Notes: generated from the sequence alone by a model not told the origin. Positions 1 through 64,000 are shown, numbered from the stretch's first letter. The stretch: 64,000 nt of DNA from an uncultured virus (IMG/VR IMGVR_UViG_3300034105_004634) (IMGVR_UViG_3300034105_004634), one strand, 5' to 3'. Made by a program: numbers and translations.

Positions 1-96
1 TAAGAATTATCTGGAGCTTGAGAGAATACCATAGATCGATTTATCTGGTATTCCCATAGGTGAAAGAACTGATTGGATTCTCAAGGATCTCTCCCT

Positions 97-324
97 TTAG
101 ATCATCCCCTTTGCTTTAAACATGTTATAGCTGACTTTTATTTCTTTGGCATCAAAGTCATCGCTTCTTAATATAATTTCATATTCTCCAGGTTCCTCCA
201 CTATATAGCGATCCCCCATATATTTAACCTTGTCACCTCTTCTTAGGGATTTGAATTGATCCATAGTTGTTTGTCCTCCCGATGTGTTTTGAGAGTAATC
301 TTCGAATATTTGTAAGTGTTTCAT
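97..324 (-). CDS. hypothetical protein with capsid-targeting-like leader
   Basis: 75-aa ORF; N-terminus MKHLQIFEDY matches the recurrent leader. Confidence 0.6.
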   Translation of the reverse strand: MKHLQIFEDYSQNTSGGQTTMDQFKSLRRGDKVKYMGDRYIVEEPGEYEIILRSDDFDAKEIKVSYNMFKAKGMI

Positions 325-326
325 AA

Positions 327-740
327 TTAGTAGGTTATATCTTTCCAGGAATCTAATATTGCTGCATTAGCATCCAGAAATTTTTTAAAGTTTTTTTCTA
401 AAACAGACTCTTTCCACATTGGGGTTTTTCCATTCTTAGCATTTAGCATAACTCTGGGTCCATTAAGACCAACCATTTTCTTTATGTAACCATCATCATA
501 AACTACAGACACAGCTTTAAAGTTGCCATCTTGTTTTGCTATTCTGTACACTTGAGGTTCTAGATGTGCCATCCTACCTCCTCCAGCTGGGGTTATCTTT
601 TTAATTTTAAAAGCATAAAGTCTTTTTACACCTTTAATTTCCACACCTCTAACAAGCAATATACCATCGCTAATCCAATCTTGATTATTCGCTGGGGTAT
701 TTTCGTTTATAAACGAATCGAAGTTTAATATTTTTTCCAT
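327..740 (-). CDS. hypothetical protein with capsid-targeting-like leader (start corrected to 740)
   Basis: MEKILNFDSFINE begins at ATG 740 just after an AATATATA motif; the upstream extension in the ORF track overlaps the + strand gene. Confidence 0.65.
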   Translation of the reverse strand: MEKILNFDSFINENTPANNQDWISDGILLVRGVEIKGVKRLYAFKIKKITPAGGGRMAHLEPQVYRIAKQDGNFKAVSVVYDDGYIKKMVGLNGPRVMLNAKNGKTPMWKESVLEKNFKKFLDANAAILDSWKDITY

Positions 741-789
741 GTTGTATATATTCAAGTTAAAGAAGATATATAGAATAAAAATTGAAGTC

Positions 790-1062
790 ATGAAAAAATT
801 CTTCCTCGATATGTTTTCCAACGGCAGCGAGGTCTCATCAAAAAGAGTTACCTCCATATTTGTTTTGGTTAATGTTGTATTATTAGCATATGTAGCTACA
901 TTCAGATCTAAAGATGGTGTAACTCCAGAATTTATGTATGATGCACTTTGCCTTATAGCTGGTGGAGGACTAGGATTAACAGTGATTGAAAAAATGGTAA
1001 ATCTGAAATATAAGGGAAAAGATGAAACCCCATCAGATTCTGATCCCAATCAAAATTTATAA
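790..1062 (+). CDS. small two-TM membrane protein (holin-like)
   Basis: ATG 790 after GATATATA at 765; SSKRV followed by two hydrophobic helices. Confidence 0.55.
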   Translation: MKKFFLDMFSNGSEVSSKRVTSIFVLVNVVLLAYVATFRSKDGVTPEFMYDALCLIAGGGLGLTVIEKMVNLKYKGKDETPSDSDPNQNL

Positions 1063-1064
1063 AA

Positions 1065-1337
1065 ATGGAAAATCTTAAAAGCTACGAAAGATATCTAGAC
1101 TTCGTTGGAGAAAATTGGGATGCTGATATGCAAAAAGAGTCATGCATGAGTGAGAAAGCGATGTCTAAGATGAAAAAACTTTGCAGAAAGCATCTGATTA
1201 GAGAGGCTAATGAATATCATAATGACATGAACGGTGGACACACATATGATAAATATGTTAATGAATGTCAGAATATGCTGAAAGAAATGTTGGGTCAGCC
1301 TGGATACCAGGGAATACATAAGACTTCAGCTGAATAG
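1065..1337 (+). CDS. hypothetical protein with leader motif
   Basis: 90-aa ORF beginning MENLKSYERY. Confidence 0.55.
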   Translation: MENLKSYERYLDFVGENWDADMQKESCMSEKAMSKMKKLCRKHLIREANEYHNDMNGGHTYDKYVNECQNMLKEMLGQPGYQGIHKTSAE

Positions 1338-1364
1338 AAAGAGGTATCTCAATTCCACCTTTTA

Positions 1365-1922
1365 TTAGTTTCTATCGAATGTTTTTTCGTAAACCTCTTC
1401 GATGGCTTTTGTTCCATCACTATCGATTTCTCTAGTTCCTATTCCTGCAAAATTATTGGTTAGTGTTGGTGTTTCGGTTGATAACCAGAATCCATTGGTG
1501 TACTTATACCATTTCTTAGCCAATTGACAGAAAACAAAAACATCGATTCCTTTATCTATTGCCATCTGAACAGCCCAACCAGTTCCTCCGCTTACTAGAT
1601 TATTTTCGATTCTGGATATGGCAAACACTGAATCTGATTTTGCAACCTGAAACCAATTTCTTCTTAGCAGATTATTTACATATGCGTTTCTAGTCGGATA
1701 GCTTCTTTTTAGTGTCTTGTTTGCTTTGGTAAGATCGTTGTCTATAACCTTCATCAATTCGTCGGTCATTTTTATGGATGCGTTTCCCTTTGGTGTTTTA
1801 TATCCATCAATAAAGTAATGATTGAATTCGGTTAAACCAAATCGACGACCGGTGATCTCCCAGGTGATATCCGCTCCTATTGCTCCGCCAGAATGTAAAA
1901 CATATGCCTCCTTATTCATCAC
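1365..1922 (-). CDS. SLOG-superfamily nucleotide-binding protein
   Basis: HSGGAxGAD, SGGTGWAVQMA and FAGIGTR motifs. Confidence 0.65.
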   Translation of the reverse strand: MMNKEAYVLHSGGAIGADITWEITGRRFGLTEFNHYFIDGYKTPKGNASIKMTDELMKVIDNDLTKANKTLKRSYPTRNAYVNNLLRRNWFQVAKSDSVFAISRIENNLVSGGTGWAVQMAIDKGIDVFVFCQLAKKWYKYTNGFWLSTETPTLTNNFAGIGTREIDSDGTKAIEEVYEKTFDRN

Positions 1923-1929
1923 TGCTGGT

Positions 1930-2388
1930 CTACTCCGGTTTCGGTTGGCAATCCTCGACTGCTATTGATTTCTTATTCTTATAATATTCCCGATGAACGT
2001 CCGCAAGGAAGGAGATCTCATCTGGCGAAAGAAATTTCATCATCAACCTTAAAACTGTCGGCATAACCACACTCTCGTGAAAAATCAATGGCATTTCCTT
2101 GTACCCATTTTTCTTTCCCTCTTCCCAATCCTCAGGATCATTGATGTTGCTTTCGTGAGTGTGTGTCTTGTGTTGGTAGAACTGACCATCGTAATAACTA
2201 AACTCTGATATCTCACCAACTATGCCATCCAATTTTTTAACGTCGTTATAAAATTGATCTGAACCTTTGTCCTCTATGTACTTTTTAAATTCGTGGAGAA
2301 TTTCTGGAAATTCTTTTTCATGGATTTTAAATTCTTCAGAATCAAGACCAATTTTATCCCAAAGTATGTATGAGTATAAGCTTTCCAT
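1930..2388 (-). CDS. hypothetical protein
   Basis: 152-aa ORF, translationally coupled to the upstream gene. Confidence 0.55.
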   Translation of the reverse strand: MESLYSYILWDKIGLDSEEFKIHEKEFPEILHEFKKYIEDKGSDQFYNDVKKLDGIVGEISEFSYYDGQFYQHKTHTHESNINDPEDWEEGKKNGYKEMPLIFHESVVMPTVLRLMMKFLSPDEISFLADVHREYYKNKKSIAVEDCQPKPE

Positions 2389-3275
2389 TATTTTTTCTTT
2401 TTGAAGTACTTACTCATAATATGTGTAATGATATTATGGTTCTTTTCCGTACATGTTATGGTTATATAGTTTTTTGATGCGTTCTCGGTGTGTACTAATG
2501 CATATCTGCTTCTCAATACAGTCTCAACCATTGGCATCAATGCTGGACTATCAACGGATTGGATTTCCGATAAATTATATCCCTCCGAACTTTCAACCAA
2601 AAATATACCCTCGTTTGTTGCTAAGTTGCTTCTCCCTATAACAACTCTACCGTCCGTCCACTTAATAGCTGGATTTATTAGGATATCAATTTCACCTCTA
2701 TACGTTCCGCATTTGTAGATAGTTCCAATATGGGTTGATGAATCATGGTCGCTTGGTTCAAATCCTTCAACCCCGATAAAATGACGTAATAATCCTGGAC
2801 TGATTATAACAAAGTTTGCTCTTCCCATTCTGGATGAAACCGCTATCATATTTGATAATAAATCGATTCTTCCCAGCAAAGAACCTTTCTTAGATATATT
2901 GACCATTGGTACATATTCTGTCCATTTATGGGCAAAATTCTGAATCTCAGTCCATAGTTTTCTATTCGACACGTAACCCAGGAGCTTCATTTTCTTATAG
3001 ATGTGTTTTTCCTGACCCTGTTCGGCTTCGCTTAGGAGTGTTGATCTTAGCATCCCTCCATAATCGACCCCAATCGCACTGAGATCCTTCACCTGTTCAG
3101 TACTTACTGTGGATTTAACCTGGTACGTCTCAAGTTGAGCATGTTTAGATTTTGCTGTGACTTCAATTTCATTTGTTCCATCAGCATTGTTTTTTAATTC
3201 ATGTGCCAAGTATGTTATACTTGCATGCCCACTATCCACTTGGGATACTGCTATGTACTTCTTAATTTCGCTCAT
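2388..3275 (-). CDS. truncated, divergent T4 gp23-like major capsid paralog
   Basis: VTAKS...EQVKDLSAIGVD...LLSE, SNMIAVSSRMGRANFVIISP and RSRYA resemble gp23 core motifs; only 295 aa. Confidence 0.6.
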   Translation of the reverse strand: MSEIKKYIAVSQVDSGHASITYLAHELKNNADGTNEIEVTAKSKHAQLETYQVKSTVSTEQVKDLSAIGVDYGGMLRSTLLSEAEQGQEKHIYKKMKLLGYVSNRKLWTEIQNFAHKWTEYVPMVNISKKGSLLGRIDLLSNMIAVSSRMGRANFVIISPGLLRHFIGVEGFEPSDHDSSTHIGTIYKCGTYRGEIDILINPAIKWTDGRVVIGRSNLATNEGIFLVESSEGYNLSEIQSVDSPALMPMVETVLRSRYALVHTENASKNYITITCTEKNHNIITHIMSKYFKKKK

Positions 3276-3458
3276 TTTCTATTTGTTTATTTTGTTTATC
3301 ATGATACTTTTTTATTTCTTCCTGCCTTATTTATTTCGGTAAGTAAAGCGCCAAAGGCTGAATCTATATCGGTGTATTGTTGTATTCCGTATCTGGAGCA
3401 CACTGCTATCATATTAATTTAATTTATAATTTATATAAAATAAAGAGGTTTTGTTCCA

Positions 3459-3490
3459 TAAAAAATCCGAAATATAATTTCGGATTTTTT
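3459..3490. terminator. intrinsic terminator
   Basis: aaaaaatccgaaat-ata-atttcggatttttt inverted repeat with A/T tails. Confidence 0.7.
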
Positions 3491-3491
3491 A

Positions 3492-3632
3492 TTAATATAT
3501 TCTCCAATCTGGAATGGTTATTATTTTTTCCTTTGCTGGTCTTTTAACCTTTGATTTTTTAGGAAATTCAATGTCCTCATCAATTTTATTAATGAATGAT
3601 TTAAAAGTTTTTATGTTCTCGAAAGCTTTCAT
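3492..3632 (-). CDS. 46-aa protein with leader motif (not in ORF track)
   Basis: Translated by hand: MKAFENIKTFKSFINKIDEDIEFPKKSKVKRPAKEKIITIPDWRIY*. Confidence 0.5.
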   Translation of the reverse strand: MKAFENIKTFKSFINKIDEDIEFPKKSKVKRPAKEKIITIPDWRIY

Positions 3633-3633
3633 T

Positions 3634-4380
3634 TTAAGTTATTATTTTTGCTGCTATATTCTCAACGAATGCCTTCATATCTGCGGGTGATATTTTATCT
3701 ACCGAGTCCTCCATGCTGTGACATAGAAATAGAACTTCAAAATCTAAGCATGTCCCGTCCGAACAAACAACTGGTGTTTTCTTATCAGTTGGAGGTAAAG
3801 GATTGATAACAACTGAATCTATGCCATTTTTTCTGAATATCACAGAATCATTAAATGGAGTTCTAATTATTGGACAATCGAAGATGGATTGGATATGATC
3901 TGTTAATGGCCCTGGGTAGTCTCCCAGAAAGAAATCTTCTCCCCCTCTTCCAGTTAATTCGAAATTAAGTACCCATTTGACATCACCAAAATCCCCCGAG
4001 TTTATTCTTTCGCTTAGATATTGAGATCCAAAGCCACCATATTCCTCGCCGTCTAATATCGAAACGTTTATGGATGGTACAAGTTTTTTGAGTGCAATGG
4101 CATTAATAACAGAGCAACTGTTATCGTTTGCATTATCTGATTTGGGATTAACTATATCATGATGAGCTACAACAAACTGGTTTGAATTGCCAATTAGATT
4201 GATATTAAATCCATCTGTTTCCTCATCAACCGGGAAACGATCAATCTCGTATTTAATTCCCTCCTTCTCGAGAAGAGCAACTATGAACTCCAGCCTTGGT
4301 GTAAGCTCCTTCCCATTATCGAAAATAGGTCCTACATTTTTGGCTGCGCAGAGTCCATAAATTTCGTTGTATATACTCAT
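3634..4380 (-). CDS. M28-family Zn peptidase
   Basis: VAHHD, ANDNSCS, DGEE, NFELTG and CHSMED metal-ligand motifs. Confidence 0.8.
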   Translation of the reverse strand: MSIYNEIYGLCAAKNVGPIFDNGKELTPRLEFIVALLEKEGIKYEIDRFPVDEETDGFNINLIGNSNQFVVAHHDIVNPKSDNANDNSCSVINAIALKKLVPSINVSILDGEEYGGFGSQYLSERINSGDFGDVKWVLNFELTGRGGEDFFLGDYPGPLTDHIQSIFDCPIIRTPFNDSVIFRKNGIDSVVINPLPPTDKKTPVVCSDGTCLDFEVLFLCHSMEDSVDKISPADMKAFVENIAAKIIT

Positions 4381-4448
4381 CAGTTTATTTAATTTAACTA
4401 TATATCATCCTCTGAATCAGACCATGACTATAACGTGAATTAATCACA

Positions 4449-4856
4449 TTATTTTTTTGATTTTATTAGGTTAAGTGCTTTTTCTATTCCCACCTCTAAT
4501 GCTTCTTCGTAGGTTTTAAATTCTTCTAGCTTTGTTCGTATCTCTGAAAATCCAAAAATCTGTGATTTTTGTTTTATTGAATAATCAAAAAGAATGACCT
4601 CACCATCCTCTATTGATGAAACAGTAACGTATATTCTATGTTCGTCCCTTAGCCATTTTTGAATTAGTGATTGTGTTGGTGCACAATAACTAACTTTGGC
4701 TCTATCCTTAAGATCGCTATTATTTGTGCATTTTACTGTTCCCATAAGGGAAAGTTGCCATTTATGTTCCCAGTAATATCTACTATCGCAGGGTATTTTA
4801 AATCCCTTATCTCTAGCTAACTTAGCTGTTTCGAATAATATTACATCATCTCTCAT
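4449..4856 (-). CDS. paralog family member (ETAKLA/APTQ/TYEEAL)
   Basis: Three conserved blocks shared with six other ORFs. Confidence 0.7.
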   Translation of the reverse strand: MRDDVILFETAKLARDKGFKIPCDSRYYWEHKWQLSLMGTVKCTNNSDLKDRAKVSYCAPTQSLIQKWLRDEHRIYVTVSSIEDGEVILFDYSIKQKSQIFGFSEIRTKLEEFKTYEEALEVGIEKALNLIKSKK

Positions 4857-5263
4857 TGTATCAATTTTAGTCCTTCTTGTAAACCTATCTCTAATGCTTC
4901 CTCGTAGCTATTGAACCATCGGTCTTCTCGATTCTTTGCTATTATAATCGTTCCTCTGTCCGGATGGTCTATTTCAACTTCCCATGCCACGAAATCAGTT
5001 GTTGGTGTAACCACTATGGGTGTTTTCCGTTCTCTTAACCATTTTTGTAATAGAGCGTGTGTCGGTGCTTGTATTGCATCCCTTCCAGCATCATATGTTT
5101 CAATAGCCCCGCAGCTGCATGAATTAACATCCCTGTCGTCACAGTAGCACTCATATAATTCAGCCAGCTCACCGTGCTCGTCAAAATATTTTGATTGTCT
5201 TGCTATAAATCCTTTCCCCTGGGCTAGTTTAGCAGTCTCTAAATTTATTACGTCTTCTTGCAT
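4853..5263 (-). CDS. paralog family member
   Basis: ETAKLAQGKGF, APTHALLQKWLRE, SYEEALEIGL. Confidence 0.7.
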   Translation of the reverse strand: MQEDVINLETAKLAQGKGFIARQSKYFDEHGELAELYECYCDDRDVNSCSCGAIETYDAGRDAIQAPTHALLQKWLRERKTPIVVTPTTDFVAWEVEIDHPDRGTIIIAKNREDRWFNSYEEALEIGLQEGLKLIQ

Positions 5264-5278
5264 GTCTCTTTATTATTT

Positions 5279-5312
5279 TGCAAATGTATGAAATCTTTTC
5301 GAATAAAAAAAA
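5279..5312 (-). promoter_or_regulatory. Bacteroidota-type promoter (TAnnTTTG) with upstream CG and T-tract
   Basis: Minus strand T-run..CG-N11-TACATTTGCA; one of 13 copies. Confidence 0.75.
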
Positions 5313-5338
5313 TCCCGGATGATATATTCGGGATTTTT
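5305..5338 (-). terminator. intrinsic terminator after the NAMPT-like gene
   Basis: aatcccg/cgggatt hairpin with T-tail on the minus strand. Confidence 0.7.
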
Positions 5339-5359
5339 AATTTGTATGGTGTGTATCGA

Positions 5360-6868
5360 TTAAGAATTTCTTAATTTTGTTCTAATATCCTCCAACGAAG
5401 TCTGATTAAAGAACTCACCATCAACATAGATATTTTTTAACTCACCAACACCTTCAACGCCCCAATCAACTTTGTCAATTAAGAAATATTCCCCGCTTGG
5501 ATTTTTAGCTACGTGTAAAAGACCGGTTGCGGATTTCTTAGTCCCATCATCAGTCACAGGATCTTTAAAAATCTCACGTCCAATTGTTCTAATTCCTGGT
5601 TCCAGACTCTCCTGTGAAGCAAAGAACTCCTCATCCAATTCTACGTATGTTGCTTTAACCGCTCCGCCCTGATTATCCCTTGTTGCATATCCCATTGAAT
5701 ATGAACCAACACCCAGCACAACATTAGTTGAAGCAAATCCCTTAGCTTTTAATCTTTTACATATTTCGTCCGCTCTTTCCAGTGTTATTGAATCACCATA
5801 TATTGCTCCAATATGCGAATCAAGTATTTTGTAACCTTGCTCGTTAATAGTACCTCCAAATACATTCCAAAGTAATTCAATAACTCCCTTGTGCTCATTA
5901 TTAGAAATTCCTGGGAGTCCATTGTATGGCTTTCCACAAAGAATATCTACGGGATCACCAGAATCAGGTCGAATAACCAATTTACCATCTCTTGCTAGAA
6001 TTTGATCTTTCAATTCAGTAACAAATTTTGTGCAAACCTGCCAAAGGTCGAAAGAATCACTAACCATTGAAACTATCCCTGACGGAAACTGTTTCATTAT
6101 TCTTCTGAATGATTCTATTTCATCTTCCTTTCCGTATGATGTTACAACCGCATGCTCGCTAGAGGGAACGCTAAATCCTACACTCTCACCAGAATAATAA
6201 TACTTGGCTGCTTTTAATGCTGGTATAGTATCTGTTCCGCTAAAGCTTGTTAGAAATCCCATTCCCGACGATATTGCGCTTTCTGGGTGTTGCATTCCTC
6301 TAAAACTAAAATCGTGACCTTGAAAATCTACAAATGGTATGTTTTCTTTATCAGTCTCATTTGCATGTTTAACTAATAATTTTTTGTAACCATTAGCAAT
6401 CGATGCTGAATGCATGGGTTTCCAAAGGAGACTTGATATTAGGGTTTCTAGAAAATTAGGTAACCAATAAAAATCAGGATGAGTATTATAAATGGTCATC
6501 ACTGGGATTTTCTCTCCAACTATGCTACCTTCTCTTAGAGCTTTAACCTTTATTGGTAGATAACCAAGGTCATGCAGTGCCTCAAAATGCGATACATCAT
6601 AATCTGTACATAGATATGATGAGAGATAACTTTTAGCTTCACCTACAACTTCATCTTTTGGTACATTAAAGAAATTTTCGTTGTATAGGTCATGAATATA
6701 TTTTAGTGTGTATTGTATACCAAATACCACAATATCTTTAGCCAAATCCGGCATATATTTTACATTTCTTGGTGTAAAATTGGAATATACTAATTTTGTA
6801 CCTTCAGGATACATTTTATGGTGGCTTGTTTTATAGCCATCCGTCATTAATAATGGATTCTGTTTCAT
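5360..6868 (-). CDS. nadV: nicotinamide phosphoribosyltransferase family (NAMPT/Namat-like)
   Basis: TDGYKTSH, HDFSFRG, SEH, IRPDSGDP, IYGDSIT and KDPVTDDGTKKS motifs. Confidence 0.92.
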   Translation of the reverse strand: MKQNPLLMTDGYKTSHHKMYPEGTKLVYSNFTPRNVKYMPDLAKDIVVFGIQYTLKYIHDLYNENFFNVPKDEVVGEAKSYLSSYLCTDYDVSHFEALHDLGYLPIKVKALREGSIVGEKIPVMTIYNTHPDFYWLPNFLETLISSLLWKPMHSASIANGYKKLLVKHANETDKENIPFVDFQGHDFSFRGMQHPESAISSGMGFLTSFSGTDTIPALKAAKYYYSGESVGFSVPSSEHAVVTSYGKEDEIESFRRIMKQFPSGIVSMVSDSFDLWQVCTKFVTELKDQILARDGKLVIRPDSGDPVDILCGKPYNGLPGISNNEHKGVIELLWNVFGGTINEQGYKILDSHIGAIYGDSITLERADEICKRLKAKGFASTNVVLGVGSYSMGYATRDNQGGAVKATYVELDEEFFASQESLEPGIRTIGREIFKDPVTDDGTKKSATGLLHVAKNPSGEYFLIDKVDWGVEGVGELKNIYVDGEFFNQTSLEDIRTKLRNS

Positions 6869-6920
6869 TTTAATTGAAATATTTAATTGCGTTATTATTT
6901 ATATTTTTTAAATTTTATAA

Positions 6921-6954
6921 TGCAAATGTAATTAATATTATCGAATAATAAAAA
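6921..6954 (-). promoter_or_regulatory. TAnnTTTG-type promoter
   Basis: tgcaaatgta-N11-cg motif upstream of the NAMPT-like gene. Confidence 0.7.
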
Positions 6955-6966
6955 TATTTTTATTTT

Positions 6967-7803
6967 TTATCTTGTCGCCATGCATATTCCAGAATCTGAA
7001 TTTAATTTAAACCCTCTATGGATAAAAAAATCTGATATACCCTTTAAATCACCAGCGTCCAGATTATCATCCTCGAAGATTATAAAATCAGGTATATTTT
7101 CATCCCTCAGTGACATTAATAACTTGGCATCCAACCCTTCCACATCCAGATGTAACCAATCAACCTTACCATATCCATCAATTAAATCATTGAAACTTGT
7201 GGATGTTCTTGTTGACGAGTGTATGGGTTCGGTTTCCCAGCTTCTTATAACTCTCTCGACCACACTGTTTGTATAGCCTGCTCCTCCTTCAAAGAACTCA
7301 ACCTCGCCACCATCGGTTGTGATGATATCGTTCATCATGATTATTCCTGGAACCCCTGAGAAATTTTGATGCAGTTTATCAAATTGCTTTTGTGATGCTT
7401 CAACTAGTAGCATGTCTGATATGGATTCAAAGGATAAAGGAACCCATTCACCAAATTCACCATCGTGAGTTCCTACCGAAATTCCTCTCGGGTTTACGCC
7501 ATTATCCATTAGTGATTTGCAATATAACCATAGAGCTTTATAAAAAATACTTCCGTGCTGAATCACGTCCCATTTATAAACATAAATCTCTGCTCCTTTT
7601 GAGTTCTCAACAACAACCTCATTTGTTTCATTGCTAGGAAATTCCGCCCACATAAAACTTCCAAGATCAGTTTTCCAAACTACCTCCTTCGAGATGACTT
7701 TTCTTATTTTAAAAATGAGCGGGAGCTGTTCTTCTGTAAATGAATGTGACAGATCCAGCGTGTCTATTCGGATCTTACCTCCAGAGTAGTCTATATTAAT
7801 CAT
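6967..7803 (-). CDS. FkbM-family methyltransferase
   Basis: VGTHDG, LLVEAS and WLHLDVEGLD..L motifs. Confidence 0.7.
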   Translation of the reverse strand: MINIDYSGGKIRIDTLDLSHSFTEEQLPLIFKIRKVISKEVVWKTDLGSFMWAEFPSNETNEVVVENSKGAEIYVYKWDVIQHGSIFYKALWLYCKSLMDNGVNPRGISVGTHDGEFGEWVPLSFESISDMLLVEASQKQFDKLHQNFSGVPGIIMMNDIITTDGGEVEFFEGGAGYTNSVVERVIRSWETEPIHSSTRTSTSFNDLIDGYGKVDWLHLDVEGLDAKLLMSLRDENIPDFIIFEDDNLDAGDLKGISDFFIHRGFKLNSDSGICMATR

Positions 7804-8728
7804 GTTCTATAACATTATGTTTTACATCTTGTATTATTTTAGTAATATCATATTGAATTGAATCAACTTCAAGTACTACATTCTTATAATTCGTCTTATT
7901 AAAACCGAGATCTATAATCAGAAATTCCGATATTGTATATTCTTCCGTATAACCGTCAATAATTAATTTTATCTGAGCTGATGTGTCATAAAAAAATAAT
8001 TTTATGGTATCTACACTTGGATCAAATTCAGAATCATTCTTACCTATAAAAATTTTAATCCCTGGTATTGGCGAATAATCGAAAAAGTCAAGATCCTTAT
8101 AATAATATATTGAATCCTCCACTGGAATTTCCTCTATATCATAGCCAATAATATCTTGTAAACTATGCAACCATGAAAATGCATCACCATTAGTTGAAGA
8201 TAAATAGTTTTCTAATGTTATACGAGAGGTAAAATTTCTTAAATTTTCTTTATTGAAAATCATATAATGTAATCCAACAGCCCAAATTATATCTTCCCTC
8301 TTTGACGGATAAACGGAGCAAGTCTTATCTGATAAAAACCCAACAATAACATTTTGATCTATTATTGTATCATAAATGATATGATGGAATTGATCATAGT
8401 CCAGTGAGATTGCAATATCGCTCAATTGTTTAACCTGTGATAATCCAGAAAATCCATAATCCGGGTATGTCCTTACAAATTTGTATGCCTTATCACCGTA
8501 GTTTTTAATTACCCAGCCACACATGGATTTTTGTGGCCAATCTAATACTGGGTTGTCCTTGGTCAGAAAAAAATAGTCGCATAATTCTGCTATGTTTCTT
8601 TCAAGATAAAATGGACTAATCACCATAACGTCAATACCATGAGATTTTATGGTGATTATATTATTCTCCAGTACTTCCAGTTTTTCCTTTGTGTCGCAAA
8701 ATGTGCTTATTAATGCGATTTTTTTCAT
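7796..8728 (-). CDS. hypothetical protein, possibly glycan-modifying
   Basis: 310-aa ORF next to FkbM; loosely glycosyltransferase-like N-terminus (IALIST...IIYD). Confidence 0.45.
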   Translation of the reverse strand: MKKIALISTFCDTKEKLEVLENNIITIKSHGIDVMVISPFYLERNIAELCDYFFLTKDNPVLDWPQKSMCGWVIKNYGDKAYKFVRTYPDYGFSGLSQVKQLSDIAISLDYDQFHHIIYDTIIDQNVIVGFLSDKTCSVYPSKREDIIWAVGLHYMIFNKENLRNFTSRITLENYLSSTNGDAFSWLHSLQDIIGYDIEEIPVEDSIYYYKDLDFFDYSPIPGIKIFIGKNDSEFDPSVDTIKLFFYDTSAQIKLIIDGYTEEYTISEFLIIDLGFNKTNYKNVVLEVDSIQYDITKIIQDVKHNVIEHD

Positions 8729-9182
8729 TCAGTCTCAATCTTTTCAATATAAACTTCTATCTCATCTCCATCATCACCCTCATATTTTAGATCATACTTG
8801 TAAGATCCTGGTACATACGACCCGGGGAATTTATCGGTGTCAGGGTCAAACCTTGAAAGTCTTGTCCAATCATCGATATCATCATAAATTTCTTCCTCTA
8901 ATTCATCGATATTCCCATCCGATTCGATTTCAAATTCAACCGCAACTTTAGCTGTTACGTATTGACTCATGTAAATTTTATATTTCATATTATTCCTTTA
9001 TTAGTGTATAAACCTCCTCAACCGATGCATCCCTTGTCCCATACTTTAATGATCCCTCTGATTTAAGGATTGCATTGATTATATCATGATCTGATGGCGG
9101 GGTATCCTGTATAGTTGTGTAGGTTCCGCTATGATCGCCAAAGTTATAGGTTCTCACTATGATCTTGTACCTTTTGATTAAT

Positions 9183-9737
9183 TTATTCCCTCCCATACTC
9201 ACCTGGTTTTATCCTACCCGATTTAATCTCCTCGTCTATAAATTCAATGGCATGATGCAAAAACCAATTTATCCCTCCGCCGAATGACCCTGGGTGGATA
9301 TGGATGCCCTCGACGATTTTATCGTTGATAACGAGACGGTCACCTCTTCCTCTTTCGACTGAGTATTCTGGTAATCTGTATTTGCTGCGGAGAATCCCGA
9401 TAGCTTCCCAATACGTAGAACATTTTTCGTGAAGTTCATCATATTCCTTGCTAGGTTGATAAATATTTTCACACCTTTCGTTAACCACGTAAAAACCAAC
9501 GCCAAAGGTGTGCCCTCTGTCGCCAAACATAAGGCGTGATTCAGTACTCTTAATGATGCTAAACATGCTTCCTTCGTATTGTGTAACAAGTTCTCCCCAG
9601 TGATTTTCATATTGTCTCTTAATTTTGCCAGGTTCCATAGGCTTAACCGATTCTATTGAATCTGCTATCGTTCTACCATTTATGTTTTTAATGATTGGAA
9701 ATTTAATGCCATTCCATATTGATTCCTCTTTATCCAT
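9183..9737 (-). CDS. hypothetical protein
   Basis: 184-aa ORF in the operon. Confidence 0.5.
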   Translation of the reverse strand: MDKEESIWNGIKFPIIKNINGRTIADSIESVKPMEPGKIKRQYENHWGELVTQYEGSMFSIIKSTESRLMFGDRGHTFGVGFYVVNERCENIYQPSKEYDELHEKCSTYWEAIGILRSKYRLPEYSVERGRGDRLVINDKIVEGIHIHPGSFGGGINWFLHHAIEFIDEEIKSGRIKPGEYGRE

Positions 9738-9994
9738 CGCTGTTCAATTTTTTAGAAAGATCCACGAAGGCAGTATAACCAAGCTTCTGAATCTCCATGA
9801 TAAGATCTATTGCACGAATATCAACATTGAGTTCATCACAGCATTTCAGTGCATTTTCCATATCCAATTTAACCCCTGCATCTATCAGATCCATTGCTTT
9901 ATCAAATCCCTTTTCTGTTATGATGGAACCACCTTCCAGAAATCCACCTTCTCTTAGTTTATTGCACCAATAAACAAAAAGTATAGCTTGTTCT

Positions 9995-10474
9995 TTACTC
10001 TTCTCGAAGTTCATTTTTCACGAGTGTTAATGCTTGTCCTAATAAATTAAGGCCCAGCCAATATGATGGATCCTCCACACCTTGTGCATTCTCGTCCATT
10101 CCTATACCCCATTGGCTGTCGAAGGGTGAAGCCTCTACGAAGAATCTATTTCCTGTTGCCAGCATTTCCTTCTTTAGATCCTCATTCTGCGAGAATTTGG
10201 CTAGATTGCCTTCGTATACAATTGCCAATGAGTTCCTATCCCACGTGGATCTATCGAAACCTTTAACCATTCTACCGAACTTCTTTTGCTCCTTTGGATT
10301 TTTCTCCAACATAATCAATTCAGCAGTTTCTTCATCTCCAAAAAGCAATGCCTTTTGGTGCATCATGTATTGCTCACATGAGTTATATTCAATTCTGTCA
10401 ATGATCATATTTGCTTTATGCCACTGAGAGTAAATTCCGTTCCAGAAAAATACGTATTTGCTTGTTGTTTTCAT
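9995..10474 (-). CDS. NADAR (YbiA) family ADP-ribose hydrolase
   Basis: SQW, EQYMMHQKA.LFGD, KFSQN, VEASPFD..WGIG and NLLG motifs. Confidence 0.9.
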   Translation of the reverse strand: MKTTSKYVFFWNGIYSQWHKANMIIDRIEYNSCEQYMMHQKALLFGDEETAELIMLEKNPKEQKKFGRMVKGFDRSTWDRNSLAIVYEGNLAKFSQNEDLKKEMLATGNRFFVEASPFDSQWGIGMDENAQGVEDPSYWLGLNLLGQALTLVKNELREE

Positions 10475-10733
10475 GATAAAAATTTAATAGTGAAAGGATA
10501 ACCAGTTACCCTCTCTTTGATCTGAATTAGACTTGACGTCGCTCCACCCCGCTGAGATGTATCTTGTCTTTAGCAGAGTAAAGTGTCTAGCGTTCATACC
10601 TTGAGGTACGTCTATACTAATGGACTCTCCCTTTGCTATGGTTTTCTTTAAGAGGCTATCATCGATTTTATTTTCAAATTCATCAACTTCTTTAATGAAA
10701 GCTTTATTTAGGTACTCTGGTGAAATTGCCATA

Positions 10734-11807
10734 TTATAGGTATTTATGAGTTTGATCGTTGATGGTAACAATAGTACCAGCTGTTAAGGACTTTAAAGTC
10801 TCTTTAAAAACCCGTATAGCAGCCAATACGTCATCTTTATGAACCATCTCAACTGTAGTATGCATATACTTAAGTGGACTAGCTACGATCGCTGTAGGTA
10901 TGTTTTCAAGGAAGAAAGAAACTGTATCATTACCAAAAGAGCCAACAGATAGCTGTAATGGTATTTCTTTTTCTTTAGCAACATCTCTAACAATTTTGAT
11001 TAGATCCTTGTGATTTTGCGAGGAATATTCAATAACTGGACCTGCACCTCCTTTAATATCACCAGATTTGGCCTTGTTCATCTTAGGTGTATTTGTGTTA
11101 TGTATAACATCATGTACTAATGCAATGTCTGGTTTGATTGTTTGTGCAATCAATCGGGAACCAAATAACCCAACCTCCTCCTGTACAGCATTAACAATAT
11201 AAAGGTCAAAGGGTAAAACCGTGCCCTCCTCCTTAAGTTCCCTTGCAACCTCTGCAATAATATAACCTCCAATTTTATTATCCAGTGATCTACCAACGTA
11301 GTATTTTCCAAGTTCAAAGAATGATTGATCAAACGTGATACAATTGCCAACTTCGACTCCAAGCTTAGCAACTTTCTTTGCTGTATCAACTCCAAGATCA
11401 ACCCATAGTTCATGAACTTCCGGACCCATATCAACTCGCTTCTCCCTTGTATGTATAGCAGGCCATCCAAAAACTCCAGGTACTTTTTTACCGTCGTGTG
11501 TATGAACAAAAACTGTCATTGATGGTGCAATCATGTTGTCGGATCCACCGTTTGTTTTAACCCGGACCATGCCGTCTGATTCTATTTGTGAAATTATAAA
11601 TGCTATCTCGTCCACATGACTTTCCAAAATTACTTTCTTGTCGCCGGATCCCTTAATAAGACCATAGGCAGTTCCATATGCATCTACTCTCATCTCATTA
11701 ACAAAAGGTCTAACGTAATCAATCCAAACTTTTTGGCCTTCAAATTCTCTACCTACTGGCGAGAATGCGTCTAAATACTCTTTTAAAAATTTTTTATTAT
11801 CTTTCAT
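10734..11807 (-). CDS. M42-family aminopeptidase
   Basis: SHVDEI, LDNK, QEEVG and YMHT motifs. Confidence 0.88.
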   Translation of the reverse strand: MKDNKKFLKEYLDAFSPVGREFEGQKVWIDYVRPFVNEMRVDAYGTAYGLIKGSGDKKVILESHVDEIAFIISQIESDGMVRVKTNGGSDNMIAPSMTVFVHTHDGKKVPGVFGWPAIHTREKRVDMGPEVHELWVDLGVDTAKKVAKLGVEVGNCITFDQSFFELGKYYVGRSLDNKIGGYIIAEVARELKEEGTVLPFDLYIVNAVQEEVGLFGSRLIAQTIKPDIALVHDVIHNTNTPKMNKAKSGDIKGGAGPVIEYSSQNHKDLIKIVRDVAKEKEIPLQLSVGSFGNDTVSFFLENIPTAIVASPLKYMHTTVEMVHKDDVLAAIRVFKETLKSLTAGTIVTINDQTHKYL

Positions 11808-11942
11808 TTTTTAAATTTATTTTGTATAATGAATTGGATTTTTACAATTTCCTTTATGTGAACCACATCTGTTATTACCGGCACCAACTAGAATATATTC
11901 GCACCCTTCGGGAGTATAGGATGGGAGGTTATTCAGTAGTAA

Positions 11943-12542
11943 TCATTTTTTTAGATATACTATGGTTACTTTGCAATCCTTTAATTCTTCCTTTATTATG
12001 GACTTAACTAAATTTTCATTTCCTCCTGCTAATCCGCACCCAATTAGACCGGGGAGTCCTACGTGTCTACCCTTGAATTGGTGATTAATTTTTCTAAGAC
12101 CCAATCTAAGAGCATCATAATCGAGAGGCCTAGCTGTTCCTCCGTCGTGATTTAAACCAAATCCATATTGTGAATATAGATTCACAACAGCCAAGTCAAA
12201 TTCTAAAAAATCGGTTTCGCTGTTACATATAATGTATGTGTTAACCTTCCAATCAATCTGGCCTAGCTTATTATAATCACCTCTGTGCTGCTGAGCTTCC
12301 ATTGGAAATTTATCGCAACCAAAAGCCTTAGCCATCTGAGGTGCTATACCCGCACCCATCCGACACCAGCAATTTGCACCATGCGTTACCACCTGGAATT
12401 TACCCTGCTGTGCCATAGATATAAGATCACCCACAACCTCACGATATGCTGGATGGATTGGTTCATCCCTTGCATCCACGTGCAGACAGTACTTGTTGCA
12501 TACACCTTCACAGTACATGCATCCATTAGCTCCCTTACCCAT
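11943..12542 (-). CDS. macrodomain (ADP-ribose binding/hydrolase) protein
   Basis: GDL, HGANC...MGAGIA, NLYSQ and IGCGLAGG motifs. Confidence 0.85.
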   Translation of the reverse strand: MGKGANGCMYCEGVCNKYCLHVDARDEPIHPAYREVVGDLISMAQQGKFQVVTHGANCWCRMGAGIAPQMAKAFGCDKFPMEAQQHRGDYNKLGQIDWKVNTYIICNSETDFLEFDLAVVNLYSQYGFGLNHDGGTARPLDYDALRLGLRKINHQFKGRHVGLPGLIGCGLAGGNENLVKSIIKEELKDCKVTIVYLKK

Positions 12543-12823
12543 TATTTAAGATCCTTAGATTTAACAGTCCCATCTTTGCTGATATGTACTACTATGTTAT
12601 CGATAGTTTCTTTTGATCCCTCACTGTGACCTTTTTGTCTGGCATTTATTGATATTAATGCAACTCCAATAGATAATAAGAACCAACCTGCTGCATTCAA
12701 TGGAGAATGCATCTTGAATGTGAACGGTGAGAATCCAATTTCTGTGTCACCTATAAATAGGAAACCTGCTACCAATATTGAACCTGTAATTATAATTTCT
12801 AACATGCCTTTCATTTTATTTAA

Positions 12824-13591
12824 TTAAAATTGTTTGATAATTTGTAGATTGTTTAATTCATATTCATCATACTTGCTATTTGTGCAATACACTTTTTCGT
12901 ACGATGTTTCCAATTCTTTATTTGGATTTTTAATAGTTATATGACTAACTGCTAAGTATAGTTTACCAACATTTCTTTCTTTTAATAGTTTTGCTAACCC
13001 TATAAACGTACCACCTGCAACACATAAATCATCCAAAATAAGAATATCTTTACCTTTGAAATCCCGCCTATCTATAATTTGGGTTAATTTATGAGTTTCC
13101 ATATCTCTGGATTTATTAGCACCATATACTTCACCTTGAAAATTCAGTGTATCTGCTAATTTGCTTATCCATTTATATGATCCTGCATCCGTTGATAGCA
13201 AAATTGGTTCACCCTTTATGTTATTAAGAACTTTGGATATGAAATTAGAATTATCGATAATTCTAACATTATTTAGTGCTATTTGAACCGCATCCGAATG
13301 TGGATGATGAACATAAACTTTGAAAAAGTTACAGGAGTTTATAAAATCACAAATGTTTTTTAATTCAAACGATTGATTTTCCTTAAATCTTCTATCATGT
13401 TGTTGTTGAAACATACAAGGTATTATTAGCTCAACATTTTCTATTTTATTATGGTCACAAATTTCTTTGATTGACTTTATAAAAAATAAATCCTCGTATG
13501 AATTTATTTTTTCTGTAATTACTGGATTAGTGAAATCATCGATTTCAGCATATACGCCACCATCCGGATATTTAATTCTTCTGTATACCAT
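12824..13591 (-). CDS. prs: ribose-phosphate pyrophosphokinase family (Prs/Adps-like)
   Basis: YPDG, QQHDRRF, HPHS, DAG and ILDDLCVAGGTF PRPP-binding loop. Confidence 0.85.
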   Translation of the reverse strand: MVYRRIKYPDGGVYAEIDDFTNPVITEKINSYEDLFFIKSIKEICDHNKIENVELIIPCMFQQQHDRRFKENQSFELKNICDFINSCNFFKVYVHHPHSDAVQIALNNVRIIDNSNFISKVLNNIKGEPILLSTDAGSYKWISKLADTLNFQGEVYGANKSRDMETHKLTQIIDRRDFKGKDILILDDLCVAGGTFIGLAKLLKERNVGKLYLAVSHITIKNPNKELETSYEKVYCTNSKYDEYELNNLQIIKQF

Positions 13592-13600
13592 TTTAATTTT

Positions 13601-14347
13601 TTATGAGTTTATATTATTCCAAAATTTATCTTTGCTTAACCTCTCGTTAATTGAGCTATAGAGCTCGCTCACCTTTAGAGCCTCCTCCAATTTTTCTATC
13701 GTGCAGCCTCTCTCTGCATACGGGCTGTTGAATCTCTTGTACATGTCATCGGATCCAAATGAGGGTTCTCTTAATATACCGTTAGGTACGTACATATCAA
13801 CATTTCCATTCTTTATTGAATATTCGATAACGGCTTCAGGTGGTCTTTCATCCTCGCTTACCTCCTGATTTAGTAATTGCACTTTCATTTCAAGAAAAGG
13901 GAAAGCTTCCGCTATTTTAACACAGTCCTCATAGACATCATGAACTGAGGGATGTTTACCAATGTTATAGTTGTTTGTCCCTATCATACCGTCCCAGTTG
14001 CACCATCCGTGTGGTCCACCAATCCAGGATGAGACAATTCGGGAATTGCTCATGTAGTTAAGATCAAGAGCTCCGTATTTTTTTGAGATGGATTCCTTTA
14101 TGTCCCATGTCCCATAAACATCTGTTTTGTATTTCTCTTTAAGTGCATCAGTAAGATCACTCCATGATTCTTCAACATTATAGACGAGTTTATGAATTTG
14201 TCTTTCAAATTCTCTGTCATTAGAGCAGAAACTAAATCTATCGGTCATGACATTAATAACCATCGCCTGTTGCTTTGTCACTGGTTTACCAACAACTATT
14301 AGTGCTGGCCATTTTGGAAGTCCTCTATTAAATAATTCTTCATTCAT
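13601..14347 (-). CDS. hypothetical phage protein
   Basis: 248-aa ORF with LPKWP and GGPHGWC motifs; own promoter at 14362. Confidence 0.6.
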   Translation of the reverse strand: MNEELFNRGLPKWPALIVVGKPVTKQQAMVINVMTDRFSFCSNDREFERQIHKLVYNVEESWSDLTDALKEKYKTDVYGTWDIKESISKKYGALDLNYMSNSRIVSSWIGGPHGWCNWDGMIGTNNYNIGKHPSVHDVYEDCVKIAEAFPFLEMKVQLLNQEVSEDERPPEAVIEYSIKNGNVDMYVPNGILREPSFGSDDMYKRFNSPYAERGCTIEKLEEALKVSELYSSINERLSKDKFWNNINS

Positions 14348-14463
14348 ATCTTTAAATTATATGCAAATGTAAAAAAAAGATTCGAATCTTTTTCAAATCT
14401 TCCGAAGGTAATCGTTACCTGGTGATGCTGATTTTATTATAATCTTGGTCCTGAAGTCACTAT

Positions 14464-14901
14464 TTATTTTATTTGGTCCCAATTTATAGGTAACTTAAAA
14501 TCGTCATGGTAAGGTATTATATTGAATGCGATTACATCATCAATAGTAACTTCTTTTGTTTCTGTATCAACGATTCCTATAATTGATGGCCGGAGAACAC
14601 CGCTTGCTGTTTCTATTAGGTGCTTAGCCATTTCACCATTGCTTCCTGACATAAATGAAACATCAACCACCAAAAATCCATCCATCACTTCAACATCAGT
14701 TATCTGGTGTGTCACTCTTGATGGATCAACACCTAATTTATACTCACTGTTTAATAGTTCACCGAAAAATAATCCACTATTTATGCGTTTTTTTGTTTTT
14801 TCATACATTTTAGATATGGTTTCCTTATTGTAAATGTTACCAATCAGGTTAGGTGTATCCGCTTGTGCTACTACTATTTTCATATTTCTATCAGAAGACA
14901 T
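14464..14901 (-). CDS. degenerate T4 gp21-like prohead protease paralog
   Basis: QADTPNLIGNIY, FGEL and VDPSRVTH resemble gp21; the His and Ser catalytic motifs are altered. Confidence 0.6.
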   Translation of the reverse strand: MSSDRNMKIVVAQADTPNLIGNIYNKETISKMYEKTKKRINSGLFFGELLNSEYKLGVDPSRVTHQITDVEVMDGFLVVDVSFMSGSNGEMAKHLIETASGVLRPSIIGIVDTETKEVTIDDVIAFNIIPYHDDFKLPINWDQIK

Positions 14902-16120
14902 TTGTGATCTGTCTTGTTATGATTGCTGAATCCTCTTCTGGTCTGGATTCTATGCCCAACGAAGTGCTCTTCCCGTAAGCGAAAGCTTTGATTATGGTTT
15001 CACCATAGCTATCAATCTCTGTACTAAAATTCACAAATCCCGCTCCGTCTATTCTTCCCATTCCCCTAGCCATATCACTATGTTGAATTGCTGCGGAGAA
15101 AATGATTGCACTTCCATCCGCTATAATATACTTTGGCTTATACATCTTTCTGATATTTGTCTAAGAATTTTTGCATCATCGAGGATCCACTTGCTGATTT
15201 ACCAACAACCATGTTTAGTACACCATCCTGCGGACCAATCATATTATTCATGGCCTCACTCATTCTCTCCTTAAGAGATAAATTAGCTATCCTTTCTTCC
15301 TCCGCTTTATTCTCGAGATCTATAAACTCCTTCCATTCAGGTGAAGCTATGATTTCGTTTATGGTATTGTACTTTAGTTCCTTCATGACTATATGTTCTC
15401 ATCTGGAAACCATTTCTCGAGCAGAATACCGAATCCTCCATGTTCTGTTACGCCATCTTTACCTGTTGATACTTCCCTTGCTGTTATCGAGATGATTCTC
15501 CACCCGTCGTTTAACAGAGAATCAACTTCCTCCTGTGCAGTAATCTTAACGCTTGAAGTAATTAAAAATTTTTGTCTTGTTATTGCCATGATCTTTTTAT
15601 TAAATTATATTGCAAATGTATGGATTTAATTTGAAATATAAAAATTTATTTTGATTTATTTTGATTTATTTCTCGAGATCAGGAAAATTAAGAAATCCTG
15701 AATCCAGCACCTCTATTATTCTTCTTAACTTATCACCCGACGGATCCGTTATGCTAAGTAAGCCTATTCTGGAACAGATGGATCTAGTTTCTTCATCCAT
15801 TCCCCATCCGGATGAGCATATTGCAGCATCTCTACCCAGCATCTCCTCGAATTTTTCTCTAACACCCAATCTTAGTGGGAAATCTGCTCCGTGTGGTAAT
15901 TCGCTTCTTTTGGCTGGTCCAATTACGCAATTCCAGTATTCGTCTTTTTCTTCCATCATCTTATTATTAATTGTCCTCCTCCCATTCATCTTCATCTTCC
16001 TCTATTAGTTCATTCGCCTTAATTATTTTTTCCTCTGTTAAATTGTAAAGGACATCTCCCAAACTATCCTGTGATAGAATGTAATTTTTAATTTCTTCTA
16101 TTGTAAATGTGTTTTGCATA

Positions 16121-16615
16121 TTATTGCGTGTTTAATATTCTTATTGCTTTGTTGGTACATTCGTTTGTTAATCCGTACCCAATATCAATTGAGTCGGGAT
16201 GATTGATGTTATTTGCAGTTCTAACAAAATGTCCTCTTTGATGAGTCAAAAAATCATTATCATCATCCAATATAACATAATTTTTAACTTCTGGATGTTC
16301 GTCTAGCCATTGTTCTACCTCGTGACCTCTTTCAACTGTATCATAAAATTCTGCTCTACTGTCCTCAACAATTTGAACACAATCAACTGTTACATCAATT
16401 AAATCACCAGGGAGATTTCGGTCAATCCACATTTGTTTCATTTTTTCTAAACCAGCAAATCTCCAAGTCGAGGACATCACGATTTTGGCTCCCGTTTCAT
16501 CAACAATTCTTTTAAGATTATCCACAAACTCCGGATGGAATAAACGACCATAGTCATCATGACCAGGATATCCAACATTAAGGACTCCATCTATATCGAG
16601 GAACAAAATTTTCAT
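16121..16615 (-). CDS. HAD phosphatase (Swiss-army-knife RNA-repair type)
   Basis: FLDIDGVLN, VMSSTWR, RG.E and YVILDD motifs. Confidence 0.8.
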   Translation of the reverse strand: MKILFLDIDGVLNVGYPGHDDYGRLFHPEFVDNLKRIVDETGAKIVMSSTWRFAGLEKMKQMWIDRNLPGDLIDVTVDCVQIVEDSRAEFYDTVERGHEVEQWLDEHPEVKNYVILDDDNDFLTHQRGHFVRTANNINHPDSIDIGYGLTNECTNKAIRILNTQ

Positions 16616-16674
16616 TTTATAGCATTTAATATTTTATCTATTCCTTCCCCTTGGTATTCCGTTATGTTTCACCA

Positions 16675-17046
16675 TTAGATGCATGATAGTGCTGATTTTA
16701 TTGATGCCTTTAGTGCATCATAGTAATCTTCATATGGTCCATCACCATGATCCATTTCATTCTGATCTTTGTCTGTGTAGTTTGTGTACTCGTAGGTGAT
16801 TGTGTTGTCTTCGAGTAGAAATGGCATAACAACTATGATAATACCATGCTCATCCCTAAGCCAATCGGTTACCTGTTGGTATAATGGGCACGGAATAGTA
16901 TCATACATCATTGATCCACTGGGTGATTGTCTAGTCCCATTTATGTGTATGAATTCTGTTTGGTCTATGGTGGCTAAACAGCGTAGAGAGAATCCTAATT
17001 CGCTTAGTGCCAATGCCAATTTATATTCGGTAAATAATTTATTCAT
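16675..17046 (-). CDS. paralog family member
   Basis: LALALSELGF, PLYQQVTDWLRDEH, YYDAL. Confidence 0.65.
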   Translation of the reverse strand: MNKLFTEYKLALALSELGFSLRCLATIDQTEFIHINGTRQSPSGSMMYDTIPCPLYQQVTDWLRDEHGIIIVVMPFLLEDNTITYEYTNYTDKDQNEMDHGDGPYEDYYDALKASIKSALSCI

Positions 17047-17067
17047 CTGAATGGATTTAGGTTTATA

Positions 17068-17622
17068 TTATCTAAAATGTTCTATCCTTTTTCTTATCGC
17101 CTCTGCCGTTTTGTAGTCCTCAGCCTCTATGGCTTGTTTCAGATAAACGTCACATTCAATCTCGCTGAGCAACTCAATTGGTTTACCATCTACCATTACA
17201 CCTGCTCCTCTAAATACGCTGCTAGTATTTCTTTTTATCTGCTCTACCTCTGCATGAAATGCCGGATCTGTTCCCATTACCTTTTTGGCTTCATTGAAGT
17301 TATTTCTCCATTTAGCAGAAATGTTCTCCCTTAGTTCGCACCATTCAATTTTATAAACATTACCATCATGGACATCAACATAGAGCGAATCTAAGGACCA
17401 GCCTTTGAGTATAGCATAAGATTTACCACTCTCCTTTAAGACCCTATATGCATCATCACCCTCATACCTATCAAGAATTAGCATGTCATAAGTATGCCAT
17501 TTCGCACATTCTGATTTTCTTGCTCTTGTTTTCAAATAGTTTTTGAGTACTAATAATAGCACGATTGCTAATACCACTAATAAAATATAGGCTAGTGTTG
17601 TCATATCATGAATTTTATACAA
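17068..17622 (-). CDS. membrane-anchored protein with C-terminal UVR-like motif
   Basis: N-terminal TM helix; LKQAIEAEDYKTAEAIR. Confidence 0.5.
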   Translation of the reverse strand: MYKIHDMTTLAYILLVVLAIVLLLVLKNYLKTRARKSECAKWHTYDMLILDRYEGDDAYRVLKESGKSYAILKGWSLDSLYVDVHDGNVYKIEWCELRENISAKWRNNFNEAKKVMGTDPAFHAEVEQIKRNTSSVFRGAGVMVDGKPIELLSEIECDVYLKQAIEAEDYKTAEAIRKRIEHFR

Positions 17623-17642
17623 ATATAGGAAAATATTTCGAA

Positions 17643-18398
17643 TTAAAAAAATCTTTTCCTATCTTTTGCAAGATTTTTTATCCTTCCGACCTTAACCGGA
17701 TATAATATGTTTACCAGATGCCTTGAGATTCTTCTATATCTTCTTGAATCGGTATACCCAGATCTACTATAACCCTTTATATGCTCCATGCATCGATCGA
17801 TGCTGGAGTTTGATGAATATTCTGATATTTTGGTGTTGAATGATGACTTATAGTTTTCTTTAAAGTCTTCTAGTGTGTGTTTGATCATTCTGTAATCACT
17901 AATCATAACCGTATAACAACCATCCGATGTTGCTTTTAATATATCCATTTTATATGAGAACCTTCTTGGCATATATTGCTCATTTTCCGGATATTTGTAT
18001 CCCCTTTCCTTTGGTATAAATCTGAAGGTATATTTACCAATAGAGAATGTTTTAATTCTTTTTTTTGTTTCAATTTCACCAAGCTTATAAAAGAAGTTCC
18101 ATGAATTAACTGCTACCATTTTAGTTGTAAATTTCCAATGCTTATCCAATATATCCCGAACGTCACCAAAATTCATTCCCGCGGGCGGGGTACCACAAAA
18201 GAAGTCTCCGTCATCCAGCCAGGTACATTTGTACATCGAGGCAAAGCACCAATCAAAGTTTAGACATTGATATCCATCCTTCATGGACGGTGTTCCGTTT
18301 GGATTTGATACATGGTCACTGATGTCTTCATATCTTCCCTGATGGGTAACAACTAAAGGAGCTAAACAACATGGACACAGTATATTTATTTTGGACAT
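17643..18398 (-). CDS. hypothetical Cys-containing protein
   Basis: 251-aa ORF with CPCC. Confidence 0.5.
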   Translation of the reverse strand: MSKINILCPCCLAPLVVTHQGRYEDISDHVSNPNGTPSMKDGYQCLNFDWCFASMYKCTWLDDGDFFCGTPPAGMNFGDVRDILDKHWKFTTKMVAVNSWNFFYKLGEIETKKRIKTFSIGKYTFRFIPKERGYKYPENEQYMPRRFSYKMDILKATSDGCYTVMISDYRMIKHTLEDFKENYKSSFNTKISEYSSNSSIDRCMEHIKGYSRSGYTDSRRYRRISRHLVNILYPVKVGRIKNLAKDRKRFF

Positions 18399-18949
18399 TA
18401 TGATATGGTTTCTTGCTGACCTAATTTAACATTCTCTTTTAGAAACTCGCTCATGAAATCGAATAACTCGTCATTGCCGTTACTGATACATTCATAAAGT
18501 ATTGAATCCAGATGACCGGCTATTGATGTTCTTTCGTGGGAGTTTTGCTTGGTTCTTAGAATTTTAAGCTCCTCACCAAGCTTGATATATTCAGGATTAT
18601 CGACATCAACCTCATTAATATCATTTGCTCTTCTTATTCTGCTTCTTAGGATTAGAACCTGATTCATTCTTTTAGCTTCATCCTTGCTCATCTTAGATTC
18701 AGATAGACATAAGGAATCACTGAAGTAATCACACTGTCTAAGAGCTCTATGAAAATTTATAAACCACCAGCTATCTTCTGGAGCTTGCTTATATTCATCA
18801 ATAATATGCTCCAGAAAATCAGGATCACCGAGATGTAATATACTGAATAGGTTCCAATAGATAAAAAGCTTTGGATCTCTATCCGATTTTTTTCTTAATG
18901 AATCTATGAATTTTTCTTCGATGGTTTGGTTAATCATTTTTTCTTCCAT
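18398..18949 (-). CDS. hypothetical protein
   Basis: 183-aa ORF. Confidence 0.5.
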   Translation of the reverse strand: MEEKMINQTIEEKFIDSLRKKSDRDPKLFIYWNLFSILHLGDPDFLEHIIDEYKQAPEDSWWFINFHRALRQCDYFSDSLCLSESKMSKDEAKRMNQVLILRSRIRRANDINEVDVDNPEYIKLGEELKILRTKQNSHERTSIAGHLDSILYECISNGNDELFDFMSEFLKENVKLGQQETIS

Positions 18950-19167
18950 CTTCGTACTGTTTAATTGTTTTTTTCATCATGAAGTATATAAATGAAAGTA
19001 TTACTGCACCAACCATTACGATTGAAGAAATGTCAGCAGTTTTGTCATTTTCCTTATAAATTAAGAATATGCTGAATATCCAGCATACAATTGCAAATAT
19101 CCCTGAGTTGCGGGTGAAATCTTTGGCCTCCTTTAATTTTTCTGGTTCCATATTTTTTTTAAATTAA

Positions 19168-19208
19168 AATCCGAATTATTACACAAATATATGGTAATAA
19201 TTCGGATT
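19168..19208. terminator. long inverted repeat overlapping a promoter; likely end of the ncRNA unit
   Basis: aatccgaattattac / gtaataattcggatt 15-bp arms. Confidence 0.55.
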
Positions 19209-19245
19209 AAAAAAATAACAATAACAATCATTCAAAAATAATTTT

Positions 19246-19595
19246 GGTATTATACTGGATAGCTTAGTTCTCCTATCTAAATTGGCAGTTTTATCTTGCG
19301 ATTTTTCTTGAGGTGTAGTGCAGTATCCCACTGCAGTTCTCTCCTTACCTAACTAATTACCAATGCGTCTATCCTGTAAAATACCGTTCATCACCACGAA
19401 GAACATTCATTAAGAAGCCTAGCCTGACCTTCCAGACAGTACATGTCACAATTAATTTGGCGCCGTGTTATGTAGTAGGCTTCTTTATACTCTAACCCTG
19501 GACTTGGACTCTGCCTCAAACGATTTTATTAGTGATCTGCGGAACCACCTTACTTCGTGTCCAGTTATCTTTGCAGCTTACAGAGACGCGGTTAG
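19246..19595 (-). ncRNA. large structured ncRNA of unknown class
   Basis: No ORF of 60 aa or more; nested helices 19246-19262/19369-19385 (15/17), 19412-19421/19476-19485 (10/10), 19492-19497/19590-19595, 19498-19503/19559-19564; GCAA and GGAA tetraloop hairpins on the minus strand. Confidence 0.7.
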
Positions 19596-19686
19596 TGAAG
19601 AAGATAGGGATCGAACCTATGGCACGTCTTTGTTCCTTACCTGAGTAAGTACTGAAGATTGCTCTAACCAACTGAGCTACTTCTCC
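19596..19686 (-). tRNA. tRNA-like element with an extended, non-canonical anticodon arm
   Basis: Acceptor GGAGAAG/CTTCTTC-A, D arm GCTC-AGTTGGTTA-GAGC, T arm ATAGG-TTCGATC-CCTAT; 24 nt replace the 7-nt anticodon loop; CCA not encoded. Confidence 0.8.
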
Positions 19687-19699
19687 TTTTTAATTATAT

Positions 19700-19733
19700 T
19701 GCAAATATACGAAATCCTTTCGGATTAAAAAAT
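19700..19733 (-). promoter_or_regulatory. TAnnTTTG-type promoter of the RNA unit
   Basis: TATATTTGCA ends 13 nt upstream of the 5' G of the tRNA-like element. Confidence 0.75.
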
Positions 19734-19748
19734 AAATTATGAAAAAAA

Positions 19749-20633
19749 TTACCTTTTTAATCCCTCCTTCATTGACTCTTCGGAAAGCTTTCTTGCCTCT
19801 TCCATCTCCAAAGTTGATAGGAATTTATCCAATGTTAAATCGCAATACTCATCTATCCAGTCACCTATAAAATAAAGATTTCTTGTTCCTTTAAGCACAC
19901 CAAACAGAATTGGATCCTTGGCCTTTTCAACCTCAGCCTTTGTCATCTGAGTTGATGTGTCATATTTGTCAAAATGCATAATAACATAATTGTCAAATAA
20001 TTCCTCGGCATCATATTTTTTCTTTTCTGTTATGACCTCATCAGGAATCATCCTAGCGTAGTTTTTCATCCATGTCATCTTTAGCATCTTACTGCCAAGA
20101 TTTGCTTTCTTGTAAAACTTAACGACGTCTTCCTCTGTAACATATTTAATCTCACCAACATCTAGTAGTTTAGCTTCGGCAAGAACACCATCCTTTTTAT
20201 CCCTTAGGATTTCTAAGAAAGCTATCTGACCGTTGTCCTTTGCAGTTTCTATTGCTTTAGTGTAGAATTCAACTGAATTTGGATTCACCTCCAGTGTTTT
20301 AATGGAATCCTTAACATCATTAAAGAATTCATCCACTGATTGATATCTTATCTTTTTAACCTTCTTATTGGGAAAAAGTGTCTCAGCAGCTTTTAGCCTG
20401 ATCCAGCTTTTGAAGGTGTGCTCATGCATATGTAAATAGTGGAAATAATCAACTGCACGTACCTCTATTGAATCAGTGAGAGAATTTGAGTCCCTTTCCA
20501 TAGCTCCGCCAATTAGAAAACTACTAATCCCGTTGGTTCCAGAAAGTTCTATTTCCGATCCCGATTGGACTGATTTTTTTGGAAGAGATATGAAGTTTTC
20601 AAATATCTCCAATTTGTTTGATGTAGTTATCAT
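19749..20633 (-). CDS. hypothetical phage protein
   Basis: 294-aa ORF; C-terminal KDPILFG...YFIGDWIDEYCDLT. Confidence 0.65.
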   Translation of the reverse strand: MITTSNKLEIFENFISLPKKSVQSGSEIELSGTNGISSFLIGGAMERDSNSLTDSIEVRAVDYFHYLHMHEHTFKSWIRLKAAETLFPNKKVKKIRYQSVDEFFNDVKDSIKTLEVNPNSVEFYTKAIETAKDNGQIAFLEILRDKKDGVLAEAKLLDVGEIKYVTEEDVVKFYKKANLGSKMLKMTWMKNYARMIPDEVITEKKKYDAEELFDNYVIMHFDKYDTSTQMTKAEVEKAKDPILFGVLKGTRNLYFIGDWIDEYCDLTLDKFLSTLEMEEARKLSEESMKEGLKR

Positions 20634-20636
20634 TGA

Positions 20637-21227
20637 TTAGTCTTTAAAAAGGTTAACTAAATAGGAAAACATTTCGAAGTACTCGTGAGTATTAGTGTCA
20701 TCGTATCCCAATTTAATAATGAAGTTGTCATTCTCTTTTTTGTACATCTCAAACATACGAGATTTAGTCATTTTACTATACTGAACATTCGCGATTCTAT
20801 CGCATAGTTTAACAAACACAGCTCCCTGTGTATTTCTAATACCTTCGTAGTACCTATCTCCAGCTCTCTCTTTACGATTCTTGCCTTTGTCGTTGGTAAC
20901 GGCATAAACAATATCGGCTGCAGTTTGTCCTATATTTTTAACCAAGTCGTTATAACTTTTATGATGCACGTCCTCCAAAACGTCATGACACCAGCAAGCT
21001 CTTCTACAGGCTTCTCTGGGAGAAACAAATACATGTTCTTGGGCTTTGGAATCCGATCTTAATTTTTCTGTTAAGTGATCCCTTTCGTAATCTAATAGAT
21101 GTTCAAATTGGGAAGCTACTTGATCAACCATTCTCAGATGAAATTCATACGGTAGGTATTCGGAGTAGAAATGATTAACACTCCTATGCTGTTCTATTGC
21201 CCAATCTGCTATAGTTGATAAATTCAT
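20637..21227 (-). CDS. HD-domain hydrolase, Mesh1/SpoT (ppGpp hydrolase)-like
   Basis: PYEFHL, HDVLED and VKLCDRIAN motifs. Confidence 0.8.
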   Translation of the reverse strand: MNLSTIADWAIEQHRSVNHFYSEYLPYEFHLRMVDQVASQFEHLLDYERDHLTEKLRSDSKAQEHVFVSPREACRRACWCHDVLEDVHHKSYNDLVKNIGQTAADIVYAVTNDKGKNRKERAGDRYYEGIRNTQGAVFVKLCDRIANVQYSKMTKSRMFEMYKKENDNFIIKLGYDDTNTHEYFEMFSYLVNLFKD

Positions 21228-21294
21228 ATCTTTTTATTTTTATATTGCAAATATATGAATTAATTTCGAAATAAAAAAATAAATTGGTGACAAA

Positions 21295-21327
21295 AATAAA
21301 GCCGAGCTTTTAGGCCCGGCTTTATTT
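21295..21327. terminator. intrinsic terminator
   Basis: aataaagccg...cggctttatt inverted repeat. Confidence 0.7.
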
Positions 21328-21345
21328 AATAATTTTTATATAGTA

Positions 21346-21909
21346 TTAGAAATATCTCTCCTCAAATACAAGAAGATCCAATTTGTTGTTTATATCTATG
21401 AGGTGCAAAGCATTCAAAAGATCCGAATATTCTGCAACTGAATCATTCTGAATATCAACATACTTCTGTATAAAATTAAATGTTGGCGGGTGTACAGCTG
21501 ATATAGCATGCTGAAATGCTGAATAGCTCAATAGCAATTTATATTCAATATCATAAGCTTCGTCTATTATACCAACCAATGAATCGAAATTATTTGGTAC
21601 CGTAACTGGTGGTATTTGAGGTAGAATATTCCATTGAGTCAAATAATCCTGCAGACCTTTTGCGTGATCCAATTCAGATGCTGCCTCAGCTTCGAAATAT
21701 GCAGCAGCTTTTTTATAATTTACATTTCTACACCAATTAGCTGCATTTCTATATGTGTAATGTGCAGTATATTCATCAGCTATTCTTTTCTCAAAGAGAC
21801 TGATTATTTCTGCAGGAAGTGATTTTGGATCGGTGATATCTGAACCTTGTTCAATTTCAACAGCAAAATCTTCGTTTGTTTTCTCTTTGAAGTGCTTGAA
21901 TGTTCTCAT
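21346..21909 (-). CDS. ferritin
   Basis: Ferroxidase pattern E..A...Y, E..H, E, Q..S..E; N-terminal leader MRTFKHFKE. Confidence 0.8.
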   Translation of the reverse strand: MRTFKHFKEKTNEDFAVEIEQGSDITDPKSLPAEIISLFEKRIADEYTAHYTYRNAANWCRNVNYKKAAAYFEAEAASELDHAKGLQDYLTQWNILPQIPPVTVPNNFDSLVGIIDEAYDIEYKLLLSYSAFQHAISAVHPPTFNFIQKYVDIQNDSVAEYSDLLNALHLIDINNKLDLLVFEERYF

Positions 21910-21965
21910 TTAGTATTTTATTTTGTCTATTATATATCTAAATGGTAAACAATAAGTATGGAATA

Positions 21966-22448
21966 TTAATGTCCACCAGATGCTTGCAAATTCTGCATTT
22001 TCTGTGCTATTCTGATTCCCATCGGCGTGCTCATTAGTTCAACTTTGGGTACCATACCACATCGTATTAACTCAATCCTATCCGCGTCAAAGCATGCACC
22101 TATAGTTGGGTCTTCCCTGTTAACCACACCCTTGTGATGTTGTAAACATGCCATCCAAAGTTTTTGATATTGGGGATGTGTTAGGTGATCAAGCTTACTT
22201 GTATTTCTTAACCATACTACAAAATCGGCAGCTCTATCTCCATGTTCTGGATCTTGCCGATCATCCTCCCTTTTGCAGTCATGTAAATATGCAAAAAGAG
22301 CAACAACAAGTTTATCGACTCCTGGTTGCAAAGATAACATCATTCCGTTCTCATAAACCTCTTCCCAATGTGATATCCCGTGTATCGAATCATTGCTCAT
22401 AATAAATTCATCGATAGCAATTTTCTTTATATCTTCTATAAATCCCAT
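21966..22448 (-). CDS. HD-domain phosphohydrolase
   Basis: HG..HW, LHD, HG and DADR motifs. Confidence 0.8.
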   Translation of the reverse strand: MGFIEDIKKIAIDEFIMSNDSIHGISHWEEVYENGMMLSLQPGVDKLVVALFAYLHDCKREDDRQDPEHGDRAADFVVWLRNTSKLDHLTHPQYQKLWMACLQHHKGVVNREDPTIGACFDADRIELIRCGMVPKVELMSTPMGIRIAQKMQNLQASGGH

Positions 22449-22747
22449 ATTAATTATTATTTAGTTTTGCGGATCTGTTGTTGCTATTTCTCCAATCAGA
22501 TCCACACCTGTCCAAACAGTGATAATCTGTCCTGGTGTGAATCTCTCGAATCTTCTGGGTTGCACGTTAATTATGGTATCTTTCCCCGCCTTATTCTTTG
22601 TTTTTAAGGTCGCTGCTCCATCCCAGCTGCTTACCTTTATTATCTTACCTATATATCTATTTGATTCGGTATGTAGAGCTACAATGAGTGCTATTGCTAA
22701 TATTGGTAACGATATAATAACTATTGCCTCCTTTATCATGGTTGCTT

Positions 22748-23185
22748 TCATTCTATGGTTCTTTTAGTGTCTCTATCTATATCCCTCTCTTTAATGCTCT
22801 GTTTCTTACTGTAGGTTTTTTTCCCTTTAGCAAGAGCTATCTCGATTTTAATTAAGCCCCTTTCATTGGTAAATATTCTAAATGGTACTATAGTCATTCC
22901 CCTATCCATGTCGGATTCAAGTTTTTTCAATTCCCTTCTATTTAGAAGCAATTTTCTTTCCCTTGCTGTTTCGTGGGTATACGTGGTGGAAATTGGGGTT
23001 ATATTCAGATTCTTCAGAAAAAGCTCCTTATCCCTAAAATAACAATACGAATCAACAAAGGAAACCCTTCCCCCTCTGATACCCTTTACCTCAGATCCCA
23101 TCAATTGCATGCCTGCCGTTAGGGTTCTAATGAACTCGTAATCAAACTTTGCTTTTCTGTTATTTATATTGATATTATTTGTCAT
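22748..23185 (-). CDS. smpB: SsrA-binding protein
   Basis: NRKAKFDY, AG..L.GSEVK, RERKLLL and AKGKK motifs. Confidence 0.92.
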   Translation of the reverse strand: MTNNININNRKAKFDYEFIRTLTAGMQLMGSEVKGIRGGRVSFVDSYCYFRDKELFLKNLNITPISTTYTHETARERKLLLNRRELKKLESDMDRGMTIVPFRIFTNERGLIKIEIALAKGKKTYSKKQSIKERDIDRDTKRTIE

Positions 23186-23188
23186 ATT

Positions 23189-23437
23189 CTATTCCTCTAT
23201 CCATGCAGCAGCAGTACGTGTACCACTTTCCACACAGGTTAAACCAAGATCCGTTTGTACATAGCAATTTGGATGCTCTGCAACAAGTTCATCGAATTTC
23301 TTGTCAGAAACACAAAGAACAACTATAATAGAATCTATAGGAGTAATACCTAGATTCTTTACCGCGTGTGCAACCTGTGAAGCCACCTTGCCCTCCGGCA
23401 TCTTCAAATTTCTTTTATAAATCGCTTTTATTTTCAT
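23189..23437 (-). CDS. peptidyl-tRNA hydrolase 2 (Pth2)-like
   Basis: LKMPEGKVASQVAHA and D.G.T.V..GT.TA motifs; start placed at ATG 23437. Confidence 0.75.
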   Translation of the reverse strand: MKIKAIYKRNLKMPEGKVASQVAHAVKNLGITPIDSIIVVLCVSDKKFDELVAEHPNCYVQTDLGLTCVESGTRTAAAWIEE

Positions 23438-23647
23438 TTTGTATTGTTTCAAATTTAACTTCCTCGAGAGTTGCAAGATCGTGAAAATTTCTTTCGAGTA
23501 TTGATGCAAATATACAAGAGACCATATTGGTGTTATACCAGTTTGCTGGTGCTAGATATTGTAAATTTTTACTTGCAGTTGGATTTTCTGCGATGTTATT
23601 TAGATATTCCTGATAGTATCTGTCAAGCTTATTCTCGTCTATTTTTA

Positions 23648-24304
23648 TCATGATCTTAGTTGCTCCATTAATTCATCCCTTTGCTTTAGATAATCCCTGG
23701 TGTCGAATTCTTCGTCCTCCATTATTCTAAAATCTTCCCAAATGTAATTAACACACCCAAAATCATCTATTCTTTGATTTTTCTTCAATTGTAAAGCAAA
23801 ATGTAGAATTCTTAATGCATGGAAAATGCCTTTCTTAGCACGATCTTTAAATCCATCTCTAGCTTGCATATCCGCTGTGTGCCACGATGCTGATACTTTG
23901 GAGATGATCTTTTTTGTCATCTCTCTGTTATTCCATTTCTGTACCTTAAATGGCCAGGTCTTCATAAGCACATCGTCTGGTTGCAGAGATAGGCATTCCA
24001 ATGTACTAATATCATAGTTGTTAATGGCATCAGTAAATCCGCTTCTGGAATAAAGAATACCCTGGATGTTTCTATTGTCGCTGGAAATGGCATTCTGTTT
24101 GAATGCACCGCTCCGAAGCATAGCTCCTTTGGTAACTATAATAAAATCATGATCTGAGTTTTGATCAGAGGTACCATAGACTCTACTGCCGTATCTGTAT
24201 ATGTTGAGAACCGGTTCATCAATATTAAGTGACTTTAGAATTAAACCAATATTGATCTCCTCATAATCGCTACAGATATTTTGTGATGAGTATTGATTTT
24301 CCAT
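23648..24304 (-). CDS. Pol-beta superfamily nucleotidyltransferase
   Basis: YGSRVYG...SDHDF signature; FHALRI. Confidence 0.75.
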   Translation of the reverse strand: MENQYSSQNICSDYEEINIGLILKSLNIDEPVLNIYRYGSRVYGTSDQNSDHDFIIVTKGAMLRSGAFKQNAISSDNRNIQGILYSRSGFTDAINNYDISTLECLSLQPDDVLMKTWPFKVQKWNNREMTKKIISKVSASWHTADMQARDGFKDRAKKGIFHALRILHFALQLKKNQRIDDFGCVNYIWEDFRIMEDEEFDTRDYLKQRDELMEQLRS

Positions 24305-24490
24305 TTTTGTATGTTCTTTTTATAGTTACCAACGTATACCCAATCTTGCTCCTAGAGCCGTCACTATATGTTGATTTTCTAGTTTTATCAACGGATGATA
24401 TGATTTCTTCGATGTATGTATTTTTATATTTATAGATAAGTATTGATATAAATATAAGAAATACCATTAAACAGATAATTAATGTCGTTA

Positions 24491-25228
24491 TCATTGTTCA
24501 AATGTTGGTTTTAACCAAAGCCCGTTTTTAAATAGTATGTTTAATAATTTCCCGTCCATATGGTCGTCGCAATCTGTTATTAATCTTATCGCTCTGACAG
24601 TATCATGTTTCATCATCTTGGCGATTTCTTCTCTGATCCTTTCTCCACTAACTGTGAGCTCAAGTTTTTTGAGCAATTCTGGATCCTTCATAGCTTTCCA
24701 GATATCGTCGCACATAATAAGGTCCTTTGTTATAGTAAATCTGAGGCATCTCATAATTCTTAATGGATCCTCATAGAATGTTATATCAGGATGCTTGGGT
24801 GTTCTTAGTATTCCAGCCCTTAGATCATCCTGTCCTCCGAATAGGTCTATGATATCTCCATCCTCGTCCTCTGCCATCGCATTGATTGTAAAATCCCTAC
24901 GAATAAGATCATCGGCTAAGGTACCAAGTTTTAATACAGGTCTTCTACTATCGTCTCTATAGCCCATTTCCTTTCTTGCCATCACGAAGTCAGCAACAAG
25001 TTTCTCATTTGGATCTCCTTTAGGAAATCTAGCACGAATGGTGTACATCTCAGGGACTCTTAGAAATACTTCAAACCCATTTTCGCTCATCCAATCATCC
25101 ATTTTTTGGAATCCCTCTTCCACGGTTTGGTTTAGATCATCCAGAACGAAGGTGAAGTCTATATCCTTGGAATTAATCCCAAGTATAGCATCCCTGACGC
25201 AGCCTCCTACACGATATAATTTTGGCAT
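24491..25228 (-). CDS. cca: tRNA nucleotidyltransferase (CCA-adding)/poly(A) polymerase head domain
   Basis: VGGCVRD, DID, RRDFTINAMA, EDPLRIMR and ERI..E motifs. Confidence 0.88.
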   Translation of the reverse strand: MPKLYRVGGCVRDAILGINSKDIDFTFVLDDLNQTVEEGFQKMDDWMSENGFEVFLRVPEMYTIRARFPKGDPNEKLVADFVMARKEMGYRDDSRRPVLKLGTLADDLIRRDFTINAMAEDEDGDIIDLFGGQDDLRAGILRTPKHPDITFYEDPLRIMRCLRFTITKDLIMCDDIWKAMKDPELLKKLELTVSGERIREEIAKMMKHDTVRAIRLITDCDDHMDGKLLNILFKNGLWLKPTFEQ

Positions 25229-25518
25229 AATTTTTTTATTTATAGGGTTACCCAGTTATTCCCATGTTATATTTCCGTTATTACTTACTGATTTCCATCC
25301 ATTATTGGGATCATCCAATATGATATCTCCCCTAGATAACGATTCTTTGAATGTTATTAAATCGGGATCACCGCAATCACATCTCTTTGTGTGACCACAA
25401 TAGCAGAGTTGCTCTCCTGCTTCGTTAGTTGATTTCTCTCTCAGAATTAGCCATTCTTTATATTTCTCTTCCATGATGCAATTTATTATACGCAAATATA
25501 ATCAAAACCTCCGAGCAA

Positions 25519-25554
25519 AAAAAATAACCTTAATGGAAATTAAGGTTATTTTTT
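25519..25554. terminator. intrinsic terminator abutting the promoter at 25491
   Basis: aaaaataaccttaat/attaaggttattttt. Confidence 0.7.
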
Positions 25555-25571
25555 AAATTTTTATATCTGAT

Positions 25572-25955
25572 CTACATTATCATGTTTTTGACCTTAACCA
25601 TGTCCCTGTTTATGTGCTGACCCATATCGAATATTATTCTGCTAACACCACCACCTGGACCGAATCTCCACGACATTTCTCCAACCCCAAGTTCACTTCC
25701 AAGTATTTTTGCTATCTCGTCTATTTGGTAACTTATTCTATTAGAGACTGCTCCATCGAAGGATTTAGGCCAGCATTCCACTATGAATTCTGTTTCTGAT
25801 TCAGGATTCTCCACAATATCAGCATCAATTGATCTCTCGCTGAAAGCTCTATCAAATTCCTTTCTGAAGACGGGGTTTGCTAGATGTGATTTTAATATTT
25901 CTATATTCTCTTCTTCTTCGTTTTCGAATGACTCATAAACCTTTATATTTTTCAT
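25572..25955 (-). CDS. hypothetical protein with leader motif
   Basis: Begins MKNIKVYESFENE. Confidence 0.6.
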   Translation of the reverse strand: MKNIKVYESFENEEEENIEILKSHLANPVFRKEFDRAFSERSIDADIVENPESETEFIVECWPKSFDGAVSNRISYQIDEIAKILGSELGVGEMSWRFGPGGGVSRIIFDMGQHINRDMVKVKNMIM

Positions 25956-25958
25956 ATG

Positions 25959-26804
25959 TTAGATGTATTTTAATGCAGATTCGACTCTTTTTAATGTGGA
26001 TATAGCTTTTGATAATCCAGGTTTCACCCTAAGATCTCTGTCATATTTCACAAGATCCTTGAACCATATATTCCTTGCTTCCTCTGGGAATGAATTGATA
26101 TCATTCTCTAATGATGGGTCATCATCAAGAGCTCTCGCCATCATAACCATAACCGTATCGTCATCAAATCGATAGTCATTATCGATGTTATCAAGATCAC
26201 CTTCTATTAAATCATCCAATAATTTCTGATAAGTTTCATCAACTTGCTCTTTCATGATTTTTAGAAGTTTCGGAAATCTTCTTATATCCTTATTGAAAAT
26301 ATAAGTTGCATCCCTTAAATCATTCATTAGAAAATCAACAGTGGAATCAAATATTTTTTTGAGATCGATGGCATGATCAATATTAAAAGAAACGTGAATC
26401 TCCATATCCCCTCTTTCTGACATTTTTCTAGTAACATCATTATCATTGGTGTATGGTCTTAGTGTTTCGTCAAGTTCCATGATGATTACAATTCTATCGG
26501 AAACAACATCAGGTACTATATGACATTCTGTACTCTTTTCCAGTTCCGCAACTTTATTTATAAAGATCCGAGGAAGATTAAACGTTATCCTCATGCTGGA
26601 GGATTTACCATTGACTCTAAATCCCTTGGTTATATTAATGGTGTATAATCCTAAATTGAAAGCATTCTGCTTTCTTCTATGTGCCTCCCATTTTTTGATC
26701 ATCGGAATCTCATAAAATCTGCTTTTTATATCGGAATCTGAATCCCAATCTATTGCTTCTTTAATGCTCCAATCTTTAAACTTTTTCGTCGACATTTTCA
26801 ACAT
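25959..26804 (-). CDS. hypothetical protein with leader-like N-terminus
   Basis: MSTKKFKDWSIKE. Confidence 0.55.
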   Translation of the reverse strand: MLKMSTKKFKDWSIKEAIDWDSDSDIKSRFYEIPMIKKWEAHRRKQNAFNLGLYTINITKGFRVNGKSSSMRITFNLPRIFINKVAELEKSTECHIVPDVVSDRIVIIMELDETLRPYTNDNDVTRKMSERGDMEIHVSFNIDHAIDLKKIFDSTVDFLMNDLRDATYIFNKDIRRFPKLLKIMKEQVDETYQKLLDDLIEGDLDNIDNDYRFDDDTVMVMMARALDDDPSLENDINSFPEEARNIWFKDLVKYDRDLRVKPGLSKAISTLKRVESALKYI

Positions 26805-27195
26805 TAGTTTTTTTCCTTCTTATGGGTTTTGGCCTTCTTACCTTTACCTCCACCTCTTGTTTTGGTTCCTCCGAAAATGGGGACTTTAATTTGTGATACA
26901 GAGCCTCTATTTCATCAAATGTTAGATTGCTCTTTTTACCATTTATATCAACAGTACAAGAAACTACGTTTCCCTCTACATATCCCTTTGATGAATCAAC
27001 TCTATCAAAGCTTCTGGAAAAAGCTCCATCCTCATCAAATTCTCTATTGGTATAATAACATGTCTTGTATGTTAATAATTTTCTAACTGTTTCTAAGCTT
27101 AAATCAAAATCCAGCTTTCTATCTGCTGCGCTTTGATGTATTTTTATCATTTTTCTAGCAACCTCTAGGTCACTAACTTCTTGTTTTTTATTCAT
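26776..27195 (-). CDS. HNH-like (His-Me finger) protein resembling T4 Srd-type proteins
   Basis: CYYT, SFDRVDSSKGYVEGNVVSC and N.KK motifs. Confidence 0.6.
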   Translation of the reverse strand: MNKKQEVSDLEVARKMIKIHQSAADRKLDFDLSLETVRKLLTYKTCYYTNREFDEDGAFSRSFDRVDSSKGYVEGNVVSCTVDINGKKSNLTFDEIEALYHKLKSPFSEEPKQEVEVKVRRPKPIRRKKTNVENVDEKV

Positions 27196-27348
27196 TCAAT
27201 CTTAATTTTTATATACCATCATTTCCTCTATTTGAGAGTTCTCGTCCTTAACTCTTTTTGCCGTTCCGAATATTCCCTGCCATCGGAAGCTGCTTCGCAT
27301 GAGCAATTCTCGAAATCGTACACATTGCCATCATTGTCAAAGCCATAT

Positions 27349-27939
27349 TCATATTGCCATGCACGATTTAAAATTGCCATGCACGATTTTTTGTCCATTC
27401 CAAAACACCACCCACACGCTTTCAGTTTTTTCGTCCACTTCCGTCCAGTATATGGATTCACAATCCACACCAAACCTTAATACACCAAAATTATTGGACC
27501 GTCCCTCCGAATTATGAGGTAAAAGATAGAAGCATAGGGTTTTTCCGGATTGGCATTTTATTGTGATGCCTCTCCCGTACTCGCCTAACGTGTATGTGGA
27601 TGGTTCCATATTTATCCGGCTAAACATATCGAGCGCCTTCTTTTCCGCATCTGTAACGATTGGTGAATATGTGTCTATATTATAGCCCTTATTTTTCAGT
27701 GATAAAAAAATTCCGGTATACACATCGTCAGGTTTTTTATCAGTAAGTTCAGTAAGTTCAAAATACGCAGCTTTAAAATTTGTGCTATTCCTGGCTGTTT
27801 CAAAATATCTACCGTATTTGGTATCGCTATTTTTAACCCCATGATTAACTTTCTCTAAATAATCATCCACCACTTTATAGACTTCATCCTCGCTTGGTAA
27901 GGTTTCTGAGTAGCTTTCATATACCTTTATATACTTCAT
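27349..27939 (-). CDS. hypothetical protein with leader motif; 3' end possibly frameshifted
   Basis: Begins MKYIKVYESYSE; 17-nt direct repeat near the end. Confidence 0.55.
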   Translation of the reverse strand: MKYIKVYESYSETLPSEDEVYKVVDDYLEKVNHGVKNSDTKYGRYFETARNSTNFKAAYFELTELTDKKPDDVYTGIFLSLKNKGYNIDTYSPIVTDAEKKALDMFSRINMEPSTYTLGEYGRGITIKCQSGKTLCFYLLPHNSEGRSNNFGVLRFGVDCESIYWTEVDEKTESVWVVFWNGQKIVHGNFKSCMAI

Positions 27940-27971
27940 TGGTCAAAATTCTTTTCTCTATATATCAAAAC

Positions 27972-28000
27972 AAAAAAGGACCAATGCTAACAGGTCCTTT
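27972..28000. terminator. intrinsic terminator
   Basis: aaaggacc...ggtccttt. Confidence 0.6.
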
Positions 28001-28646
28001 ACATTTGATAATTTATATATTAAACACATTAAGAAGTTTCATCTCTATCTATATACCTCACAGTATTCCAATCTATATCCGCTATGGATTCAATTATCTT
28101 TTCTAGAGCAGCAATCCTATTCTCCAATTCATTGATTCTTGATTCACTACCGATTAAAGATGATCCAATATCATTATCATATACTCTTAATGAATTTACA
28201 ACGGCTTCTATCGAATAATGTCTCATACCATTTCTTTTATTATCTTATATTTGTCCATGACATATCCTCCTCTTCGAATATTATTTTATCCCTTTGTGGA
28301 TTGTGTGATATAATCATTTCAGCAATAGCTGGCCCTTGTATAGTCCTTCTTTCCCATCTTGACTCGATTTCCGTTAGGTTGGGATGGTATATAGTCTCAG
28401 TTTCCACAGAATAATAATTTAATCTATGCTTCTTACATCTCATAAGTATTTTTCCACTAATTGGCACGAATGCATCATGGTAGCTTATTTCTGGATTATC
28501 ATCACCTCTAAATCTAATTTGCGATATTTCAGTACTCTCACATTTTTCACAGTGATCGCAGGAGAATATAGCTTTCCTCCCCTCCCAGAACATCATTTTT
28601 ACATGATCCCTTTCCCTATTTACCGGTAAAATATTATTGCATGTCA

Positions 28647-29783
28647 TTATTCTTTTTCTTTAAGAAGGAAATTATTTGATATCACCTTGAAGCTTGTCTT
28701 CATATCATGGCTTCTAATAACATAACCTTCTCTCTCAGCAGAAGAATTAAGTACAGATTTACCTTCCGCAAACTTTAGAAGCTCGTCTATTGTTTCTGGT
28801 AGCGTAAATTCCTCATCAATAATAGGCACCATTTCCAAACCAAGTACTCTAACAGTTGATTTTAATTTTTCTAAATCAAGATATTCTTGTGTGTCGATAT
28901 TGAAAGCATTATAAACTCTAAGAGTTTGACCCTTGATTCTATATGGATTGCCCTGAATACCCTCACCTATAATTTCACACTGGCAGGCTAGATTTCCCCC
29001 CATAGCAAACATTTTTTCCTCAATCTCAAGTTCTCTAGCAACCTTCCAGAACGTATTTTCCTTTTTTGGTCTTTCTGTACCATCTTCGCACATAACAACG
29101 CCTTCGACAAAAGGCTCTGGACGGCAAAGATCTAAGTTTCTGGAGCAAACCCCAAATTCACCATTATAGATATAAAATGTTGAAGATGAACCATCTAACT
29201 TCTCAGTTACATAGTATTTTTGTTCCTTCATTCTGTCATAATTCTTTGCAAGATTTTGTACCCTCTCCTCGTCGGTTTTAGGAATGAAGCTTGGGAAATT
29301 TCCTTTAGCAACACCAGATAAACAGGCAGGCATTGGCGGATCCCATTTTGTAATATTAAGCATAGCTGTCACATCTGCGCCTTCCTCTATAACAAGAGCC
29401 CAGTCATATGGTCCCAATTGGTAGATTGGTCCATCAGGAGTTTGTAGATATCCAAGTTTTTCGTCCTCTTCCTCGCCTTCCAATATAGAGAGCGGAATGA
29501 TAAGTCCCTGACTGGTGGTTCCTCTTAATTTTATTGTTTTTAACCTAAATCCCTCCTGGTCCATCATTTTTCTATATGAACTCTTTCTGAGAAATTCGAA
29601 TTCCTCTCTGATCGGTAGAAACGAATCAACTTCGCAGTAGATAACAAAGTCACCAACCTTGTGACCAACTTCTTTACCCACAACAACCTTCCATCCATCC
29701 ACGATTGCCAATTCTATAAGGTCCGCACCTTCGATTGGCTGAAGATCACTGATCTTCCTAATACTTGCGAGTTTTCTTTCCAT
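28647..29783 (-). CDS. ATP-dependent RNA ligase (Rnl2/DRB0094-like)
   Basis: N-terminal MERKLASIR..GAD.IE domain; TEKLDGSS, CSRN, EIIG.GIQGN, REG.V and SFKVISN motifs. Confidence 0.88.
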   Translation of the reverse strand: MERKLASIRKISDLQPIEGADLIELAIVDGWKVVVGKEVGHKVGDFVIYCEVDSFLPIREEFEFLRKSSYRKMMDQEGFRLKTIKLRGTTSQGLIIPLSILEGEEEDEKLGYLQTPDGPIYQLGPYDWALVIEEGADVTAMLNITKWDPPMPACLSGVAKGNFPSFIPKTDEERVQNLAKNYDRMKEQKYYVTEKLDGSSSTFYIYNGEFGVCSRNLDLCRPEPFVEGVVMCEDGTERPKKENTFWKVARELEIEEKMFAMGGNLACQCEIIGEGIQGNPYRIKGQTLRVYNAFNIDTQEYLDLEKLKSTVRVLGLEMVPIIDEEFTLPETIDELLKFAEGKSVLNSSAEREGYVIRSHDMKTSFKVISNNFLLKEKE

Positions 29784-29784
29784 T

Positions 29785-30210
29785 TTATTTTTCCTTTTTG
29801 TTTTGTTCAATTTCTTTGAGCAGCATTTCAAGCTCCTCTATACCCTGATAAACTTTCTTTCTCTCCTTCTTTGGAAGTGAATCCTCCCAGATACCACTAT
29901 TATCAAGCTCGTCCAATGCAATCCTAATGGCTAGTGCCATTTTTTTTGTTATCTTTGCTTTCATTGATTCTTTTTATCTTATATTATAAAACCACATATC
30001 CATCAAGATTGGGATAAATCTATGGAGGTTACGACTCTCACCTTGATCCATTCCTAACTCACGTCCAGGATTTTCTTTATCTTACTTAACAAACATAACA
30101 CTTCTTGTAGCGTTGTAATAACAATCATAGCTTCCCAACCTTCTTGTTAGATTCTCAATTATTGGTGTTTATAATTTAGATTTACACTAAATCCTGGCAT
30201 ATCCCTCATA
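29785..30210 (-). pseudogene. decayed ORFs (frameshift and in-frame stops)
   Basis: MKAKITKK.. ORF continues plausibly in the -1 frame (EKVYQGIEELEMLLKE); upstream frame is broken by several stops. Confidence 0.4.
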
Positions 30211-30686
30211 ATTATCTATTACCTGTTTGTTTTTCTATATGCGGTTTGTTTTATTTCTTAATCCTACAGATCTCCAATTGGTGTTCAAGTTCTCTAACCT
30301 TATCTCTCTCCTCGTGAAATGCTATAAAATACATAATAGCGCAGATCGCTGCTGTTATGAATGGAAATAGCAATGGGTTTACCTTTTCTTTATTCTCCAT
30401 TTTGCTTTTTTAGAAATCTTGAAATCTTTTCAAATTTTGATGCATCATCCGGATTTAATATCATCTCGTCAAATGCTCCATATCGGCACTGTCTTCCAAA
30501 GATGTATCTTATTCCATAGCTAACTCTCTGCCAGAATGGTCTTTTAGCTAAGTGCAAGTGAAGATAAACGGTTGGATATACCTTACCATCAATTTCGTCT
30601 TCTGCGTAGAAAACCATCATCATATGGTCCGTGCTGTTACAATCACAAATCAATAAGTCTTTTTCTTGCGTCATAATATAATAAAA

Positions 30687-31064
30687 TTATTTTCGATATT
30701 TAATATCACCTGATCCTGTTCTAACTGATCCAGTAATGGTTGTTGCTTTTACTTCTCCTGACCCTGTTTGTGCATCACCGTTGATGGATTCACATTCAAT
30801 ATCACCAGATCCAGTTTGTGCACCACCCGTGATGTTTCTACAGTTGATGTCACCACTACCCGTTCTTGCCTTGTTAACATTTCCACCAATCTCGATCTTG
30901 TCACAATAGTCAACATCAAGACTATCAAGGTCACCAGTAACATTGATAGTTATGGCTTTGTTGTCTCTATGATCTCCCGAGACATCTTTTCCGTCGATAG
31001 TAATCTTATTTCCATTTATGTTGATTGATCTTCCAGCATAATCATTATTGTTTATTCTTATCAT
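30687..31064 (-). CDS. beta-helix repeat protein (DUF4097-like)
   Basis: Repeated (A/V)xTGSG(D/E)(I/V) units. Confidence 0.65.
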   Translation of the reverse strand: MIRINNNDYAGRSININGNKITIDGKDVSGDHRDNKAITINVTGDLDSLDVDYCDKIEIGGNVNKARTGSGDINCRNITGGAQTGSGDIECESINGDAQTGSGEVKATTITGSVRTGSGDIKYRK

Positions 31065-31743
31065 GTTTCCTGTTTTTTACTTATCTTTTAGATAGCGCTT
31101 TTATAAATCCGATCTCAAGATTGTCACAAGCTGCTCCCCAAATAGCTTTTGCTATAGGTTCAGTTACACCTGCTTTTTCATAAATCTGGCCATTCTGAGC
31201 CCACCATTGAGTAAATGTCATAATTTCCTATTTTATTATGCAAATATAAATAAAAGATTCGTGATAAAAAAATAAAATCCTAATTAATCCGATAAGCTAC
31301 CGGTTTAACGTCGTACCTGTATCCGCCCTTCTTTTTTAGTTGGACATTTTCAAAAACCCCATTGAATTCTATATTTTTAACTGTTCCGTTTTCATAGATG
31401 ACTTTCAATGGACCCACATTCGGTATCTTCTTAAGATCGAAACACCAGTTTTCACTCTTGTCCAGAATTGTTGTGAGTATATAGATCTTCACTTTTGATT
31501 CAGATGCTCTATTAAAGGCATTTCTATAGTCGTCGTCAACCACTAGATTCTTTACATCCTGTCCCCAGATATGATATTCTGTCTTTCTATCTGGTCCATA
31601 AACAACCATGTGCATGCCTTTACCCTTTATATGTTTTTGTCTGCCAAAAAGCCAAACTCCATCACCTATATGCACTTCTTTAAGACCTCCATTTAAAGCT
31701 CTTCTAAGACACCCTCTAAGCTGTATTAATTTTTCAAATCCTC

Positions 31744-32160
31744 TCATTTCTTTATAAATTTTAATGCTTCTTCCAATCCTTTTTCTAATGCTTCATTATA
31801 CGTTTTAAAATCCGTGTGATGCGAGATATTTGGAAATTTCAATTGTGCAATTGGAAAGTCCTTCACCCTGATATCATTCCAATTTGAAGCCTTCACTATC
31901 CATCTTGTTTCATCTTGGTAGTGAACCTCGCTGTCCCTCACCACATCAACATCAATGTTGTGTGTTTCCCTAAGCCATCTTTGAAGAAGTGATTGGGTTG
32001 GTGCCTTAATTTCACCATATATGGGCTCATCAAAATTGGACAAGCCCAATGTTATTTCCCCATTATCGTTTGCCGTGAAATAAGCATCGTTTACCAATAT
32101 TTTAAACCCCTTCTCCCTCGCTAATTTAGCTGTTTCGTATTTTACTATTTCTTCGGTCAT
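31744..32160 (-). CDS. paralog family member
   Basis: ETAKLAREKGF, APTQSLLQRWLRE, TYNEALEKGL. Confidence 0.7.
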   Translation of the reverse strand: MTEEIVKYETAKLAREKGFKILVNDAYFTANDNGEITLGLSNFDEPIYGEIKAPTQSLLQRWLRETHNIDVDVVRDSEVHYQDETRWIVKASNWNDIRVKDFPIAQLKFPNISHHTDFKTYNEALEKGLEEALKFIKK

Positions 32161-32792
32161 CCTATAAATTTTCTAACAATTGGTTTATCATTATCCGTTT
32201 CCCATATCACCTCATATGTTCCATATTCGGTGTTATATGATTCTCTCTGCGACTTTTCATTAAATTCAGTAAAGTCTGGTGAGCTTGAGCTAATTGAAAG
32301 TAGAAGATCTTCCCTCTCTAGAGGGTTTACCAACACCCGCCATTTATCAGTATCCAAAGATCCTTTAGATCTTACAATCTCTAGCATCTTATTAAGACAA
32401 GCAAGATTCTCCGTATTTTTATCCCAATTGGGTAAACCCCTATTAGGTGTTGCTAATCCAAGATCATAAACCACTTTGAATTCCTCCTGTCTTATCTCTT
32501 TGATTGAGCTCATATATCCTATACCGTCTCCCCATAGGGTTGTTTCAGCAAACATGTTATATTTCTCAAGAAACCATCTAAATGCTTGTTGGTAAAGTGG
32601 TGCAGCTACAGAAATTCCATCAACACTTCTAGCTCCTTCAAATATAACTGATGCACTTTTTGTTTGTTGGGTTTGTACTAAAAACCATTCTTTACCCCTA
32701 CCATCGTAAATATACCTACCAAAACAAGGTTCATCAAATCCTAATTCTTTTAAAGCTAATGCCAGCTCATACGGAACAAATTCTTTTTCCAT
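32157..32792 (-). CDS. paralog family member with C-terminal extension
   Basis: YELALALKELGF, APLYQQAFRWF, LACLNKMLEIV. Confidence 0.7.
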   Translation of the reverse strand: MEKEFVPYELALALKELGFDEPCFGRYIYDGRGKEWFLVQTQQTKSASVIFEGARSVDGISVAAPLYQQAFRWFLEKYNMFAETTLWGDGIGYMSSIKEIRQEEFKVVYDLGLATPNRGLPNWDKNTENLACLNKMLEIVRSKGSLDTDKWRVLVNPLEREDLLLSISSSSPDFTEFNEKSQRESYNTEYGTYEVIWETDNDKPIVRKFIG

Positions 32793-32806
32793 TATTTTTT
32801 ATTTTG

Positions 32807-33475
32807 TTAATATCCATAATAAATCATTACATTTCTTTTCCAATCAAAGGTTTTATATATTCTGACCAATTCAAAGATGACATACTCATATTTCCAACTG
32901 GTTGTAACTTCATTACCATTTGTTAAATCATATGGTTTTGTTTGAACCCATTCGAATCTCATGGTTCTCATATGTTCAAAAATACCCCACAAGGAATTTT
33001 GTTCTTCTGGAGTAATTTTAGAGAAGTCAAATGTATATTTGTTATCCGGATAATCATATTTTACATCAACTGAATTAAGGAAATCTGTTGGTTTATCTCT
33101 ATCAAATCTTTCTACACTTTTACCAAAAAATGGTTCCATCATTTTATTGTAATAGTCCTCCACTCTTTTTTTGTAGCTATCAATAATATATTCAAGAAAT
33201 TCTGGTGTAACAATTGCAAAGTCATGTTCTTCGGTAAAGTATTTGTTTAATTCTTTATTCTTGAAAAACGTCTTTATTGATTTCTTTGGTGGGTCAAAAT
33301 CGGTGTATTTACCAAACTCGTATAATGATGTTCCAAAGTCATAGACACCCATTTCTATGTAACCATCTTCTTCAACTTCAAGTTTGTAATGGTTAATCAA
33401 TTGTTCTTTGGTCATTGATTTGATTTTGTTGTATTCTCTTTTTGGCATTGTGCCAATGTAAGTTCTATATCCCAT
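32807..33475 (-). CDS. hypothetical protein
   Basis: 222-aa ORF. Confidence 0.55.
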   Translation of the reverse strand: MGYRTYIGTMPKREYNKIKSMTKEQLINHYKLEVEEDGYIEMGVYDFGTSLYEFGKYTDFDPPKKSIKTFFKNKELNKYFTEEHDFAIVTPEFLEYIIDSYKKRVEDYYNKMMEPFFGKSVERFDRDKPTDFLNSVDVKYDYPDNKYTFDFSKITPEEQNSLWGIFEHMRTMRFEWVQTKPYDLTNGNEVTTSWKYEYVIFELVRIYKTFDWKRNVMIYYGY

Positions 33476-33852
33476 TACCTCTTTTCTTTTACAATTTCTA
33501 TTAATTTTTTAAGACAAGCAAGTTCTGCTTTTTCATAGGAAGTAAACATTCCACTTTCTTCACAATCTCCAGACCATTCAGAACCAAATCTATGGGTACC
33601 TCCAATATTATCGTGGATTTCCCATAACCATCCACTTGCATTAGAATAAATATTTCCTAATAGATTATGCTTCTCTCTAAAAAATCTAAATGCCTGTTGA
33701 CATAGTGGTGCGGAAAGATAGTCACATTTAGAATTTTGAACATTATCGCATCTTTTGATTTTATCTTCAAAAAATGCAGATAAACAAATCTCATCAAATC
33801 CTAATTCTTTTAAAGCTAATGCCAGCTCATAAGGGATAAATTCTGCTTCCAT
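33475..33852 (-). CDS. paralog family member
   Basis: YELALALKELGF, APLCQQAFRFFREK, AELACLKKLIEIV. Confidence 0.7.
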   Translation of the reverse strand: MEAEFIPYELALALKELGFDEICLSAFFEDKIKRCDNVQNSKCDYLSAPLCQQAFRFFREKHNLLGNIYSNASGWLWEIHDNIGGTHRFGSEWSGDCEESGMFTSYEKAELACLKKLIEIVKEKR

Positions 33853-34229
33853 TATTTCTTTTCTTTTACTATTTCTATTAATTTTTTAAGACATTCAAGT
33901 TCTGCTTCTTCGTATGTTTTAAACCCATTTCTTTCTGATTTGATACTATTTGAAATAATATTATAAGTGTATTTTCCATTACGAGGAACAATATAGCTAA
34001 CAATAAAATACTTCTCTCTAAACCATCTAGATGCTTGTTGGTAAAGTGGTGCTAATAGTTGACCTGAATGAGCATCGGAACTATACATTGGTCTACCATC
34101 ATAATGTAATTCACCATTTTCGTAATAAAATACTTTACCACCTTGATACCCACCTATTGGATATGGACTTTCAAATCCTAATTCTTTTAAAGCTGATGCT
34201 TGTTCGTAATGTATAAATTCTTTTTCCAT
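33852..34229 (-). CDS. paralog family member
   Basis: ALKELGF, APLYQQASRWFREK, TYEEAELECLKKLIEIV. Confidence 0.7.
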   Translation of the reverse strand: MEKEFIHYEQASALKELGFESPYPIGGYQGGKVFYYENGELHYDGRPMYSSDAHSGQLLAPLYQQASRWFREKYFIVSYIVPRNGKYTYNIISNSIKSERNGFKTYEEAELECLKKLIEIVKEKK

Positions 34230-34237
34230 AACTGATC

Positions 34238-34666
34238 TTAAATTTTTATTGGTAGTAATCTTTCAGGAAGGTATTGCTCAGCACATACAATCGTAACGGA
34301 TTCGACGTTATATTCATAAGCCATCAATTCATCAATGCTCATTGGATGAATGTCCCTATAATTTAAAACAATGTAGGGTGTTGTAACTTTATTATCTATT
34401 TTAATTCTAACCTTAGTAAAATTAAACTGCATAAACCTATACTCGCCATCAACATTTCCAATAACCTTTATCACAGTTTCCGTCTCACTACTTGAACTTA
34501 CAGATCCTGCAATTAGGAAGAATGCACCTGATGTATCTGTACTTGTTGTGGTATTTTTTACTAGTTGTCTTAGATGAATTTTATCGCTATGATATTTTTT
34601 ATACTGTGCTGGTTCGCAAGATGCAAATAATATTAAACCCAATAGTAATCCTAATAATTTTTCCAT
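34238..34666 (-). CDS. putative lipoprotein
   Basis: Signal peptide with lipobox LFASC. Confidence 0.55.
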   Translation of the reverse strand: MEKLLGLLLGLILFASCEPAQYKKYHSDKIHLRQLVKNTTTSTDTSGAFFLIAGSVSSSSETETVIKVIGNVDGEYRFMQFNFTKVRIKIDNKVTTPYIVLNYRDIHPMSIDELMAYEYNVESVTIVCAEQYLPERLLPIKI

Positions 34667-35896
34667 TTCATTTTCTTTTAATCGTTCATATAATCACCAA
34701 AATTTTCTCTCATCTCCTCATCAACCTTTCTCCTGATCTCTGCAATGTCTTTTTTGTATTGCTCTGGAGTTTTATTTGGATCGTGGAATGTTCCATCATT
34801 AAACATGAATTTTCCATCAACCAAAGGGTGGGATCCAATCTTTTCAAGCTTATGTGGATCATCCTCTAAAAGACCATCCTTATTAGGTGACTTCATAAAA
34901 CCATTTGTTACTCTGTCATGCAAACCATGATGTGCATATCCACAACAGGTCATGGTATTGCACATAACCTTGTCTGACACTTTAGAAACCCAAGCATGAC
35001 AATATGTTGGTTTTTCCTCGATTTTTGGAGTTTTTAATTCGATCATTTATTCAAAGTATGTGAGTTCAGTATTATAAAGTTCACATATTCTTTCTTTTGT
35101 CAGGATATGCAGGAATGATACAGGCAGACAGTGTATGCCGCTACCTTCCATAAGCCATTTAAGTATCTTGGCTTTCTCGTCTAGCTGATCTAAACAATCC
35201 TGTACTGTCATTTCCATATTGATTCCAGATTATCCAATAAATTGGTTTTTATAATATTTGAGAGGTGTGGATTTCTTCTAATCATTCTCGTCATGTCTTC
35301 TTTGGTGTACCTATCCGGGCCATTCCTGATATGTTTAGCAAACCATCCATCTATACCAGATATACCATATGGGGTATAAAACGAGGAGATGAGCCTATTC
35401 CCCACCTTCAGATTTTTAACCGAGTGATCGCAATATGCTATTTCCATCTCCCTGCTATTCCCCTTTGTGATCTTAGGATATTTTTTCTTAAATGTATCAG
35501 GGTATTCTCTACCGTACATTTCACATTCCAAAGAATGCTCCGTGTCAATAATCTCCTCTCTAGTCATCTCCGGTCTGTCGCTTTCCTTAAATTCTCTCAT
35601 TGGCATTAATTTAAAATTTCAATCTGTAAAGCTGGATCTTCCGCTTCCAATCCCCATTTCGATAAAACCTGAATTCCACTCATTAATCTTTATTAAACCA
35701 AATAAAAGCGTATTCTTCCCACGTTCAATCCATGTGTCGTAATACCTGGATTTTAATTGGTTATGCTGAGTAACACTAGCTATCTGATTTTTGTTTATCT
35801 TTAAACTCATGGCTTTCCTTATTTTATAATGCAAATATACAAAATATACACGAGATAAAAAAATATTTTAACCTAAAAAATAAAGATATATACAAC

Positions 35897-36625
35897 ATGG
35901 ACAAATTAAAGAGACTTTACAACTACATCAAGAAGGACAAGAAAAAGAAAATTCTTTTCCTTACCACATCTAATAGATGGGAGGGTGAAAAGGAATTACC
36001 CAAATCCTCAATAATTGCTGCTGAGCTCCAAAAGAAACTGAAGAATGCTGAGATTATCGATGTTAGTAAGCTAAAAATATTTCCTTGTGAAGGTAACGTG
36101 TCAGGAAAGAATGGAAACAATTGCGGAGTTAAGGAAGCAATGTTAAAAAGCAATAATCCCGAAAAATTTATAAGATGCTGGGCATCAATAAACAACAAAT
36201 CTGATGAGATGCACAAAGTTGCAAATGCCATCTATGATGCTGATATAATCATATTCTTTGGATCTATCAGATGGGGCAAGATGAATGCTATCTATTCTCA
36301 ATTGATTGAAAGATTAACCTGGTTGGAAAACAGACACACAACCCTAGGTGAATCCAATCTATTGAAAGATAAAGAATGTGGAGTTGTTGCAATAGGACAT
36401 AACTGGAACGGTGAAGTTGCTGTTAAAACCGAAAGAGAAGTTCTTGGTTTTTTTGGATTTAAAACTCCTCCTCAGCTATCCTTCAATTGGCAATATACCA
36501 AAGACGCAAACGACGAAACTCAAAGAGGTTACAAAGCTGATTTCCCTAAATTCATAAAAGATTTTAACTTCAAAGAAACGCTAAACGAATCTATAATAAG
36601 ATTCAAGGAATGGATAAAACTATAA
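35897..36625 (+). CDS. flavodoxin-fold NAD(P)H-dependent FMN reductase-like protein
   Basis: LTTSNR, PCEGNVS, ADIIIFFGSIRWG; preceded by GATATATA. Confidence 0.7.
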   Translation: MDKLKRLYNYIKKDKKKKILFLTTSNRWEGEKELPKSSIIAAELQKKLKNAEIIDVSKLKIFPCEGNVSGKNGNNCGVKEAMLKSNNPEKFIRCWASINNKSDEMHKVANAIYDADIIIFFGSIRWGKMNAIYSQLIERLTWLENRHTTLGESNLLKDKECGVVAIGHNWNGEVAVKTEREVLGFFGFKTPPQLSFNWQYTKDANDETQRGYKADFPKFIKDFNFKETLNESIIRFKEWIKL

Positions 36626-36629
36626 AAAC

Positions 36630-37217
36630 ATGAAATACCCAAAGAAATATCTAACTACCAATCCCAACATCATGAAAAGGGAAATAAATAAGCACAAGGA
36701 CAAAGCTGACGATGACGACTCAGCATACGGACCATGGGATGCTGACTATAAAAGTGGCAAGGCAGGAAAGGGTAAAAAAGTTCCAACTAAATCTAGCAAA
36801 TACACCAAGAAATTTAAAGAGCTTTATGGGGAAAGCGAAGAATTCGAAACACCAGGAAATATAGTTTCAATAGAGGAATTTAATTCTGAAATTGAAAAAG
36901 CTGCATATGAGATATTTGATGAACTTGTTGAGGATGAATTCACAAATGATGAATTCATATTAGAGGATTCCAGAATCGACAAGGCACTAAAAAACAAAGC
37001 CAAAAAATCTGGATTCCCGTTGGGGATTCTAAGAAAAGTTTTTGCTCGCGGTTTTTCTGCATGGAAGCGGGGTCATGTTGGGGGCACGGTCCCTGAACAA
37101 TGGGGTCTAGCAAGAGTTTCTAGTTTTATCGTTGGTGGTAGAACAACAGAGGTTGGTGACGGTGCTCTATATAAGCAAGCTAAGAAAGCGAGAGCAGCTA
37201 AGAAAAAGAATAAATAG
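36630..37217 (+). CDS. conserved viral protein (DUF5824-like)
   Basis: K.SKYTKKF; LRKVF.RG..AW..GH..G..PEQWGLARV.SF. Confidence 0.55.
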   Translation: MKYPKKYLTTNPNIMKREINKHKDKADDDDSAYGPWDADYKSGKAGKGKKVPTKSSKYTKKFKELYGESEEFETPGNIVSIEEFNSEIEKAAYEIFDELVEDEFTNDEFILEDSRIDKALKNKAKKSGFPLGILRKVFARGFSAWKRGHVGGTVPEQWGLARVSSFIVGGRTTEVGDGALYKQAKKARAAKKKNK

Positions 37218-37340
37218 AAATTATTCAGATGATCGGGAGAGAAATAAGACTAGTAAAGGGTTCAAAAATAAATATCATCCAGCAAAAATAGACGGTAAGG
37301 AAATAGATCTATCTGAAATTTCAGGTGAAAGATTTATAGC

Positions 37341-38066
37341 CTAATGTTTAATCAGATTCTCAAATCTATCATAAACCAATTTTAAATAATCACATCCAGC
37401 CTCAGTGTTCTTAATTGGGGCCAAAGGAGCTTTATCACCTTTATATTTTACCGGATACACTCTTTTAAGCTCTGTCCATGCGGTATCGCCAATCTGAAAT
37501 AAACCTCTGTATGCTTTATTAGTTTTTGGATCTGGATCGAACCTGGATTCCTTGTAAGCAACAGTTGTTATGAAATCTTTACTGAATTCAGGAACCTTAG
37601 TCTTAGCCTTTTCTATTGCCTCCTTAACCTTGGCATTCTGTGGATCTTTTATTTTGGATAATGCATCCCTTTTATATTGTGCCCATGTTGATTGCTGATA
37701 TTCCAAAAATGCTTTAACAGCCTCCTTGCTTTTTCCCGTTTTAACCTTGATGTATCTGGGATCAGACTGTGGCATATTATTAAGAAGCTTGCCTCTGGAA
37801 TCAGGTTGGATTTTAACGTCTCCCCGGAGAACATCCATCAGGTTAGCAAGACCTGTTGGTCCCTGCTGATGTGTTAGATAAACCATATGTTCGCCAGTTA
37901 TAAGGTTGGGGTCCATAACATTAGCACCGGGTTTTCTAATTGTTGACTTTCTACCGAAAAAGCCAGCAACGGCTTTTTTGAATCTCTCCCAAAGATCTCC
38001 AAGTCCTTCATTTAATTCTTCCGATGAGGTGTCATATTCCTCGTATTCTCTTATATGTTTAAGCAT
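37341..38066 (-). CDS. lytic transglycosylase (SLT-like) with leader motif
   Basis: AYKESRFDP, GLFQI and N...G..YL motifs; begins MLKHIREYEEY. Confidence 0.7.
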   Translation of the reverse strand: MLKHIREYEEYDTSSEELNEGLGDLWERFKKAVAGFFGRKSTIRKPGANVMDPNLITGEHMVYLTHQQGPTGLANLMDVLRGDVKIQPDSRGKLLNNMPQSDPRYIKVKTGKSKEAVKAFLEYQQSTWAQYKRDALSKIKDPQNAKVKEAIEKAKTKVPEFSKDFITTVAYKESRFDPDPKTNKAYRGLFQIGDTAWTELKRVYPVKYKGDKAPLAPIKNTEAGCDYLKLVYDRFENLIKH

Positions 38067-38935
38067 TCACTATATATCCTACCAGGAATCATAATCAGTG
38101 ATATCTTTGGTTGCATTAACCTTGTCGCTGTGTGCTATCACCTTTACACCAATCGGCCCAATAGTAACTGTAAATGTGATATTTCCCGGATCGTCTTCAT
38201 AAATTTCAGATATTGCTTTCTTCCACCTCTCCAGAGATTCTTTTTCGGTCTCGTTTAGTGTTAACTGTGCCATTATAAATCGAATAAATTTTTAAACTTT
38301 AATTTAAAACTATATGCTCCCAAAGAATACATATAGCTTCTAAGTTCATTAAGAATTGCACTTTCGCTCATATCCGAATAAATTATAAGAGGTCGGAAAT
38401 CCCTCCAGACTTGGCTTTCTATCCTTATCAATACCTTCTCATACCATTGATCATAGCTAATAGGAAGACCGAATGTTTCTATTGAGCTAATAACAAATTT
38501 ATATTTCTCTTTTATCGCTTTTTCTTTAGTGTTCATAGTATCTGAAATAATAGTTAATTTCTCCCATACTCAGTGGAAATCTTGATTCTGTTGTAACATC
38601 AATATAAACATAAAATCTCAGCTTATAAATATTTTCATTAAGCAATTCCTTTATGATGGGTCTAACAACTCTAAAGATCTCATAGGGTCCATTAAGATAG
38701 CTTTCACCTCTTAGTGTCACCTTGACTTCTTTCTTGTGCGGAAGGGAATAGGGATCGGTTTTAACGATCCCTTGAATATCCATTCTTTTAAAAGTTTCAA
38801 TAAGAGATTTCTCAACCTTCCTTTCAAAAGCTTGTATCTTCTCCATATACCTTTCTTCAGTGTGCTTTCCCGTTTCCCAACCAACTAACGGATGAAGAAT
38901 CTGAGCTCCCAGATTACTTGGTATTTTTCTTTCCA

Positions 38936-39613
38936 TTATCTTACTCTTTTCCCTTTTACGATCTCATCGATGATTCCGTAATCAACAGCCTCTTGAGCGC
39001 TCATCCAGAAATCTCTTTGTGAATCCATCTTAACTTGCTCAGGATCCTTATCACAGAAATCACCAAGTAAATCAAATAGGATAGAGTTTACCTCTTTCCA
39101 TTCTTTCCAATCAATCTCAGCATCCTGGATGTTTCCTCTGAATCCACCACTTGACTGGTGAAGCATAACTTTACTAAATCTCAATGATGATCTTTTGCCC
39201 TTTGTTCCTGCTCCTAAAAGCACTGATCCCATAGAAGCAGCCATACCTGTATTGATTGTAGCAATATCTGATTTGATGTAGTCCATAACATCCACCATAC
39301 TCAATCCGCTTTTAACCGATCCGCCAGGTGAGTCGATGTGCATAATGATGTCTTTTTTTTCAACAGAATCCAAGAACATAAGTTGTGCCTGAACTATTGT
39401 TGACATTCTGTCATTAACAGGTCCAGCAACCCAAAGGATCCTATCCATCATCAGCCTATCAAAAACAGTCATCTGTGTTACTCTTAATTCTCTTTCCTCG
39501 AGAATCATTGGAGTCATCGATGCCTCTACCTGTTTTGTATGATAGTCCATTGTTAATGAGCTAATACCCTTTTCGCTTTGTGCGTACTTTCTAAATTCTG
39601 TCCCGTAGTCCAT
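38936..39613 (-). CDS. clpP: Clp protease proteolytic subunit
   Basis: IDSPGGSV, AASMG, MLHQ and RDFWMSA.EA..YG motifs. Confidence 0.93.
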   Translation of the reverse strand: MDYGTEFRKYAQSEKGISSLTMDYHTKQVEASMTPMILEERELRVTQMTVFDRLMMDRILWVAGPVNDRMSTIVQAQLMFLDSVEKKDIIMHIDSPGGSVKSGLSMVDVMDYIKSDIATINTGMAASMGSVLLGAGTKGKRSSLRFSKVMLHQSSGGFRGNIQDAEIDWKEWKEVNSILFDLLGDFCDKDPEQVKMDSQRDFWMSAQEAVDYGIIDEIVKGKRVR

Positions 39614-39614
39614 G

Positions 39615-40040
39615 TTATTGATTTTTGTGTTGAAATTCTTTAAATTGATCCAATAGTGATTTTATATTTTCACCTCCAGCAGGGTTCATCGAATGAACCA
39701 CAAAATCTGGTAATTCTTTTTTGTTGTCCATGCAATAGTCAACGAGCCATTTTGCACAGTCCATGCCTGTCTTCTCTGTGAATTCAGCATAGTGCCTGTT
39801 ATATGCTTCCTGTCCATTATGCATATCCGGATGATAATGGGAATCAGCGAGGTCGTGATCAAAAGATATTAGATCAGGTAGCCCATTTTGTGTTATGAAC
39901 GAAACGAATTCATCGTAATTGCGGACCGTTTTCCACTTGTATTTCGAATATATTCCAGGAGATGGCATATAGCTTATGCAATCATAAGGATGTCGGATGT
40001 CATCGAGAAACAAATTAAATCCGCTGTTATTCTCTTTCAT
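39615..40040 (-). CDS. cyclic-phosphate-processing receiver-like protein
   Basis: LFLDDIR, ISFDHDL, TG.DCAKWL and HS.NP.G motifs. Confidence 0.7.
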   Translation of the reverse strand: MKENNSGFNLFLDDIRHPYDCISYMPSPGIYSKYKWKTVRNYDEFVSFITQNGLPDLISFDHDLADSHYHPDMHNGQEAYNRHYAEFTEKTGMDCAKWLVDYCMDNKKELPDFVVHSMNPAGGENIKSLLDQFKEFQHKNQ

Positions 40041-40833
40041 ATCTTATAAATTTTGTATTGTTTTTAATTCTCCCATTAAATGTGTTAGTTAAATTGGAAC
40101 TGGTCTTACCCAGAATCTTTGCAACTTCGCACAATTTATTATACGTTTCAAGTGTTTCTATATTTTTATAAATGAATTTTTTTTGTTTATATGTTCTTTT
40201 TATCTCACCAAATTCATCTGATTTATCGTAACAATCAACAAATGACCAATAATATCCTCCAGCATGGGGGATTTTTCCTCTACAAGCAGAAGAAATGGAC
40301 TGTTTGCATATACCATTTTCGGAAGAAGCTGAAATTATGGAATCATATTTACAAAGTATAATTCCTAAAGAATCTAGCTTATAGATCTCCTTATATTGCG
40401 AAATTGCTATTTTTTTCTTTGCTTCGCTGCTTTGATTAATTCCAATATGAGAAATTCTCATTTTTTCTCTTGATTCATCGGATGCCTTAATTCCCAGGTT
40501 TGTTCTACAATCTAATCTTTTATTATAACCAAATCTTTTATCGTTTGATCTAAATGATAATATATAAAATTCCTCCCTCTCCTCCATTATTTTTTTATCA
40601 AGAATTGTTATCTCAACTATTTCAAAAGTAAAGCTAGAAGCTCCATACTTGTTATATGATGATTGGATATGTCTATTCGTGTGCTTATTTTTATCCAACA
40701 TGTATCTATGACGATGTAATCTTTTAAAGATAGATTTTGCACTACCGATATAAACCTTACCGTTTATAATATTAGTTATAATATAAATCCCCGATATTTT
40801 CTTATATGGCATTTTTACTTTATTGTTTTCCAA
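40027..40833 (-). mobile_element. free-standing GIY-YIG homing endonuclease
   Basis: GIY.I.N..NGK.YIGS, R...H, E..YI, GYN motifs, plus NUMOD-like basic repeats. Confidence 0.88.
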
Positions 40834-41226
40834 AATATTATTGATGTCTCTAGATATCTTTCTAGAGGAAAAACATCACCTTGTTTCGTCTTTATTTTAA
40901 TTGCCTCAATCAGTGATATGAAATCAATAATGCGATCGTCAAGTATTCTAAAATTAAGATCACCGTTACCATTAAGATTCTCGGTTGATACCCATCTGCC
41001 TTCTAATATAACATAAAAATTGCTATTAGTTAAACCTAATATGTTGGAAATCTGCAAACAAATTTCACATAATATGTCAGAAGATGGCAGTCGATAAGCA
41101 AATTCAGTAAATAATCCTATTATCCCATTTTTAATTCTTTCACATTCTGTAACCATAATATCCAATTGGTCCCTATCCGGCATGGGCAATTTAATTCCAG
41201 AATGGCAGATTTCTCTAATATCCACA

Positions 41227-41967
41227 TTATTTTCTAAACCAGTTAATCATACCATCCCAAAAAGCATCACCGTGGTTAATGGATCCATATCTTTTATATT
41301 CTTCCACATCGCTTTCCTCCATTTCGCGGTCCTCCCTAGGTCCAAGATCCTCCGCTGGGGTTCTTCGCTCCTCGTATATTTTCCACCATCTATCAGCTGG
41401 TATTTTTTCATAATCAGGATAAACCCAAATTTCTCCTGGAGCAGATCCGGTTCTGATTGTTGCGGGTAACCCATAATAGTAAATCTTTCTACCGTTATCA
41501 TTTTCAGGATTTATAAAATCATAAACGTGATATAGTAGTTTCTCCGTCATGACATGGGCATTCGCAAGTGCTGAAGCAAGATTGGAATTAGACATAGTAT
41601 AAACATGCTTACCGTTTGCATAAATCTCGCAAAGTCCATGGCTGTTAATTCTCCATTCACCATGCTTGTGCTTAGTGCTATTTCTTTGTTTGTAGCGTAT
41701 CTCCCAACACGTTCTATGCACACCGCGGTCGATATACGGAACTAATTCCCTCTCCTCGTTTACTTCCGTTGAATAATCAAGCCACCATTCGCACGGTTCA
41801 CCGTTATCCTTTCCGTATTGGTGTTCATATCCATCAACCCTATAAACACCATGAGGTTTATCGTTTATGTAGATATCAAAGATCTTATGCACACCATAGA
41901 ATCTACCATTTTCAGTTCTGCCGTATTTCTTCTTTGCTTCCTCTAGTGTTAAATGCTTTTCTTCCAT
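41227..41967 (-). CDS. hypothetical protein
   Basis: 246-aa ORF. Confidence 0.55.
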   Translation of the reverse strand: MEEKHLTLEEAKKKYGRTENGRFYGVHKIFDIYINDKPHGVYRVDGYEHQYGKDNGEPCEWWLDYSTEVNEERELVPYIDRGVHRTCWEIRYKQRNSTKHKHGEWRINSHGLCEIYANGKHVYTMSNSNLASALANAHVMTEKLLYHVYDFINPENDNGRKIYYYGLPATIRTGSAPGEIWVYPDYEKIPADRWWKIYEERRTPAEDLGPREDREMEESDVEEYKRYGSINHGDAFWDGMINWFRK

Positions 41968-42350
41968 TATATCAATTTTACTTCGAACCTATCTTCCATT
42001 TGGTCTAATTTTTCTTCAGGAACACCGTGGGAATTTTCACCTCCGTGTCTATTTTCAACTATCAATGAATGAACTCTGTATCCGTACTTTGCAGCTAGAT
42101 CATAGTATGGTTGCATTTCCCATTCCTGAGTAAATGTGTTTGATACTGCCACATTGTACCCTTTCTTCATCCATTCCTCAGTTTTATTTTTACACCATTC
42201 ATGCGCTTCCCTTAGTTTGGAAGCATCAAATTTATAATCACCATCCTCTAAAAAAAACATATCAGCCTCAACGTGTTGATTACATATTAATTTTGATAAT
42301 GTTGATTTACCGCTTCCTGGTAATCCCCTGGTTAGTATCAGTTCTTTCAT
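41967..42350 (-). CDS. P-loop polynucleotide kinase-like protein (AAA_33)
   Basis: RGLPGSGKST, EAD.F, SNTF and HGVP motifs. Confidence 0.8.
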   Translation of the reverse strand: MKELILTRGLPGSGKSTLSKLICNQHVEADMFFLEDGDYKFDASKLREAHEWCKNKTEEWMKKGYNVAVSNTFTQEWEMQPYYDLAAKYGYRVHSLIVENRHGGENSHGVPEEKLDQMEDRFEVKLI

Positions 42351-42351
42351 A

Positions 42352-42996
42352 TTATTCTTCGTCTGTGTGATGATCCTTTGGTAATGATAAATGCATCTTT
42401 GGTCTTCCCTCCAATGCCTTCAATATGTCATTCAATGAATATGGCTTGTAGTTGTTTCCATCCACGCCAACATCCATTGCTCTTCCTTTGTGTATCTTTA
42501 AATGTCCAGGAAGATGAACATGTCCATGTAAATGAGGATATCCCTTCCCGAGTCCATCCCAGCTTGCAATTGGAAAATGACAGCATTCAAATGTGTATTT
42601 CATAGTTTCCTTTCCTTGCGGTACCCTAAGCTCGACAGTTTCAAGCTTATTAACACTGGCAAAAAGATCCCTTACATTCTCCCTATTATTAGCTATATGG
42701 TGGTCGTGGTTACCAAGAAAAAGATGTATGGTTTTACAATTTATTCTGTTTCTAAATTCAGCTATAGATTCAAACCCACCAAAACTCCAATCTCCTAAGT
42801 GAATTAGTACATCATCCGGACCAACCGCTGCATTAAGCTCGTATACTAGTCTATCGTTCATTTCATTGAGTGAATTGAATTTTCTAGTTCCCCTTCCTGC
42901 CGGCCACTTGCTAGTAGCACTACAAATGTTAGAGTGGGAATAATGTGAATCAGAGCTAAGCCAGATCTTTTGTTGCTTTTCTAATATTATTTTCAT
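42352..42996 (-). CDS. calcineurin-like metallophosphoesterase
   Basis: SDSH, LGD, GNHD and HGHVH motifs. Confidence 0.88.
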   Translation of the reverse strand: MKIILEKQQKIWLSSDSHYSHSNICSATSKWPAGRGTRKFNSLNEMNDRLVYELNAAVGPDDVLIHLGDWSFGGFESIAEFRNRINCKTIHLFLGNHDHHIANNRENVRDLFASVNKLETVELRVPQGKETMKYTFECCHFPIASWDGLGKGYPHLHGHVHLPGHLKIHKGRAMDVGVDGNNYKPYSLNDILKALEGRPKMHLSLPKDHHTDEE

Positions 42997-43774
42997 TGGT
43001 ATTTATATTCTCCCTTAATTATTATGGATTTTTTCCCGTCCAGTTTAAATTTTCTCATCATCTTTATAGCTAAATCGTCGAAGCCATAGAAATTTCCATA
43101 GTCATTTATACCATGGCACCCTGGGTGAAAATCCCAAAAATTACCCTCAGTTATGATCTTTTCGTCCATCGATACTCTTGCCATATCGCAAGATCTATCA
43201 ACCAATATTGAGATTATAATTTCTTTTTCCTCCATTATTGATTATAGTTTTTATCCATTAATCCATTATACGTAAGAAGTCCTATTAGCCAATAGATATT
43301 AAGATCTTCACTGAACATGTGTCCCTGGTCCATCTCGACACAATAGTGATCATCATCGACTACAACCTCGCAGTATTCATTAAAGAACCCACGTCCATTA
43401 TCCTCGAATCCATTTTTGCATAGGAGCTCACCTACTTTTGCCCTAACCTTATGGCTTATTACTTCTTCCATTTTCTAGCCTTATTAAAGATTCTTTCCAC
43501 CCTAGCTTTTAGCGTGTAATATTCAGGGGTTTCCACTCTACGAACAAAGTCAGCCTTCTGTTTAGCACTTAATAAATCAAAGCCGTACCAATTATCAATA
43601 TATGTTATCGCCTGACTCAATCCCAGATTACTTAATCTCCTACCGAGTAATCTAACAAATTCATCGGATGACAATTTTGTATATTGGCCCAGCGATTCTA
43701 TTTTTGGTTTAATTTCCTTTTTACTTCCTATTTTATTATTCAGTAAAAAAAATGGAATTGGTGATATCATAATT

Positions 43775-44737
43775 CTATTTATTAGGTGTTTTTATTGAGT
43801 TGTTCCAGAATGGTTTTTCATATTCAGGCCTTATTTGGTTCCAAATCAATCCCGAATAATCTGAACCATTATTGTGTGAAAGAAGGTAACCCCTTAATCT
43901 GTGATTTTTAACAAGTTCGAAGAATTCTTTATTATATGCTCTTAGCACTGAAGAATCGCGATCAAGTCTTTCTTCCTCAGTTGGTGTTTGACTTTTAACC
44001 TTCTTTATCAATAATTTATACTCAGCCTTTACGCTAGCATCTATGAAATTGAAATTAGTCTGTAGATCCTGCTCGATATTAGTTATCCATGCATCATACT
44101 CGTCAGGCACATCCTTCATTAGAGATCTATAATCCTTACCATCCCTCAACGAAGACCATATATCTAAGTTGGAAAATTGTGTCATAAGACCATGCAATCT
44201 AACGTATTCATCTCCTTTAGCCTTCACTCTTGTCCCATCAGAGAACCTTATAACGAACCCCTCCTGATTGTCGCCAATTAGAGATTTAATCTTATCGAGA
44301 TCCTTTATTCCATCATATCTTTTAGCACATTCGAATCCTGTTCTTTCGGCAAGAGATTTAAGTTCATTATATGGTGTTTCCCTGCCGCAATCATTCTTGA
44401 ATGCACCAAGAAGTACAAGTTTTTCTTCGTCACCGTAGTGACAGACGATCCTGTTTTTGGCGTAGATAATTTCAAAAAGAAATGTAAATTTCTCCGAGAA
44501 AACCCCCTTATAAGTTTCGTTCCTTTTCAGTATCTCCTTTGCGTAATCAGCGACATCCGAATAGAAAGATCCTTGAGTTGCTAGATGCCATTCCTCTCCG
44601 TAATTAAATAAAATACCAAGAGAATTATGAACAACTATACCATTTGCCAAAAAATTGTTATTTTTTTCAACCTCTATATCATATCTTTTAGAATTTGATT
44701 CTATTTTTTTAATAGATTTAATTTTTACTATTCTCAT
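43775..44737 (-). CDS. split-intein C-half (38 aa) fused to the RNA ligase 1 C-extein
   Basis: YDIEV..N.NF.ANG.VVHN/S intein blocks F/G, then SLGI..ATQGSF, FEII, EGFV and K.K...Y..LH ligase motifs. Confidence 0.88.
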   Translation of the reverse strand: MRIVKIKSIKKIESNSKRYDIEVEKNNNFLANGIVVHNSLGILFNYGEEWHLATQGSFYSDVADYAKEILKRNETYKGVFSEKFTFLFEIIYAKNRIVCHYGDEEKLVLLGAFKNDCGRETPYNELKSLAERTGFECAKRYDGIKDLDKIKSLIGDNQEGFVIRFSDGTRVKAKGDEYVRLHGLMTQFSNLDIWSSLRDGKDYRSLMKDVPDEYDAWITNIEQDLQTNFNFIDASVKAEYKLLIKKVKSQTPTEEERLDRDSSVLRAYNKEFFELVKNHRLRGYLLSHNNGSDYSGLIWNQIRPEYEKPFWNNSIKTPNK

Positions 44738-45791
44738 ATAACTTATTTATTATAAAAAATTCAAGATTACCTGCTTTTTTTTCCCTTTTAATCTCATCCT
44801 CCCATATGGTAATGACCTTATATCCATATTTTTCAGCCAAAGCTATTTTTTCAATGTCTCTATCCCATACGGAGGAAGCCGTAACTTGACCAATACCAGG
44901 ATAATTTATAAAATCTGTACCACTGTATTTATTTGGGTTTGCATGCCAATAATCACCATTTATTTCAATTATTAAATTCGTAAACCTTATTAAAATATCA
45001 TAGCTTTTACCTCCAATAAATCTTTGAGGATCATAAATTATCATATTATTATCTAGTATATTACGAACAGTAATTTCCAAACCAGAAACTAAATTAAAAT
45101 TCCTATTTATCCTTTCCTCCTTTTCTAAATCACTTAATCCTTTCCACCAACCAATCATTGCTTCCGAATGCTTTTTCCTGTTTTTATCTAGCTTAGAAAC
45201 ATTAGTAACACCATATTTTTCAAGGGATGTATTTTTTATTTTTTTTTCTATTTCTTCCCATTTTCCTGGAGTAAATTTTTTTCTGGAATCTGATATTTTT
45301 TCTGGATTTGTTGTTCTTAATTTTCCATATTTTACTAGCATTAGGTTATTTAGATATTCCTTAAAATGTGTGGTCTTGTATATGTTATCAACGCCGTAAT
45401 TTTCTATAAATGTTTTTCTTTTTTTATCTTTTATAACATCAGATTTGCTAGGATTATCAACTCCATATATTTTAATTGATGTTTCCTTTCTTTGCTCAAT
45501 GCACTTTTCTGAATTTGTTGAATCCGATAGACTCCTTTTTTTTATATTCATTATTTCGAATACTTCCAGAGATACCTTATATGGTATTGAATACTTTTTT
45601 TTTAGATCGGGTAAAGACATAAATTTGTCAACATAATCGGATATTAAATGGGTTACCTTTAAATTATAATTAAGCTCAACCATTGCTATGTACGAATCAT
45701 CCCGACTGATTTCACTATTACATTTGTATAAATGCTTTCTTGCTGAAAATTTGCATCCACAAAATGGACAAATCTTATTCTTTGCGTTCAT
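44718..45791 (-). mobile_element. free-standing endonuclease (Vsr/DUF559-like) between the intein halves
   Basis: YGVDN repeats; YD..I...IIEINGDYWH and D..K...A...GY.V..IWE motifs. Confidence 0.8.
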
Positions 45792-45838
45792 GTTTTTATT
45801 TTATATATCATAGCCAGCATAATTTTTGAAAAATTGGA

Positions 45839-46414
45839 TTAATCATTCTTATCAAAAAATATAAGTTTTTCAGATCCATTTAGCTCATCTACTCTAATAT
45901 ATGATTTTGAATCAACAGACCATATTTTATGATTGCCGGTCAGCTTTAAGACAGATCCACTATACGTTTCTATTTCGTACCAATCATTGGAATTATCAAG
46001 TATACTAGATCCTAGAACCCTATTATATTCAAAGGTCCCATCCAAAATATTAAATGACATAACCATCCCAGTGTATTTGGAATCGCAAATTTCCTTTATT
46101 GTCATTTCGCCACATTCAGTTAAAACCAGAGTTTCCTCGTGGCAGCATCCATCTAATTTTTCAAAGACCTCAAATGGGAGATTTGGAAAATTATCGGATT
46201 CAATATTGAAAAACTTAGGGAATGTTTTAGCCACAACGTTTCCTTCCGTGTCAAGCACAGTACCCCGCATATTCATCGTGATATTGTCCCATGTCCATTC
46301 GAACTGACAATTTCTAGAATATTTATATAGTGCTATAGGAAGTTCTTTATGCTCGCATTTATCAAGAAGTCCTTTGGCTACATATTCGTTAATGGTTTCA
46401 ATATTATATTTCAT
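45839..46414 (-). CDS. RNA ligase 1 N-extein (89 aa) fused to the split-intein N-half (102 aa)
   Basis: KFFN...EKLDG then C-CHEET.V (block A) and LKLTGNHKI (block B TxxH). Confidence 0.88.
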   Translation of the reverse strand: MKYNIETINEYVAKGLLDKCEHKELPIALYKYSRNCQFEWTWDNITMNMRGTVLDTEGNVVAKTFPKFFNIESDNFPNLPFEVFEKLDGCCHEETLVLTECGEMTIKEICDSKYTGMVMSFNILDGTFEYNRVLGSSILDNSNDWYEIETYSGSVLKLTGNHKIWSVDSKSYIRVDELNGSEKLIFFDKND

Positions 46415-46940
46415 TTTTTCCTAATTTTTCTTCTATGTATGACGCTATGCCTATAACCGATTCTGAATCTATCCAGTTATACGAAACCCCATTAAAGACA
46501 ACTGAAAAATCTCCATCAGACCAATCATAAATTGCTTCATCAAAAGTTTCTATTGTTATAGTTTCTTCATCAAGACTCTTGAGTATTTCTCTTATTATGG
46601 GAGATTTGGAAACTCTATCACCAGTTTTTGGTCCAAAATAAAATTTAAGTCCAGATGCTCCACTTCTTAATATAAGATGAAGATCCGAATAATCATTCAC
46701 TTCCTTGTAATGATCAACTATGTAGATTTTAGCAGCTGTCACGAGTGAATTTTGAGCCACCCATAGTTTGCTATTATTATCCTGAAAATCCATCTCTGCA
46801 TATTCCCTGGTCGATCTTATATAATCTAATGCTCTTTTTTCAGCCTCTGTTAGCTCCTTATCCATTAATTTTATTTTTATGTTGCAAATGTAATAAATTC
46901 TTTCGCAATATAAAAATAATTTATTAAAATTTATTAAAAT

Positions 46941-46968
46941 AAAAAACCCAATCGATCGATTGGGTTTT
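46941..46968. terminator. intrinsic terminator
   Basis: aaaacccaatcg/cgattgggtttt. Confidence 0.7.
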
Positions 46969-46983
46969 AAAGGTTTTTATATT

Positions 46984-48426
46984 TTAGAATCTTTTAAGCA
47001 CGTATAGCTTTTTACTAGACCTGGTGTAGGATGTGTAAAGTATCCTGTTTCTTTCAACTATATTATAATTTTGATTTATATCATCTTCCAGTACAAATGT
47101 CGTATTATAAGTGCTTCCTTGCGATTTATGTGCGGTAGTACAGTATCCAAAATTTACATCAGCAAAGTTTCTTAGAAAGTCGTAATAGTCTATCCAACTT
47201 CTGTCCCTTCCTTTTTTCTCTATTGCTTTTAGTTTAAGTAGATTTGCAATTTTAGTAAATTCAATCTCGCTATCCTCATGCAGAATTTCAATCGACGTTT
47301 TCTCTATTTCGTCATCATCATTCAAATACGTAACAACAGCATCATAGAATTTAAGCTTAACTTCAATGACGGGGGAGAATGTTTTGAGAACCATATTCTT
47401 CTCTTTAATCTTGGTTGATTCCACTGAAAATTCATCATTAGTGTTAAAGAGTATAAGATTTCCCTGTATGATTATTGGCGTGTTGGCAATCAATTTTTCA
47501 CCAACTAGAATTTTAGTCCTACTCTCCTCCTCTCCAAATATGATTCGTCTAACGACGTTATTCATGCTAGTAACGGTTTTATTTCTCCAAGCTATAATCT
47601 TACAGTATTCGGAATCATTCTTGAACTCATCGGATCTAAAATACTTGGAAAGAATTTCACTAAATCCTCTTCTGGTATCGGAATCATTAAGATTTAAAAA
47701 TTCCACACCCTCACCATCCGTATTTAATGAGGTGACTGGTGCTACAGGATTTTTTTCTGACCAAAGATCCTTCCTAATCTTAACTGACGATTCAATTATG
47801 GCATTACCTTCTTTCTGTCTCATGATCTTTTTGAGCTGCAATGTCTTGATACCATAAGTATCTGCCAATTCGTCTCTAAATGGAATACAGTCTGGTTTAC
47901 CTACAGGTGGAATTTGTGCAGGATCGCCCATGCAGATAATTTTTAGTTTATCTCTATATTTTAGAACTTCATGGAAAAGCTCATCGTTGAGCATTGAAAC
48001 CTCATCTATGATTAGGAGTTTAATTGAAGTGATCTGTGGTTTGAAATTTTTCTCCTGGTTAACAAAAACCTGTTGTCCGTCATTAGTTATCTTCTCAGTT
48101 AGTCCAAGAAGTTTGTGTATGGTCTGAAAGGTTACTCTAGGATTTTTAAGGTTGCTGGTTTTCTTGATAACTCTAACTGACTTGTTTGTAGGTCCAGTCA
48201 CAGCTATTTTATACCAAGCACTCTTAGGATGAACCACTTCCAAAATGTATCTAACTAGTACACTTATACAGAAGGTCTTACCTGTACCTGCCCAACCTTT
48301 TAAAACAAAAACATTTTCATCGTCTCTATCGCATATAAAATCCCTCAATTCCTCAAAAGCTTCCCTCTGATCTGAATTTAGAACATCTACATCAACTATT
48401 GGTTTTTTCTTTTTCTTTGTGGCCAT
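46984..48426 (-). CDS. dda: SF1B DNA helicase (Dda/RecD-like)
   Basis: GWAGTGKT, IDEVSM, GDPAQIPPV and TAHKSQGSTY motifs. Confidence 0.85.
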   Translation of the reverse strand: MATKKKKKPIVDVDVLNSDQREAFEELRDFICDRDDENVFVLKGWAGTGKTFCISVLVRYILEVVHPKSAWYKIAVTGPTNKSVRVIKKTSNLKNPRVTFQTIHKLLGLTEKITNDGQQVFVNQEKNFKPQITSIKLLIIDEVSMLNDELFHEVLKYRDKLKIICMGDPAQIPPVGKPDCIPFRDELADTYGIKTLQLKKIMRQKEGNAIIESSVKIRKDLWSEKNPVAPVTSLNTDGEGVEFLNLNDSDTRRGFSEILSKYFRSDEFKNDSEYCKIIAWRNKTVTSMNNVVRRIIFGEEESRTKILVGEKLIANTPIIIQGNLILFNTNDEFSVESTKIKEKNMVLKTFSPVIEVKLKFYDAVVTYLNDDDEIEKTSIEILHEDSEIEFTKIANLLKLKAIEKKGRDRSWIDYYDFLRNFADVNFGYCTTAHKSQGSTYNTTFVLEDDINQNYNIVERNRILYTSYTRSSKKLYVLKRF

Positions 48427-48508
48427 TTATACTAGTAAATCTTTACGTATATTTATAAAATTAATTTCATCTTTGAAGAAAAATAGACAACTAAATATAG
48501 TTTTTAAA

Positions 48509-49192
48509 TTAGTCATCATTCTTAATAAAAACAGGACGCTGGATTTTCATAAAATGACTAATATTGCAATAATGATAAACAACATCATCCGCACCATAGT
48601 AATTATCATGACCATCAGGTTGGGCAAGTATTGGGATTTTAAATTCATCATCCTCCAATATTATCCATATAGGTTCCAAATTTTTGGAATGCTCCGTTAT
48701 CTCGTGGTCCGAAATAACCTCAATCCAATCACCATTCATAGCACCCGTTTGGTCCGATGTCACATTCGCTTTTTTCTCCTCGTTAAGCTTAGTTTCTCGT
48801 TTTTTATAATCCGATAATGATTTGAAAACTTTGAGATTCCATTCTCCGTATGTTCCAGCAACAAGATCTGTAAATTCACCCCACTTAACAACGTGAGGTT
48901 CGTCCGTTCCAATTTCACCCTCCCATTGAGTTGCTAGATATGTGTAACCCATTGCTCCCCTTCTATGCTCAGCATATATTAGTGTTGCTTTGGTTACAAT
49001 AATACCTGTTTCCTCCAATGTTTCCCTAATAGCAGCGGATTTTTTGCTCTCGTCCGATTTTTCTATTTTACCACCGGGTAAACCAAAGTCATTATGATCT
49101 TCCTTTCTGCTAACACAAAGTACTTGTCCATTCCCGTTCAATACGACAACGTGTGCGTTTGATTTTTTTCTTGCCATCTCTATATCTTGCAA
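48509..49192 (-). CDS. Nudix hydrolase with an extra C-terminal region
   Basis: Nudix box GGKIE..DE....AAIRETLEETG. Confidence 0.82.
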   Translation of the reverse strand: MQDIEMARKKSNAHVVVLNGNGQVLCVSRKEDHNDFGLPGGKIEKSDESKKSAAIRETLEETGIIVTKATLIYAEHRRGAMGYTYLATQWEGEIGTDEPHVVKWGEFTDLVAGTYGEWNLKVFKSLSDYKKRETKLNEEKKANVTSDQTGAMNGDWIEVISDHEITEHSKNLEPIWIILEDDEFKIPILAQPDGHDNYYGADDVVYHYCNISHFMKIQRPVFIKNDD

Positions 49193-49464
49193 ATTGTTTT
49201 TGTTGCTTCTTTTACGTCTATTGGATCCTTAATTTGGACATCATTGAATGTTTCTATCCAAACTTTAGCACCACACGATAGGGGAGTTTCTGGAGAATAA
49301 ATTATTCTTGCTGCTTCCCTCCCATCCTGATCAAATATAATTATATCATTGGAATATTTATTACCCTTATAGCTTTTACAAGTTAGCACAGGTCTATTCT
49401 CACCCTTAGCATTGGCTTTTATATTGTGCTGATTAACGTGTATGATTGTTTTTGCCTTTCTCAT
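49180..49464 (-). CDS. hypothetical phage protein
   Basis: IIHVNQH and PLSCGAKVWIET; promoter ends 2 nt before the ATG. Confidence 0.6.
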   Translation of the reverse strand: MRKAKTIIHVNQHNIKANAKGENRPVLTCKSYKGNKYSNDIIIFDQDGREAARIIYSPETPLSCGAKVWIETFNDVQIKDPIDVKEATKTICKI

Positions 49465-49554
49465 ATTGCAAAGGTATGAAAAGGTTGCGAATAAAAAAAT
49501 AAATTTGGATTTATTTATAATAATTATTAAAATAAGACCTTCTAGGGGCTTATT

Positions 49555-50211
49555 TTATGTACCATATTCTTTATAGAATATCTTTCCGTTGAAATTGGAT
49601 TCTAATAATTTATGTAGAGCTATTGGATCTTGATTATCAAGAAATTTATGATATTCAATTCCTATATATTTGAACTTATTGAGCTTATCTAATATTGTAG
49701 GAATTATTGCATACTCACCACCTTCGCAATCTATCTTTAAGTATGTGCAACCATCCGTTATATACTTATCTACTGTTTCAGTTTTACATGGGGACATTGG
49801 GTTAGTATGATAAAATGCGGATGATCCCCCGGTATTATACACTGGAGTACCTATTAAGATCTCGCCATCCTCAACATCCGTTATCGCTGTATTGTGTAGT
49901 TCAATATCGGATAAGGATAACCCATTCATAAGGATATTCATTTTGAACTGTTCAAAGTTTGATAACACAGGCTCAAATGCAATAACTCTGCATCCAAACT
50001 TCTTCCTAGCATATATAGAAAACATTCCTACATTAGCACCTATATCTAGAACAATGTCATTCACAGATAATTTAATTTGTTCTAATCCATAGTAGTCCGA
50101 TTGTAGTTCACCAAAAACAAAGGGAACAGTGTTTGATGTAGATATATCCTCAAATTTTAGTTCAATATCTCCTACGTTATTGGTCCAGGTATATTTCATA
50201 ATTTCTGTCAT
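49555..50211 (-). CDS. FkbM-family methyltransferase
   Basis: VLDIGANVG, AFEP and LKIDCEGGE motifs. Confidence 0.85.
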   Translation of the reverse strand: MTEIMKYTWTNNVGDIELKFEDISTSNTVPFVFGELQSDYYGLEQIKLSVNDIVLDIGANVGMFSIYARKKFGCRVIAFEPVLSNFEQFKMNILMNGLSLSDIELHNTAITDVEDGEILIGTPVYNTGGSSAFYHTNPMSPCKTETVDKYITDGCTYLKIDCEGGEYAIIPTILDKLNKFKYIGIEYHKFLDNQDPIALHKLLESNFNGKIFYKEYGT

Positions 50212-51499
50212 AGTTAAATTCGTTTTTTATTAACCTAAGTAGGTCTAAATCAGTAGTGGGCAGCATCGCATAGGGATGTTCATTAACAAAAAACTCAACA
50301 TGTAATGATTGTTCAGTTAAGAATTTACATAAAGCATCACCATCTTGTGCTCTTTTGCAATATTCTCTGAAAACCTCACCATCCTTTCCCACATTACCCT
50401 CGATGATCCGTCCAGATTTTACTATTTGAATTGCTTGATTAATAATATCAATAAGAGCCTGGGTTTCTAGATTGTTATATTTATATCTATCATAATACAA
50501 CGTTGTAACATAATATGTCCCAGCACATATCGGTTGTTCCATATATGCTGGAACCAGATGATCCTCATGTTTAGATTCCAATATTTTTAAATTACCTCTT
50601 ACACCATTTGTTTGTGTGTGCTCTATAAAACCAACATTGATATTCACTGCACCCTTCTTCATTAGCGGCACATACATCATTCCCGTTCCTGGTGCAGTTA
50701 CTTGTATATCCACATCCTGAAAATCTTTCATCTGATCTATAAATTTTGGATTTCCATGTTTTCTGTAATCATGATACCAATCAATAAACTTTATGTTGCA
50801 TACGGACGACATTATTTCTACCACATCCTTAATTACGAGTATATCTTGCTCGTTAAATCTTTTATTATTAATAATGATTATATTAGGTATATCATTGATC
50901 GGCTTATCTATGGATATATTATGTACGCTAAATATTCTTTTTTTAAATTGTTGTAAGCCGTCCCATTGTTTCCCATACATAAAAACTCCCTTATTCTGCA
51001 CTCTGTTACCTGCAAGGTCGGTACCCGCAATTAAAGTTTTAAAATGGTATACGTTATCACGGTCTAAATTTGGATATTCTAATAATTCCTGCTTGGTAAA
51101 TGTTTTAATTGTATCATACATCATATTTTCCCGCCACGACCACTCCGAAGAAAGAAAAGTGAAGGGCTCCTCGTTATAACCAAACTTTAGCATTGATAAA
51201 TAAATGGGATAAAGAACATCGAATAAGCCATGTCCTATATTTCCATACCATAGATTATCAGATAAAACAGATAGATCTATAGCTTTTATGTTCGACAGGC
51301 TTTCAATATAATCTATAAGTTGTTCTTCAGTACCGAATTTCATAATTCTTGGTTTCCATTCATACGAAATCGTAAATTTCTTCACATAGGGTAGCTGCAC
51401 ATCATTCACTGTTAAAAAATAAATGATACCGTTTATAGAATATAAATTTTTATATTCTACGCTGGTATCATTATCTGTACTTCTATATGTTGAAATCAT
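50177..51499 (-). CDS. putative glycosyltransferase (GT61-like)
   Basis: NIGH.LFD and Q......DI.V..PG.GM pattern. Confidence 0.55.
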   Translation of the reverse strand: MISTYRSTDNDTSVEYKNLYSINGIIYFLTVNDVQLPYVKKFTISYEWKPRIMKFGTEEQLIDYIESLSNIKAIDLSVLSDNLWYGNIGHGLFDVLYPIYLSMLKFGYNEEPFTFLSSEWSWRENMMYDTIKTFTKQELLEYPNLDRDNVYHFKTLIAGTDLAGNRVQNKGVFMYGKQWDGLQQFKKRIFSVHNISIDKPINDIPNIIIINNKRFNEQDILVIKDVVEIMSSVCNIKFIDWYHDYRKHGNPKFIDQMKDFQDVDIQVTAPGTGMMYVPLMKKGAVNINVGFIEHTQTNGVRGNLKILESKHEDHLVPAYMEQPICAGTYYVTTLYYDRYKYNNLETQALIDIINQAIQIVKSGRIIEGNVGKDGEVFREYCKRAQDGDALCKFLTEQSLHVEFFVNEHPYAMLPTTDLDLLRLIKNEFNYDRNYEIYLDQ

Positions 51500-52266
51500 C
51501 TCAAAACCAATTTACCTCCTCGTAAATCATACAGGTTGTTTCTATTAATTAGCATCGCTTCTTTTAAATCATCAACATTAAAATTTACATCCCTATTATT
51601 TTCGATTCCCCCCTTGTCACTAACATTAAACATGTATTTATCCAGATAAACTGTAAGTGTTGGCGGGTTATAGTGATAATATTGATTAATGTAGCTTTCG
51701 TCATTTACACCTGGCTCGTATTGAATTTTTTTATCGTCCAATTGGTTTTGGTAAAGAATTCTGCAAACTTCCAGGATTTTATCCTTTCTACCTCCAAATA
51801 GACATCCATGGTAATACATTTGTGGTAATTGTGTGTCATAAGGAACATAAGCCTTAGACCTTGGATTTCTATCATATCCCTTTACTTCCTTCATCCAATC
51901 ATTATTACCAAAATGTTCTAGTCCGATTGTATCACCGATGAACCAATCCTCCGTGAAGTCTCTAGATATACTGGTATCAGCATCCACGTATATTAAATAA
52001 TCACTATCGGAATTTTCCAAAGATATCATATTAATAAATTTAGAATTTGTGCTATTCATCCACGTATCGTGTATTTGATGGGTATATTCAATATTTATGC
52101 CATCAGGAAGATATTCCATGGGATCAGTATCGGAAAAGAAATAAAAAGTGATTTCAGAATCCCCCCTATAATGATGGACAAACTTTTTTATGAAATTTAT
52201 GCCCAATACAAAATATGCATTAGTTGCTAATATAACGATACCTATTCTTTTTCTTTCCATAGACAT
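51496..52266 (-). CDS. GT6-family alpha-1,3-Gal/GalNAc transferase
   Basis: IG....AT..Y, YFFSD, DYL..DAD, YY.G..FGG and NDESY.N motifs. Confidence 0.8.
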   Translation of the reverse strand: MSMERKRIGIVILATNAYFVLGINFIKKFVHHYRGDSEITFYFFSDTDPMEYLPDGINIEYTHQIHDTWMNSTNSKFINMISLENSDSDYLIYVDADTSISRDFTEDWFIGDTIGLEHFGNNDWMKEVKGYDRNPRSKAYVPYDTQLPQMYYHGCLFGGRKDKILEVCRILYQNQLDDKKIQYEPGVNDESYINQYYHYNPPTLTVYLDKYMFNVSDKGGIENNRDVNFNVDDLKEAMLINRNNLYDLRGGKLVLR

Positions 52267-52557
52267 TTTACTCGTATAACAATAAAAATTCCGGCCAAAG
52301 CCGGAATTTTTATTAGAAATTATCAAATGATATTATGTTTATTAATTCGTGTGAATTTTCAGTCAGTTTTTGATTTGGTTGCATGACTGGTGAACTTTGA
52401 ACCCACTTTGCAAGATTCAATATCTTGGATGCTGATCTCTCGTGGTATGCTCTGTGTGGAAAAGTACCGCATGTTGGACACTCTTTCTCAGGATCGGCTA
52501 TCTGTTTATTACATCCACTACAGAGGTCCTGTTTTTTTCTTTCGTTTACACCTTCCA

Positions 52558-53826
52558 TTACATGAATCTAAGAGCTCTAGAAACTCTAATTAATTTTCTA
52601 GTTAAATCATCGATGTCTTCATGTCTAGTTGTAATAGAAACAAGTTCATCGAGATCAGGATTTTTCATTATTCTATCTCTAAGTTCTCCTGAACCATTTT
52701 TCATAAGATATTTAATTAGAAGTGCATTGGCGTTATCCATTATCGATTCATCCTTATCGTCTTCTGGACTGATGAATATGGTAGGCTCTAATCTTCCTGC
52801 TGCTTCGGTGAAATAATCGGAGAGTAGATTGTTAAGCTCTGTTGCTATTGATATGGTTTCTTCATCCCTGGATCTTATGACATAAGCACCTGGGTTTATT
52901 AGCTTTTCATTATCATATCTCCCCTTAGCTCTCTTAAATGTTCTAATGAAAATGGAGATGAAAACCGAACCAAAAATTTCTTCGTCCTGTATATTACACT
53001 TAACCGAATTATCACCAGTTCTGTAGTTGATACTATTAAGGGGAAGACGGTTAGAGTTATTTACCCTCCATATCTCCTGACCATCGTCAAATAAAAGACC
53101 CTTACCTTTACTAGAATCAACAAGATCCCTATATTTTATCTCCAGTATGCTAGCAATAGTTTTACCGTATATTTCACCAACTCTGAATGCTGCTCTTGAA
53201 TAGAATTTATATTTCGGGGAAATGATATCAACCTTTTTTATAATGGTCTCTCTGTTATCTATTCTTCTACCAACCATCCCCATTTCCTCCAGATTCTGTA
53301 TAATTGGTAAATTTTGAACCGTATTGGCATCAAGATTTGTTAATTCTTCACCGCCGATTACATTTTTCATTCTTGCAAGAATTTCAGTGAATGCTAATTG
53401 TGCACCAATTGGGACAAGTTCATTGAAATTAAGATTCGGTATATCCTTCTTCGGTATAATCGCAGCAGGAATATTATTTCTTATTATTCTTAGGAAAAAT
53501 GCTCTCAAGCAAGCTTGCGGTGTATCAAATTTAGAAAGATTGTATCTTTCAACACCAGCTTTACTAGAAGTATATTCGTAACAATATTTTCCATCATTAT
53601 CTTTAAAAAGTTCAACAGTTGCCATTGGTCCTCCTCTTCTTTTACAGACAATCACATTAGGAGTTCTCTCCTCCACGTAAACTCCTATAGCTCCTAGATC
53701 CCTACCCTCTTCCGTCTCCTCTAGCGATCTATAAAGCTCACTAGTTTTATCATTTAAGTTGTCCCATCTCTTCCTAGCTTCAAGAAGATAATTTTCAAAA
53801 CTAGTTATACGTTGAATTTTTTCCAT
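52558..53826 (-). CDS. hypothetical protein with leader motif
   Basis: MEKIQRITSFENYLLE; TATAAATA just upstream. Confidence 0.6.
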   Translation of the reverse strand: MEKIQRITSFENYLLEARKRWDNLNDKTSELYRSLEETEEGRDLGAIGVYVEERTPNVIVCKRRGGPMATVELFKDNDGKYCYEYTSSKAGVERYNLSKFDTPQACLRAFFLRIIRNNIPAAIIPKKDIPNLNFNELVPIGAQLAFTEILARMKNVIGGEELTNLDANTVQNLPIIQNLEEMGMVGRRIDNRETIIKKVDIISPKYKFYSRAAFRVGEIYGKTIASILEIKYRDLVDSSKGKGLLFDDGQEIWRVNNSNRLPLNSINYRTGDNSVKCNIQDEEIFGSVFISIFIRTFKRAKGRYDNEKLINPGAYVIRSRDEETISIATELNNLLSDYFTEAAGRLEPTIFISPEDDKDESIMDNANALLIKYLMKNGSGELRDRIMKNPDLDELVSITTRHEDIDDLTRKLIRVSRALRFM

Positions 53827-53894
53827 TTGGTATTTATATTTTATTAGGTCAGTAATTTTTGAATATTCACTCTTTATAAATGAAGAGTTATTCT

Positions 53895-55556
53895 CTATTT
53901 ATCTTTCATGTATTTTTTGTATCTAGCGAAACATTTGTCTTTGTATGCCAGAGCATCCTCCATGCTTCTAATTTGGGAATCCTTTATATGTGGAAATGCA
54001 CCATTCTTAATTTCGTCAAGTATATACTCCAGAGAAGCGAATCCCTCCACATTTTCCTTGTACATCGTTTCTATATCATCCTGTGTGTAATTTTCACCGA
54101 TGAGTTTATCAAATATGTTCCATGATGCATCGCTATAAATACCACCACCACTGGATGAGCCACTACCTTTGTATATCTTCATAAAATCATCTGGTCCTAA
54201 ACCTTTTAATTCAGAAATTATTTGGGTAACTAATGACGATATATCTTCCCATTGAGATTCATCCATACTTCCGCTAAGGAATCCTTTATTAAAAGTAAGC
54301 AGAGATAATATTATATCTAGTGGTCTTAATGATTGGCCCTCCTTGAAATATAATTCAAGAGCCAGTTTTATATCAGCTTCTCTTGGAAATTTTTCCTCGA
54401 ACGCTTTTATCCCATCTTCTGGAACACCGATTCTTTTAAGAACTTCAGTAGCGGGTTTACCTGTATAATTACTTCCATCTGGTGAATATATTCTTCCATT
54501 TGGTCTATCAGCGTCAGTATGAACTGTGCCATTTTTATTTATAGTTATACCAACTAGACTATTTTTTTCCGATGTTGGTATGTTATTATTGATAACATTT
54601 ATTTGAACTCTTCCTGAACTGTAACTCCAGAATGTAGAATCCGTCTTAATACACCATCCCGTTTCAGAACAAACTAACCTTTGTGCATCCGGGGTTCTTG
54701 CAGACATAATTAGAAATCCATTTTTAGAATAGATGATGCCGGCTTGAGGACCAAGATCCTTTATTTTTTTAATAACTGCATCCTCGGTTTCTCCCCATTT
54801 ATCAATAAAGCTTTCAGCATCTTTTATTATGCCATCCATTGCTTTCGAAGGATCTTTATATTCGGTATATGTAACGGTATCATCATACGATCCCATTCTA
54901 CCTTTGGGTTTTCCGAAATCGTTTAAAACGCCAAGATCCGGATAGAAGAAAGTGTCCCAAGCCTCTCTGCCTTCATCATTCTTAGGTAAAACTTTTAATT
55001 GGTATGATATTTCTTCAAGTTTTTCCAATTGTTTAGTTGTTGCTTTCTTATTAACATATTCCTTCATTCTGGGTGTTAACCTGTCTATGAAGTTTTTAAG
55101 CTTTCTTTTTCTTTCTATGTTCGATAAATCATCACGAAGCATTTCCCATCCAGGTCTACGATCATCATCCCCCTCGTCTTCATCCTCCGTTGGTTTTTTC
55201 TTATTCCTATCGACTTTAGCATATTCGATGATCGTCATGGGAAGAGAATTGAGATTATTTTTATTATCTTTTAACAATTCAATAATTTCTTCCAGCTGCT
55301 CAAGATTGGCTCTTTGCTCCAATGCAAATTTAAGGAACGCAAAAGTGTTACCTGGCATCTTATTATCATCCGCTAGTTTTTTAACTTCTAGAAATTTTGG
55401 ATTGTTCAGTATGTGTTTTTTTGTTTCCTCGTCTATATCCGATGGTTTAATGTTGTTTTTCTCAGCATAATTCTTAATAAGGTAGGACTTTGCGTCCTGT
55501 ACATTCTCCATTAGAGGTTCCACGTCGAAAAAGGTACGAAAACTTTGATTCTTCAT
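53895..55556 (-). CDS. large hypothetical protein, likely virion-internal
   Basis: 553 aa; leader MKNQSFRTFF..PLME; late motif upstream. Confidence 0.6.
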   Translation of the reverse strand: MKNQSFRTFFDVEPLMENVQDAKSYLIKNYAEKNNIKPSDIDEETKKHILNNPKFLEVKKLADDNKMPGNTFAFLKFALEQRANLEQLEEIIELLKDNKNNLNSLPMTIIEYAKVDRNKKKPTEDEDEGDDDRRPGWEMLRDDLSNIERKRKLKNFIDRLTPRMKEYVNKKATTKQLEKLEEISYQLKVLPKNDEGREAWDTFFYPDLGVLNDFGKPKGRMGSYDDTVTYTEYKDPSKAMDGIIKDAESFIDKWGETEDAVIKKIKDLGPQAGIIYSKNGFLIMSARTPDAQRLVCSETGWCIKTDSTFWSYSSGRVQINVINNNIPTSEKNSLVGITINKNGTVHTDADRPNGRIYSPDGSNYTGKPATEVLKRIGVPEDGIKAFEEKFPREADIKLALELYFKEGQSLRPLDIILSLLTFNKGFLSGSMDESQWEDISSLVTQIISELKGLGPDDFMKIYKGSGSSSGGGIYSDASWNIFDKLIGENYTQDDIETMYKENVEGFASLEYILDEIKNGAFPHIKDSQIRSMEDALAYKDKCFARYKKYMKDK

Positions 55557-55578
55557 AATAATTATAATATTAGATTTA

Positions 55579-55590
55579 GATATATATATC
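55579..55590. promoter_or_regulatory. palindromic bidirectional late-type motif GATATATATATC
   Basis: Perfect palindrome between divergent genes. Confidence 0.6.
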
Positions 55591-55613
55591 CATATATAAA
55601 AATAATAATAGCT

Positions 55614-55877
55614 ATGATTTATACAAAAATCGATGAGTTTTTATCAAACAGCCCACAGAAGGCTCCATCCAGGCCAGCTCCAACCACAAAACCAGGAACA
55701 GCCCCAGGTAAAACGCCACAAAGACCTAGTCCGATAAGAAGAGATAAACCAGCAGTTGATCCGCAACCAAAAGCAGCGGTTAACGACGTTCTTGCTAGAT
55801 TTATGTCAGAATTGAGAAAAAATAAAATTCCATTGGAATTTGATCTACCTAAATTAAAAATTAAATATAATGATTAG
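55614..55877 (+). CDS. Pro-rich protein with leader motif
   Basis: MIYTKIDEFL; PAPTTKPG low-complexity segment. Confidence 0.6.
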   Translation: MIYTKIDEFLSNSPQKAPSRPAPTTKPGTAPGKTPQRPSPIRRDKPAVDPQPKAAVNDVLARFMSELRKNKIPLEFDLPKLKIKYND

Positions 55878-57327
55878 AAAATTTGATGAATATGCAATGG
55901 ACGAAGCATCATTGCAAGGTAATCCTGGTATCCCTGGGGAAGGAGATACACCAGGTAATTATCTACGAGATGTTGAAGCAAGAGCACAACAGATAAATGC
56001 TGATTTTCAGAGGAGATTTGGTAGAGAAATACCGATGTTTATGCAATATGTTACTAAGGCAAGACAAATACAGAGAGGGCATGAAGATGCTCTAGAAAAC
56101 CTTGCTGTCGAAGTTATTATGGAGCATTATGGTGATATATTGGATGGCGTAAATCTTAAATTGAAAATACAGAGGGACACTGAGATTCAAAAGATGATGC
56201 AGAGCGTTCCACCTGAACCACCAGAGGAAGCAATGCTTAAAGCTCTTGAGGACGCTGATGTTATTTCGGAAATACACAAAAGAAAAATTGCTAACAATAT
56301 AGCACAAGGTATGGCTAAAAATACCAAATTGATTCTTAATCTGGAAGATTGCAAGGAAGGTCTGGAAAGAATACTTGGACAAGAAGATGGACAGGAATAT
56401 CTTCTTCTACTTAATAAAATTACAGAAATTGCGTCATTCTTTGATTGGGCTATACCATTGGAGGTACAAAAAGAAATGTGGACCAGAGATAAATCAGGAT
56501 TCTCAGGATCGGTCAAAGTTGAATGGGATACACCGGAGGAGCCGGAGGATACCGAAAAATTAGCTCAAAGTATAATTGATGATTTAATGAATACTGATGA
56601 ACCAGATGCTGAGGATCTTGAGGATCTGATGGATTCTATTGGACCGACCATTAATGCATTGGGTACTGAGTTTGTTATGCTACTCCACGAAACAGTAAAA
56701 GGTATCTATGAATTGATATCAGCAGCAGCACTACCCACTGAAGATGAAGAAAGAGGGGGAACCATTATAGCAAACACAGACACTTTAGCTGATGAATTGG
56801 AGGATCTTAGATTTGGTCCGGAAATGGCAGCAGATTTAAGAGATTTTATCAATGAATTTAAAGAAGTTGATAGGATTAAAAATCTACAAGAATATGTTTG
56901 GGGAGAGATGATGCGTATGGATGCTAGAGAATTTCTTGAATTGTTTAGCGGTATATTATCAGGTACAAAGGAAGCGAAAGAAGATGTGCAGGAAATAATA
57001 GATAATATAGTTCAAACTCTAAATGATTATGAAATGGAGATCGCTGGTCTTAAGGGTGATTCCGATTATGATGACGAAGATGGCGAATATGGCGAATATG
57101 CTAATCCTGCAGAAGAACCAGAAGCTCCTACTAACGAAGAGCCTAATAGAGATTATGCAAATATGTCACAGAAGGAACTTCATGCATTGGTGGACCAATA
57201 TCTAGATGCTGGTGATTACACAAATCCTGAACTTGGTAAAATATCAAAATATATTAACGAATCTAAACAAGATCATGTTGCTAATAAGATAAACGAGTGC
57301 AGAATGAATAATGCATATTTAAGATAA
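55870..57327 (+). CDS. acidic hypothetical protein with leader motif
   Basis: 485 aa; begins MIRKFDEYAMDE. Confidence 0.65.
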   Translation: MIRKFDEYAMDEASLQGNPGIPGEGDTPGNYLRDVEARAQQINADFQRRFGREIPMFMQYVTKARQIQRGHEDALENLAVEVIMEHYGDILDGVNLKLKIQRDTEIQKMMQSVPPEPPEEAMLKALEDADVISEIHKRKIANNIAQGMAKNTKLILNLEDCKEGLERILGQEDGQEYLLLLNKITEIASFFDWAIPLEVQKEMWTRDKSGFSGSVKVEWDTPEEPEDTEKLAQSIIDDLMNTDEPDAEDLEDLMDSIGPTINALGTEFVMLLHETVKGIYELISAAALPTEDEERGGTIIANTDTLADELEDLRFGPEMAADLRDFINEFKEVDRIKNLQEYVWGEMMRMDAREFLELFSGILSGTKEAKEDVQEIIDNIVQTLNDYEMEIAGLKGDSDYDDEDGEYGEYANPAEEPEAPTNEEPNRDYANMSQKELHALVDQYLDAGDYTNPELGKISKYINESKQDHVANKINECRMNNAYLR

Positions 57328-57348
57328 TTATTCAACCATATATAAATA

Positions 57349-57375
57349 AAAAAGGACTCATATGAGTCCTTTTTT
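57349..57375. terminator. bidirectional intrinsic terminator
   Basis: aaaaaggactcat/atgagtccttttt between convergent genes. Confidence 0.75.
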
Positions 57376-57563
57376 ATTTTGTATTCTCTCTATCAGATCT
57401 TTTATTCTTGCATTTGAATGCTCAAGATCCAATTTCTCATCTTCGGTAAGGGTTTCCTTAGCCTTCAATTCGATTATATGATCATCCAGATCATTTATCG
57501 CATTCCAGACATTCATTTCAAAAATGGCCATGTCCAGATCATTATCAGAAATGTCCTTTATCA

Positions 57564-58298
57564 TTATTTCACCTGCTCTTTTCTTTGATCCTCACTGAAA
57601 TCAAGGTTCATTTTAAGGCTCTGTAAATCATCAGCCGTTATGCTACTGTTTGTATTCATAGCAGCATATTCAATCTTAGAAGATCTATAAGTAGAAATGT
57701 TGCTAGAAAAGGAAGCAAATGCTCTAGCTGTACCAGTGTCTGTTGCACTGTATGTAAATGATTTATTACCAGAAATACCTATATTCCCACCTGCACTAAT
57801 AGCATCCTGATTCGCTCCTAGAAATAAGAAATACCATCCCTTTTCATCCTCCAAAGTTTTAATCATTTTCATGATTGCATCCCTTTTGAATTCCCTGCTT
57901 GCATTTTCATCGCCATCAGTTATAATAACAAAAACAACGTCTCTGTCTGTCTCCAGTTCATTCACAGTTTTACCAATCGCATCCAAAAGAGCAGTCATAC
58001 CTCTAGGTTTAAATGTCTCACCGTTAATCAGAGGATTAACATCTTTTACAGGAACGCTCTTATAATCGACCTCGTACCTGTCATCAAATTGGACAAGTGT
58101 AACAAATGCCTCACCTTCCGCATTTTTTTGTTCATCCAGAAATTTATTAAATCCATCGACTGTTGATGCAGATATCGACTGCATAGAACCAGATCTATCT
58201 AAAACTACAACAATCTCGGTTTCCTTTGCTTTTTGTGTTTGATCCTCTTTAACCTTTTTGTTCATATTTTTCATATTATTAAATTTAATTTTATTCAA
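57564..58298 (-). CDS. von Willebrand factor A domain protein
   Basis: MIDAS DRSGSM, TALLDA and ITDG.ENAS motifs. Confidence 0.85.
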   Translation of the reverse strand: MNKIKFNNMKNMNKKVKEDQTQKAKETEIVVVLDRSGSMQSISASTVDGFNKFLDEQKNAEGEAFVTLVQFDDRYEVDYKSVPVKDVNPLINGETFKPRGMTALLDAIGKTVNELETDRDVVFVIITDGDENASREFKRDAIMKMIKTLEDEKGWYFLFLGANQDAISAGGNIGISGNKSFTYSATDTGTARAFASFSSNISTYRSSKIEYAAMNTNSSITADDLQSLKMNLDFSEDQRKEQVK

Positions 58299-58555
58299 CT
58301 ATGCTAATAAAATCCCCCTCCTTCAATTCGGGATCTTGTATATCATCCACGTGGATCATGCCATTCATATAAAAAACAACCATCCTATCGCTATCAGGAT
58401 TTATGGGATTCACCATATCACCCTTTACTGAAACTACTACACCTGTGTTTTCCTCCAGCATCAGCGATAATGCACGTCCAAATATCAATGATGAATTTAG
58501 CCAATCACTGGGTTTGTCATTGTGATCCGGATCTTTTGGTTTTGTATAATTCATG

Positions 58556-59239
58556 CTAGTATTTTTTTCTCAATAATTCAATAACGTCCCACGCGTCATA
58601 TAAGGCATTATGTGTAACAATACCATCAATTTTTGCTCTCTCTTTACATTCACCAAGTGATGGCAGACTTGCATCATTTTTCCAATCAACATATAATATA
58701 GCAGGATCTAGTATCCTTTGCTTGATCCTAATAACCTGTTTCCATCTTGGTAACTTCTCCAAAAACTGTTTATCAAAAGTTGCAAAGTTTTTACCAGCAA
58801 CAGTTATATGAGTTGGCTTTATTCTCGAGGTTATTACAGGAACGGAATTTCCGTCTTTATCTTTTTTATATGCAGCTTCCATCATGTTTGCATTAAGATC
58901 AATATTAACCATACCGTTTACATAAAGGAAATGATAGAAAGCTTCAACCACATCATCTTTGTGGTAAAATCTCATACCTGATGATTCCTCAACATCCTTT
59001 CTTTCTTCGTCATTTTTACAGGTCTGATAGGAAACTATTGTTTCTATCAATTCTCTATTCAAATTTATTGCGAATAAGGATCCTGTTATTTCATCGTGTC
59101 TAATAGCGGCATGAAATTTTGGGCATTTTTCTAATGGCAGGGGATTTTCTGAATCCTCTATTATGGCTCCAATCGAGAGAACCTGATTCGATTCGTGGTC
59201 TAACCCGCTGGTTTCCACATCAATGCTGATAAATTTCAT
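58556..59239 (-). CDS. DEDDh 3'-5' exonuclease
   Basis: IDVETSG, N...FD and HNALYDA motifs; start corrected to 59239. Confidence 0.8.
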   Translation of the reverse strand: MKFISIDVETSGLDHESNQVLSIGAIIEDSENPLPLEKCPKFHAAIRHDEITGSLFAINLNRELIETIVSYQTCKNDEERKDVEESSGMRFYHKDDVVEAFYHFLYVNGMVNIDLNANMMEAAYKKDKDGNSVPVITSRIKPTHITVAGKNFATFDKQFLEKLPRWKQVIRIKQRILDPAILYVDWKNDASLPSLGECKERAKIDGIVTHNALYDAWDVIELLRKKY

Positions 59240-59354
59240 AATATGTTGTTTATCAATATTTAACGGCATAAGCGAAAAAAGTTTCGGATGATGTAATAAA
59301 AATTTCTTATAATATGGGGGGGACTGTTTGATATATACATAAAAAAGACAGATT

Positions 59355-60173
59355 ATGATTTTAAAAGTTGGATCAAGCGGAGACGATGTAAAAAAGCTCC
59401 AAACTAAATTAGGATTAACGTCCGATGGCTCATTCGGACCAGGAACGGAAAAAGCTGTTAAAGCATGGCAAGCTGCTAATGGTCTAACTGCTGATGGTAT
59501 AGTTGGCGACGGGACATGGAACAAAATGTTTAGTGCTGACAATACAACCTCAGCTGCTACTATCCCTACTAGTACATTCAAGCTGGAAGCTCTAAAGGGA
59601 CACATCCCTGCGGAAGTAATCGTGCAGATCCCAGACACTGCAAAAAAGTTTAATATTACAAACGCATTGAGATTAGCACACTTCCTAGCCCAGGCGGGAC
59701 ATGAATCGGGAGGTTTTAAAGCTGTTAATGAAAATCTAAACTATTCTGCAGACGGTCTTAAGAAAATTTTTCCGAAGTATTTCCCAGGAGCATTAAATGA
59801 ATCCTATGCAAGACAACCAGAAAAGATAGCAAATAGAGTTTATGCATCAAGAATGGGTAACGGTGATGAAAAATCGGGGGACGGATACCGCTATAAAGGT
59901 GCAGGTTTTATCCAGTTGACCGGAAAAAACAACTTTTCTGCTTTTGATAAGTTTGTAGAGGATGACATTATAGCAAATCCTAGCTTAGTTGCTACGAAAT
60001 ATCCTTTAGCCTCAGCAGCTTGGTTCTTTGATTCGAATAAGCTTTGGACTATTTGTGATAAAGGTGCAGATAGAGCAACAGTGGAATCTGTTACAAAAAG
60101 AGTTAACGGTGGTTTAATTGGAATAGAGGATAGATGGAAGCATTTCCAAGAGTATTATAAAATTCTGAAATAA
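59355..60173 (+). CDS. endolysin: peptidoglycan-binding domain plus GH19 glycoside hydrolase
   Basis: DG.FGP.T..AV..WQ..GL.ADG; FLAQ..HES, ENLNY, G.IQLTG and VNGG motifs. Confidence 0.9.
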   Translation: MILKVGSSGDDVKKLQTKLGLTSDGSFGPGTEKAVKAWQAANGLTADGIVGDGTWNKMFSADNTTSAATIPTSTFKLEALKGHIPAEVIVQIPDTAKKFNITNALRLAHFLAQAGHESGGFKAVNENLNYSADGLKKIFPKYFPGALNESYARQPEKIANRVYASRMGNGDEKSGDGYRYKGAGFIQLTGKNNFSAFDKFVEDDIIANPSLVATKYPLASAAWFFDSNKLWTICDKGADRATVESVTKRVNGGLIGIEDRWKHFQEYYKILK

Positions 60174-60181
60174 TAAAAAAT

Positions 60182-60468
60182 ATGGAAATGATATCAGAGC
60201 ACCTCTCACTTAAGGAGGTAACAAAATCAGATAACGCTAAAAGACTTGGTATAGATAATGCACCAACACCAGATCACCTAAAAAATTTAAAGTTAGTTGC
60301 AGAGAAGGTTTTTGAACCGATTAGATCGGCATTGCAATGTTTACAGGAAAGGACACTCAGATTATAGGATCGACATGGTCCAATATGTTTGGTATATTAC
60401 TAACAAATGCCTTCTCGATAGTTGGAACCATCATGGGTGTTAAATATGCTTCAGAAAAAAAGGACTAG
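60182..60468 (+). pseudogene. M15-peptidase N-terminal fragment joined out of frame to a membrane-protein C-terminal fragment
   Basis: SEHLSLKE...GIDN.P...NL.......EPIR ends before any catalytic motif; a second frame gives MFTGKDTQIIGSTWSNMFGILLTNAFSIVGTIMGVKYASEKKD*. Confidence 0.55.
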
Positions 60469-60509
60469 GTTTTTAAAAACATAGTCCTTTTTATAAATAA
60501 ATTTATTTA

Positions 60510-60839
60510 TTATTTATCCGATACCAGATTATCGGGCTTAAATAAATAGGGTACCAGTGAAAGTATAGTACCTACCCAAAATTCCCATTCAGTCAACGAC
60601 AGATTAAGGAAATTCGTTAAAAATCCACCAGCAAATGATAGTGATTGTCTAATAGCACCAGCTACCATATCTGATGTCGCTGTTTTTTCTCTGATACTCC
60701 AGTATAAAGAAACTAAACCAAGTAATACACCGCTCCCTGTCTCAATAGTTACAGAATCAGCAAGACCTTTCATAAGTAAAAAACCACCAACTATAGATAG
60801 CAAGTGACGAATTAAACTTGTAATTTGTTTTTTGTTCAT
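60510..60839 (-). CDS. holin-like membrane protein
   Basis: Four hydrophobic segments; internally duplicated IR..LS..GGFL. Confidence 0.55.
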   Translation of the reverse strand: MNKKQITSLIRHLLSIVGGFLLMKGLADSVTIETGSGVLLGLVSLYWSIREKTATSDMVAGAIRQSLSFAGGFLTNFLNLSLTEWEFWVGTILSLVPYLFKPDNLVSDK

Positions 60840-60932
60840 ATTTTTATATTTTTTTTATTTGATCCATTATATATGGATTTCTATATATATCCAACAATAA
60901 AAACACAGATGAATTGATATATAGAAGCAAAA

Positions 60933-61073
60933 ATGGCAAAAGTAAAAACCTCAACCGAAACTAGATTCGTTTCTAAATCTACAAAATCATGCGATCGTCA
61001 CTCAAAAAGCAACGAGTCGAAGAATAAGAATTCAAAGAATTACAAGAAGGCTTATAGAGGTCAAGGAAGATAA
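60933..61073 (+). CDS. 46-aa basic protein ending YRGQGR (not in ORF track)
   Basis: Translated by hand; GATATATA upstream and terminator downstream. Confidence 0.6.
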   Translation: MAKVKTSTETRFVSKSTKSCDRHSKSNESKNKNSKNYKKAYRGQGR

Positions 61074-61105
61074 AAAAAGCCGAGCAATATTGCTCGGCTT
61101 TTTTT
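61072..61105. terminator. bidirectional intrinsic terminator
   Basis: aaaaaagccgagcaat/attgctcggctttttt. Confidence 0.8.
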
Positions 61106-61123
61106 ATCTTTATACATGTGTAT

Positions 61124-61384
61124 TTATACAAAAGAATCTAATTTATTATTAAGTTCATTGGAATTAATTATTCCGGTTTCTCTAAATATGATTTCATCGC
61201 TATCCTCAAATACCGTACACGGAATATTTTTTATCGAATATTTAGCTGCTTTTTCAGGGTCTGAATCCACATCAATCACAATAAATTCCCAATCATCCCT
61301 TGATTCGGCAACGGTTTGCCACTGTTGTTCATAATTTTTACATGGCTGACACCATTTTGCTGTGAATCTAATCGCTTTTTTCAT
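61124..61384 (-). CDS. thioredoxin
   Basis: WCQPC active site and a later cis-Pro motif (IP). Confidence 0.85.
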   Translation of the reverse strand: MKKAIRFTAKWCQPCKNYEQQWQTVAESRDDWEFIVIDVDSDPEKAAKYSIKNIPCTVFEDSDEIIFRETGIINSNELNNKLDSFV

Positions 61385-61408
61385 TTTATATTTATTAATT
61401 TTCTTTTT

Positions 61409-61981
61409 CTATATACTATCGGAAAGAAATTCCATTATTCTTTCTCTTATACCTGACTGCTTTATACCTTCGTTCATCCTTGGCGTCAATACAAAATTTT
61501 TAACTCCCCATGTTTTTGTCATAGTCATATCAAGATCATCAACAGCAACCCAATGTGTTATTTCTGGATTATCTTTGACGTATTGATTTATTTCAAATGA
61601 TCTTTCCTGCTCGTACTTTAGTGATAATTTCCATGCAAAACCTTCCGGCTTATCACAGCCAACCCAGCTTTTAGTTAAAGCAATAGGCCTTCTTATAATA
61701 CCCTGAGAATTATAATAATCGCCAAGCTCCTCTAGTGTGGCATGTTTTTTCCAATCCGAACTAACCACGATTTCAGCACCAGTTTCTAATAGGATTTGAT
61801 TAAGAACATTAACAGCTTTCTTGTCAAAGTCATCGAATCGATGAAATACATCAACGGTGCTCCATGAGTTAGCTTCGGGATGGAGCTTTCTGTATTTTTT
61901 ATATTTTCTTGTTCTACCTCCCCAGTTATTAGAAAGACAAATTACGCCATCGTTATCGAGGAACAAAATTTTATTTGGCAT
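61409..61981 (-). CDS. HAD phosphatase (RNA-repair type)
   Basis: FLDNDGV, VVSSDWK and WVAVDD motifs. Confidence 0.75.
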   Translation of the reverse strand: MPNKILFLDNDGVICLSNNWGGRTRKYKKYRKLHPEANSWSTVDVFHRFDDFDKKAVNVLNQILLETGAEIVVSSDWKKHATLEELGDYYNSQGIIRRPIALTKSWVGCDKPEGFAWKLSLKYEQERSFEINQYVKDNPEITHWVAVDDLDMTMTKTWGVKNFVLTPRMNEGIKQSGIRERIMEFLSDSI

Positions 61982-62328
61982 ATTTTAGAATTTCATCCTG
62001 GCTATTCTACCAACAAGTTCCTTATTGGCACACTCCAGCTTTTTAATTTTTTCCTTCAGTTTCCCCTTGCTTTCCATCTCAGATTTCATGGAGACATATT
62101 GATTATATTCTCTTCTCTGCTGATCAGATAAGGGAACTTGTTTTTCTTTCTTTTCTAATTCCCTCTCTAGTTTGGCTATTCTATCCTCAAGCTCGTGAAT
62201 ATATGAATTATTTTGTCCCCTCTCAACAAGCATGGATCTTATTTTATTCAAAGCCCACATAACTGATTCATTCTCCGAATATGTTCTTCTTAATTTAACA
62301 AGAACCGATTTATTAATCTTTTCCATAA

Positions 62329-63561
62329 TTAGTCGCTATCCTTAGATGAACCAAAACCAACTCCTTTTTGTCCCTTGCCTCTTGGTGTTTTCTTAAGATC
62401 TCTAAGATGTTTAAGTGCATCATCATATTTATTATCTAATAAGAAAACAGAGATGAATAATTCCTTAAGGTGTGAGATTGACATGCCTTCAGTATCTTTA
62501 ACCCATTGATTAAAGTCGATTTCGGCTTCACTACCGAGCTTATTTTTTAAATAAGACATTCTTACTTCCGCTGACGGAGGAGCTATATAATGTCTTCTAT
62601 CGAATCGAGATGGACGGTTAGTGATTCTCTCAGCTAGCTTCTCTGGGTAGTTGGTTGTTGCTATATAAACAACATTCTCAATTTGTTTAATTCCATCAAG
62701 AATATTGAGAAGCTGTGATGTAACATAGCTACCTTCCGCAGCTATACCATCTATATCCTCTATGATGACTATGATTGGCCTATCTGGTTCAATCTGCCTC
62801 AATTTACCAATGATTTCCAGATAACCCCTAATTGTATCCTCGTCCTTAACATTTATTACTATACCTGATAGCTCCTTGATTATATGTTTCATGCAAAGCT
62901 GAAGAATTCCGGATTTACCGCAGCCCGGGTCACCATAAAGAAGAACTCCTCTTTTGTGCATAAGTTTATACTTAGCGTATTCTTCCTTTTTATCCCAAAA
63001 GCTCTTCAGATCGGTTAATATAAGCTCTATCTCCTTTGTGGGTAATTCATAAAGCTCATCAGTATTAACATCCTGCTTCATAAGACCCCATTCACTGGCT
63101 CTGTTATTATAATGTGGTTCATAAAGGCCAGGAAGTAGAATTTTTTGAGTTTTTGGAGCAGCTATGTAACTACCATCACCAACTATATTCCATTGAGTAA
63201 AATCAGTTTTTCTTTTTGTCCCTTCCTCTTCTTCCAGTAGATCTGATATTGATCTTGGCGGATGATAATTGTCGTGCATATCTGTATAATTTTTAATTTT
63301 CTTAAGCGTCTGTATTATTCCTTCTGATCTTACTTTCTTCGACATACTCAATTTTTTTAATTCCCACGTGTACCAATGTCCTATCCATCTTTGATATCTG
63401 GGTTTTATATAAATCTCTTTACCGTTAATTCCCTTAATTGTTCCATAAAAAGGTCCAATTTTACCTTCTTTTATAAAACCAATAGTGTTGCCTACGATTT
63501 CTATTTTTTCTCCGACTTTATACTTTGGATCCGGCATTATTTCTGTATTTGCTGAACCCAA
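62329..63561 (-). CDS. AAA+ ATPase (true start may be 63345)
   Basis: GDPGCGKS, IEDID, ATTNYPE and RPSRFD motifs. Confidence 0.85.
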   Translation of the reverse strand: MGSANTEIMPDPKYKVGEKIEIVGNTIGFIKEGKIGPFYGTIKGINGKEIYIKPRYQRWIGHWYTWELKKLSMSKKVRSEGIIQTLKKIKNYTDMHDNYHPPRSISDLLEEEEGTKRKTDFTQWNIVGDGSYIAAPKTQKILLPGLYEPHYNNRASEWGLMKQDVNTDELYELPTKEIELILTDLKSFWDKKEEYAKYKLMHKRGVLLYGDPGCGKSGILQLCMKHIIKELSGIVINVKDEDTIRGYLEIIGKLRQIEPDRPIIVIIEDIDGIAAEGSYVTSQLLNILDGIKQIENVVYIATTNYPEKLAERITNRPSRFDRRHYIAPPSAEVRMSYLKNKLGSEAEIDFNQWVKDTEGMSISHLKELFISVFLLDNKYDDALKHLRDLKKTPRGKGQKGVGFGSSKDSD

Positions 63562-64000
63562 TGGGTCATTCTTTTATCCTTTGTTGTTTCTCTAATTACA
63601 GGAAATCCATTCTCGCATATTGCCCTACCATACACTCTGAAATAGAATGCAAAATTACCAGTATCCCCATCAATGTCCTTGTATGTGCTGATTGTCGCAC
63701 ACCTTCTGGCATATGAACTTCTAACAACATTCAGAGTTGCTTTATTTAATACAGAAAACTCAAGATTACTTAAAGAGCTAACCAAACGATGTGGGGAAAT
63801 TCCAGCTATATAGAGAACCTCAGCTTTTATATAATTTCCAATACCACCAATTAGGGATTGGTTCATGAGCACTTCAGGTAAGGTTTTATTTGGATATTTC
63901 ATTAATCTTTCTCTAAATAGAGAATCGGATATCTCATCACTTAAATGGTTCGGTCCAATTGTTTTTTTCTTTTTATTGGTCTCATTTATATCGTCGGTAA
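63537..64000 (-). CDS. Fpg/Nei-family DNA glycosylase, C-terminal part (runs off the window)
   Basis: H2TH motif LMNQ..IGGIGNY...E.LY.A.ISP; VYGR; R.THW. Confidence 0.82.
   Translation of the reverse strand, partial: TDDINETNKKKKTIGPNHLSDEISDSLFRERLMKYPNKTLPEVLMNQSLIGGIGNYIKAEVLYIAGISPHRLVSSLSNLEFSVLNKATLNVVRSSYARRCATISTYKDIDGDTGNFAFYFRVYGRAICENGFPVIRETTKDKRMTHWVQQIQK

Follow-up and report, generated by a model that had tools for sequence, protein, structure and literature searches.

The minus strand of the window, a 64,000-nt stretch of DNA from an uncultured virus (IMG/VR IMGVR_UViG_3300034105_004634), carries at positions 19165-19709 a non-coding, RNA-only region made up of four modules: a tRNA mimic without an anticodon (T2), followed by the structured RNAs D1, D2 and B. 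Related phages gain and lose such parts as whole units, and the upper half of the tRNA fold is conserved in the tRNA-like units of the locus and its relatives. We read the region as a transcription unit that a huge lake phage devotes to RNA alone: four RNA genes, each separable from the others, whose transcript would be processed as a tRNA operon is and would provide mimics that act in a conflict over tRNAs. For this reading taken as a whole, we put the chances at about even.

No ORF of at least 60 aa was found between 19152 and 19748, which bears out the original prediction of a dedicated RNA-only unit. The region was also described there as the longest stretch lacking a protein-coding signal, and the 597-nt gap is indeed the longest one in the window separating ORFs of at least 70 aa; the second-longest gap, 29832-30389, contains short ORFs. 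Five short ORFs within the RNA region were compared with Pfam, giving a best E of 0.07, and were rejected as genes, having no family matches; where B starts, an ATG-initiated frame of 17 codons is not kept in frame among the relatives. The order on the minus strand is a TATATTTG box, T2, D1, D2, B, a U-rich linker, a 15-bp hairpin and a 73-aa gene, and the coordinates are collected in Table 1. Every helix that the original prediction had named was recovered, either by the repeat finder or in the folds, where the inner hairpins were seen. Against shuffled controls, a comparison on which the prediction had staked itself, the region as a whole folds no better than chance (z +0.41 on the minus strand, with 63 of 100 shuffles folding as well; the plus-strand z-score of the same region is -1.19).

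Table 1. Features of the RNA-only unit and its borders, in window coordinates.
Feature	Position	Strand	Basis or remark
Short hairpin, 5-bp stem, GAAA loop	19713-19726	(-)	flanked by the upstream 294-aa gene and the promoter box
TATATTTG box, TAnnTTTG type, putative promoter	19702-19709	(-)	~16 nt upstream of the T2 5' end
T2, tRNA mimic, 91 nt	19596-19686	(-)	Rfam tRNA, ARAGORN, fold
Rod replacing the T2 anticodon arm	19627-19658	(-)	fold
D1, ~104-nt module	19492-19595	(-)	closed by CUAACC/GGUUAG; alignment of 6 sequences
Repeat containing CUAACC/GGUUAG	19485-19497 / 19590-19602		repeat finder
D2, 74-nt three-way junction	19412-19485	(-)	alignment of 12 distinct sequences; model R1
Repeat containing the 10-bp perfect core	19409-19421 / 19476-19488		repeat finder
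62-nt core of D2	19418-19479		
Small hairpin opening module B	19386-19404	(-)	fold; seven pairs, 0 compensatory changes
B, ~140-nt multi-branched module	19246-19385 (with opening hairpin 19246-19404)	(-)	alignment of 6 sequences
15/17 helix	19246-19262 / 19369-19385		repeat finder
15-bp perfect AU-rich hairpin, 11-nt loop	19168-19208	(-)	arms 19168-19182 / 19194-19208
Next TATATTTG box	19184-19191		in the loop of the 15-bp hairpin

The block around the putative promoter box is conserved in 5/5 aligned loci, as is the block of the short GAAA-loop hairpin among the relatives. A box of the TAnnTTTG type claimed as promoter of the unit is present on the minus strand; the motif is not enriched in the window, with 85 copies observed against 80.5 expected. 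The full TATATTTG sequence is not significantly enriched there either (13 observed versus 8.05, a count that 9 of 100 shuffles reach), and 10 of the 13 copies lie on the coding strand. At the opposite border, the 15-bp hairpin is conserved in 5/5 loci, and a scan for consensus terminators did not call it. With the next TATATTTG box in its loop, ahead of the 73-aa gene, this hairpin probably marks both the end of the RNA unit and the start of the unit of the 73-aa gene.

Comparison with known RNA families yielded, at Rfam gathering scores, a single match in the whole window, namely tRNA. Raising the cutoff to E up to 10 on 19100-19800 produced six matches, of which only tRNA is meaningful, the other five having E of at least 2 and belonging to unrelated families; the description of the region as an unclassified ncRNA fits this outcome. 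The Rfam covariance models for GOLLD, ROOL, RNase P RNA and the group I intron gave no match, and for tmRNA (RF00023) there was none in the window at the gathering score, none at E up to 10 in 19100-19800 and none by ARAGORN, in agreement with the by-eye statement that tmRNA, RNase P RNA and the group I intron do not fit. A tmRNA that would partner the nearby SmpB was accordingly rejected: in addition to the missing model match, T2 has A3-U70 and G2-U71 in place of G3:U70, its tRNA-like domain is contiguous, and a separate full-length tmRNA-like gene is found elsewhere in the relatives (L081 1501-1965, with G3:U70, 41.4 bits for an Rfam threshold of 47, missed by ARAGORN). RNase P RNA was likewise rejected; D1 contains GAGGCAGAGUCC, which we take to resemble the conserved P4 strand of that RNA, but a complementary partner was not found and there is no Rfam match.

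T2 scores 45.2 bits against the Rfam tRNA model (RF00005, gathering score 29), 26 nt standing in place of 9 in the model, and is labelled 'tRNA-???' by ARAGORN. It folds into a 7-bp acceptor stem, a D arm of normal form that has GG, a variable loop of 5 nt and a T arm, followed by a discriminator A; the acceptor and T stems are fully paired, and no CCA is encoded. The anticodon arm is replaced by a rod in which a 5x5 internal loop (CAGUA/GAACA) separates a proximal stem of 4 bp from a distal stem of 5 bp that carries a UCAG cap, so the unit is led by an anticodon-less tRNA mimic, as had been predicted. Within the internal loop, AGUA opposite GAA presumably forms a loop-E/sarcin-ricin-like motif, in the same orientation. 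Rod homologues keep the internal loop, while the cap is UUCG in one relative (L096), and another (L097) has a 7-bp stem ending in a loop of 12 nt; because it varies in this way, the cap is not an anticodon. T2 lacks the anticodon arm with a 7-nt loop and U33 of a decoding tRNA. An intron-bearing decoding tRNA was also considered and rejected, since no excision leaves a U33 loop, there is no bulge-helix-bulge, and the cap varies.

In total, 14 tRNA-like units from the window and seven related loci were examined. The acceptor stem is fully paired in 12 and contains one mismatch in two, the T stem is paired and the T-loop reads TTCRANN in 14/14, and the discriminator is A in 13/14; acceptor stems of homologous units differ by paired changes. 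A 7-nt anticodon loop occurs in 0/14, the anticodon arm being missing, replaced by a rod, or furnished with 54-71 extra nucleotides. These units score 29-47 bits for tRNA, and none was called by ARAGORN on 12 related loci; the genomes of the relatives hold, in a separate cluster, ~30 canonical tRNAs with 45-73 bits. The mimics are clearly kept under selection while lacking an anticodon, and their conserved anticodon-arm replacements suggest a role specific to the mimics themselves.

Substrate recognition by RNase P, RNase Z and CCA-adding enzymes relies on the elbow of tRNA and its acceptor/T-arm half and can dispense with the anticodon arm, from which we infer that the transcript would mature in the manner of a tRNA operon. 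Processing from the tRNA-like leader is plausible on sequence grounds because the closing helix of D1 opens at the nucleotide right after the T2 discriminator A in 6/6 homologues. In the pathway that we propose, RNase P would cut at the first G of T2, and an RNase Z-type cut after the discriminator A73 would free T2 and create the 5' end of D1. CCA would then be added to the released T2, the phage's own CCA-adding enzyme being at hand. D1, D2 and B may stay joined in the window, which has no tRNA-like unit between them, and the further tRNA-like units in relatives would punctuate the remaining modules.

The unit is located in an island of translation and RNA-repair genes. SmpB (5e-47) and a weak PTH2-like match (3.7e-05) are nearby, and the phage encodes, at 24491-25228, a CCA-adding enzyme 5 kb from the unit. 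The island also contains a second nucleotidyltransferase, two RNA ligase families (one interrupted by an intein), a P-loop kinase adjoining a metallophosphoesterase, two HAD_SAK_2 proteins, and NADAR, cREC, Nudix, NAMPT and ClpP. From this gene neighbourhood alone, we infer a role in tRNA conflict, in which proteins able to recognise the tRNA upper half would be tied up by the mimics and their companions, which would never take part in decoding. The specific, conserved anticodon-arm replacements speak for dedicated partners of the mimics, beyond mere punctuation of the transcript. Placement of the unit in a tRNA-repair and ribosome-rescue island makes for a concrete hypothesis, that of tRNA mimicry as a phage counter-measure.

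Those partners might instead be Ro60 (TROVE) proteins of the phage, with the RNAs acting like Y RNAs and the mimics tethering Ro60 to other factors as in bacterial YrlA. We keep this reading as a rival because two complete relatives (G001 and G002) each contain a 530-aa frame with TROVE matches (34 bits summed), beside which no Rfam Y RNA is found. YrlA RNAs are tRNA mimics and occur in phages (PMC4201824), and the D1 segment CUGGAC...CACGAA is reminiscent of a Ro-binding strand. The TROVE frame, however, sits within the main tRNA cluster, at ~223.9-224.6 kb in G001 compared with ~56-57 kb for the RNA unit, a distance of ~167 kb, and no TROVE domain was found among the 90 window ORFs scanned. 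The tRNA-like D and T arms typical of YrlA and Y RNAs are present, whereas the GNCGAAN0-1G motif is not: its nearest counterpart, in D1, is CACGAA followed by G in the window (CACGAAG) and by C or A in the relatives (CACGAAC or CACGAAA). The topology is moreover the reverse of that of YrlA, since here it is the acceptor that is open and the anticodon side that is closed. Two phages that carry D2 (G003 and G004) have no TROVE match, and the Rfam Y_RNA model gave no match at E up to 10. Overall, a Y-RNA-like function seems to us decidedly unlikely.

The locus was compared among relatives of the upstream 294-aa protein, 106 from IMG/VR and 206 from metagenome contigs, with 80 loci kept from each set. 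RNA similarity was detected only beside the closest relatives (L001, L002, L003, which equals L095, L007, L096, L094 and L097). L001 and L002 are complete phage records of 434.5 and 430.1 kb with terminal repeats, and L094 is identical to L096 across the shared part. L093 shows RNA similarity at the contig edge only, and the more distant L098 has a T2-like unit only. A blastn search of GenBank phages gave no match to the unit. A link between the RNAs and the 294-aa protein itself (PHROG 'transposase', 2e-20; no PDB or NCBIfam match) was rejected, since only the closest of the 80 + 80 loci carry the RNAs and the D2 covariance model, R1, finds nothing in the others searched.

Differences between these loci are insertions and deletions of whole units, located exactly at module borders. 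In L002 and L003, ~360 nt with three T-arm-bearing units are inserted between D2 and B. L096 and L094 have ~300 nt between D1 and D2, composed of an unrelated module and a 153-nt tRNA-like unit, and in addition a ~110-nt tRNA-like unit between D2 and B. In L007, B is present without D1 and D2, and D2 occurs alone in nine other phage contigs. After the promoter, L001, L003, L007 and L096 carry a small Cys-rich ORF and then, within at most 5 nt, a tRNA-like unit of 57-59 nt that has no anticodon arm and is itself followed by another conserved module. The window represents the most reduced version of the array. Because relatives insert and delete whole units at the domain borders, we describe the locus as an array of four separable RNA genes, T2, D1, D2 and B. 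The domain borders drawn in the original prediction thus coincide with true module borders; its idea of one fused, ornate RNA of ~350 nt does not survive the same comparison.

A single large RNA of ~350-460 nt, comparable to GOLLD or ROOL and joined to a tRNA-like leader, would account for the presence of all parts in one unit running from promoter to hairpin, for the nested helices, and for the succession of D1, D2 and B, in the window and in L001, with no tRNA-like unit intervening. It is hard to reconcile with domains that are split by 110-360 nt of other units in relatives, with D2 alone in nine other contigs, and with B lacking D1 and D2 in L007. In the consensus folds, no predicted helix joins different domains, and Rfam gives no large-RNA match. 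We therefore regard the single-RNA model as improbable and retain the array of separable genes.

For the individual modules, covariation at the RNA level was observed for D2 and for the outer helix of B. Covariation had been put forward as a check on the original prediction, and it came out positive for these two and not significant for D1. The D1 alignment (6 sequences, 93% identity) gave a consensus fold of 35 pairs with one compensatory change, a level of covariation that is not significant, as 85/500 shuffles reach it; the closing strand of D1 lies at the extreme 3' end of the module. The B alignment (6 sequences, 90% mean column identity) supports a module closed by an interrupted 16-bp helix, with inner hairpins that include a GNRA-capped one. 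Four compensatory pairs were found in B, all within the outer helix, and the inner helices show no variation across the six sequences; five sequences have GCAA as the GNRA tetraloop, and the sixth has GAAA. These values are to be read with the sampling in mind, the modules other than D2 being represented by at most 7 distinct sequences each, 85-93% identical. Searches of IMG/VR with D1, B and T2-rod patterns returned the same lineage only, or nothing.

D2 is more widely distributed. It comprises a closing helix P1 (10 bp here), an arm P2 (AA/AC internal loop, 13-nt loop) and a 5-bp arm P3, connected by junction strands of only 1, 2 and 0 nt, with the conserved letters inside the helices. The P2 loop holds a palindrome, GGCGCC in nine sequences and CACGTG in two. 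In the alignment of 12 distinct sequences, the three-way junction is paired in 93.8% of cells and 11/24 pairs have changes on both sides. The covariation score of 0.366 compares with 0.158 for shuffles, 0/500 of which reach it, and with 0.05-0.10 for slid controls. Nine of the 10 closing-helix pairs covary and the inner core is invariant, and the many G-U pairs fix the strand. The window copy, which displays the three-way junction, the covarying closing helix and the invariant core, scores 103.1 bits with R1. This model finds exactly one copy per record in 5/5 whole records and, over 61 sources, the known D2 copies only.

A search of IMG/VR with the D2 core pattern identified 12 contigs, three of this lineage and nine others (9.6-166 kb). 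In 10/12 contexts a tRNA or tRNA-like gene begins 3-5 nt past the D2 closing helix; in the remaining two, the window and L001, the next module is B. In the other lake phages, D2 heads ordinary tRNA arrays or sits within them, and Rfam reports at these loci tRNA-clan matches and two spurious plastid-family ones only. The strict D2 pattern had 0 matches in representative prokaryote genomes. The loose pattern had three chance-like ones, two without a model match and one at 17.8 bits without P3. The 62-nt D2 core is 100% identical in contigs from three freshwater RNA-library runs (three studies), with two other flank sets, and one of the four such runs with contigs contains the B region of a relative; these contigs attest to presence, not transcription. 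Taken together, sequence comparison makes D2 a well-supported, hitherto uncatalogued RNA motif associated with phage tRNA arrays, and its homologues are diverse enough for a covariance model and for in vitro work.

A more ambitious proposal is that D2 founds a new class of cis-acting RNA for phage tRNA arrays, which would either mature the neighbouring tRNA end, as catalyst or as guide, or reprogramme the transcribing polymerase, while the nearby mimics would serve as decoys for the acceptor end, protecting phage translation against host enzymes that attack tRNA. We consider this conceivable but unlikely.

In a related scenario, D1, D2 or both would be new self-cleaving or RNase-guiding RNAs that mature the adjacent tRNA-like ends, with D1 cutting its own 5' end like the HDV-like theta ribozymes and D2 acting on the tRNA 3-5 nt downstream. 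The start of D1 right after the discriminator in 6/6 sequences is in line with this, as theta ribozymes are placed no more than 5 nt from the 3' ends of phage tRNAs (PMC10879173). The identity of the 62-nt D2 core in unrelated contexts and its fixed short spacing to the next tRNA point the same way. Nonetheless, Rfam gave no ribozyme match at E up to 10, none of the HDV family for D1, and none near D2 in seven other loci. The helix order of D1 does not fit the HDV-like nested double pseudoknot. The D2 junction strands of 1, 2 and 0 nt, with conserved letters in the helices, are unlike known small ribozyme cores, and the D2 of the window has no tRNA-like unit after it. Self-cleavage or RNase guidance accordingly appears a poor prospect, and maturation by tRNA-processing enzymes remains our preferred reading.

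The reading of the locus as decaying remnants of a former tRNA cluster with spacer DNA, devoid of present function, would suit the fast change in content between close relatives and the low tRNA scores of the tRNA-like units (29-47 bits), but signs of purifying selection make it very improbable: the upper-half features are intact in 14/14 units with paired acceptor-stem changes, the anticodon arms are swapped for stable capped structures and not degraded, and D2 combines strong compensatory change with a core 100% conserved across unrelated phages.

We found no description of these RNAs in the literature, supplements aside. GOLLD and ROOL are phage-associated RNAs found near tRNA genes, with functions that are largely unknown. 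They are much larger single RNAs, whereas the parts of the present locus are independently mobile modules. Non-decoding tRNA shapes that are cut by RNase P and RNase Z and thereby set the ends of neighbouring RNAs are known from the MALAT1 mascRNA and from the tRNA-miRNA transcripts of gammaherpesvirus 68. Plant mitochondrial t-elements work in the same way (PMC1920247). All of these are eukaryotic or organellar, whereas the mimics described here have specific, conserved replacements of the anticodon arm. For jumbo phages, the cited portion of a review deals with tRNAs, with RNA repair and with Ro-type proteins that have a tRNA-like partner, and arrays of the present kind are absent from that portion (PMC7824862).

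Two further systems share part of the architecture. For theta ribozymes, which are found at most 5 nt from the 3' ends of phage tRNAs, cleavage of the 3' trailer has been proposed (PMC10879173). D1 holds the same position relative to T2, but is about twice as long and has a helix order unlike that of HDV. YrlA RNAs mimic the D arm, T arm and acceptor stem of tRNA and occur in phages, and some YrlA-type RNAs are cut by RNase P and given CCA (PMC4201824). Features of the D arm, T arm and acceptor are kept and the anticodon is absent in both systems; in YrlA, however, it is at the anticodon side that the RNA ends pair, as a Ro-binding stem, and the acceptor side is the closed one, the reverse of the open acceptor of the present mimics.

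Small stable RNAs of the T4 type, beside phage tRNA genes, have been known for fifty years. We consider T4 rnaC (species 1, 139 nt) and rnaD (species 2, 119 nt) to be the nearest precedent and the best analogy, as they are structured ncRNAs directly after a tRNA, where a phage tRNA unit ends. In the T4 region, tRNA-Arg, the last tRNA of the cluster, is followed after 1 nt by rnaD, and rnaD after 6 nt by rnaC, and the rnaC fold places a T arm beside an end-closing helix, with no anticodon. There is no sequence or model similarity, the best R1 score on the T4 region being 7.2 bits (E 0.68), and to our knowledge the function of rnaC and rnaD is not known. Unlike the T4 RNAs, the unit described here has its own putative promoter, contains no decoding tRNA, and is modular across relatives. 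It offers a comparative handle on the rnaC/rnaD puzzle, in the form of a stand-alone operon of such RNAs only, and its tRNA mimics, kept under selection without an anticodon, provide a second handle on the small stable RNAs of phages.

Genes for translation and RNA repair lie close to the RNA unit in the window. Within 10 kb upstream of it are genes for SmpB, an RNA ligase and two nucleotidyltransferases, one of them the CCA-adding enzyme, together with a weak PTH2-like frame. Further away, three ORFs appear to constitute one split Rnl1-type RNA ligase. The N-terminal piece ends in the N-part of an intein; next comes an ORF with a homing-endonuclease/DUF7487 domain, and the last ORF combines the C-part of the intein with the ligase C-terminus.

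Coordinates of protein and RNA genes in the window and in related phage loci (L) or complete relatives' genomes (G)
Feature	Location	Strand	E-value
SmpB	window 22748-23185	-	5e-47
PTH2-like frame, weak	window 23192-23509	-	3.7e-05
Second nucleotidyltransferase	window 23648-24304	-	
CCA-adding enzyme, 245-aa	window 24491-25228	-	
RNA ligase	window 28647-29831	-	
Rnl1-type RNA ligase, three ORFs	window 43775-44737, 44718-45791, 45842-46414	-	
82-83-aa ORF directly after promoter	L096 4924-5175; L001 3950-4198		
530-aa open frame, TROVE (Ro60) matches	L210 (G001 about 223.9-224.6 kb); L209 (G002 about 201.4-202.2 kb)		
Full-length tmRNA-like gene	L081 1501-1965 (= G001 400049-400513); also L082		

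A cassette that combines a T-run with an AATCCG...CGGATT hairpin and a TATATTTG box recurs in the intergenic sequence of the window (19168-19208, 19713-19726); in the copy at 19168-19208, the promoter box is located in the hairpin loop. In the second-longest ORF-poor gap, 29965-30250(-), there are two short ORFs, and some 270 nt show no obvious frame; Rfam gives no match there at the gathering score.

In relatives, the 82-83-aa ORF has a conserved Cys-rich tail (...KCSY[DE]AWGTCQSPCNGDC), and is followed within 5 nt by a 57-59-nt tRNA-like unit lacking an anticodon arm. The ORF belongs to no Pfam family and has no counterpart in the window. The most distant relative, L098, contains three ~100-nt units in tandem (about 1650-2000), each with a variable-stem hairpin followed by GTACGG(C/T)AGAATTTT, and one similar hairpin occurs in the module between the tRNA-like units T1 and T2 of L001-L003 and L096. 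Five other phage contigs (L174, L178, L183, L173, L179) share a conserved ~90-nt stretch without an Rfam match, beginning ...GGTTCGACC(C/T)TCTACCAAATGTG, which lies after the first tRNA downstream of the three-way-junction motif D2, about 80-170 nt after D2.

The TROVE frame is positioned within the main tRNA cluster of both complete relatives, and Rfam detected no Y RNA beside it. The tmRNA-like gene of L081 and L082 received no ARAGORN call and scored 41.4 bits, below the Rfam gathering score of 47; G3:U70 is present, and the gene is a divergent phage tmRNA.
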